A stretch of DNA of 64,000 bases. Source: Fistulifera solaris. Taxonomy: Eukaryota. Location: NCBI GenBank assembly GCA_030295235.1, contig AP026132.1, positions 806,001 through 870,000 on the forward strand. Direction: 5' to 3'. Shown here in pieces: positions 1 to 64,000 of this stretch. The notes beneath the pieces were generated by a model, which was not told the DNA's origin, did no database searches, and saw only the letters and a list, made by a program, of their open reading frames with translations. The position numbers were made by a program, and so were the translations under genes. Within the stretch, counting starts at the first letter, position 1. Every line of letters begins with the position of its first letter.

Positions 1-141
1 TTTGCGGAGTCTAACAATGGCAAATTCGCATTGAATATTAAAGCTACTCTCGCTAGTCTTATTTACCTGCATCCAAACAAGTATAGAGGAGCATATCGGC
101 CCGGCAAATCAGGACGCTTTGAAACTTTTCGTCCCTTTAGG

Positions 142-1497
142 ATGTTTTCCTACCGAAAAACTCTTTTTCTGGCTCCTCAGTTGCTCCTTTTATTGCTAAC
201 TTTCGGAGCTTCCAGCCAAAACATTTCCGAGTTTCAAAAATATCCTCCAGTGGATCCAGAAAAGGAAGAGTTGCCGCATCCATGCCCGACTCTTTTGGAG
301 CGTTTGTCGGATTTCATATCGGGCGAGTACGATGCCGCTACCAAGGAATGCTTCGAAGAGCTGGCGAACAGCACTGAGAGCCTCGAAAATGATCTGAAAA
401 ACAATACTGTCGATGAAATACAATCAATAGGCAATTATACCTTGGACCCATACGGGGCTTACGTCAAGTTCGATCTTTACGTTGCCTTGTGGCCGGGCGC
501 TCGTTCCATTGGGTGGATTGTCGGCCCGGCAATAACTCAATATCTTGATGCGAGTCTTCCGAATTGTACTGTTGCAATGGATATGGAAGACCTAGCTAGC
601 ATACCAGGGCGGAATGAATCAAAAGTCGACATGATTCTTATGAGCAATCGTCTTAATCCGACCATCCATGTCAAAGAAAGTGCTCGTGACTGGTGGCATT
701 ACACGTTCAAGTTCGAATGCTACATGGCAGGTACCCAAACACCACTTAACGAGACATCATTAGCACAACTGAATCACAATGTCGTTGCTTCTTTATTGAG
801 AGTCGAAGCGATGAAAGAAGAAGTCTTGATGGACATTGAAACGCTCCTCAATACCTCTATTCCGAGTATCTTTGATGCGCATTTATATCCTCCCAATATA
901 ACAAACGACGAAAGTGATGATAGCGAAGATAGCGATGATCCTGATATCGCGGATGCACCGATAGTACCGTCAAAATGCTATAACGGGTGCTGCCAAGAAG
1001 CTCCATGCAGTGGCAAGGGTTGTATACGCACGTCGTCTCAGCCGTGTGAAGACTCTCATCCCTGCAACTCACCTTGCAACGACACTAATTTATATCCCCC
1101 ATCTGAAAGTCCAACGGATCCTGCTTTTTCTCCAACGTACATTGAATCGCTTGAAACACCCTTGGATATTGAAGCGTGGAACGCACGACGGTATCTCGGA
1201 CTAAGTCTCCTCATTATGACGGTGATAGGGACCTTTCTCTTGATACAGCTATCCGAGATTCGGAAGAGACATCGAATTGAACAAACGAACTGGGGAAACT
1301 TAGCGACCGAGCAAGGAGTAGATCATTTGCTTCGGATGGGTTGGAAGGTAGACGGATGCAAGATGGAGGTTTACGACAAAAGGAAAATCGGCTACGAGGA
1401 CAATGATTCCATGTTAATAGGCGGGTTTCAGCAAACCATCCCTGTCGGAGCTGAGATCACAGTGAGTCAAACCGAGACGACCCGAGAAACTCCTTGA
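142..1497 (+). CDS. Hypothetical type I membrane protein (signal peptide, acidic and Cys-rich ectodomain, one TM, cytosolic tail)
   Basis: First ATG at 142 gives MFSYRKTLFLAPQLLLLLLTFGASS (signal-like). Cys cluster CYNGCCQEAPCSGKGC, a PSESPT linker, and TM YLGLSLLIMTVIGTFLLI. Confidence 0.75.
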   Translation: MFSYRKTLFLAPQLLLLLLTFGASSQNISEFQKYPPVDPEKEELPHPCPTLLERLSDFISGEYDAATKECFEELANSTESLENDLKNNTVDEIQSIGNYTLDPYGAYVKFDLYVALWPGARSIGWIVGPAITQYLDASLPNCTVAMDMEDLASIPGRNESKVDMILMSNRLNPTIHVKESARDWWHYTFKFECYMAGTQTPLNETSLAQLNHNVVASLLRVEAMKEEVLMDIETLLNTSIPSIFDAHLYPPNITNDESDDSEDSDDPDIADAPIVPSKCYNGCCQEAPCSGKGCIRTSSQPCEDSHPCNSPCNDTNLYPPSESPTDPAFSPTYIESLETPLDIEAWNARRYLGLSLLIMTVIGTFLLIQLSEIRKRHRIEQTNWGNLATEQGVDHLLRMGWKVDGCKMEVYDKRKIGYEDNDSMLIGGFQQTIPVGAEITVSQTETTRETP

Positions 1498-2050
1498 CTA
1501 TCGTTGGTTTGCGACACAACACAGACTTAGCAACCTGTACAATTTCCTGTTAGTAACTTTTGTGTAATTTACTGTTATGTCTTGTTTGAAAAGCATTGCT
1601 TGTTTTCTTTCCAAAAGCTACTGATCACGATCAGAATTGGGGTGGTGATAACGAGGAACAATCAAAGCAATCTCAGTGAGAATCATCGTCGTAGTGTATC
1701 ACTTGGTCTAGCTGTAGGCTATAGCGATAGAACGAATGCACTTTCATGACTGACTACTACTCGAGACTGGTCGGTTGAGATTTGAGATCGGATTTTATTC
1801 TCTGACTCTGACACTAACGACATAAAGTACTTTTGAGTACCGGTGTAAAAAATTCAAGCTCTGACGAAAACTTACGTGTGTGACCGCGTTTCATCACTGC
1901 GACCTGCTGCGACACGATCCAGCAAAATTTATTTGTTGAGCTGCACAGTTGCGACCGGCATTTCTCATCTTCTCTCTCCTAACTTGGAAACAAAAGAGAT
2001 CTTTGTGGCTCATTTTCCATTCATTAAGATTTAGCAAAGAAGATAGTTAC

Positions 2051-3300
2051 ATGATGGATATAAATAGTCGCGTCGAAGCTGCTAAGGAGAAAGTAAGTCT
2101 CCCATCGGTCGGTGCAGTCGCAAGTGCCGACACTTTTTCATGAAGCGAATTATCACGCCATTTCACAAAAAAGCGAGGATGAGTGTTGCAATTCGTTGCT
2201 TGTGTTGTGTTTGGCTTTTGAATAGCATGAAAAATAACTCATCACGTTTTACATACCAGGTCGCTTCTCTTCAACGAAAGATCGAAGATACGCAAGCTTC
2301 GAAGCGAGACCAGACCATAGGACAAGTGCTCCGCTCGAAAGGAGAGACTCCTGCATCTGTACGAGCTCCTCCTTCTACTAAGTTGAGGCGAACGCTGAAG
2401 GGTCACTTTGGAAAAGTCGTGGCCTTGCATTGGAGTGGAGATTCTTCCCATCTAGTATCTGCCAGTCAAGATGGAAATCTTCTAGTATGGAACACAGTTA
2501 CAGGTAACAAAACGCAATCGGTCTCTCTCAAGTCATCGTATGTTATGGCTGTCGGAATGGAACAAGGAAGAGGTCAAATGCTAGCTTGTGGAGGACTTGA
2601 TAATCTTTGTACCGTTTATAGACTCGGTGCACCTGAGAAAGCGATTGAAATGGCCAGTCATGATGGATTCATTTCCTGCTGCCGGTTTCTTTCCGAAGAC
2701 AAAATTCTCACCAGCTCTGGTGATTCTACCTGCATTCGCTGGGACATTGCAACGGGAACGCCGCTCAATACGTTTGCCGAACACACCGCCGATGTCATGT
2801 TTCTCTCCATCAAGCCGGAAGACAACAATGTCTTTGTTAGCTGTTCGGTGGACAAAACTGTGAAAGTTTGGGATGTCCGAGCTCCGAGGTCCTCCATGCA
2901 GACATTCAAATGTCACAACGATGATATCAACGCCATTGAGTTCATGCCCACGGATGGCAATGCCTTTGCCACGTGCAGTCAAGACAACTCGGTTTGTTTG
3001 TTTGATATTCGCGCTTGCAACGTGTTGAACCGGTTTGGTAATCAAAACAGCGGTAGCACGGAGTCCAGCATGCCAGAAGAAGGTTACACAAGCTTAGCGT
3101 TCTCCCGATCGGGCCGTTTGATCTTTTGTGGCCATTCGGACGGCAGCGTTCTGGCGTACGATGTCCTTTCGGAAAAGAAGACATCTACTTTTACCATCAA
3201 CGGCGCTCATGATCGTGTTGTATCTTGTGTCGGTGTGAGTCCCAAAGGTGATGCTCTGTGCACAGGCAGCTGGGATGGACTCTTGAAGATTTGGGCGTAA
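2051..3300 (+). CDS. GPB1: Heterotrimeric G-protein beta subunit (WD40), 2 exons
   Basis: Exon 1 2051-2092 (MMDINSRVEAAKEK), intron 2093-2259 GTAAGT..CAG, exon 2 in frame. Motifs RRTLKGHFGKV, SASQDG, CGGLDN, TSSGDSTC, TGSWD..LKIWA. Confidence 0.93.
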
Positions 3301-3739
3301 CGAATGAACGTTGCTATGTGTTTGCAAATTCAGTGTGATGGCGAAACTTGTGTTAGACTTCCGTTACCGTGCTAATAATTTAAGGAGGCCTTGTTTTGAA
3401 CGTCGCATAACTATCAAGGAAAAATAATAAATACTTTTAGTTTTGAGGTTGTAGAAACTTATCCATTTCGGTGTTTAAAACTAGGTAGGAAACGCACACA
3501 CGTTTGTTCTAACCTTGACGTTAGCTTACGACTGTATTGTTCGCGCGGTCGATCGCGCGAAAAATGTTTCATGCCGACGACGACGATCGCATCGATCGAT
3601 CGAAACGAAATAGCAAAAATAATAATGAGCGAACTCAAAAGCCATCATTTCGAACAAGAAGTCGTCTGGTGTTACTCGAATAATGTAATATAATCATTGT
3701 CGTCTGTATCTATACCTCATAATAACCAGGGAACCCATT

Positions 3740-4668
3740 ATGAGAGGCCTTGTTTTCATAATCGCCCTCCTTCATCTTGCCGACGCCTCAAAAGGGACGA
3801 AACCGAGATTCGCATCCACGGTGGCGACAGAATCCATCCCAAAAACGATATCGTTTCGCCTTTCCAACGCTTACTTTCACCAGATATTCTGTCTTATGCT
3901 ACGCGACCGACAACCCTTGTAAAAGCAACCCTTCGATTTCTACAGGGTCAGTCGGGTGTCGCAGAAGAACAGCATTCTCACTCCTCCGTCAGCAACAATG
4001 ACGTGGACGATGCCGCTCGAACGTCAATCTTTCATCCGTTCCGTGTGTTGAAGTTGACGCTTTTTGCGTTTGTACTTGTGGAATTTGTCGATTGCATTGT
4101 AGAAAATGACAACTTTCGGTCTTTATACAAAGAAAATATCGAGCCTTTGATCCAGGAAGGATGGCAACGGGCCGCCCGATGGTGGGAAAAAGGACGCCAG
4201 GAAGGCGGTTTGTTTTGTTCGTCCACCTGGTCATGGAAGAATATCAATAGTTCACCTCAAAGTATTATCAAGGCGTGGAACGAGCAATTTTCACCCAAAG
4301 TGCAAAGAGGCATTGGTTTGACTTTTGGTTTGATTCTCTCTCCTATTATGTGGACACTGACAGCAAGAACTATAACGTTATCGGCAATTGTGGTGATTCT
4401 TTCTGAGATTAACTTGTATGTGGGCGAGAGAATTGAAATCGCGTTACGAAGGGTTTCACTTCCTTTGAGTAATCTGTGGGGTCGAGTCGATGTTGCACTC
4501 GAAACAATACGGCGAACCTTCCATGCTCTTCTACACAAATCGCGGCAATTTGCGCAACATGCGCTTGACAAAGACTCTAATCAAACTCTCTCGGAAGAAG
4601 TTGTGCCCATTTCACTGCAACAGGGACTGGCAACCGGTTTACTCATAGGATTCCTTGCCGGGGTTTAG
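3740..4668 (+). CDS. Hypothetical multi-TM protein, probable signal peptide; one apparent frameshift near 3790
   Basis: ATG 3740 encodes MRGLVFIIALLHLADA in a different frame from the long 3697-4668 ORF, which has no ATG start. The join is plausible at CAAAAGGG. Several hydrophobic segments. Confidence 0.6.
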
Positions 4669-5164
4669 TTACCTTTTCGTCTTCACTGATGAATTTTTCG
4701 AGTCTTTTTTCTACGTACTCGGTATTCTAGTTCAGTACAAAACTAATGATGAAAATAACGGTTTATACTGCAAATTCGCTTTGAAATTCAAAATCTGTTG
4801 ACAAAGCCGAGAAATGGGGATTGCAAATCAGCTGAGCCATTTGAGAAAAGGAACCAACCTGGTACCACATACTCATTGCACTCATTAAAGTCTCAAGAAC
4901 TGCGAAATCAATAAAACTTATTAAATAATAGGCATTTACTCATTAAACATAGTATAGTCCAAGTACCTCTATGGTTTATGGTCCTTGGTATAGTCAACAG
5001 CTGCGACCCAGGACTGCGAATGAGTTGAGTCGGGGGTGAGGAAAAGGCTGTGTACTGTCGATCCAATAAATGGACGATGGCGAAAACATCGAAGGCATAT
5101 ATTGCTTCCCGATCTTTAAGTAAAATTAATCGTTACATAGATGACTGCGACACCATTCCCGATA

Positions 5165-5545
5165 CGAGGTAAATACGGTGCGCAAGAAAACGTTGACATC
5201 TGTGCACTGTACATGCAAGAATGGGATGATGGCGAAAAGCATAATATCCGGGTACCCCTGCAGAGATAAATTTCCTACGGCGGCTACGTAAAATACGCGT
5301 AGACATGGGAAGCGTTGTGTCTTTGTACTGTTTCATGTTTTCGTGTCAAATCAAATTTGATTGTTGTTTCATGGCTTGCATTAGCAATGTTGGGCAAGGT
5401 AATGTTAACAATGGTGTGCGAAAAACGCGGAAAATGCGGTGAGATCAAAATTGCCCAATATCCGGGTTTTCCCTCTGTCGATAAATTTCCTTGCGAGAGC
5501 TACGTGACATTACGTAGACATTCGAAGCGTTGCAGTTTTCATGCG
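5165..5545. repeat. Degenerate direct duplication, period about 214-215 bp
   Basis: AATATCCGGGT (5243, 5457), GATAAATTTCCT, GCTACGT, CGTAGACAT and GAAGCGTTG occur in the same order in both copies. Confidence 0.75.
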
Positions 5546-5900
5546 TTGACGTATTGCGGTTGATTTCCACGAAGGTGAAAGCATTGATTGCTCAAGAGAG
5601 ACTATTTTGCTCATCGGATCATCATCACTTCGGCAAAATCTTCCGTGTTGAGGAGTCGTCGTCGGGGATTTAGGATCGCAGGAAAGGGAACCTATCGCAG
5701 TACCGGTACAAGTACCGGTACCAGTAGTAGTACTTGTTGCATGATAAATGATAGATGGCGATGCGACGCGGCTGCCACAAATTTTTATCGTTCACAAACA
5801 AGTAGTGAACTTACCAGGTACAGGTAAAAAGCAAGCGTGTTATTTCCTTGAAAGCAAGTAGACTAGTCATTATTTTATCGATCAGCAATCGATTGTTTGG

Positions 5901-6745
5901 ATGAGTTTGCGAGGACGTTACGTAATTGACCGTGTCAAGCGTGCTGTCGACGGGATCCTGTCCCTCCCCGTGCCTCCCTATCATGTGAGACGATTTTTTG
6001 GCGGCATTTTGCTCCGTTTTGTCGTTTAGTTCGTTATGTTACTCACAACAACTCAATGTTTTGTTAGAATCCTGCGTACTGGGAAGGCGTTTATCATAAA
6101 ACGAATCCATATGATACATTTGAGTGGGGAAGCGTCAACTTTGATGATTTGCGTGAATATACTTTTGTGAAAACGGCGTATCCGCCGTGGGGGATTGCTT
6201 CGTCGGGCCAAAAAGAAAAGGGCGATATTCATGAAACACTGGGCCTTTCAGGACTGTCTTCGACGAAAGGTCCGTTGATGATGTTAGGTTGCGGTACCTC
6301 CGAGTTGGGAACCCAATTTGTACACGCAGGATTTCAACCAGTCGTTCAAGTGGATGTATCGTCGCGGCTCGTTGAAATGAAAACGCAACAACCCAAAGTG
6401 GAAGGGCTGAGCTACATTCAGGACGATGCTACGGTGCTATCTGCATTTGAAGATGAAACTGTTCGAGCCGTCGTAGACAAGGGATTGTTCGACGCACTAT
6501 TCTGTGCCAGTGCCACTCAACAGTGCCATGCTGCTATGGCGGCTATTCAACGGGTTTTGCAACCAAATTCAAGATTTCTACTATTCTCCTTCTCGCAACC
6601 AGAGTTTCTACTTCCTGTACTAGCCATGCCTGGTTGGAAAGACGTAGAAATACGAAATGTGAACGAACAGATATTGCTTTACATGTTCCGCAAGAACGGA
6701 GATCAGAACTACTCTAGACGTAGCGTCGTCAAACGACGCAGGTGA
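5901..6745 (+). CDS. Class I SAM-dependent methyltransferase, METTL13 N-terminal/EEF1AKMT4-like, 2 exons
   Basis: Exon 1 5901-5984, intron 5985-6067 GTGAGA..TAG. YWEGVY..FEW, MLGCGTSEL, VDVS and VVDKGLFDAL motifs. Confidence 0.85.
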
Positions 6746-6811
6746 TAGACACCGAGTACGAAACTAGAAATAAAATGAGAGCCTAATAGAGTACGGTCGG
6801 AAATTGTACGT

Positions 6812-8607
6812 TCAATTCGTTACGCGGGCTGGCATAGTAGGAGACGATGAAATGTCAATGTGATCGAATCTCCAGAGGGCTAAACAAAGCTGCGCTTCCT
6901 CAGTCTTTAACAAGACTGCTACGTCAATCGAAAGGGATACTAAATTGCGTTTCACAAGGCCCGCCATGCTACGGACCCATCCACTAGACATACAGTCAAT
7001 TTCCAGTTCCATGGCGATCGCTTTGTTGTTCTCCGGTTCTGCCGGGTATTTGGTCCAAAGCAAAGGTAAATAAGCTCGATCCCCCATTGGATACTCCTGC
7101 TTAGAAGGTGAAACACATCTCACAGCATATGGAGCTTCCACGACAGATGGCATAAAGTATAAAGTCGAACTGCGGTTTTGATCCGACCCGTCAAAGAATC
7201 TCTGTTTATGGTGTTAGACAGCGAGAGGTCAAAGATACAATGAGAAGTCAAATTCAAATAAGATGGCGCACCTTCAAAGCCTTCATCTCCTTTGAATCGT
7301 GGTCATTTTCTTCCAAACAATCCCAATCCTTCAACCATTCTGGTAATGAAAAATAAAGCAGAATATTGCCCCATTGTGTGGAGATGTTGACAAGGAAAAT
7401 CGGTGCGTCTCGTAGACCGTGTTGAACAAACCATGAATGATCTGCTACCTTCGTTTCAGGGACTCCACCGTCCGCTTCACAAAGAAAAACATCCATCCCC
7501 TTCAACTTGAAAAAGGATCGATGATGTAATCATCCAAGTCCCCAAAAGAATCGGCGTCCGCGAGATTGTAATTTCCAATGGCCATTGATGCTTTCAAATT
7601 GTCTACTGAATCTTGTTTTTCGGTTAGATCGGCCACTTCTGTTGGCTCGTTCGATTTCGCAACAGCACTTTGCAGCTTTCGTTTCCTTCGAAGGTTGCTA
7701 TTCCTAAGCAAATTATGCATTAACTGTCGATGCTTATGGTCTCGTGTTGGGTCGCAATTCCACCTTTTAATAGAAGCTGGCATACCCAGTGGGTGTATAA
7801 AAGATGGAGTTAAATGCCAATCGCGTCGAGAAGGAAAGAGACGTTGGCTCCACGAAGAAAACAAGGATCTGTTACTCGCACCAGTACTTCTTTCAATTAA
7901 GGGGTGATTCAAACTCTGAGATGTATTCTGTGGAAACGAGGACCTTCTTGCCGCTTCTTTAATTGGGTCGATTCGAATAGTATGCTCCGGTTCGCCGTTT
8001 CTGTTGATACAAAAGGAAACGAAGTTCCCAGCAGAGAAGCTTACAAACAACCAAGTTAACACAAGTGATACCGGAAGATGGATCAGTATATCCCAATACT
8101 TGTAAGTCGGATACGAAACAAGAATGATCGACAGGTGCAGCAACGCTGTCTCCTTACTTCTCCCGAACAAGTCAGTCGCCGAAAGGGAATGAGGTTTTGA
8201 ACTGGGCGATACGTGAATCGATGAAGTAACGAGTTCGTCAAGCAGTGCTCCTTTTTCTTCCAGCAAGGCTTCTTTTGACTTAGTAAAGCTTCTTTCCTTC
8301 TTATGACGTCGGTCTCTTTCATCAATCGTTCCGAATCAGCGGAATAAGTACTCGCGTCGATGTCGGATTGGGCCGTCGGTTCATGCGACAGAGCGTTTGT
8401 ACCTTTATGCAAGCTTTCGGGTGTCACGGCTATCGTAGCTGTTGCTTTGACTGTATTCACAGTTCCCTGAACGGCGTGCTTACCCCTGTGTAAAGCGTGC
8501 TTCGTTCCTTGCACCGTCTGGTGAAGGATTCTACTGCCAAAATGAAACGATTTCTTATCCTGTTCGCTAGCAGTGGTCTCTTTTGACGCTCTCGTATCTG
8601 CCGTCAT
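6812..8607 (-). CDS. Membrane protein with C-terminal EDR2-C (DUF1336)-like domain; frameshifts near 8265 and 7505
   Basis: Four collinear ORF pieces and intron 7202-7271. GMDVF, IFLVN..LLYF, RFFDGSDQNR..MPSVVEAP, LEIDCMSS and LSIDVAVLL follow the DUF1336 pattern. Two TM segments mid-protein. Confidence 0.7.
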
Positions 8608-9288
8608 TATCTTTTTTATCAATATTATCAAATTCTTTTTCGTTCCTTATCGAAATAGATGATCGATTCAATTCGATTCTTCGCTTCGTCAAATGCAACG
8701 CAAAAGCGTTTCGTCGTTCGTCGTTCGTCTTGGTTCGTCGTTCGGTTCGTCAAAATCCGAATACTTATGTGGGGCTCGTGATTTAACGAGGATTTCCAGT
8801 CGTGGCAAAAGGTCGTCTACATTCAGAGGCTATAGTGACTGAAGAATTTCGTGATCTGGGAGAAGTTCCCGACATCAGTTGATCGACTAAGGTCGTTGCA
8901 ACTATTGTTCATAATAAGTAATAAATTTCTTCGCTGGTTGGCTTTACGTCGCCCATTAGCTTGAACGTAACGGAAAAATTGCATCGCGACCCTAGGAGTA
9001 AATTCGATGATAGATAAGTTTGGCCAATCTCGCACGATCCTTGAGGATAATCAGCTAGAACTTGACGATTGTTCTTTGACCTACTTTGCTGATAGCACCG
9101 TCTAGGGACCATGAGCCTTAATACCTGGTACTTCCAGATTTGAGCGTCAATTACCGTTTCCGAAAGTTAGCTAGAACTAAACCCCATGACTAGGCATGAT
9201 CAGTTATTCGGATTTGATACCAAGGTCAAGTACAAAATATATACATTAGGGAAGAATAGAAAGTCACAGGCGTTTGTTTATACAAAAG

Positions 9289-10061
9289 CTAAAGCTTGGA
9301 ACCAGACGGCGAGCCGCTGGAAACAAATCCAGCTTGCGCCTTTTCCAAGCCCGCCAAACCTGCTTTTGTGGCTGCTTGGAGTCTTTGGTTTAGAGGACGA
9401 TCGCTGGGCTCGGAAAGCGACCCGAGTGTCTTGAGTCCGAGATGAACTTCCTCGAAAAAGGTTGCTGCTCCATGCGTTGCATCCAGGATTGAATGGCAGG
9501 ATATTCCGCTAAATCAATTACTCCAGTCATACTGGATTGTGCCAATTCCTCATAGCATAATAGATCCGCTATGGATATTTCGTTTCCCACAATGTAGTTC
9601 TCACCGGAGTGCAACCAACCTGATTCGAGTTGCTTCAAAAGTTGATGAGCTCGGTGCAACTCTTTGTCACGTGGTCCGTAAGAGCCTCCTGGGATTAGAT
9701 ATGGAGCAACCAGGGAAGCAATTCCACGAGTACCCGAGTGATGCCAATGCATGTATGAATCGATCAGAGCCTTACGTTGGGATCCGGGTGGACCGTAAAG
9801 ATCCATCCAGCCTCGGCTTTCGCAAAGATAGCTCAATATCGCTGGGCTTTCCACCAAATAGAATGTACCATCTTGTAGCATCGGGATGCGATCTGAGCGA
9901 GCCTTTGTTCTAGATTTGTAGGATTCATGTTTGCTTCCAAAAGGTTTATCAGCGAGAAAAGGTACAGTTACAACAGCTTTAAACGGACATTGTTTCATGA
10001 GCAAAGCCCAAGCAACCGATCGAAACGGTTGCGAAAGGGGCACGCCGTACAGCTTCAGCAT
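9289..10061 (-). CDS. Glutathione S-transferase, theta-like, C-terminal -SKL after frameshift repair at ~9455
   Basis: LKLYGVPLSQPFRSV, IPMLQDGTFYLVESPAILSYL, YMHWHHSGTR, ISIADL. Adding one T to the T5 run gives ..PFFEEVH..GSPSGSKL*. Confidence 0.88.
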
Positions 10062-10380
10062 CGCCAACTGTTACTATTGTTTGTGTTTTGAATCTTTTGG
10101 TGTAAATAAATGATAGGAGTTATAAGTTATTGCTTCAAATACAAGCTGAGTTGCAACAAGTTCGCGCTGGCGACGCGCGAAGAAGGTGTGTGCTGAGTCA
10201 CGAATCATCAACCATTCACCGTCACGCGCATCGAGTAAACGCGTGATTACGATACGCTAGGGTTTCCGTCTAGTCTATTCGGTTTATAGACTAGAGGCTT
10301 TACAAGTGGAGAAGTGTGACAAGAGATGCACACTTCTATGAACGCATTCATAATAAAACAATATTTATAGCGCTTATAGA

Positions 10381-12401
10381 CTAATACTTTGCTCTCGTGT
10401 TGCCGAGCTTACTGAATTGTTCCCATCCGCGGCTCCCTCTTCCCAACTCGTTTACAGCCATGGCTCTTCGGAAGGCAGTTGTTGAGAGAGTTATAGCCTG
10501 AGGGATGGCGGCAAACAAAGCTTTTTCCACAACGAAGAAAATAACATCCAAAGATCGTAAAGCGAGTTTCACTATTTCACTTTCCTCCTGATTTTCTTCG
10601 GATTCCGTCACGACCGCTTTCTTGGCTCGATCCGCCGCGTCAAAAACATCATCATCCATAACAACCTCCACTGCCGCAATCGGCGTCACGTATGAATCAT
10701 CATCATATTGTTCGGTAAGGCTTTCGTCGTGCAATTCGATTCTTTGATAAAGAGGTGCGGTTGGAGTTTCTGTGATAATATCGATTATGGGCGGTATCGT
10801 CGGGACTGCCCGCGGCTCGAAAGTAGGCTCTCTTTGCCTCTCTAGGAGACTGCTTAGTTGTTCCGCGCTCTCGACTCCATTTAACTGTAGAATAAGAGAA
10901 ACCTCGCCATCAGGAGTATGAGAACAATACAGTTCAGATTCCAGTGCTTGTATAATCGACGGAGAAAGTGATGTCTTGGCGGCTTGCAGGATCTCGTCAA
11001 TTGATTCCTTAATTTCGCGTAAGTGGCTCAAGACTAGCTCAGCGGACTGTTCGTCATCAAATTCTTCACGTTCCTCAACGTCATTTCTCAAGACCACCAT
11101 TTTAGTGACAACGTTAATTAAAGTGTCTTTCATTTCGTCGTCGTACCCCGCAAATCCAACAAGCCATGTCTTCGAAGGTGTGTCTATACACGATGCAAGC
11201 TGTTTTAATATGCGTTTTCGTTCTCCTCTCAATACTTCCAAAATATCAGGATCATCGATCGGCTTTTTCGCCTCTGCTTGTTGCGAAGCTTTTTCGAATT
11301 CCATTCTTGCGGCGACGTATGGGTCAGCAATATCCTGATTTTTGGTATATTCAGCTTGCGTCGACGATGCTCGTACTCTATCTTCGATTCGCGATGCGGC
11401 GGAAGGTATACCTATTTCACCCTGCAGACTCAAAAGCCGATCTTCCTTTCTCTTCGAGGCAGCGAGTCTCGCTTGCTCTTTGACCGACTGCAATAAATTT
11501 CCGGTATTGGCAACTCCAGCTGCAATAGCGTTCCGAATCGGCTTCGATTTGTAACCGGGTTCATTGGTTTCAGCCTTTAGTTCTCGACGTAGCTCCCAAG
11601 CACCGTCTACAACCTTTCCAGGAACTTTGGTCAAGTCTTTGGCGTCTCTTTCTGCTCTTCTACTTTGCTGATACGCTCGACGCAATCTCTCCGCGTTATT
11701 ACTGGATCCAGCTGGGGCGATTGTTCTTAGATTGCGGCCGCTACTACTTCTCTGCTGGCCGGAAAGAATTCCACGGATTTCACGTGAAACACTTTGAATC
11801 TCATCTTGCGGACGCAGCATTCGGTCTTTGATCCCTCTCTGAGTAGCAGCATCGTCAACCGCACTACTAGAATTGGTAAGCAGGAACACAGTCTTCTTCG
11901 AGAGTTCACCAGCTTGCGGTAACGCCCTACCGACGTCACGGACTGCTCTCTCCCACGCGAAAAATCCCAGTGCTGCAAGCGTCTTCACATCTTGCTCCAC
12001 TTTATTCCCAATCCATATGCTCACAGATTCGAACACATCGGATGCCTGTGTCGACAGTTTTTTCCACAACTTTGTGTCTCCCAATGTTTTCAAAATGGTC
12101 GAAGTATAATCTGACTCGGTCGGTTCCTCTTTTTGTGGTGTCGAAACCTTTTCACTGTACCCCGTTCCAAAAGTTTTCGAATATCTGCTTCTGTTTCTAA
12201 ATCAAGCTTTGAGTCCTGCAACATGAATTCCAACACACGAGAATCCGTATCCGAAAGGTCTTCTTCAATCTCGGCGGCGCTGCTGGGTTCTTTCACCACG
12301 CTGAGCGATCCGAAAAAGTTAGGGCGGTGGATGCTGCACGGCAGGAAACCCGTTGTTCTGTGCCATAGTAGGAAGTAAAGAATGAAGTCGAATCTGTTCA
12401 T
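10381..12401 (-). CDS. Hypothetical plastid-targeted coiled-coil protein; one frameshift near 12150
   Basis: MNRFDFILYFLLWHRTTG-FLP resembles a signal peptide plus Phe-initiated transit peptide. Joins the 570-aa ORF through KVSTPQKEEPTESDYTSTILKTLG. Confidence 0.7.
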
Positions 12402-12786
12402 GTCATTCAATTATAATTGTGGTCGAAGAGGACTGCAAGCATCGTTGATGTTACTTTTAGCGAGATGTGCGTGTCATGTTGGAATTTGGCCACAGAATGT
12501 ATTTGCAGCCGGTATACGGATTGTACATGATCTCTTATAGCATTCTATAGGACGGATCAAAATATGACTGGATGAGTAGTCTTGAGTGTCAGATCGGTAT
12601 TCAACAAGGCTTACCGGTTTTAACCGTTACAACACTATGGGTCCAAAGTGTTGATTTACGCCACACCACGATTGGATTGCAGTCACGATTATTATTTTTT
12701 CTCCGTAAAAGCCATTAGCAAACAAGCCTGAATAATAGGTCTCGTTTAAGGTCTCTAAAATAAAATTGAATTATAGAAGCATTGTA

Positions 12787-14149
12787 TTATTCGTTTGTTC
12801 TTCTAATATTCTTTGCATGAGATACGGCATGAATAGCTTCAGCTACATACCTAATGTTGCCCTCATTCAGTCCAGCTACACTAACTCTTCCATTTTTGGT
12901 TAGGAAAATTGAGTAGTCTTGAGTCAATTGCTCGCACATGGGTGCGGTTAGTCCAGTGTATGAAAACATACCTATTTGCTTTAGGATATGACTCCAATCA
13001 TGTGTACTTCCCACTTCTTCCAAAGTTCGTACCAGCATTGCCCGCATAGCTTGAATTCGATAAGACATCTGCTTGCACTCGTGCATATACTGACATTTGA
13101 GCTCATCGTCGGACAAGATTGTCTTGACGATCGAGCTACCATGTCGGGGTGGACTCGAGTATATGGGACGAAAAATGTTTCGCAGAATTGATAAAATTCT
13201 TGCGCGCTGGTCTTCGCCGCTACATACCACCGACAATGTTCCTACTCGTTCTCCATAGAGACCAAAGTTTTTCGCAAAGGATTGAGCTAAAACTATTGGG
13301 ACCGCCATCGACACGGCGTATCGTAACGGTTCAGCATCCACCTCGGCATCTCCCGTGGCAAATCCCTGGTACGCCGAATCAAAGAACGCAACGTGTCCTT
13401 TAGTAGATACTAGACGAATGATTTTCTTCCATTCTTCGATAGACGGATCACAGCCGCTTGGGTTGTGAGCGCACACATGAAAAAGTATTATACTTCCATC
13501 GGGAGCAGCCATCAGGTCCTCTAAAAGACCAGTCAAATGAAGTCCGTTTGTTGTAGAATCAAAAAGCGATATCGTTGAACATCGAGACCACATTCTTGGA
13601 AAATGGTAACGTGGTTTGCACACGTGGGGTCAGGAACGTAGATTGGATGGTTTGGAAATTGACGAGCCAAGAACGTCCCTCCAATACGACAAGCACCAGT
13701 ACCGGATAATGTTTGAACAGCGGCGAGGTGACTCATGTCCATGTTCGGTCCATAAGCGAATCGCATGGCACATTCAAGAAATTGATAGTCCCCTTCAATC
13801 GGAAGATACTCTTTGATTTCGTTGTTTTCAAGCATGCGACGTTCTGCTTCACGGACGGTTGGTAGCACCCACGGTCCTCCATTTTCGTCGCGATAGGCTC
13901 CGACGCAAATATTTACTTTCCGACTATCCTTGCACTCAAGAAAGGACTGGGCAATACCGAGGATCGCGTCCGGTGGACCCATCGGAACATCTTGCCAGAT
14001 ATCAAAGACATCTGCGTGTGCCCCTTCGTCACTTTCTTTCCGTTCCAGCTGCCGACATGACTGATTCGTCCCAGTTAACAACTGTCGCGTGCTACTGTGC
14101 TTCGCTATCGCCGACAAGGGGTCATCGATAGGGAAGTGTTTAATCTCAT
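12787..14149 (-). CDS. Aspartate aminotransferase (fold type I), probably mitochondrial; frameshifts near 14120 and 13562
   Basis: VPMGPPDAILG, VGAYRD, QTLSGTGA, HNPSGCDP, FDSAYQGF, SFAKNFGLYGERVG, GMFS and GRVS. The start at 14149 (MRLNTSLSMT..) is inferred by repairing a C run. Confidence 0.93.
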
Positions 14150-14228
14150 CAAGGGGAAGATCGACCTTATTCTTATTGTGATTTCCTGGGCTTGACGTTG
14201 CCTCGACTTCGATCCATTCAGTCGATAT

Positions 14229-14570
14229 AGAATTTCTGTTTGACTACAAGTAACTTTTCCAGAATATCTGGAATTTGCACTTGCGATCGTTATGATCCAA
14301 AACCCAGTTTCCAGAATTTCGGGAACGCGTACATTCTTTCGTTATCATCCAAAGCACCTTATCCAGATTTTCTGGAACGTGCACAGCATTTCGGTCGGAT
14401 CGGAAAGTCTGGTCCAGAATTTCTGGAACACAACAGAATTTCTGCTTGACTACAAGTAACTTTTCCAGAATATCTGGAATTCGCACTCGCGATCGTTATC
14501 ATCCAAAACCCAGTTTCCAGAATTTCGGGAACGCGTACATTCTTTCGTTATGATCCAAAACACCGTTTCC
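14229..14570. repeat. Minisatellite of 51-52 bp monomers, each with palindrome TTCCAGA-N3-TCTGGAA; 206-bp higher-order unit
   Basis: Palindromes start at 14257, 14309, 14361, 14412, 14463 and 14515, with a truncated one at 14567. Monomers 5-6 are near-identical to 1-2. Confidence 0.92.
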
Positions 14571-14910
14571 TTGCCGCAGATTGTCACTTTACTACTCATT
14601 TGTGGTTTAGTGAATCGAAAGTCAGACCAGTAGCCAAAGAAAGAAGTTGGAGCAATGTCTCATCGGTCCATTTGTACTAATGCCTTGCGGATCATTATTT
14701 TCTGTCTCCTACCAATCCGTGATTCCAAAGTTCGTGAATAGCCTTCCAATAGGTTCTGAGCCTGTCGAATCCACCACCAAAAATAAATATCGAAGAACAA
14801 AACTTTTTGATAAAAACGTTGCTATTGTTTCTCAACAAGGCGGTACAAGAATATTCGTTCAAGTATTGCTCTATTCGTTTTCTACACTGAGATAAGATTC
14901 GTTACGCGCC

Positions 14911-17900
14911 ATGGAAGAAGGTAGCTTTCCGAGAGGACGTGTGAAGACGGCGGAGCCGCAAGACAAGGATCCCAACCATGTTCGTCGTAAGCGCTCCAAG
15001 TCGGAAGGAGATCACAAGATGCGTCGATCCGATGATATTCTGTTCGGGAAGCGAACCGAAGACAAACAATCGTCTAGGAAAAAGCGCAAACAGTCACCTG
15101 CGGAGGAGAAAGGAGCGCCCGCTTCGCATCAATCTCTGTTGCCCTTGGGCGGTGGAGCTGTCGTACTCCCAAAAGACAAGAGTGGCGGCGGTGATCCGTT
15201 AATTGAAGGTTTAGGCTTCGCCAAGTTGTCAAAAGGCTTTCGAGTACTCGGTTGTGTGCGCGAAGTGCATGCGGATTTGGCTGTTTTCAGCTTACCGAAC
15301 TTGTGGACGGGCTACATGCTCCGATCATCGGATGAAGAGCCCCGTTGTGATTCTATGTTGCAAGTTGGACAGTTTTTGTCGGTTGTGATTGTGAAAGCAG
15401 TTCAAGAACCGGTCAAAGGTGGAGGTCATCGCCGTCGGATTCAGGTATCCTGTTTGCCGAACGCTGTGAACAAGGTCATTAGTGCAGCGGGTGCGCTCAG
15501 TACGCCGCTACGAGATCTATCGACGTTTTCTGGAGCACCAATTCGCTGCCAAATCATGTCGATTGAAGACCATGGAGTTCTAATGAACATTGGCAATGGG
15601 AAGAAAGGCTTTTGAAATTTTCCGACATCGGCGAAGAATACGTTGTCGATGAAGACATGATGATGACAGATGAGGTCACGACGAAAAAACGGTTGGTTGT
15701 TGGTCGCGTCTTGGACTGCTTGGTCAAAGCAGGTACCTCAGCTGATCCGTCCATTATTTCTCTCTCGCTTCCATCTCGCCAAGATCTCATCAAGCATACT
15801 ATTCCATCGGAAACTACTCCTAGTTTGGCTCAGCTGCAGCCCGGTATGCTAGTCCAAGCTAGAGTTGAACGTTTTGCTCGAAATGGCTTGTGTGTCACGT
15901 TTTGTGGAAACATGTTTCGTGGAGCAATTGAAGTACAACACCTCGGTGGATTTTTGGATACCTACGCAGCGTCAAGAGTCGGAAGAGTGGAAACAGTTCT
16001 TTAAAGAGCATCGCTCAATTCCTGCCCGCATCATTGCTGTCGATGTTTCGTCCAAAATCATTCGTCTTTCTCTTCAGTCTCACATACTCGAAATGGAGGT
16101 TGCTGGGTCCACTCAGGAGGTAGGCAATGTCATTCAAAATGCAACTGTGGTCCGTTTGGACCGCGGGGTCGGAGCTTTGCTTGCTTATGAAGTAGACAAG
16201 GAGGGCGCAACGGAAGTCAGGTCAAATGTTTTCAAACCCCTTTCATCGGATGAAAATTACCGTAAAGCCTGTGAGAAAATGGCGGTTTACGTTCACATTT
16301 CTAAAGCCATGGATAAAGATAATCAAAAGCTGTCTGAATCTGAATTTGGGAAAGAATTCGCGCCCAGTACGAAGCATGACGTAAGGATTGTCAGCGCTTC
16401 AAACTGGATTGATGGAATCGCTTCTGGAGCGGCAGCACCAAGTATAGTAGATGCTCAGGTAATATCATATGCTGACATAAAACCGGCAGCAGTGTACAAG
16501 CAAGTCCCTGTAACCGCATTGTTGGATAAAGGAGGTGTGCTGGTAGATCTTGGAATGGGTGTGAAAGGTGTGGTTCCAGACATTCAACTCTTCGACAAGG
16601 TTGTTTCGAGTGAATATCGCACGCAGTTGCGTAAAGTCAAGTTTTCGCCTGGCACCAAAGTTGACCTGCGTGTCTTGACTGTGGATCCGCGGGCCAAAAG
16701 ATGCGTTCTCACTGCAAAGAAAAGTATGGTCAAGACGGAAAAAATTATCAAATCCTTCAATGAAGCGAAAATTGGGGATGTTGGTACGGGATTTGTCTCC
16801 AAGGTAGATGAGCAAGGACTCATGGTTACTTTTTTCGACGGGGTTCATGGTCGTCTTACGGCACGTAGCCTTTCTTCGGATGCCGGAGTTGAAAACCACA
16901 AACATGATTACTCTGTCGGTGATGTTCTCGAGTGCCGGGTCACTAATGTTAAAAGAAAGAGCAAGAGAAAGTCGAACGAGAGGGTGCAAAGTAATGGCGA
17001 GTTGAATGGCGAGCAATCATTTTGCGAACTGACTTTAGGTCTAAACATTGAAGGCAGCGCTCCTAGTCTAGTTGACGATCATGCAGACACTGAGGCAGTC
17101 GTCAAGTTCAGCCCTGGCGCAGTTCTGCCTTTAAAATCAATGCGAATTGTCGAGTTGGTTCACGGTAAATCAAAAGGGGACACATATGTTCCAGGCTATG
17201 CCATTGTTAACGTCAAAGCCAAGTATTTGACCAAAAGTGACGAAGACGACACTCTTTCGACCATTGATTGCAAGCTCCCTTTTGATCAACTTCTTGACGA
17301 GTACGATGAGGTTGATATTGAGTCAGCTGATGCTTTAGATCGGTTCGCTGAAAGTATGCTGACTGTTGGAAAGAAGGTGAATCGAAAAGGGTTTGTGTTG
17401 TTAGACCCGAAAAAGTCGGCGACGGAGTACTCAAGCGGTACAGGTACCTTTGCTATGGTATCGATCCGTCCCCGACTTACTGAAACTCTTTTGAATCAGA
17501 TTGAATCGACTAATACAGACAGCAGAGTGATTGTTCCCGATCCTACCACGGAATTGTACAAAGGAGCCCGACTTGTCGGATACGTTTCAAATATCGATAA
17601 GCGACATGGTGCTTTTATCAGGTACCTAGACGGATTGACAGGTCTCGTGCCAAAACAGAAGGGCGGCCTCTTTCTGCGAAAATATTCTTCCTTGACAACT
17701 GAGGTTGTCGCAGTCGATAAAAGGTTTAATCCTCCCAAACTGCTCGTCAAAGCGTGCACCGAGGCTGTGATCCAAAAAGACAACTCTGTTCATCTCCAAG
17801 TTGGCGACGTCATTGATACGGCAACAGTCACATATCTAGCATTTCACCAAGTATCTGTTGAACTGGATGCCGAGAAGTTTGGGCCCAAGGAAAAGATAAG

Positions 17901-20865
17901 CGCACGAATCCATTGCACGATGGCTCGAAGTAAACCATTAAGCGCCAGACATAATAACGCTTCCATTATGAATACGAAGCAAGAAATTTCAGCGTGTCAT
18001 CCTTTTCATGGATGGGTTGTCGGGCAGAAGATTTCCCATTTGAAGGTTGTTAAAGTTGAAAGCAAAGGAGGAAAGACCTTAGTCGAACTGACGAATGACG
18101 ACGAAATGACATTTCTCAGGAACGAAGATGAACTTTCCGACGGGAAGAAAGTGTCTGGTATTATATACTCAGTGAAGCCCGGAAGTGGCTTATGGATTTC
18201 GGTGAGCCCTGGGATTCTTTGCCATATTCCTGCACTAGAAGCATCGCAGGACGTAAAGATTTTGAACGCTTTGGAAAAGTCCTTCCCGGTTGGCGGCCGC
18301 CTTCATGGCACGATATTAAACAGCAAAGTGTGGTTCGAGAGGAGATCAAAGAACATCCATCACCATCGTAACAACGATGAGTCCAAGGAAAGAGAACCAC
18401 CGATTGTATCTTTGTTAGACCCAATTCAATTTTCATCCAATAAAATGCCAGAAAAAGGGGGCATTCTTATCGCCCGTGTCAATCGTTTTCTTTCTCCTGT
18501 CGGTCCTCCCTCTTTAATGCTCGACTTACGAGGCGGCTTTGTGGGGCGTTGTTGTATTACTGAATTAGATGAACCAGACGACTGGGAGAATATGCCGTTG
18601 GGTCAAAGTGGACGAGTAGCCCATGATTCGAGTCAGTCGAGCAATCCTAAAGCAGGAGAAATGGTGCATGAAAAGGGCGAGAAGCGCGAAATTCGGAAGG
18701 AAACGACAAGGTATGTGTTCTTCGCTAGAACATTACAATGCATCTAAGGAACGGTTGTACGGCTTCAACGGAACGACTGTGAACACTTTGCCACAGGCAA
18801 TTTGAGATGCGACATATTCGGCAAGCGGTGTGGAGAGGCCTTTTGATTTTTGCTCACGATAGGTCGCAATGACAGACTGCCAACATCTTCTCACTTTTTC
18901 TCTCTTTAACCGATAAGCAGGAACGAGCAAGATGCGTTTTGGGGTGGGTACCCGCATGCTGCTTTCGTGCAATGTAGGGTGCTCGAGAGTGTACCTTCGA
19001 AATCTTTCGTTGATGTTAGTTTGAGACAAAGTCGGCTTGATGGGGACTTGGATGAAGATGAAGTTCCCGGGGAAGGAGCACACGTCCAGGCGTTTGTTGT
19101 ATCAACGACAAAAAAGGGTTGCTTTGTTCGTCTTAGTCGTAAGCTCGACGGCAGAGTCATCTTGAAGGAGCTTTGTGACGGATTTCTTCCGAACCCAGAT
19201 GTCGCTTTTCCAATGGGGCGACTTGTTTTTGGAAAAATCAAATCAATTGTAGAGGTGGAGAAAAATGAAATAAAGAAAAAGATTGTGGATCTGGATCTTC
19301 GCGAATCCGTTCTTCTTGAAAATGATGACAAGATAAAGTTTGAAGACATAGAGCTAGGCCGAAAGTACACCGGAACAGTTACTCGCTTGGAAGACTATGG
19401 TATTTTTGTTCGCATTGACTCGAGTGATGTCTCAGGATTGGCACATAAAAGTGAATGCAGTGATAAATTCATCCGAAGCCTTTCAAACCTTTACGATCCG
19501 GGCGACAAGGTAAAGCTGCTGGTTGTAAAGAAGGACGTACTATCCAAAAAGCTTGGTTTCAGTTTGAAAGCGAGTCACTTTATCGATGACGATGACAGCA
19601 CAACTGCTTCCTCCGTTGAACATGCCATTGAAATGCTATCAGATGACGATCGGAATTCAGGGAATGAAGACGGGATGGAAGTTGAGCTTCATTCGGATTC
19701 GGATTCCTATTCGGAAAATGACGACGATTCCTCGAACTCGACTTCGTCTTCATCTGACAGCGACACAGAAATCGCGTCTAAGACAAAAGGAACATCTAAT
19801 CAGTCGATGGATACCGACGTTGGCTTCAATTGGGGTAATCGCGGCGATAAACAAGCTAAGGATTCGGATGATAGCTCGGATGAGCATTCAAGCGATTCTG
19901 ATGAAGAGGGTGATACACCTCGGACGTCTCACAAGTCTCGTCGAAAGCAAGCACAGCGGCGGAAAGAAGAGCGTGAGATTGCCAAGCGAGAAAGTGCGCT
20001 CGCAGACGGTACGGCTGACGATAATCCCGAGACGGAGGCTGATTTTGAGCGTCTTATTGCAAACGACCCTAATTCATCTGAGTTATGGATTAGGTTCATG
20101 GCGTTCCACCTCTCTTTAGCTGATATCTCTGCTGCTCGAGAGGTGGCGAATCGAGCTTTAATAAGATTGAGTTCCGCGAAGAAAGCGAGAAGATGAATGT
20201 TTGGTGCGCTCTTTTGACTTTGGAGTTAAAATTTGGAACAGAGAGCAGCATCAATGAAACATTTGAAAGAGCATGTCAACATAATAACCCAAAGCACGTG
20301 CATTTAAGATTTGCCGAGATTTTGGACAAGAGTAGCGGTTCTTCTAGTACTGCAACAGTGCAACGGTTGGACGACCTTTATCTCAAAATGTGCAAGAAGT
20401 TTCGAACTAAAAAGAAAGTATGGCTCGCACACATGGAGTACCTGCTAAAGAACGAAAGAGAGGAAGACGCCTTAGCCGTGTCCAAGAAATGTGTTCTTTC
20501 TCTTCCTCCATATAAGCATGTTGAAACGCTATTCAAATTTGCCCAGCTGGTGTTTGAGTACGGTAATGTGGAGAGGGGTAGAACTCTATTTGACGGTTTG
20601 TTACGTAAAGCGCCTAAACGATTGGACATATTTTTCGTTTACACGGACAAAGAGATCAAGTATGGAGACATTGCTGTTGCGCGTTCCTTGTTTCAGAGGG
20701 TGTGCATCCCCGCAGACGAGACTGTATCGTTGAAGCTTTCCGACAAAAAAAATGAAGAGCTTTTTCAAAAAATGGTATGCATTTGAAGAACAGCACGGCA
20801 CAGCAGTAACACAGGAAAGAGTTAAGGAGGCAGCAAGACAATTTGTTGAACGGTCACTAGCTTAG
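14911..20865 (+). CDS. RRP5: rRNA biogenesis protein RRP5 (multiple S1 domains plus C-terminal HAT repeats); frameshifts at ~15612, ~15953, ~20160, ~20750
   Basis: N-terminal SFPRG, repeated S1 motifs (IEDHG, TRLEDYGIFV), DFERLI..PNSSELWIRFMAF, repaired IEFREESEKMNVW and KKMKSFFKKWYAFEEQHG. Intron 18711-18920. Confidence 0.95.
18740..18888 (+). ncRNA. Candidate intronic H/ACA box snoRNA (two hairpins)
   Basis: Hairpin 1 stem 18751-58/18773-80. Hairpin 2 stems 18796-99/18878-81 and 18808-13/18863-68. ACA at 18883-85. Pocket strands are complementary to 18S in this window. The H box is non-canonical. Confidence 0.55.
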
Positions 20866-20886
20866 AATTCAATTGCTTAAAAGATT

Positions 20887-23886
20887 TTACACAAGTTCTA
20901 GGTCTTCACTGATTCCGCGTAAATCTTTGTAACGAGAAACCTCGGACCATGGACGCTGATTCCAAAGTCGATTGGCGAGCAACTCAATCCGTGAAAGCAA
21001 ACCGCTATCACCTACAAGAGTACCATCCTCTAGAACCGATGGTCTGCTGTAGTTTTTCAGTAGCAAACTGCTTGTAACAACGCTAACGGAACTAAGAGCC
21101 ATCATCAAACCAGCCAGTTCTGGTGGCAGCCGGTAACCCGTAAAAGGGTACAAAAGTCCAGCAGCAAACGGGAGAGCAACCAGATTATAACCCATCGCCC
21201 AAACAAAATTAACGATGATACGCCTTAACACAACTCGGGAGAGATGGATTGCCACGACGACATCCTCCAGCGACGATCGCACCAGAACAATATCGGCAGC
21301 TTCTATAGCAATTTCCGTACCAGCGCCAATAGCTACGCCGATGTCCGCTCGAGCCAAAGCAATACTGTCATTTATGCCATCTCCGATCATGGCGACCACT
21401 GACCCAAGAGATTCTTTCGCATGTGAGCTGTCGCATTTGGGTCTTCGTCTCTTTTGGAGACGCGAGACTAGGTCCGCCTTACCCTCCGGAGTAACCCCCG
21501 CGCAAACATTTGCAGCAGCGATACCTAGTTCCTTAGCCACAGCACACGCAGTCTGCTCATGATCACCAGTACATATCCACACATCTATCTCCATAGATTG
21601 CAGCGCAGCTACCGTGGCCTTTGCACCATCTTTAATAGAATCCGCAACGGCAAGTATTCCTATTAACCGCCATAGTGGAGTATGACGGTCCATGACGCTA
21701 ACGTAAACAACAGCTTGACCAGCTTCTCTCATACGAGAAATGTCTCCATCTAAGGCACGGATGCGTTCTCCCGGACATGAGAAGTTCCGCGATCCCACTC
21801 TAATCCATCGTTCACCCCAATTAGGCTTAACGACAGAGCATTCAACTCCCGCTCCAGGAACGATAGAGAAGCTGTTAATGACAGTTCCCTCCGATGAACA
21901 AGTAACATCTCCACCCCATAGAGTCTTCGCAGCATTCACTATTGCCTTACCAAGCGGATGCTCACTTTGAGTCTCAGCACAAGCCGCCAGCCAAAGAACA
22001 AGACAGCCGTCAGGAACACGACTGGGTTTGTTCTCGTAGAGCTTATCATTAGCATCCAACAATTCTATTCTTTCACTAAGTACAGCACGCCCAGTGGTCA
22101 ATGTTCCTGTCTTATCGAAAATCACAGTGTCCACGCGATGCATATTTTCAAGTACAACACCGCCTTTGATGAGCAGACCGAGGTTCGCACCAACACCGGT
22201 ACCCACCATGACGGCCGTGGGAGTAGCTAGTCCCAAGGCGCACGGGCACGCGACGACAACCACGGATATTGCAGACATGACTGCCTCAAAAATTCTTTCT
22301 TCAAACGAAACCCCCCTGTTGAAAACTAGCCAAAAAGTGAAAGTTATGAAGGACAAACACATGACACACGGCGCAAACAAGCAAGCCACTTTGTCTGCAT
22401 ATGCCTGAATGGGAGCTTTGTGTCGCTGTGCATCTTCCATCAGTTTCACAATCTTCGAAAGGGTTGTTTCGCCACCGACAGCAGTGACACGCATCAGTAA
22501 CGGCGACAGCTGGTTGACCGTGGAACAAAATAAGGGATCACCAATCCCCTTCGCAACTGGAAAAGGCTCACCAGAGAGAGCTGATTCATCAACGTAGGCT
22601 TGTCCATCTTTGTCATTGAACTCTCTCTTAGTCCCTGATGCAGCAACAAGCTTACCATCGGTAGGAATACGGGATCCTGGCATTACCATAAGATAATCAC
22701 CGACACGGATGTCAGCTACATCGACGTCTTCAATTTTCAATGCAGCGAAATTGATGTAAACCCCAGAATCTTCGGCATGAAAGTTTGTCACACGGCTCGC
22801 ATTCAAAGGTTGTAACTCCATCAGAGTCAGGAGAGCCGATGCAGTTTTCCCTTTCGCATACGATTCAAGATACTTCCCAAGAGTAACAAACGTCAATAGC
22901 ATTCCTCCTGTCATAAAGTTTGGCATCAATTCCGTCATTTCACCGGTAAATAATTGCAGTGCAAATAACACAATACTGTAGATATAGCTGGCTGTTGTTC
23001 CTAGAACGACCAAGAAGTCCATTCCCATGACGCGGCCATTCGTCCATCCTTTCCACGCCGCGTGATAGAATCGATGCCCCACACCAAGTTGTATAAGAGA
23101 CGAAAGGAAGAAAATAACCCAAAGTTTGCTTGAGGGTACCCAATCTTGACCAAACGGAATGGAGATGAAACCCTTGTCTAATGCAAACATGGGCACCGTG
23201 AGAGAAAGGCTGACTGTAAAAGTATTTTCCAAGAACGTAATTCTTGTGTTCGAGCGTGTTCTAGTTGCTCCGCATTTCGTCTCAAATTCTGTTCTAGCAC
23301 ATGACATTCATATCCGGCCGTTCGTACTGCTTTTCACAAGCAGACGCAATATCTTCTCTTTTTGCAGCACCATCAAACCATCTTGTTCATATTCATCGAA
23401 TGCTTCCCACTCCACCACAGCCCTAGCGGTAGCTAAAATGACCGATACTGCTTTCACGGCGGAATGTGCTTCTAGTAAGGCTCGTTCGACTCGTCCCGTA
23501 CAAACGGCACAACTCATTCCTCCTACTTGAAAGACGATTTCGTGGTCTCCTACTGCTACTCGATCGTCTGTCAACATCAACTGACCTTCACTGTAGTCCT
23601 CCCGATCTGTTGTACTATTCTCTGCATGTATGCGTTCGAGATACTCGTCAATATCATCAATAATAGATGCATCGAAACCCACACAATCCACCATTTCGAT
23701 CGCGGCGTCTTGACATTCCTGTAACGATTTGTCGACAGCAAACACCACAAAGGCTCGCCGTTCTTTGAAAAAAGCTTCCGCAGCAATGGCACCCTCACAA
23801 CCAAGCAAGGCATTGCGGACGGTCGATCCACAATTCTTTTGACACATCATTCCTTCGACTTGAAGGTGAACCGTAATGTGTGTCAT
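20887..23886 (-). CDS. Cu(+)-transporting P1B-1 ATPase with two N-terminal HMA domains; compensating frameshifts at ~23333 and ~23220
   Basis: GMMCQKNC, GMSCAVC, LSGE, CPCALGLATP, DKTGT, SEHP, TGD, GDGINDS, YN and MALSS motifs. Confidence 0.95.
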
Positions 23887-24296
23887 GATTTGTAATGTGT
23901 GTTGCTGGAATGTTTCTTCGACCAACCGGCAGATCCCTTACGTGATTTTGACTCTTCTTTAGGAGAATAAGCTCAATTTGTTTATGTAGAACAACGATGA
24001 AGCAATGGATATTGAAACACCTTTGACGAACAACACAGAATTCGTTTCGTAGCCGGGGATGCTCGCAAAAATGCTCAGCATTTTCTGGCGTTTATTTTCC
24101 ACGACTGCTGTCTTTCGTGAGAATAAGTCAAAGCCGGTCTCGCGAATTGCCCTAAATGTTCAGAACCGTACGATATACTGCTATATCCTTTAGTGTAGTC
24201 CAAAACATCTTCGATTTGACCCACATATACGTATAGTAGTGCACCTCTTTTTTGACAATAAGACCGCAAAATGAAAACATAACATAATAATAGACC

Positions 24297-25037
24297 ATGG
24301 CGATCGCTTTTCGACGCCATAAAACGCCACGCTCATTTAGTTTCTTTCACTCTATTCAACCTCTTCGACTGCTACTGGCAGTGATGCTGTTTGTGGCGGT
24401 GTCTCGCATTTACTTTATAAAAGCAATGACGTTTAGCATGATGAGTCTTTTCTTGTCTTCATCGGAAGACGAAATCCCGAAATTATATCAGCCGAAATTC
24501 CTTCCTTTACCTGCCGATGTACCGAAAAATCCTTCCGTCTTTGGGAAAATATTGAGAGGCGAACTTCCCTTACGCTATCGCGATGAATCGCCGGATTTGT
24601 TGGCTTTTCGTGACAAGACGCCGCGTGCCCCGACCCACATTTTGATCATTCCGAAACGATTCATCGAAAGCATATTCGATTTGACACACGACGATTTGCC
24701 CCTATTATACGAAAGTAAAGAAATGGCGATGCGATTGCTGCAACGAGAACAGCCGGAAGCGTTGGCGCGCGGCGATTATCGACTGGTGTTTCATGCACCT
24801 CCGTTCAATTCGGTCGATCATTTGCATTTGCACGTCCTGGCGCCCGCGTCCGACATGTCTCTGTTTCATCGTACCGTCAAATATCATTTTAATACTCGTT
24901 GGTGTGTTAGTTTGGATCGTGTCGTGTCGCGACTGGAAGCGGATCGTTCGGCTATGCCGTACGAGCGGCCAGATGATGTTGTTACAGCTACATGGAGAAA
25001 ACGGAAAGACATTGACTTCTTTGGGCAACGAAAATGA
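24297..25037 (+). CDS. Histidine triad (HIT) family protein, HINT3-like, with N-terminal hydrophobic segment
   Basis: SVFGKIL, AFRDKTPRAPTHILIIPK, FHAPPFNSVDHLHLHVL. Confidence 0.9.
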   Translation: MAIAFRRHKTPRSFSFFHSIQPLRLLLAVMLFVAVSRIYFIKAMTFSMMSLFLSSSEDEIPKLYQPKFLPLPADVPKNPSVFGKILRGELPLRYRDESPDLLAFRDKTPRAPTHILIIPKRFIESIFDLTHDDLPLLYESKEMAMRLLQREQPEALARGDYRLVFHAPPFNSVDHLHLHVLAPASDMSLFHRTVKYHFNTRWCVSLDRVVSRLEADRSAMPYERPDDVVTATWRKRKDIDFFGQRK

Positions 25038-25054
25038 GAAAACGGGGAAACTAT

Positions 25055-26683
25055 TTAACTTAGTTCAGTGATTGGAGCGTTCTCTTCCCACATTTCATGC
25101 AAGAAACGGTACATCTGACTCGACACAAATACTTTGTAAGGTTCCGGATGATCAGCACGAAGCACTTCAGGGGGCGCTGCGGAGAGTTGTAACTCGACAC
25201 GGCGGGATACTTCCATCAACGGCTGCGGGGTAACAAGGACGCGACCTTTGTCGAAGATGGGAACGTGCAGTAATTCCACTCGAGATGGGCTGACCAACAC
25301 TCGTTCTCGTGAATCGAAAGGGTGCCGACAAAGGTACTTCTCACCCACCTTGGGCTCCTGTTCTTCCCATTGCAGCAGTACATCTATAATCGGCTTGTTG
25401 TTCTTGTCCCAAAGTCGTAAAGCTCTTTTCCGACCAGGAATTAGAACCTTTTCAATATCTTGACTGAACTTGATACGAGGTATTTTGTTGATCTCGACCA
25501 GTTTGTAAACACCACCGAGGGCAGGTTGAGCTTGACAGGTTACAAGATTCGTTCCAATACCATACACTGTAATGGCGTGCGGCTTGCTGTTGAGTTGGTT
25601 TAACGTATGCTCATTGATGTCGTTGCTGGCAAGAATGTCTAAATCATTCATAAAAGGACGTTCCCTGGCGAACTCCGCGAATTTATTAGCACATTCCATG
25701 GAGAGGAAAGCCAAGTCACCCGAGTCGAGACGAATACCCACAGGCTTGTAGCCGGCATCATCCAAAGCCAATGCCACTAAGATAAAATTCAACAACCCCG
25801 ACTGAAGCGTGTCGTACGTATCCACGAGACAAAGGAATGATTCCGGAAATGCCATACCATACGCGATAAATGCAGCTAATTCTCCATCATTTGTCGTTTC
25901 GTACCGTAGTTGCTTGCGATACTGCAGTACCTTCGGATACAGAAGCGTATCGTGTGCGACTTCCTCGAGACAACTGTACGACTGCACAAAGGCATGGGCA
26001 TGCGTTCCCGCAATCTTGACATTACACAACTTTCCTGCAAGAACATTGGAAGTACCTGTGAATCCTCCCAGTAGAGCGTATTTGCTGGCACTGAATCCAC
26101 CGTCCGGTCCTTGAGCACGACGCAACCCAAACTCGAAGCAGACCGGCAGTTTGCGACACTGCGGCGGTAAGGTTGTGTCGTGTATTTGTTTCCGTTGTGC
26201 AGCCCGGACCATGCGAGCGGCATTCGTTGTCAGTAGTGTTGGATAATTGACGAGCGTGAGTAATGTCGTTTCGAGTAATTGTCCGATGGCCAACGGAGCT
26301 TCAATGATGATCAACGGAAGCTTCCCATAACACAACGTGCCTTCGGGTAGCGCTCGCACGGAGACTTCTGAAGTATCCAGCTGCGCAAGCCATACGAAGA
26401 ATTCTGCGTCGCATTTCGAAAGCGCCGGGACGGACGTGCGAAGGTAAGCAATATCGCTTTCGCTGAAAGAAAAGTGGGCAATGTGCTTGATACATTCATC
26501 CAGACCAGCAAAAACAGCAAACTCTCCTCCAAAAGGGCATTTGCGGAAGAACAGTTCGAATATAGCGGGTTCATTGTGACGTTTGTTCTTCCAATGCGCA
26601 TAAGCCATTGTAATCTGATATAGATCTGTGAGGAGAGCGGAAACGAGAGGATTCGTGGGTGCGTCGACTTGCAAAGACGCCAT
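25055..26683 (-). CDS. NAPRT: Nicotinate phosphoribosyltransferase
   Basis: LLTDLYQITM, FELFFRK, EFGLRRAQGPDGG, GTHAH, LVDTYD, GIRLDSGDL, ASNDINE, GIGTNLVTC. ATG at 26683 is preferred over the upstream ORF extension. Confidence 0.96.
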   Translation of the reverse strand: MASLQVDAPTNPLVSALLTDLYQITMAYAHWKNKRHNEPAIFELFFRKCPFGGEFAVFAGLDECIKHIAHFSFSESDIAYLRTSVPALSKCDAEFFVWLAQLDTSEVSVRALPEGTLCYGKLPLIIIEAPLAIGQLLETTLLTLVNYPTLLTTNAARMVRAAQRKQIHDTTLPPQCRKLPVCFEFGLRRAQGPDGGFSASKYALLGGFTGTSNVLAGKLCNVKIAGTHAHAFVQSYSCLEEVAHDTLLYPKVLQYRKQLRYETTNDGELAAFIAYGMAFPESFLCLVDTYDTLQSGLLNFILVALALDDAGYKPVGIRLDSGDLAFLSMECANKFAEFARERPFMNDLDILASNDINEHTLNQLNSKPHAITVYGIGTNLVTCQAQPALGGVYKLVEINKIPRIKFSQDIEKVLIPGRKRALRLWDKNNKPIIDVLLQWEEQEPKVGEKYLCRHPFDSRERVLVSPSRVELLHVPIFDKGRVLVTPQPLMEVSRRVELQLSAAPPEVLRADHPEPYKVFVSSQMYRFLHEMWEENAPITELS

Positions 26684-27157
26684 GTTATCGAGTTTTTTCG
26701 TAGTGTAAACAGGGGTGTCAAAGAGACCTGCAGATCGGTGAAGAGTATGTGTCATGCGACAAGTTTTGAAGGAATATCGATGAAGATCTGAAACGACGAA
26801 GTTGCAAGAAAACAAAACGCAGAACGTGTCTTTTTCACGTTCAGTCACGCACCCGCCTGTTTTGCACCCTCGCATCACCACTGTGACAGACAAAGCAAAG
26901 CCATTCGCAAACATCAACATAGACCGAAGAAAAAGGTTGATTGTCAACTGTCAAGTAGCGCACTCAACCTCATAGCTTCGCGAGGCTTCATAGCATCAAA
27001 ACAACGCCGCCCAGTCTTGTTAAATATCAACGAGATCGGCTTTTCCGATCCGACTACGATAAAAACCTACGTTCAAAATGCGACCGCCCTCACACAAGGT
27101 GAGGGTCGGGACCTTTTCAGATTGTTACAGAATAGTTTTTTACTAGGTCTATACTCT

Positions 27158-27877
27158 CTAGATCATCTTCTTCACCAAGTTATTGATTTCCTCACCACGA
27201 GCACCTGATTCTCCACCCTCCATAAAGTGAAGCATCTTGGTCTTGCTAGAGAAGCCGCCGGTAGGACTGGACAACTTGAAAGGCCACAAGAAGTTGTTAG
27301 CGGCCTTGAAGTTGGGTCCAACGGTGTAAATCTCGTTGATCAAATCAGCTACACAGTTGATTCCGAGAGAAGAAAGTCCTTCTTGAATGACGCTGTTGTC
27401 GGCAATGGGGATGCGTTGCTTGTTCAACTTGCCAAAGCCACGCTTGTAAATGAGCTTTTGCACAGTAGCGCGGGATGGGTAGCCGTAAGTCACATATGGC
27501 TCGATCAGTCGAAGCATGCGGATGGTAGCTTCGTTGAGTTTCACAAATGTGGCGTTGTGCAACTGACGAAGACGGAAGAGTTGCATGACCTTCTTGGCCT
27601 TGGGAGAAACACCAATAGTACCGCGAATTCGGACCACCAAGGCGAGCTTGGGTTGAGCGGGAACGTAAAAGCCACCAGTGGCCTTGGCCTTGCGGCGGTT
27701 CTCGACGAGTTCCTTTTGTTCCTTCTCGTACTCGGCATCGTATTTGGCAGCGTTGGCCTTGAAGAGGGCCAAATCGGCTTCGGCCTTCTGGGCAGCGGCG
27801 GCTTCAGCCTCCTTGGCAGCAGCAGCAATTTTAGCCTGAGTGGCTTCTTTCTTGAGAACGGATTCCGGCTTCTTCAT
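27158..27877 (-). CDS. RPL7: 60S ribosomal protein L7 (uL30)
   Basis: KPESVLKK, GGFYVPAQPKL..VVRIRG, LFRLRQLHN, LIYKRGFGK, NNFLWPFKLSSP; strong codon bias. Confidence 0.97.
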   Translation of the reverse strand: MKKPESVLKKEATQAKIAAAAKEAEAAAAQKAEADLALFKANAAKYDAEYEKEQKELVENRRKAKATGGFYVPAQPKLALVVRIRGTIGVSPKAKKVMQLFRLRQLHNATFVKLNEATIRMLRLIEPYVTYGYPSRATVQKLIYKRGFGKLNKQRIPIADNSVIQEGLSSLGINCVADLINEIYTVGPNFKAANNFLWPFKLSSPTGGFSSKTKMLHFMEGGESGARGEEINNLVKKMI

Positions 27878-28519
27878 TTTGATTGTTGTTATTGAGCAAG
27901 TTACAAAGAGATGCAAGTGAGTGCAGATAATATTTCGTCGTTTTCTTGCGGTCACGAAAATAGTAAAGAGAGGTAAGCGGTAAAGAGATGTAACCGGATG
28001 ACAGACAGACTCTTCACGACTGAAGTAGCGTTTAGTCGTTAGTCGGGTAGTGCGAATTGCGAATACTAATCTAGAGCTATAGAGGGAAAAAATTTCACCG
28101 TTAGCCTGCAAAACATACCACGAAAATAGGCATTCTGATTAGAGTATGAGAATAGCTGATATAATTAATATAGCACTAAATGCTTGAAAATTCATTCTCT
28201 TATCGGAGAAACATAGCTTCGTTCATTACAATCGAACTCTCCCGACCATAATACGACACTATTTTTTCATTTAATCTAGTTGCAAGGCGGCACGGGTAGG
28301 GTAATTACAAGACACTTCGCATGCCAAAATGTAGGTGATTTTCTTTGACGCAAAATCGTTTCGTTTCCGGCATTGAAAGCACATCATCAAAAGCTCAAAG
28401 TGTGCTCCGAAACTGCTCGATAGCGTTAACTCAAGCTTTAGTTCATAACCACAATATTACTCTCATGTTAATGTATAAGATTCAATGTTACATACAGCAG
28501 CGGAGATAGTTCGCAAGCT

Positions 28520-29473
28520 TCACCGAAATCTCAACGCACTTGTATCGAATGCTCGATCCGGAGCCCACCTAATTTTGCGTTCCTTACGAAACGACACAAG
28601 GTCTGTGAAAGACTGTCGACAGCAGGGGCAAGGCGTTCCGTCTTGTTTTGAATGTACAAGCCAATCGACCAGGCAGTCCTCATGGAAAGCATGCGAGCAT
28701 TCCGGATTGCTACTCCAAACAACGGGATCGTCGACGCAGTAATTTCCCAAGCAAATGGCACATTGGTTCGGTACTCGTCCAGCTTCTTCGCCATTCACAT
28801 TTCGCAATATTAGGCTCCCAAACATATTGGATGCTGTCGTCATATCCCATGCTGCATGTTCTTCGCTACGGTCCTGCGCAAAATCAGAGTCTAGCTTCAT
28901 CGCCTCGGGGATGGTGAAAACAATATTCGCTTCTTCGTTATTCTCATTTCCTTCTGCAATCATATCCGAATTTATAAGTACGTCACTATTTCTTTGGTGA
29001 TGATGATCCGCCTCTGCAACCAGGTCATCCTTTTTCACAACCTGGCGAAGTTCAAAACAAGTAAGAATAACAACACATCTCGAAATTCAATAGCTGTGGA
29101 ACCTTACCATTCGCACTTGATTACGTCGCAAAGACTGAGTGATTGCCGCCTGTCGTTCTTGAGGAGACATCTGCCGTCTAGCCTCTCGTTCCGCATTTCT
29201 TTGTTGTAGTCGCTGAGCATACCGCAAGTCCGATTGCCTTACTTGTGTAAGACCCTTGTACCCTCCACAACACCAGAGCCACGAGCATACAGATATCAAA
29301 AGGGTCAAAATAAAGGCGTTCACGCTCCAGAAAACTAGAGGATCTGTCTCGTGTTCCAAATCTGCGTCTGAGTTTTCAGCTTCCGCAAGACTCCTTAAAA
29401 AAGTCGACGAGACGGCCACCGACATTGTGGCTTCGATGGAGACGAGCAACGCTATTTTATAAGCTTGAAGCAT
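28520..29473 (-). CDS. Transmembrane RING-H2 E3 ubiquitin ligase (ATL-like), 2 exons
   Basis: TM LVFWSVNAFILTLLISVCSWLW, intron 29042-29107, CAIC..CSHAFHEDC..W..CPCCR. The start may instead be 29425. Confidence 0.88.
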
Positions 29474-30071
29474 GTTTATTGAATGAATGCAAGAGTTAAT
29501 CCCCGATTTCGTCGAAATATTAGAATCAGAAGACTAATAATGAGTTGAGCGAATTCTCTAAAAACAATGTTCTCTGCAAATGGAACGCATTTCGCATTTC
29601 TTGACAGGAGGGAGGAGAACGCGGAAAACGCAGGCGAAAAAAAGGCACACTTTTTCATTGTCGCACTTTTTGCACCTTTTCCTGCTGTCGTCATCAAAAA
29701 AATCTGTTTGAATCGCGGGTCTTACCGGGTAAAAGATTACATATCAGAAAACCACTTCATGTCTTACCAGGAATTAGAGAAGGATAAAGCTAACCTTGGA
29801 GCTAACTAGCTGCTAAAAAGCCAGTCCTTCTTGCTTTCTTTGTTTGAGAGGAGACACTAGGGAGGTTAGTCTTTGATAGCGACTGAATTAGTTGCCTGTT
29901 AAATTAGTATGCTAGTGACTAGCGAACAGCGCTGGGCAATGAAAAATCACATCGTCATACATCCGAAATACACGTCGTTATAGAAATCATCACCGCACTA
30001 AAAAGAAAATAGTCACAAGAAACGAACTTCTAGATGAAAATTGGGATCAATATGCACTTTGGCCCATGTGC

Positions 30072-31265
30072 TCACAGCGAGCACGAATGACTCCCCGCCA
30101 TGTCGTGACTGGGAACAAAACCCTCCTCATAAGCACTAGACGTGTAACTGTGGATAAGCACTTCCTCCCCATAGTCTTCTTCGTGGTCATGCGTGCTATA
30201 ACTCGTCGAAAGCGTAGCTTGCTTCGCAATTATTCCGTCGTCGCTATGTTCGTGACTCCCTTTTTTAAGCTTTCGCAGCTTCCCATCAGATCCCCATAAC
30301 TGTAACTCTTGCAATGCTTGTATTGTGAATACACACGACCCGGTTCTTCTTTCTTGTCGCACTGTCGTTGGAGGAGCTTTCACCAGATTATCGTGTTGAT
30401 CCTCTTCACTTCCATCCAGACGACGCTCACTTTCTTGTAAGCGTTCAACCAGCTGTACCACATCATCTGGTTCATCGACATCATACATAACTCTCCCTAC
30501 GGTCACGCGTACGTCCTCGTCTGTCAGAGCTTTGAGTTGCGACGCCAAAGTCAAGGGATCGGACCACCTTACTCCCGCAAAGATCCGTTCAGCCGGTGCA
30601 TGATGAGGAACCGACAAGAGACCATAGCCGCCATCGGCAGAGGGACATACCCGCGCGCGTTTGTAATCTTCCAGTGCATACGCGAGCTCATCGAGGGGGA
30701 TATCAGGAGTGTCCATGCCGACAAATATGACTGGACCATCGCTTTTCAGTTTTCGAAGTCTTAGCCGAACTCGATGCAGTGCATTTTCCAGGATGTCACT
30801 CAAGTATGAACTTTTGAGGTTCAGAGGCTTCGAAGATGAGTGGTCGATAGGATCTCCTTCGCTGTTGAGCTTTTCATTCGACATGGGCAAAAGAGTCCAC
30901 GCATCGGGGTTCCAGGATTGTGTGTGTTTTCTATCGCTTTTCGAGCTTTTGTAACTCTTCGTGCTCATGACTTCACTGGCATCGTTATCATCTGTTCGTT
31001 GTCGAGGAATACCAAAACGATCCAGCAAGTTTTCCATTGTCAGTTTTCCAACATCGGTAGGGGGAGCGTAGAGCAAAATCCGATCAAAATTCTTCTCTGT
31101 TTCCGCTTGCGTTAAGGCCGTCAAAACATCCGCCAGCATAGCCGTTGCAAGTTGGGCAGAACCATCGACACCGGTAAGGGGAATGAGGCGGGTCTTGCTC
31201 CTTCCGGGAATTGGGCATTTCGCAACGACAACCACGCTACCAGATACAGTCGGAGCTCTTCGCAT
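30072..31265 (-). CDS. DUF2064 / TIGR04282-family CofC-like nucleotide-diphospho-sugar transferase
   Basis: VVAKCPIPGRSKTRL, FVGMDTPDI, CPSADGGYGLL, IFAGVRWS and YDVDEPDD match the family pattern. Intronless. Confidence 0.82.
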   Translation of the reverse strand: MRRAPTVSGSVVVVAKCPIPGRSKTRLIPLTGVDGSAQLATAMLADVLTALTQAETEKNFDRILLYAPPTDVGKLTMENLLDRFGIPRQRTDDNDASEVMSTKSYKSSKSDRKHTQSWNPDAWTLLPMSNEKLNSEGDPIDHSSSKPLNLKSSYLSDILENALHRVRLRLRKLKSDGPVIFVGMDTPDIPLDELAYALEDYKRARVCPSADGGYGLLSVPHHAPAERIFAGVRWSDPLTLASQLKALTDEDVRVTVGRVMYDVDEPDDVVQLVERLQESERRLDGSEEDQHDNLVKAPPTTVRQERRTGSCVFTIQALQELQLWGSDGKLRKLKKGSHEHSDDGIIAKQATLSTSYSTHDHEEDYGEEVLIHSYTSSAYEEGFVPSHDMAGSHSCSL

Positions 31266-32152
31266 TTTGATTTACGTTTTGCGGGTGTGCTTGTTATGTT
31301 GGTCCGCTTCAACAATGGCGTTTGGCGATCTTGAGAATTTTCATCGCCGCAAAAATGAGATCGCCGGATTTTTCAACCGATGTCTCATCGACTTCTTCTC
31401 TTTGTTTGTACTTAGCACAAATGTACCACTCGGCACTCTTATGAATAATTTATTTAGGAGCCAAACAACATATGTGACTGGGAAAACTCACTAACCTTAT
31501 AGAGCAGGATGCAGGATGTAGGATGTAGAATGTAGACCTAGTGGTGACACCGAATCCGACTTAAACCAATCCAGTCCCGGACAGGGACAAAACCGACAAA
31601 TAATTATATAAACCGATCGAACTTTCTGCTGCTTTAGCATTGACTAGCTTATTACTACAAACTGAATGAATCAATGTCGTTTGTTGCCGTCGGTGGTTGG
31701 TTTTAATAACATCTGTGGCGATCCAACCAGTATTAGTTTTCGGTGCTAGGGTCTACTGGTGAGGCCACAAATCAGGCCAACCGGCGCGTCGGAAAACTTT
31801 CGGTTTTTTCAAGAAAGGATCTTTTATAATCTCCTTACTGAAATTGCGATTACTAGTGCTGAAAGCCGAAATCTGAAACCTTCCCGGTCAAAGCTGGATT
31901 TATGAGGTTGTGCCAACTGCAAGAACTACCTGGTACCGACCGTTAATGAAGCTCCCTTCAACGTGCTTTTAAGACACCGCTATTCACAGTAACAAAACGA
32001 TATACGAAGATTCTGACGTGAAACTAAAAGTTACTGGTTTTCGCTGTATCGAAAAACAACCACTTTATAGAGAAGGAAACAGACCATCATCATAGAGAAT
32101 ACGAATGTGAGGTACAAACTCAACCCGTTCTCATCAATCAACAACTCCTCGA

Positions 32153-33873
32153 TCACATGCCTCGAAAAGAGAATGAGACGTCGTCTTTGAAATCTATATT
32201 GTGCATGCCAGATGTGTTAAGTCGGGCTCGTTTGGAACGGCCGTGAGAGTGCCGCGACGGACGCTTCTGCTTGCGACTTGACACAACAGGCACCACTTTC
32301 TTCACGGCAGTCGACGATGGACTGACTAATTTGAAGGGAGAGCATTGCGGTTCCGTGGCGTGGCTGCTTCTCGATAGACTACACGCTGTCTTTCCATCAG
32401 ATGCATTAGCAATTTCAAATGCCGACGGATTCTTTCGATTGTTCTTCGACTTCGAAACATTCACGCGTCGTTTCTTTTCATGGGATCTTGACTCATGCTA
32501 TCTTGCGTCGCAGATCCGAAACTACTGCTACAGCTTTCAAACTCTTGATATTGCACTTTCTTCGATGACAATGGCTTGGCAGTCGGTGATCGTTTCTTGC
32601 GCGGAGTCATGAAGTTCAGAGCGAAGTCGTCCCGAGCTAGTTCGGCAACTTTCCTTCCCGAAGCTTTACCCTTCAAGTATCCACTCAGCGAACGGAGTGC
32701 ACCAGCTTGAAGATTGGTGATCGAAGCCAATGCCATGTCCTTGGCTTGACGAGCTTGCGCAATGATATCCTTACCAACGGCCAGGAGATGGTTCTTTTCC
32801 ATCTCAAGAGAACGGAGAATGGTGGAATGCTCGCCTCGTATTTCCTCGATCGCTTCCTTTTTGACACGGTCTACATCCATTCGGATCTGCTTTTGGGCTT
32901 CTTTCATGTTCGATTGATACAGTGTCATGTATTCGGCTTGAAGACTGGGATCAAAGTAATTCTCTTTCGCCTCGGCGATGATATCCGATTTGCATTGCTC
33001 GCCCGTAGTAGCAAGACTCTTTTCGAGATCTCTGGCACGACCAGTCAATACCTCTAGCATCGCTTCTTCTTTCTGCTTCAAGAAAGCCTCTTTTTCATCC
33101 ACAAAGCGTTGAAACTCGACTTTCAGTGACGCTTTCGTGGCAGCAAATTGCTCGGGCTCCAAGGTCACCACCGATCGCGTACCCAAGGAAGCGCTGGAAG
33201 GTTTCCCCGCGGTATTCGTTAGGCTGCGCTGCCCAAGAGTTTGATTGTTCTGAAAGATGCTACCGGACAAAGACGAAGTTCCGCCGACCGATTTCTGCGA
33301 GGAAACGCCATTGTGAATTTCTGGGCGATGGAGGGCTGCCGTGGGCTTGAAAGGAGTCTGCATCACTTGCTGTTTTGCTCGCTGTAGCGCGTTGCGTCCG
33401 TGGCGGACTGGACTTTTGGGAGTTGCAGATACGGTACGGGAAGCAGATGTCAAAGCCGGGTGTTGACCGGAAGGGACCAACGGGATACTTCGACGGGCAT
33501 TCGACTCGACGGAGGAGACCCGACAAGCTGGTTGATTACGAGCGTGTTCATGTGCATGTGAATTACTCCATTTTTCTGACGAATTCTCCTGTAAAGTCGT
33601 GTCGCGGCGAGGATTGCAGTGAGGTTTTGAGGCGCGCGATGTTCGCAAGGATGAATCGAGTGAAAGCTGTGACATTTCGACCTGTGATTGCAATTTGAAG
33701 GACACATGATGGGTAGGAGGAGCCGGTAGTGTCTGATTCTGTCGTAGATTTGATGTATTCGGATGCGATCCTGTCATTGCAGACTTTTTGCGTTGAAGCA
33801 ATGACAGCGTCGCCTGACGACTATGCATCGACATGGGCGTCCATTCCGGTCGTCGCGGTGCTGTCGACGTCAT
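32153..33873 (-). CDS. Hypothetical protein (disordered N-terminus, central coiled coil, basic C-terminus); frameshift near 32475
   Basis: A 470-aa ORF continues into a 103-aa ORF across an A run. Heptad-rich helical middle. Confidence 0.65.
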
Positions 33874-34423
33874 TTATCTGCGGTGATATAAAGTAGAGGA
33901 CAAAAAAGCTACAAATGATATATGCGCTTATCGCTTCTATTGCAAAGACGAATTTTATGTGTGCAGTTGTGATGCAAGAGCGTTCGTTTGAAGCAATCCA
34001 CCGTGAATCGCGGACATCATGGATGCGATCTTCGCCAGAACGCTTTTTTCCTCGTTTTTTTGCGCTTCGTTTAAAACGTCTTCAATCTTGTTTTCGAGTC
34101 TTATGGTACATCCAATATAATAGTCAATCTCAACTATAGCATAAAGTGATGGTTGTGTGTCATTTCAATTTTCAAAGGCTAATTATCTTGCCGCTGTGCG
34201 ACACTGTTTGAAACGTGCATCCAACAAAAGTTTTCCTCCCAAAAGTACCGGTAGTTTGGCATTCCATTGCAAAACTTCCAACCTACATTACATTCGGCGT
34301 GAAGTTCCTTCCTTGTGGAGATGAAGATGAAACAATGATGCTCAACGATTACAATTGAATTCATGTATAAAGTATTCACGGCGAGGTAACCGCTTAGTTA
34401 GATGGGCTGTGCAAAGAAAGAAA

Positions 34424-34972
34424 ATGAGCAAATATGAACTACAAGAGCTCGCACAAGATGCTTCCGGAATTTCGTATTCAGAGTCGACGCTGGCGTTAGA
34501 ATTATCACCAAACATGTACGAGCGCTGGGGAACCGAAGGATGGATGCTGTTATCGAAACTCTTTTACGATCGAGTCTTTGCTGATACCGCGGCACCCTGG
34601 TTCAAAAGCATATTCGCTAGTAGCACGAAAGATGAAGCCATTAACAATCAATACCGATTTTTCGTTCAAACGTTCGGAGGACCGGATCTATACCGTGAAG
34701 CCAAAGGGCAAAAACACACTCGACTGGTGGGCCGACATGCAAACTACGCTATAGGGCACCGTGCCGCCGAGCGCTGGATTCATCATATGGAAGCGGCGCT
34801 TGACGATCATCCACTGCTGCAGCCTTCAAGTCAGCGAGATAACAAACAAGTGAAACACGCTCTGCGGTCCTATTTTCGATATACAGCCCATTATATTGTA
34901 GTAGCTAGTGAATATATGCGCTCCGATCAGTTAAGTGGAGGAACATCAGTCGATCCGGGCCGAGTATGGTAA
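34424..34972 (+). CDS. Truncated (2/2) haemoglobin, group II, plant GLB3-like
   Basis: FYDRVFAD..WFKSIF..KDEAINNQYRFFVQTFGGPDLY, LVGRH, AAERWIHHMEAAL. Confidence 0.9.
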   Translation: MSKYELQELAQDASGISYSESTLALELSPNMYERWGTEGWMLLSKLFYDRVFADTAAPWFKSIFASSTKDEAINNQYRFFVQTFGGPDLYREAKGQKHTRLVGRHANYAIGHRAAERWIHHMEAALDDHPLLQPSSQRDNKQVKHALRSYFRYTAHYIVVASEYMRSDQLSGGTSVDPGRVW

Positions 34973-35037
34973 TTTCCATTCTTTCCAAAATTGCCTTTTA
35001 AGCTTTAAAACACTATGTTACAAATTCAAGAAACATT

Positions 35038-36255
35038 CTACTCACTCCAGAGCGTGATTCCATCAGCGAATAGATCGGGATCATCCATCGCAGCTTTCCA
35101 GAATGCCTCATTTAGTCGAACGGTTATGCTTTGCCACTGATTACGAGCTCGATGCCACCATACAGCAGGGACGGCTACTGTCACTGCCCCGTACGCGGCA
35201 ATGGCTGGTGCTAAAGCCGGCTGAACCGTGAGTAAGGATGCCTGTGCGGTATAACCAAGCCAACCCCATAAGCCAGCTGCGGGAACGGCAACTTGCGTGG
35301 CAGCAGCCACCCCGGCTATTGTAGCAGCACTCTTTATTTGACCTAGCGCCGTCCACGTCAACCACGAAACTGCTTGCATCGTAGCCCAAGTTCCAGTTTT
35401 GCACCAAACTGCAACACATTCACTGTTCGCATAAAACCAAGCATACTCTGGAAGAAGCGCTGTTGGTGAACCTTCGTGGCTCGCATCGACGATTTCATCG
35501 GCTGCATGTTCTAAAAGGAATTGCACACGTGCTCGAATCAATCCAGGTGCATCCGATTTTGCTGCCGTGCAGGTACCGCTGGATGAGAACAAGTGGCGCT
35601 GTATTGGTGCTCCGTAAATGACTTTTTGCCAATGTTGCGCGGGAGACTCGTACACCCTTAGGCCGTCTTTTCGTTTCTTTTGAGGCGACGAAAGAATAAC
35701 GCGTGGAGATTCGGGCAGGATGGCTTGCACATCTTCCGGATGCCGCGAAAAGTCAAACACTTTCAACATCCAAGCGCATTCATCTCCATCTTCTTCCGGA
35801 TTTATCTTCCAAATATCCAAAACAATAGCATGGTGCTGAAACGGAATCAAGGCAAAAGTACATCGTCGATACACGTGATCTCCCATTTGCAGTGGAGGAA
35901 CTGTCGAGAAGTTTGAGGTGGATTCTTCTTGGGGTGTCGCTTCTGCCGGGGGTATTGTGTTTGTTGTTGCGATGGGTTCCGGCGTATCTTCGGGAGACTT
36001 GCTGCTTGATGTATTTCTTTCAGTGCTGTTGGGGGAAGCATCGATAAGTAAAGAAGCGCCCTTTGTCGTGTCTGTGTGTTGAGTAGTCTGAAACTTTGTC
36101 TCTCCATGAGATGTAATTGAATTACCAGAAATTGCTGACAAGTTTAATGCTTCCATTTGTTCTAAGAACGAAGTAGAATTTTGCGGTGTGCAGCCTTCGT
36201 TCTCATCATCTGCTTCAAGTAGTTCTTGCTGCTCCCCAAACAAATCTCTATTCAT
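35038..36255 (-). CDS. LRAT/permuted NlpC-P60 domain protein with hydrophobic C-terminus
   Basis: GDHVYR, HHAIV, Y..ANSECVAVWCKTG. Confidence 0.72.
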   Translation of the reverse strand: MNRDLFGEQQELLEADDENEGCTPQNSTSFLEQMEALNLSAISGNSITSHGETKFQTTQHTDTTKGASLLIDASPNSTERNTSSSKSPEDTPEPIATTNTIPPAEATPQEESTSNFSTVPPLQMGDHVYRRCTFALIPFQHHAIVLDIWKINPEEDGDECAWMLKVFDFSRHPEDVQAILPESPRVILSSPQKKRKDGLRVYESPAQHWQKVIYGAPIQRHLFSSSGTCTAAKSDAPGLIRARVQFLLEHAADEIVDASHEGSPTALLPEYAWFYANSECVAVWCKTGTWATMQAVSWLTWTALGQIKSAATIAGVAAATQVAVPAAGLWGWLGYTAQASLLTVQPALAPAIAAYGAVTVAVPAVWWHRARNQWQSITVRLNEAFWKAAMDDPDLFADGITLWSE

Positions 36256-36649
36256 TCTTCTCGATTTAAAGGATGTACCTGGTAGCTCATTGACATGCCT
36301 AAAGTAACATCTACTCGTATAACTATGGTGATCGTCGCTGTGTCGCGATTTTAAGGAACGACCCTTAGCTTCACCGCCGCTGTTAAGTTTTAGTCACGCT
36401 TTCACACGAACGAAGACTGGCGATCGACGTACACAACAAGGACACTCAAAGGTTGTTTTAATCAATAGAAAGCTAGAAAAAACAGATTAAGTAAAAGTAT
36501 TTCTGATTTCCGTTGCAAAGAAGGCGTGCGCTCAATGATTTCTCGAAACAATCGCCACTTTTTGGAACTTGTGATAGACGGCCATCAAGAAGAACACCAA
36601 CATCAACGCAAAGAAGTTCATCAGGCCATCAAGTAGTCGAGATACGAAA

Positions 36650-38182
36650 ATGTCGGTATCAAGGGGTGCCAATCGATACAGAGACCCATCTCGTTTCGTT
36701 TCACCAGTGTCCATTCCATTCGATGAAGCGCTTTTGGTTCGTGGGCGAACCGGAGATTCAATGCAGATCCAAGATAAAATTCGCTCAAATGGACAATTCA
36801 CTTGTATGCCTTCTGAAAAGACAGAAAAGGTCGATTCTCTGCCTTCCAAACAACAGTCGCGTCGTATAGATCCCGACACAAATCGATATGGGGATATTAC
36901 TTCATGGAACACGAACAGCGGCTTTCTCCAGTTCGTAGCAAGGCCCTGTGCCGCAAACACTACCGACAGCGTCTATCCATACGTTTATGAGAGGACTGAC
37001 TCGCTGCAATCCTTAGAGGATTTCTTGTCTGTGGCGGAGAACAACCCTTATACCTTGATTAAAGACCCCTTGGTTAAAGACCGACGGGAAGATAATGCTG
37101 ATAAATCAAGTCCGGTTGCCGAACGCGATTCTTTCCTTCAAGAAGCGTCACCAGAAGGGATCGCATTGACTAGCTCGGCTTCATCGGAAGATGTCTTCGC
37201 CGGGATTATAGCGACCGAAAAGATAGCAAGCGACAAAACAGGCGGACGAGCCCTTCGTGTGAACTCCAATCTGCATAAAACACAACATCGCGAAGAAAAC
37301 TCAACGTATTCTCTTTCTTCGGCATTACCAACAACTCGCTTGTCAAACGTAAAGCATCCAAAAGCGGCCAGTCAGGTTCCCTCTTCATCAGAATTCGAGG
37401 TGGAAAAGGAAATACTGACGCATCTCCCCCCTGGATGATCGGGTTGATATGGAGAAGGCAAAAATCAATGTTGTGTCCGATGGAGATACACACACAGTGA
37501 ATCAGTCGAACGTAGAACTGACTCTTGAAGACTTTGAAAAGGCAAAAGAAGGCGCGGCGCCAGACAACAGCCTCGTCAAGAGCGTTTCAAGAACTTTTTC
37601 TGTATGTCCCTCTCTGAACAGCAATAGCTCGAAGTCTTTCGTTCTAAAGCCTGTACGAATGCTGAAGAAATCTTGGTCAAAGCTGAAATCTGGTTACGGG
37701 AAAAGAAAAGTAAGGAAGTGATTCATGCAGAACCGATTACGAAAGACTGGGCTGGAAGTGCAAAATCCGCGACGGAGCAAAAGATTCCCTCGGACTCGAG
37801 TTTAAAACGTGAGCCTGCTGTTTCCATTGAAACCCTCCCTACTGTCAGCACGAAGAATTCAGCGGCATCGGCGCTCGAGCTTCCTGGAAAAGTTGCCTCG
37901 ATGAAGACAGGGAGAAAATCGCGGTCTCAGCGCCATCGTATCAGTGTTTCAAACCCTTCACACAGCTTTGCTTCTGAAAAGTCAGTATCCAACCCTTCTC
38001 CTTTGAAGCCACGTTCGATGAAAGGGTTCATAGATGACTGCAGCATTGTGTTTTCGAGAAGCGATTTCTCTTTCTCCTCTGAATACAGCAATAGTGAGAG
38101 TGATTGCAGTAGCGACTTTTCGGATGGCTCACTGTTCAATAATCCTCGAAAGCAGTCGCTCAAACAGCGACTGAGCTACTAA
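36650..38182 (+). CDS. Hypothetical Ser-rich low-complexity protein; frameshifts near 37430 and 37710
   Basis: Three abutting same-strand ORFs of like composition joined at homopolymers. Confidence 0.6.
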
Positions 38183-38848
38183 ATCCAGGGTCTTTACGTG
38201 TCCTCCAGGAAGAGTTTGTTGCCATGTTCGGTAAACCAGTACCGATGAGCAGACGGCGGAGATGAACGCGGTTCGTCACTTTTTAAAATGTTTTGAAGTC
38301 TCTTCTAAATTATCTGTAACTACGTATCAATAGCTTAAACGTCGTGTTGTTCAGCAATCACTTGGCAGTAGCTAGAGACAACATTAGACATTAGAGGATG
38401 CAGTAAGCAAACGCTGTGACACATTAAACAGGTCTATGATCTTCCAAGACTCCACTTACAGTGTACAACGAGAGAACGCCGACCCGGGACCCAGTGAATG
38501 AAACCGCGTATGGTGGAAGTTTCATACTTATTTGAGTCATACCCGTTGAAATGGTAACGGAGATCTATGTCGTTTAAATACTCAAATTTTCGGCCATGGT
38601 ATAACCTCGTCTCCGATCCGTTGAAAGCCAAAAGTACTGTAAATAGTCAAATATCATAACGATAGTCATCTTCCGCCGTCCGGTCCTACATAAGACTGTA
38701 CGATTTAGGGTGGAAAGTTCGAAAGGATCGAGTTGCGCAGGGAGAGGCTTTATTATTAATTTTTCATCGAAAGAGGTGCGAACGCAATAGGTCACAGGAA
38801 GAGGAATAAAATAGCTGTTGATCGAAAGTTCGGCTTAATAATCTAGAA

Positions 38849-40580
38849 ATGAGAGCAAAAGAGGGCGACAAGAATAGCAGGGCGGTCAGCCTTTGCGTCG
38901 CGCTGTCGCTGCTGAATTTTGTTTCTGGTCAATTTGCTACCTCCAGCCCACAGACTGTGTCTATCACGGACTTCCCTACACCTACCCCTGTCACGAACAT
39001 TCCTACACCTACCCCTGTCTCTCTGTTCCCGGATTCTTCCATTCCTCCAAGTTCCTTAGCATCGATCGGTGCGCCGACAGTCGTGGCCCCACCAATTAGC
39101 ACGTTTCCTCCAGCCATGATTCCCCCGCAACCGATTCCGACGGAGTCTCCGACGCTTTCTCCGACCGGCGGCGAAACCACTCCTCCAACGGGGCCTTTGG
39201 TAGACACAGAAGGAAGCGTCTATATCACTCTTTTCTATGTGTCAGACGTTATCCCCGAGAACTATGTGGACGCGTACGAACGACAGTGTGCTGTTTTCTT
39301 TAATGAAAAACTCAGCACGTTGACGGATCCAATATCGGGTGTTACATGCTCTTTCGTAGAACAGGAAATCGTGCCGAATGAAACGAGACTTCGACGTAGA
39401 GATTTGCAAGCTGAGACGACTCGACTACTCACTTTGATGGACGTCAAGGGAAAGATTTCGGAAGTCGCAGGCAGCCCCAGTGATATCAATCTTATTCTTC
39501 GATTCGCTGTACTCAACGATCCTGAAGGCTTCGCGAGAACCCTCCGGGAATCCACAGACACGGGCTTTTATTTCGAGCAGGTCGAAACGGTGGATGCATT
39601 TGACCCTGCAACGTTTACGCCCTACCCTACAGTTTCTCCTCCGGCGGGTCAGGCGGAAGACGATGACGGCTTGGAAGCTCCTGGAATTGTTGCTATCGTC
39701 ATCGGAATCGTTGCTTCCGCTATTCTCGCGTCTGGTATAACGTACTTTATCATGAGACGAGGCCAATCCAGCTCGGTCGGTGCCGCAGCGCCTACAAAAG
39801 AGAAGAAAGAGGATACCGCGCCAGAAATCGTCCGCGCTCAAGCCTTACCATTGGCTCACGTGGAATCGGTTCCTCCCCCGGCGGAGGAAAATCCGTCTCC
39901 TACAACAACAGATAAAACGACCACCGTGGAAGAGGATCTTCTTGACACAGAGGAGAAAGACATTCCTGTTGCGGCAGAAGATGACATTCCTGTCACTATG
40001 AACGGTAACATATCAGCGAACGACGATACCCCGACCAGCGATGACATCCCGACGAATGATGACATCCCAGCCAATAATGACATTCCTTCAAACGACGAGA
40101 TTCCTTTGAACACTGACAGTCCTGACGAAATGGAGGAGGACGATGATTTTCCCGTGACGACATCGACTTCCGTTATGGAAAGCGAAGGAGCGGATGCTTT
40201 GAGCTACGCATACAGCTTAGACGCTGGGAACGTGGACTCGCAAACCGGTGAAAGAGTGGGTGAATCAACCGTGGGAGGTGATCTATCAACAGAAGTTAGC
40301 GTGCGACCTAATATGATGTCGCGCGAAATTATGGCCCCGCCGGGAAAAATTAGGCATTGTAATTGATACAACACTAGAAGGACCAGTGGTCCACAAGGTC
40401 AATCCAGGAAGCGCTCTAGAAGACAAGATTTATCCTGGCGATATTATTGTTGCCATTGATGACGTTGACACCAGGGCTATGTCTGCCTCTGCTATAACTG
40501 CTCTTATGGTAAAGACGGCTAATCAAGAGCGCAGATTGACGGTGCTATCCGAAGAAGGTACGGTTTCTTCAGATACATAA
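38849..40580 (+). CDS. Type I membrane protein: signal peptide, Pro/Thr-rich region, RRRDLQ motif, TM, DDIP repeats, C-terminal PDZ domain; frameshift ~40345
   Basis: Repaired C-terminus [45 protein letters not shown] is PDZ-like. TM GIVAIVIGIVASAILASGITYFIM. Confidence 0.82.
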
Positions 40581-40661
40581 ACATACTTATTTGTTCGTTG
40601 TTCTATAGTGTGGAGAGTGGTTCCATAATTACTAAAGACTTAACCTAGTATTTCCGTAGCG

Positions 40662-42940
40662 CTACAAGCTTTCGGCATCAGTAAACTCGCTCAAGACATC
40701 ATTACTCATTGATGAGAAGATCATGCTTCGACTTCGCGGGGGTCTGCTATATTGCGTAGTATTCCTTTGCCTAGGCGTTTCAGCACTAGCTGAAACTCGC
40801 ACCCGAGTCAGGCGGTCATGCCATTGTTCCTCGAACTGTCCAAGATCATTTAATACTTCTCCTGTATGCGCGGCGTTGTCTAATTGCATTTGGAGAATGT
40901 TCTCGCCTACATCGGATTCCTTCTTTGCTAGTTTGTGAACACTATCCGTTTTCGTTTTCTTCTGTACCTTGTTCGTCGAATCTGCTCCGCATTCCAAATC
41001 AGTACAGATATCTTCAGAAGCAAGCGGATTCAGCGTGAACGACTCATTAAGCTTATTATTGCTTTCGTCTGACTTTCGGCGACGCCCAATAAATCTGGCA
41101 ATCAGTTTCTTATCTGCTAGTTTGGATTCTCCAGAAGACACACTGCTTTGAAGAATGTCGAGACCATGCAACGAGGAATCGAGACTTCCGCTTCCCTCTG
41201 TTCTTTCGGCGGAATTGGTTCTTGATTTACATTCCATATTTGCTCTTCTCGTAACTTGTTCAGCATCATGAGAGCTTTCAGATGCTACACTTGGCGGACC
41301 GAAAGCATCGCCTCTTTCAACGAGAACACCATCTGTAGCAAACCCGATGACTCGGGGAATCGATCGAACGCTGGAGGAAGCAGTATCCTTTGGTCGAGAG
41401 CGGTTCGCACCAACTTCCCGAGATTGTCGTGAGCGACGAATAATCAGCATGCTTACAACTATAGCAAGCACAGCTCCGCCTAGCAGCGCACCTGCAAGCA
41501 TTGTCGATGTTATTCCTTTGTTCGTGTCTGTGGGATTTTCTTCGCCTTGAATCTCTGTGATAATAGGCCCCTTGTCACTAACATCAACAGCCGGGAAGTA
41601 AGCCATAGATCCGAGCAGCGAAAGTAGTTCGTCCGAATAAGTGTGAAATGTCAAGGCCACAATGTTACTGAATGCAACGTTGTCAGGAAGTTTCACTTCG
41701 CTCCTAACTTGGAGCAGAATAGATAGCACAAATTCACTTGAATCATTCTCTTCTTGTAGCTTTCTTTGCTTGCCAAGGTTCTGATTCAAAATTTGACAAT
41801 CAATTTTGTTGTAATCGGCGTTGTATGTTTTCGGAAGAAACGTGGGAAGAAATTCCCTTTGCATAGATTCTGAAATATTCTCACATCATCTTCGTTCAGT
41901 TCGGTCTCTGCCAATGTAGTCAGGTCTAGAAGCTGAACAGTTGAATGAATTGTTTCGCCTTGTCCATTATTATCGGTGTCGACAAAAATTGACGGGGCAT
42001 CCGTAGGATTCTGAGATGGACCCGGGCTAGGAGTTGAGACTACTGGCTGTATCGGTTGTTGAGTCGGTTTTGGTGTTCGGCCATCGGAATCCACCTTACT
42101 TGCAGTAGGATGAGCGCTCGGAAGCTCAGTGACTGGATTCCTCGTCACACTGCCTTTCGCACTAGGTCTATTGCTGTTTAGCACAGTTGGAGGTCGGCTC
42201 CCTTTTCCAGTAACCTTAGTTGGTGTGAGACTACCGTTAGCAGTCGGTTTGTTGGTTTCCACTAAAGTCGGAATAGCGCTTGAAGTTTCAATATATGTCT
42301 CACTCGGAACAGCACTGGGTGAAAAGCTACGAATAGGGGCAGGAACGGGCGGAGAATAGATTGGTTGTCGACTCGCATCGTCTTCAAATACAAGAGTTGG
42401 AGCAAGACTTGGCGCGTCGCTAGGAGTGAGACTTGGTACATCACTAGGAATACCACTGAGCTCGTCGCTAGCAAATTGACTTGGGACTGAACTCGGAGCA
42501 TCGCTCGGCATCCGACTGATAACAAGAGAAGAATCGTAGGTTGCGTTTACGGATTGGGTCATCCCCTCCAAGAAGGAATTTGAGTTCTGCTGTGGTTTCT
42601 TTGGAATCGGTGGCTTCACAGAAGTAGAGCCAGAGACTAATGTATCTACACGTTGAGATTTCAACACCGGGTCGTCTTCTGTCGGTATAAGGAACCGACG
42701 TGACATTGACGTTTGACTAGAAACTGACAACGCAAGCCTTCCACCATCTTTCCAATACTCCGTTTTTTCTTTATGGAACGATTCATTCACCACTCTCTCA
42801 TCAGCATATCTGTCAAGGTAAGTTTTTGAGATACTGCTAGACGTCTTCGAGCTGGCCTGAATTCATGACGTGATCATTACTTACATGGCGCGCGAACCGA
42901 TTATACTATACAACAGTGCTAATACTGTAATCCCTCTCAT
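40662..42940 (-). CDS. Type I membrane protein: signal peptide, PSxxPS/PT mucin-like repeats, RKLQ motif, TM; frameshift ~41850
   Basis: Exon 1 42940-42885 (MRGITVLALLYSIIGSRA), intron 42810-42884 GTAAGT..CAG in frame. TM MLAGALLGGAVLAIVVSMLII. Confidence 0.78.
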
Positions 42941-43386
42941 TCTTGCGTGCTTGGATCAAAAATGATCGTTTGCGGCACCGCTATTGATTATTATCCGTCA
43001 AACTGGATCGTTGGCGTCGTCCAAATGATTGTCGTGGTTGGAGGGAGCCGTGACATGGTTTTTAGCGAAAAGTTTAGTTGTTGCGTCGCATAGTGAGGGT
43101 CGACATGCGATTGTGACTTAGTGTTACATAGAAGGCTGATATGTGTACATACTTTATATAAACAAATAAAGTTGTTTCAACGGAACCATTATCATTAAGT
43201 ATGACAAGTATTATAGCCTTTCTAGAGTACTAAATCCTGAGAAGTTCCTTTTTTTGAAAATGAAACCACAAAACACATTGTTTGCTGCGCATGCGGAGCG
43301 AGACGACTGCCATTTCAGCTGCAACAATCAAGCGAAATTTTACGATACAGAGCTTAAAAACTAACTGTGATTATATGGTTGTCAGC

Positions 43387-45110
43387 TCATTGCTTCCGTA
43401 TAAATGATGATGATGCTTCTCGTAATCGAAGCTTTCGGAGGACGTCTGTTTGTGCTTCAAGCGAATCTAAGGACACGGAATTTGCTGCAAGAAGACCAGA
43501 TCCAGCGACAGCAGGAACCCCAATGCCCGGGAAACAGGAGTCTCCACAAAGTAATAGGCCTTTCACGGGTGTACCTGGGAAAGGAAATGATGCCTCTCCC
43601 GCCTTTATAGCCGGTCCATAGGAGCCCTTGTAACGACGTAAGAATCTTTGATGTGTCAGCGGAGTTCCTACTCGGGATACGACAACGCGTTCTCGTATGT
43701 CAGGGATGACTTTTTCAATTGAACTCCACAGATACGCACTTCTTGACTCCTTAAGTTGTTGATACTCGATCGATTTGCGATCTAATCCTTCCCAGGTAGC
43801 AAAGTCTTCCGTGGCTGGTAGATATGCATGAAGAACTCCAAACCCCGGAGGAGCGAGAGATTCATCATGAACAGATGGAATGGAGAGTAAAACAGCGTTA
43901 TCGGCAGCTTCTACACCAAGGGACCAGTCTTTCATGAACATGTAATGTGCTTGTAGTTTAGCAAGCTCCTCACGGCTCGCTTTGAAACCAACATGTAAAT
44001 GCATAAAAGATTTTCCAACCGGTGTATCTTCACGCTCTTCAAGGAATGAAGCAGGAAAGTGTTTACGGTCCACTACTCCGCTTTTCAAAAGGTCCCATAT
44101 TGACATGTTTGAAACAACCGCCTTCTTTGCTCGAATTCTTTGTCCATTTTTTCGTAGAACAACGCCAACGGCCTGGCCTCTCTCGTCAACTTCAATTTTA
44201 TCAACATGCGAGCGACAGAAAATGTCTCCTCCATTTTTCTCGAGACCACGCACTAAAGCATCGACGATGCTCGTCGCCCCCGATCGTGGACAATCCATAA
44301 TTGCATCTGGTTCGTAGAATTCTCCCATCATCATGGCCATTTCTGCTGATATCGTTCCGGATGCCGGTAAACCGGATAAACAAAAACACAGTAGATCTAT
44401 CCAGTTCTTTAGAAACGTATTTTTCACTCCTGCTTGTTTCAATACCTCACTGTACGGTTGCGTTAGGAGAAGATTGTTCCAAGGCTGAGGATTCAATATC
44501 AGTTTCGGCAAAAATGGGGCCGCACTTTTGATGACGCCAATATCAGCACGAAGAGCAGCTGTCGGTAATGCGGCTACGGTAGCCGCAAGAGGCTCCATGA
44601 GTTTCATAAGCGATTTCCATTCGGCCTGAGCATTTCCAAATTGACTTAAAACATTACGATCGAACTCTGGAGTGTGCACAAATTCACCTTCCGGAAACAT
44701 CAAGCCAAAGGAGGTATAAGGGATGCATTCAACTCGTTCGTCGATCGCGTCTAGGACAGTGCGGAGTGGATTGGATGACTTTGGTGGCGAGTCTGGGTTC
44801 AGCCCGCTAAAAAGGAAGGCCCGGTGTCGAATTGAAATTTCAATCCATCTTTTTCGATCGAAAAACCGTGCGCCGCCCCTCCCGGGTGTGTGTGGGACTC
44901 GAACACGGCAACTTTGCTACCGTAAAGAGCCAGCATCGCGGCGCAACAAAGGCCTCCGATACCGCTACCCACTACAACGACGTCGTAGCTGTCGTTTGGT
45001 TGCGAAGCCATCGCACGCGAATTGCTTATTGTTGAGGGTCGAAAGCATGGCGTCGCCGTGAAGGCAGCAATTGCCGTCAGACGGACGGTCAACAGAAGAG
45101 CGTATCTCAT
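43387..45110 (-). CDS. CRTISO-like FAD-dependent carotenoid isomerase/oxidoreductase, plastid-targeted; frameshift ~44810
   Basis: Presequence ..AIAA-FTAT, DVVVVGSGIGGL, repaired FDTGPSFFSGL, SFMHLHVG, GTPLTHQRFL, GSYGP, CGDSCFPGIGVPAVAGSG. Confidence 0.9.
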
Positions 45111-45665
45111 GTCGTCCAAGAACTAAATGCTTGTCTTTTTGTTAACAATGTCTCTAACTTGGTGTTTTTCATGATTATTGCGATGTATATTTCTTTCTGG
45201 GTTGCCATCAATGACGTGTTGTCCTCGTCGCGATGCTTGCTCAATGTTTCACGGTAACCTAACCCAACTTTCCAGTCTATAGTCATTTTCTTACGTGTCG
45301 CACCATGAACCAATTTCAATACTTTGTACTGAGAAAAAATATCAATGAAGTCGCGCCATCACTATCGTACTTTCGAGTATCTGCAGTTCTTTCCTAAGTA
45401 CTTTCTAAGTATTTCTAAATATTTCGCTAAAAATGAGTGTTGGCGTGCATTTCCATAGTCCTTGGCGACACATTTAGAGGGGCAACGGAATGAGATTTAC
45501 TTTTTCCTTCCAATCCTATTTCGCTCGATGTATTCTTCCATCACTCGCCTGGTTAAAAAAAGAAAGCATACTTGAGTACGTGCATTTCAATTGTTTGTTC
45601 AAGCTGTCTACTGGTTAGACGATCAATGAGCTGACATCAACCAAGCTCTCAAAGGAAAGATTACC

Positions 45666-48600
45666 ATGGCAGACATAGACTCGCAAGTATCCTTTTCGGT
45701 GACGACGGAGAGTGGTGAAGTGCGTTCGATGACGCCGGAAGAGATTAACGCATTTGTTCGGCAACAAATTGAATTGGCTTCTTCACGGAAAAGCTCCACC
45801 ACACCAACTCAACAAACTCGTAGGATGCGATTGGCTCGGACTCCTTCGCCGATGAGCCGCTTTGGTCGCACCAACCCGCTATTATTCAAGCCCGGTGAGT
45901 CGAAAACAAACGCCGAGGACAGCCGAAGCGCGGAACTTTCACTCGACGAACTATTTCAACGAAATAGTTCAACTACCGCTAGGGATTTATCGGACGCCAG
46001 TTCGATTCAACCACATGGAATGCCCTCTGGGCGGCCGACGCTGAGCACGGAGGATGAGAAACGATCGTTATCTGTGGATAGACAGCGGCAATCGAGTAGC
46101 CCTGACCGACGCGATGGTATTACAGATTCTCCGGTGCAGTTCGATTATGATGCCGAGCGAAAGGCACGCGTTGAAAAACCACCATGCAGAGACTCCGAGT
46201 TAAAGATAGTGACTTCGCTGTCGTCTCCGAAGAAAGCAACACCAGGCCCAGAGTACGGAGGGTCCCCTGTCGAGAGCAGCGCTAGCCCTCAAGAGGAATC
46301 TGTTACTATACGACGCCGAAGTTCCACCCAAATGGATCGAAAATTAAAGAAGGCAGCCAGGAACAAAGCGTCTAGAAGACGAGCGGACTTATTTACTGCA
46401 ACGACATCTATAAATGCGTCTGAATCTGAGCCTTTTGATGAGAATGATCAATACAGCCAAATCTCTGATACCTCATCTACGTTATTCGACTCGGCCTTGT
46501 CTCAGAAGACTCGAGAGTTGTTGAAAGAGACCCGGGATATCAGAGCGAGAGAAAAGAAGTATCCAATGTCCCAGCCGCAGATCGATTCGCTTATCAAGCA
46601 ATCTATTAGCAAAGCTCGACAAGCGAGAAAAATAGCTTCCGATGAAACGGATCCCAGGGAGCCAGAACAAAAGACTTTGGAACCAAGATCGCGTTTTGAT
46701 GAGTTGACTGGTATGTCCCCTCTTGGAGGTAGAAGTCGACGATTTTCTTGGTCCTCCGTAGAGGACTTGGACGATGCATCCACGCTTGATGGTGTCAAGT
46801 CGCCGAAAGCTGCCCATGAAGTCAGCGAAGGAGAAGAACATCGCGCGACTGAAATGGTTTACAGTCCAACACGATCGGACATGCTCGCAACCAGGATGAG
46901 GTTACGCTCATCCAGGCTTCGATTCCATCAAGCCGCGGAAACATCAACGAAATCCAAGGCGAAGCTTACTCAGATGACGGAGCCGTCGATGAAACCAAGC
47001 GGTATATTTGGTGCTGGAAACAGTGAAGCAGCGCACGGAACCGACAATAATGTCGGAGAAGGAAACCAGACAAAACTTCGAGATGGATTGAGAGTTTCGA
47101 CGGAACCTTGCGCTTCTGATGCGCGCTCCCCTCTCAATTTGCCTTCTATTACAAGCGATCGCATTTATTCACAGGATGAGATCAGCGCCATTGTACTCTT
47201 ATCTATGGAAAAAGCTCAGCAAGCAGCCAGGGATGAGATTCGATCCTTGCTTCTTACACCAAAAGCCACTGATCCTAAATCACCGATAGCAGCAAAACTC
47301 GCAGCGAGACTTCGCGTTCCGTCCCAAGAGGAAGTGACATCGATCGCTCGCGAAGCTATGCATCGTGCTCGCGAAGCCGCCCAAGAAGAGATAAGAACTT
47401 TGATAAGAGAGTCTTTTCGATGTGCACAGGACTCTTCGCAAGAGCAAATTCGTCAAATAGTGAGGGATTCGATGCAACGCGCTAGAGCGTCAGCTAGAGA
47501 AGAAATGAGCGAGCTCGTGCGGAACATTCTTCGACAGGGAATGGACGATCAGCAGAAAAACCATCTTGGTAATACAGTAATCCAGAGAAATCCTGAAATG
47601 GTTGCAGCGGAAAAGCTCTTAATTTCAAAAGATAGGGATCATTCGGTTACGGATTCGCTGGCGCCGACCAATTGTGAGCGGCGTCCGAGCAGTCCTTCGA
47701 ATCAGAAATGCTTTGACGACCAAAATTGGAGGAGAATCAGACAGAAAAGCAAACTGTCTTCTCTCCTGACAAGGTGAAACGTGCTACGGAAGGGAACGGG
47801 GGTGAAGTGCTAACAAGTACAGACCCCCCAACACAGAACGCGAGCGAAGAGAAAATAAGGTCGTTGTTATCAGAAGAGGAGAAGTCTCTGATAGGAAGTT
47901 TTGGCCTCGACCTGAGACAAACACCGAAATCGAAATTTTCCTTCTCGCAAGTTGACACACAAGATGACGACCCGCTATTACCTCCACCAGAAAGCAGCGT
48001 CCAATCTTGTAAAGGAAACGATTCCCCAGTCAATCAGCTTTTCTTATCGAAGGACGATCAAGTCCAACCTGTCTCTGATGAGATTTTTGCTTCCACTGTC
48101 CATAATTCTAATAACCAGAGCGTGGACTGTAGTGAAATCAGCCCCACAACTCGAGAGTCGTCCTGTGGAAACCACTCTCCTCACGAGGCAAGTCAAACTT
48201 CAATCTCTTTTACGAAGGGACTTGAGGAAGTTGCCGAGAGCGATCATGCCAAATATTCTCCCCCTTCCTTTGACACACGTTGCACCCATGAAGAAAAAAT
48301 CATCGAAAATGGGAACCACGAAATTGGAGGAGACTCTCCAGAAGTAGCATCATCGCTCGGTGCCGGCGGGCTGGTTTCGCTTGTTGAAAGTGTGAACAAC
48401 AACGCTATCGAAGCTTTTGCAGCCGATTCTTCGATGATCGCGCTGAATGATGAACACTCTACGTCTGCATCAGAAGAATTTCCAGTCGACAACAATCGCA
48501 AAGTAAAGCAGCCCGCGCATCGCAGTAATGTCAAGCACCGGAGAAAAACTCGAATTGCTTCAAGTAAGCAGCACGTATCGGGAACAACACGTCCACCGAT

Positions 48601-49228
48601 GACATCGTCAGATGCTTCGACACATTCATCGTCCTCGGCGTCTGCAGATGACGAAAGTTCATCATCTTCTGCGAGCCAGCTGAGACGGAGAGGTAGAAAG
48701 AATCGGTACCGATCGAGTAACAACGAAGCCGTGGTTACGGATGAATTTTTACAACTAATTGCGTCCAAGAAAGGGAAGAGAATAACTGCCAAAGATCTTG
48801 GTGAGTTGATTCAGCAGCAACAGGTACCGGTACGCAGTCCCCAGGCCAAGAAAAAGAATCGTCATGCTAAGAGCAGGAGTACTGGTACAAATAATATTCG
48901 CGACTCGCAAAGCTTTGTAACACGGCCTCGGCCATCTTTCGAAAAACAGCCACCCTTCTGCATGGTGACCAACTTCATGAATTTCTGGGAAGATTTCGAT
49001 TTGTTCCTGGACGACGAGGGCTCGGATTACCACGGTAATGAGATTTTGTCGTTCTCAACTCGTGGAGAGTCGTATACGGATTTTGACGATGACGACTTTG
49101 AAGCAACTTCTACAGAGGAAGCTCCTTTTGATCCCAATATTGCTGTCTCATTCTCCTTGCAGCCAAGCGAAGATGATGACTCTTATCTTTCAGAGGAAGA
49201 GCTACCCAGACGGCGAGGGTGGTGGTAA
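45666..49228 (+). CDS. Large hypothetical, mostly disordered protein with 19-aa helical repeats; frameshift ~47720
   Basis: 703-aa and 500-aa ORFs overlap in different frames. Repeats of the form SQEEIRxLxRESMxRAxxA. Confidence 0.65.
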
Positions 49229-50804
49229 AGCGCCACACTCTCACGCGCCTTTCAGACACAAAGTAGCTTTATCGATTAATCTTAGATCATTCATTTTAAA
49301 GTTCCTGCTTTAGCCCAAGCTGACTTTCCCATTTCTTTCAAGTAGTATTGTTGACGGGGACACCTACCAGCGGTCCTGTGGAGAAATGTCGCTGATCAGT
49401 TCATCTTCGTGAAACCGTATACGAGTTTTACAACCTCAAAGCCTTCTTCGTCGACTACCGGTACTGTGTGACATTTGACGCGATTATTCTCCGTCAGCCT
49501 CGGAAAGTTAAAGTTGATGTAAATGATCACAATCTCAAAGGTCGTTGCAGTCCACGTTGTTGTTGTCGTCCTTGTGCCGAATTGAGTGGAACGAATGTTA
49601 TTGACTACGACTGAGGTGTCGACGAAACTTGCGTGAGCCCTTTTCTGTTCTTTATTGAAGCTCGTTTGCTACCTGGTAAAGTCAACAAAGTGTTCCTCGC
49701 ATCCCTCGCCCCGCCTTCCCCACAGAAACTTATGTCAATCCTAATCGCCGCCTCCCTTTCACATAGCTCGCATCACATAAACTGCATCCAAGTCAACTAC
49801 CAACCAAGAAGAACGTTGGTCGAATCTTTCGTGCGCGAAAGGAAAATACTATGTTTGGCTGAATCACTATCGTATAGCGCAGACGGGAGAGGTTGTCTCC
49901 TGAAAGTAGCAAAAGAGTGTGAAAGTCCGAGTGAGCACAATTTTTTCCACTCGCTTGCTTGATCGGCGCGGAGACCGCCTCTTCCCGACATTCCGAAACA
50001 AGACAAATTGCGTATAATGTAGGCCTGCGGAGCTGTTTGTCGCTTCTTCCAAGTGACGAACGTGAAATTACTTGGAGAGCAAAGCACTGACAACGGGCTG
50101 GAAGGCTTTGCTGGGGATAGACGACTGACTTTACAGCGACTAGAATCCAGACTCTACCGCTCGAAATGACTCACAGACACGCAGAAGCATTTGTTCCGCT
50201 TATCTATCTGCAAAAATACAGTATTCCAGCAAGTTTCCTCGGCGGGTTGCGACGCGAACGGCGAAAAATCCTCCGACCAGAGTGTGCGTGAATGCGCTCT
50301 TTGCAGATTTTCACGACGCGATGACTGAATGCTCAATGTAACCAAACTGCTGAATCTCTCGCTTGTAGTGGATGTTATGTTATAGACGTTGTAGCATTGT
50401 TTGCTTGTTTTCATAGAGCTTTCTAGGACGACGCGCGAACCGCGACAGTGTGATGAATTCATGACTGAAGTGTAGTCGTGGATTTTTGATACCACACTTT
50501 GTGGATAGATCCGCAAGACTTTTGATCGCTTTCTACCAAGAAATAAACAGCAGCTGGTGTTAAGAATGGTTACATCTTGAAGTGAAAATGTTATTTGAGC
50601 TTATTCAGCATGCATAACGGATGCAGGGTATTTAATATGTAAGCCCTATTGCTTACATTTATTAGATTCATGACTGAAACGCAGTCGTGGAGCATGGAGG
50701 ATAAAAAGCAAAACACAAAATGCGCTGAATGCAGTTTCACCATGGCGGTCGAGGCGATCATAATGATCCTTTTCATAACACAGTAGACGGATTGCTTTTC
50801 TAGC

Positions 50805-64000: not shown

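Follow-up and report, generated by a model that had tools for sequence, protein, structure and literature searches.

The RRP5 gene in the 64,000-nt stretch of DNA that was analyzed (the window) carries a 210-nt intron whose region 18736–18888 is predicted to encode a box H/ACA-class snoRNA of ~150 nt (Table 1). Judged from sequence, this is overall the best explanation of the data, and we consider it probable. A homologous RNA is present at the same codon position of RRP5 in 8 distinct environmental loci, and its assignment to the H/ACA class is well supported. The RNA is probably a new H/ACA-type snoRNA, either orphan or lineage-specific. We predict that it would be freed from the spliced RRP5 intron by trimming, that H/ACA proteins would protect it, and that it would be produced in step with RRP5.

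Table 1. Features of the RRP5 intron, the predicted RNA, and the candidate rRNA site (window coordinates)
Feature	Positions	Strand	Basis
RRP5 exon 5′ of the intron: open frame; S1, S1_RRP5, and OB_RRP5_4th domains	15853–18710	+	ORF and Pfam
RNA-hosting intron, 210 nt, GT..AG	18711–18920	+	Sequence; spliced out in the RNA contigs of X2 and X3
RRP5 exon 3′ of the intron: S1 domains, HAT repeats after	18921–20193	+	ORF and Pfam
Predicted mature RNA, ~150 nt; ends inferred from first helix and ACA+3	18736–18888	+	Homologous block in 8 distinct related loci; model R1
P1 5′ strand, hairpin-1 lower stem, UGCAUCU	18739–18745	+	Pairs with 18805–18811 at −9.1 kcal/mol; relatives differ in sequence yet pair
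Hairpin-1 internal loop 5′ strand, AAGGA; AAGG can pair with 18S 56491–56494; final GA conserved	18746–18750	+	
P2, hairpin-1 upper stem-loop (ACGGUUGU...ACGACUGU), conserved GA on either side	18751–18780	+	
Hairpin-1 loop 3′ strand, GAACACU; 7/7 nt complementary to 18S 56482–56488	18781–18787	+	
Side hairpin UUGCC-ACA-GGCAA; its loop ACA (18793–18795) was the originally predicted hinge	18788–18800	+	Folds
P1 3′ strand, AGAUGCG; partly used in the original prediction as hairpin-2 pocket and stem	18805–18811	+	Pairing with 18739–18745
Hinge box ACAUAU, H-like: A1 and A3 present, position 6 U not A	18812–18817	+	A1 and A3 invariant in 9/9
P3 5′ strand, hairpin-2 lower stem, GGCA	18820–18823	+	
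P4 5′ strand, UGUGG, inside conserved GGUGUGRAG block; UGUG invariant	18829–18833	+	
P5 and apical part of hairpin 2, CCUUU...AUAGG	18839–18863	+	Helix 93% of cells paired; both-sided change in 3/5 pairs
P4 3′ strand, UCGCA	18864–18868	+	
Hairpin-2 internal loop 3′ strand, AUGACAGAC; AUGA invariant in 9/9	18869–18877	+	
P3 3′ strand, UGCC	18878–18881	+	
ACA box, 14 nt past the P4 end	18883–18885	+	ACA in this column in 8/9; L009 has UCA
Candidate target in 18S helix 41: GAGUGUUC-UU-CCUUGG, U56489 (nt 1477) unpaired	56481–56496	+	Pairing search

The host gene and its intron

The gene product contains the Pfam families S1, S1_RRP5, OB_RRP5_4th, and HAT, and the host is therefore RRP5, as originally proposed; an atlas look-up confirmed this identity. 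The intron, singled out in the same prediction as oversized, runs from GT to AG at 18711–18920, and its splicing is documented by RNA contigs from two runs (X2 and X3) that join across exactly 210 nt. These contigs derive from spliced RNA, with most of the intron outside their coverage; being contigs, probably of mRNA libraries, they are uninformative on any small RNA. Run X1 covers 18631–18891 at exon-like depth and resembles DNA, and all three runs belong to one study.

A metagenome scan returned 14 RRP5 loci. In ten of them, matches to the RRP5 protein flank the junction, with an insert in 7 (273–494 nt between the two matches) and none in 3 (15–69 nt), and L007 and L002 begin within the same intron. 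With L002 a duplicate of L001, the related loci are counted as 8 distinct ones, which together with the window give 9 RNAs. In the closer relatives (L001, L003, and L008), the RNA is 79–82% identical, compared with 32–59% for the intron flanks and 63–81% for the neighboring exons; splice sites and intron flanks show no conservation beyond consensus. The blocks common to the 8 distinct inserts are GGAACG (GGACCG in L007), CUGUGA (different in L010), GGUGUGRAG, and RAUGA.A. Within the GGUGUGRAG block, UGUG is present in all 9 RNAs, and L012 reads UUUGUGGAG.

Model R1 matches the window at 18812–18890 (E 1.5e-15). Its matches are confined to RRP5-intron RNAs (10 of 15 sources, E 1e-12 to 6e-21), and it finds no second match in the 64-kb window. 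An Rfam search, one of the checks put forward in the original prediction, returned only rRNAs from the window at the gathering score, and relaxing the limit to E 10 brought up no match in the window's intron. At this relaxed limit, 7 related loci gave nothing in the RNA blocks and two chance-level matches (E 1.8 and 8.3), both touching the L009 intron at its 5′ edge. For this conserved, predicted H/ACA-type RNA, unmatched in Rfam and tied to RRP5, R1 can serve as a seed for finding the family in whole genomes.

A comparative fold for the predicted RNA

Structural conservation of the orthologous intron, another of the proposed checks, was found, with several helices covarying. In the comparative fold, P1, P3, and P5 covary and P2 and P4 are conserved, which gives a hairpin–hinge–hairpin–tail layout. 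Hairpin 1 would consist of P1 (18739–45/18805–11), an internal loop, P2 (18751–80), and a side hairpin (18788–800) in the 3′ loop strand. The hinge box ACAUAU (18812–17) would follow, then hairpin 2, built from P3, P4, and P5, and then ACA at 18883–85. The loop strands of hairpin 2 in this fold are AGCGG and AUGACAGAC, the 5′ strand being short (2–5 nt).

In the 3′ domain, 83% of cells are paired compared with 32–43% when the partners are slid, and the covariation score of 0.46, against 0.31 in shuffles, was reached by 0 of 500 of them; it is similar on the model-made alignment. For the hairpin-2 lower stem, the cognate partner took rank 1–2 in all 8 rows evaluated; L010 failed. P1 pairs with its own partner at −8.96 kcal/mol compared with −6.85 kcal/mol for the partners of other species (87 of 5000 permutations were as good). 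The P1 sequences of L012, L005, and L008 differ and the pairing is kept; P1 is also present in the whole-intron MFE fold. The MAFFT alignment of the 5′ domain (A3) placed L012, L010, and the 3′ strands incorrectly and was therefore left out of the pair counts. A side hairpin of varying sequence was read by eye at the same place in all 9 RNAs; automatic folding recovered it in 8, with L007 folded otherwise.

The distances to the boxes are fixed on the 3′ side. From the top of the 3′ hairpin loop to the ACA position is exactly 14 nt in 9 of 9 RNAs, with ACA itself in 8 (UCA in L009), 0–1 nt past P3; measured from the start of the invariant AUGA, ACA lies 14 nt away in 8 of the 9, window counted. 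The canonical distance from loop top to H/ACA box is 14–16 nt. In the 5′ hairpin, the loop top lies 18–35 nt from the hinge box (31 in the window); by a hand count that subtracts the side hairpin, the distance becomes about 12–16 nt in 6 of 9 RNAs, 18 in the window, 10 in L010, and 9 in L012. In the hinge box, A1 and A3 are invariant in all 9 RNAs and the full ANANNA is present in 6, the window having ACAUAU, L007 AGAUAU, and L012 AGAUUG. A hairpin, an A.A-type hinge, a second hairpin, and ACA 14 nt past AUGA, together with covarying helices, therefore make the H/ACA class well supported. The original placement of an H/ACA RNA in a ribosome-biogenesis host holds, given the same intron position in 8 distinct loci and the fixed 14-nt ACA spacing.

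Candidate rRNA target of hairpin 1

The original prediction had the hairpin-1 strands pair with 6+8 bp, one G-U in each arm, around U56489. This pairing was reproduced, U56489 is 18S nt 1477, and 3 of 1000 pocket shuffles equalled it. With the hairpin-1 loop limited to the bases left free by the comparative fold, 4+7 Watson–Crick pairs remain around U1477 (6+8 if helices breathe), a result that 14 of 2000 shuffles equalled, as did 4 of 2000 random loops. The loop is fully complementary around U1477, so that hairpin 1 may guide pseudouridylation there in this organism, an assignment that is tentative and somewhat less likely than not. A hairpin+ACA scanner gave an equal score in 8 of 1500 shuffled introns. 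Across the whole window on both strands, with rDNA masked, 3 hairpin+ACA units score as high compared with 3.1 expected from 20 block shuffles; this is the chance rate, and the U1477 pairing thus stands out only with the intron as the search space.

The pairing survives in the revised fold and is still statistically notable in this sequence, but it is common to no relative and its spacing is noncanonical (31 nt from loop top to hinge box, 18 without the side hairpin, instead of 14–16). With the window rRNA as proxy, none of the 8 relatives has U1477 among its top matches, and their hairpin-1 5′ loop strands, read by eye, cannot pair with CCUUGG. With the same proxy, no Ψ-type rRNA site is common to either loop across the 9 RNAs, the best sums being weak (4–8 scores), and bipartite pairing with 2–90 nt between the arms likewise gave no site common to the 9. 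Hairpin 2 has no site in the window rRNA better than chance and no convincing target. Relatives differ in their loop sequences and share no rRNA site, and the family may thus be orphan or fast-retargeting.

In the ES6 area, the window's hairpin-1 strands form another pairing, of 9+8 bp, with 18S 55756–64 and 55842–49, two segments separated by 77 nt (equalled by 2 of 300 shuffles); this pairing reuses the same two motifs as helix 41. Spacers and flanks within 50000–64000 offered no target better than U1477, and perfect 9-mers to that region number 7 compared with about 8 expected by chance, by a rough estimate. A target motif predicted from L003 has 70 matches (≤3 mismatches) compared with 57 expected, none convincing in rRNA. 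In the excerpt of PMC8351944, helix 41 is unmodified in human and yeast, and Arabidopsis has mapped sites elsewhere in the helix. The excerpted Arabidopsis table lists no pseudouridine at the estimated equivalents of the two originally proposed target uridines (~1495 and ~1563, with a hand-derived offset of 18; PMC8351944). A candidate species-specific pseudouridine at U1477 in helix 41 is a testable prediction.

Alternative readings and known H/ACA systems

The architecture originally drawn for 18740–18888, in which two ACA-ended hairpins separated by a CACA hinge guide U1477 and U1545 (the human Ψ1625 equivalent), is very improbable. Folded alone, the sequence does form two hairpins, and the thermodynamic optimum of 18733–18890 is that very drawing at −40.4 kcal/mol, compared with −32.9 kcal/mol when the comparative helices are enforced; the window's own MFE departs from the comparative fold in the 5′ half of hairpin 2. 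The hairpin-1 stem ACGGTTGT/ACGACTGT exists, the ACA at 18883–85 does lie 14 nt after the stem and CACA 12 nt from pocket 1, and both rRNA pairings are present in the sequence. In addition, human 18S Ψ1625 is a real helix 42 site, to which SNORA5C is assigned (excerpts of PMC10227372 and PMC10835520). The relatives, however, argue against this drawing. Their counterpart of 18793–95 is the loop of the side hairpin, varied in sequence and without ACA, and the conserved A.A hinge box sits at 18812–17. TTTGAGAT (18801–08), drawn as a hairpin-2 pocket, falls on a linker and the P1 3′ strand, and the relatives' counterpart of 18801–11 pairs with the 5′ end. T18808 was used twice, in this pocket and in the stem TGCGAC (18808–13), and the stem UGCGAC/GUCGCA has, by eye, no counterpart in L007 or L009. 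The 3′ strands of hairpin 2 are retained, but their 5′ partners are 18820–23 and 18829–33 instead of 18796–99 and 18808–13. Because 18801–11 is not a pocket in the revised architecture, the proposed U1545 target falls away (U56557, presumably the counterpart of human 18S 1625); its pairing was also equalled by 94 of 1000 shuffles. The case illustrates that the thermodynamically best fold of a single sequence can still be overruled by relatives.

Several observations would fit a conserved intron structure acting in cis to control the splicing or expression of RRP5, for instance through feedback by the RNA-binding Rrp5 protein and with no trans-acting snoRNP. The element invariably occupies this one intron of RRP5, its stems and flanking bases are conserved and the would-be guide strands are not, no rRNA target is common to the 9 RNAs (window rRNA as proxy), and the whole-intron fold places the 5′ splice site within a local hairpin. 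We consider this reading unlikely, as it leaves the ACA spacing, the hinge A.A box, and the two-hairpin layout, all of which H/ACA proteins need, unexplained, and the splice sites and flanks are not conserved past consensus. Moreover, snoRNAs commonly remain in one host intron over long times. The invariant GGUGUG, AUGA, and GA/GA flanks are nonstandard H/ACA elements and, together with the side hairpin inside the hairpin-1 loop and the lack of an Rfam match, could point to a stable RNA that derives from the intron but belongs to a different class, so far undescribed, with a superficial likeness to H/ACA RNAs. That is quite unlikely: C/D boxes, the GA motifs read as K-turns, CAB boxes in the loops, and the m1/m2 motifs of snR30/U17 were rejected, none fitting by eye, and the H/ACA features are the simplest reading. 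A functionless chance fold in a long intron is hardly credible. The fold z-scores are unremarkable (−0.86 for the whole intron, −0.91 for 18740–18888, −1.19 for hairpin 1, and −1.85 for hairpin 2), and hairpin+ACA units occur window-wide at the shuffle rate, but conservation of the block equals or exceeds that of the exons, unlike that of the flanks, and its helices covary.

The H/ACA-class RNA that we favor resembles canonical guides such as human SNORA5 in its predicted length of ~150 nt, its hairpin–hinge–hairpin–tail layout, its A-rich hinge box, the ACA 14 nt past the top of the 3′ loop, and its location in the intron of a ribosome-related host. In this species, a bipartite loop also shows complementarity to rRNA on either side of an unpaired UU. 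SNORA5 is assigned to 18S Ψ1238 and Ψ1625. The RRP5-intron RNA differs in that its 3′ hairpin yielded no target, it matches no Rfam H/ACA family, a side hairpin interrupts the 5′ loop in its 3′ strand, the window's hinge is ACAUAU, and the 5′ loop is 31 nt off the hinge. The loop strands of ordinary H/ACA guides are their best conserved parts, whereas across the 9 RNAs the stems and flanking bases are invariant and the loop strands are the most variable parts of the family. This would be an example of an H/ACA-type RNA in which evolution is faster in the guide-like strands than in the stems. The literature searched (passages including PMC4247016) yielded no H/ACA snoRNA catalogue covering diatom-like algae.

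A nonguide role can be envisaged by comparison with snR30/U17 (SNORA73), an essential nonmodifying H/ACA snoRNA that pairs with 18S ES6. Both RNAs have the H/ACA layout and a 3′ hairpin without an evident modification target, and the hairpin-1 strands of the window pair with the ES6 area. In the RRP5-intron RNA, however, that pairing sits in the 5′ hairpin and is not common to the relatives, and the conserved bases lie on the loop's distal side, whereas the U17 motifs lie on the 3′ hairpin loop's basal side. The excerpt of PMC7601244 states that snR30 dissociation requires prior Rrp5 release, which makes a functional link of the RRP5-intron RNA to Rrp5 conceivable. Its Table 1 gives the motifs m1 (AUAUUCCUA) and m2 (AAACCAU) as near-invariant from yeast to Tetrahymena. 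By eye, both are absent from all 9 RNAs, the window having only AUAUUC at 18814–19, in the hinge, and identity with U17/snR30 was rejected on these motifs. It is conceivable, if rather doubtful, that the RNA is a lineage-wide orphan, fixed in RRP5, with a nonmodifying role in pre-rRNA folding or processing that is coupled to Rrp5 dosage, as a chaperone like snR30 or snR10. The invariant GA/GA, GGUGUG, and AUGA motifs, the side hairpin, and the fast-changing loop strands would then serve that role, with the loop strands tracking species-specific pre-rRNA segments.

Archaea, trypanosomatids, and Euglena have H/ACA RNAs of one or more hairpins, each hairpin followed by ACA or AGA, and the two ACA-ended hairpins of the original prediction resemble these. 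The RRP5-intron RNA differs in that its internal ACA is a loop and a eukaryotic-type hinge box follows a longer hairpin 1.

The host intron and its relatives

The 210-nt GT..AG intron at 18711-18920 is spliced, as RNA contigs from two sequencing runs (X2 and X3) skip exactly 210 nt at this position. We identify the host gene as RRP5 because the frames on either side of the intron carry S1, S1_RRP5, OB_RRP5_4th, and HAT repeats. When the whole intron is folded, the 5′ splice site GUAUGU (18711-18736 region) pairs with 18727-36 to form a local hairpin of 10 bp. The RRP5 frame shifts at about 20156, where frames 18910-20196 and 20124-20786 overlap; all three runs (X1-X3) have one additional T after 20156 relative to the window, and this site is probably a 1-nt assembly deletion in the window rather than an intron. 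Over 17200-20400, contigs from these runs fall into two sets whose exon sequences diverge by about 7% (e.g. 38 differing letters in 532 nt), which suggests two diverged alleles or homeologous copies. No second version of the intron aligned at 90% likeness among the X1-X3 contigs.

A single scan of environmental metagenome contigs with the downstream-exon protein returned 14 RRP5 loci (L001-L014) with 42-70% identity. Protein matches flank the junction in 10 of the 14, separated by 273-494 nt in seven (L001, L003, L005, L008, L009, L010, and L012) and by 15-69 nt in three (L004, L006, and L011), and a single reading frame crosses the junction in L006, L011, and L013. The contigs of L007 and L002 start within the intron, L002 being a duplicate of L001. 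All eight distinct inserts contain a homologous block, which is 79-82% identical in L001, L003, and L008, compared with 32-59% for the intron flanks and 63-81% for the neighbouring 100 nt of exon. By sequence comparison, the block is conserved together with its helices and boxes.

R1, a model built on the 3′ domain of the RNA, matches only the 10 known places in the 151 kb searched (E 1e-12 to 6e-21), with no further match in the window and none in L006, L011, L013, or L014; nor does it find a copy anywhere in L004. The exons of L004 (3755-3884) are nearly identical to those of L003 (3679-4031) and are joined exactly where the L003 intron is removed. L004 could represent a transcript contig among the metagenome sequences, or else a recent, precise loss of the intron.

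Comparative structure and class of the RNA

The window RNA and its eight distinct relatives (nine RNAs) share the blocks GGAACG (GGACCG in L007), CUGUGA (absent from L010), GGUGUGRAG, and RAUGA.A, within which UGUG and AUGA are invariant. An ACA lies exactly 14 columns past the start of AUGA in eight of the nine, with UCA in L009. Directly 3′ of the first domain is a hinge box whose A1 and A3 are invariant and which reads as a full ANANNA in 6/9. In the 3′ domain, 83% of cells are paired, versus 32-43% after partners are slid by 1-3 columns, and the covariation score is 0.46 versus 0.31 in shuffles, none of 500 reaching that value; a model-made alignment leaves this picture unchanged.

Features of the predicted RNA in the window
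Feature	Position	Strand	Sequence or basis
P1, hairpin-1 lower stem	18739-45 with 18805-11	+	helix kept in all RNAs, sequences differ
Side hairpin	18788-800	+	UUGCC-ACA-GGCAA
Hinge box	18812-17	+	ACAUAU, alignment of nine RNAs
P3	18820-23 with 18878-81	+	comparative 3′-domain structure
P4	18829-33 with 18864-68	+	comparative 3′-domain structure
P5	18839-43 with 18859-63	+	comparative 3′-domain structure

The strands of P1 change from RNA to RNA (UGCAUCU/AGAUGCG, UGCACA/UGUGCA, CGCAU/GUGCG, and CUCGGC/GCCGAG), and cognate partners pair at -8.96 kcal/mol versus -6.85 kcal/mol for non-cognate ones, a result at least equalled in 87 of 5000 permutations. Between the upper stem P2 and P1 is a side hairpin of varying sequence, found by automatic folding in eight of nine RNAs and by eye in L007. 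In five of the nine (L001, L003, L008, L005, and L012), the bases immediately upstream of the P1 3′ strand offer a second partner for the 5′ loop strand (UCCGA with UUGGA in L003), in competition with the side hairpin in L001, L003, and L008; this pairing may be an alternative conformation.

The original prediction had drawn two ACA-ended hairpins joined by a CACA hinge. Both hairpins reappear when 18740-18888 is folded alone, and this fold has the lowest energy for the window sequence by itself (-40.4 kcal/mol); imposing the comparative helices gives -32.9 kcal/mol. The whole-intron optimum includes P1 and the side hairpin, and P1 would be transcribed ahead of the competing 3′ strand. Fold energies are ordinary throughout (z from -0.86 to -1.85 for whole intron, block, and single hairpins). 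In choosing the fold, we give more weight to the comparison than to single-sequence energy, and the two-ACA-hairpin architecture is not retained. Given the side hairpin and P1 in the relatives, the CACA is therefore a loop, and 18801-08, taken earlier as a hairpin-2 pocket, is linker plus a P1 strand; T18808 had moreover been counted twice, in pocket TTTGAGAT and in stem TGCGAC. Of the proposed hairpin 2, the 3′ strands GUCGCA, AUGA, UGCC, and ACA survive, and their 5′ stem partners, absent in relatives, do not.

In its layout, hinge box, and constant distance to the ACA, the RNA fits the box H/ACA class of snoRNAs, and Rfam has no family matching the RNA in the window or in seven relatives. 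We thus describe it as a predicted, conserved, Rfam-unmatched snoRNA of H/ACA type. Such an RNA would be released from the intron, be bound by H/ACA proteins, and function in the nucleolus, where it might guide pseudouridylation. By eye, the sequence fits neither C/D boxes nor an interpretation of its GA motifs as a K-turn. The m1 and m2 motifs of snR30/U17, constant from yeast to Tetrahymena in Table 1 of PMC7601244, are both absent by eye, and U17/snR30 identity was ruled out.

Candidate rRNA targets

The original prediction paired hairpin 1 with 18S rRNA around U1477 (window 56489; 6+8 bp) and hairpin 2 around U1545 (window 56557; 8+4 bp). Both pairings exist; with pockets fixed, they are equalled in 3/1000 and 94/1000 shuffles, respectively. 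In the revised fold, the free strands of hairpin 1, AAGGA and GAACACU, form Watson-Crick pairs with 18S CCUU and AGUGUUC around U1477 at 4/5 and 7/7 bases. This complementarity is equalled by 14/2000 shuffles and 4/2000 random loops, which keeps U1477 alive as a candidate target in this organism. Of the original prediction, the H/ACA class and this one target are partly upheld.

Several observations count against U1477. The site is not among the best matches of any relative, and relatives' 5′ strands end in CCGA, CGGA, or UGGA, which by eye cannot pair with CCUUGG. From hairpin-1 loop top to hinge box is 31 nt, or 18 without the side hairpin, compared with a canonical 14-16. Both flanking motifs (AGAGUGUUC and UCCUUGGA) recur around the ES6 area of 18S, at 55756-64 and 55842-49 with 77 nt between them, and this gives the hairpin-1 strands a further 9+8 bp pairing site (equalled by 2/300 shuffles, gaps of 2-90 nt allowed).

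A scanner that requires an upper stem, a loop, and a lower stem, an ACA 12-16 nt away, and complementarity to rRNA gave hairpin 1 a score attained by 8/1500 dinucleotide-shuffled introns. Over the whole window (both strands, rDNA masked), this score is attained by three units, and 20 block shuffles gave 3.1 on average; the hairpin-1 pairing is therefore notable only for its place in this intron. Two other hairpin+ACA units, at 62874-62954 (+; score 14, 28S U2675) and 42668-42729 (+; score 13, 28S U1810), have rRNA complementarity as high as that of the RRP5-intron RNA, and shuffles give the same number of such units.

PMC8351944 maps pseudouridines in helix 41, where U1477 lies, in Arabidopsis and none there in human or yeast; no mapped Arabidopsis site falls at the position estimated equivalent to U1477. 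U56557 presumably aligns with human Ψ1625. Ψ1625 is a real site, in helix 42 (PMC10227372 and PMC10835520). U1545 is not upheld as a target, and in the comparative fold its would-be guide strand lies outside the loop strands. The revised hairpin 2 (AGCGG / AUGACAGAC) had no site above chance in the rRNAs and spacers searched. The stretch CGGCAAGCGG (18819-18828; P3 plus the hairpin-2 5′ loop strand) is perfectly complementary over 10 nt to 28S 60651-60660, a match seen as two overlapping 9-mers and lacking a matching second arm; perfect 9-mer matches of this kind occur at close to a rough chance estimate.
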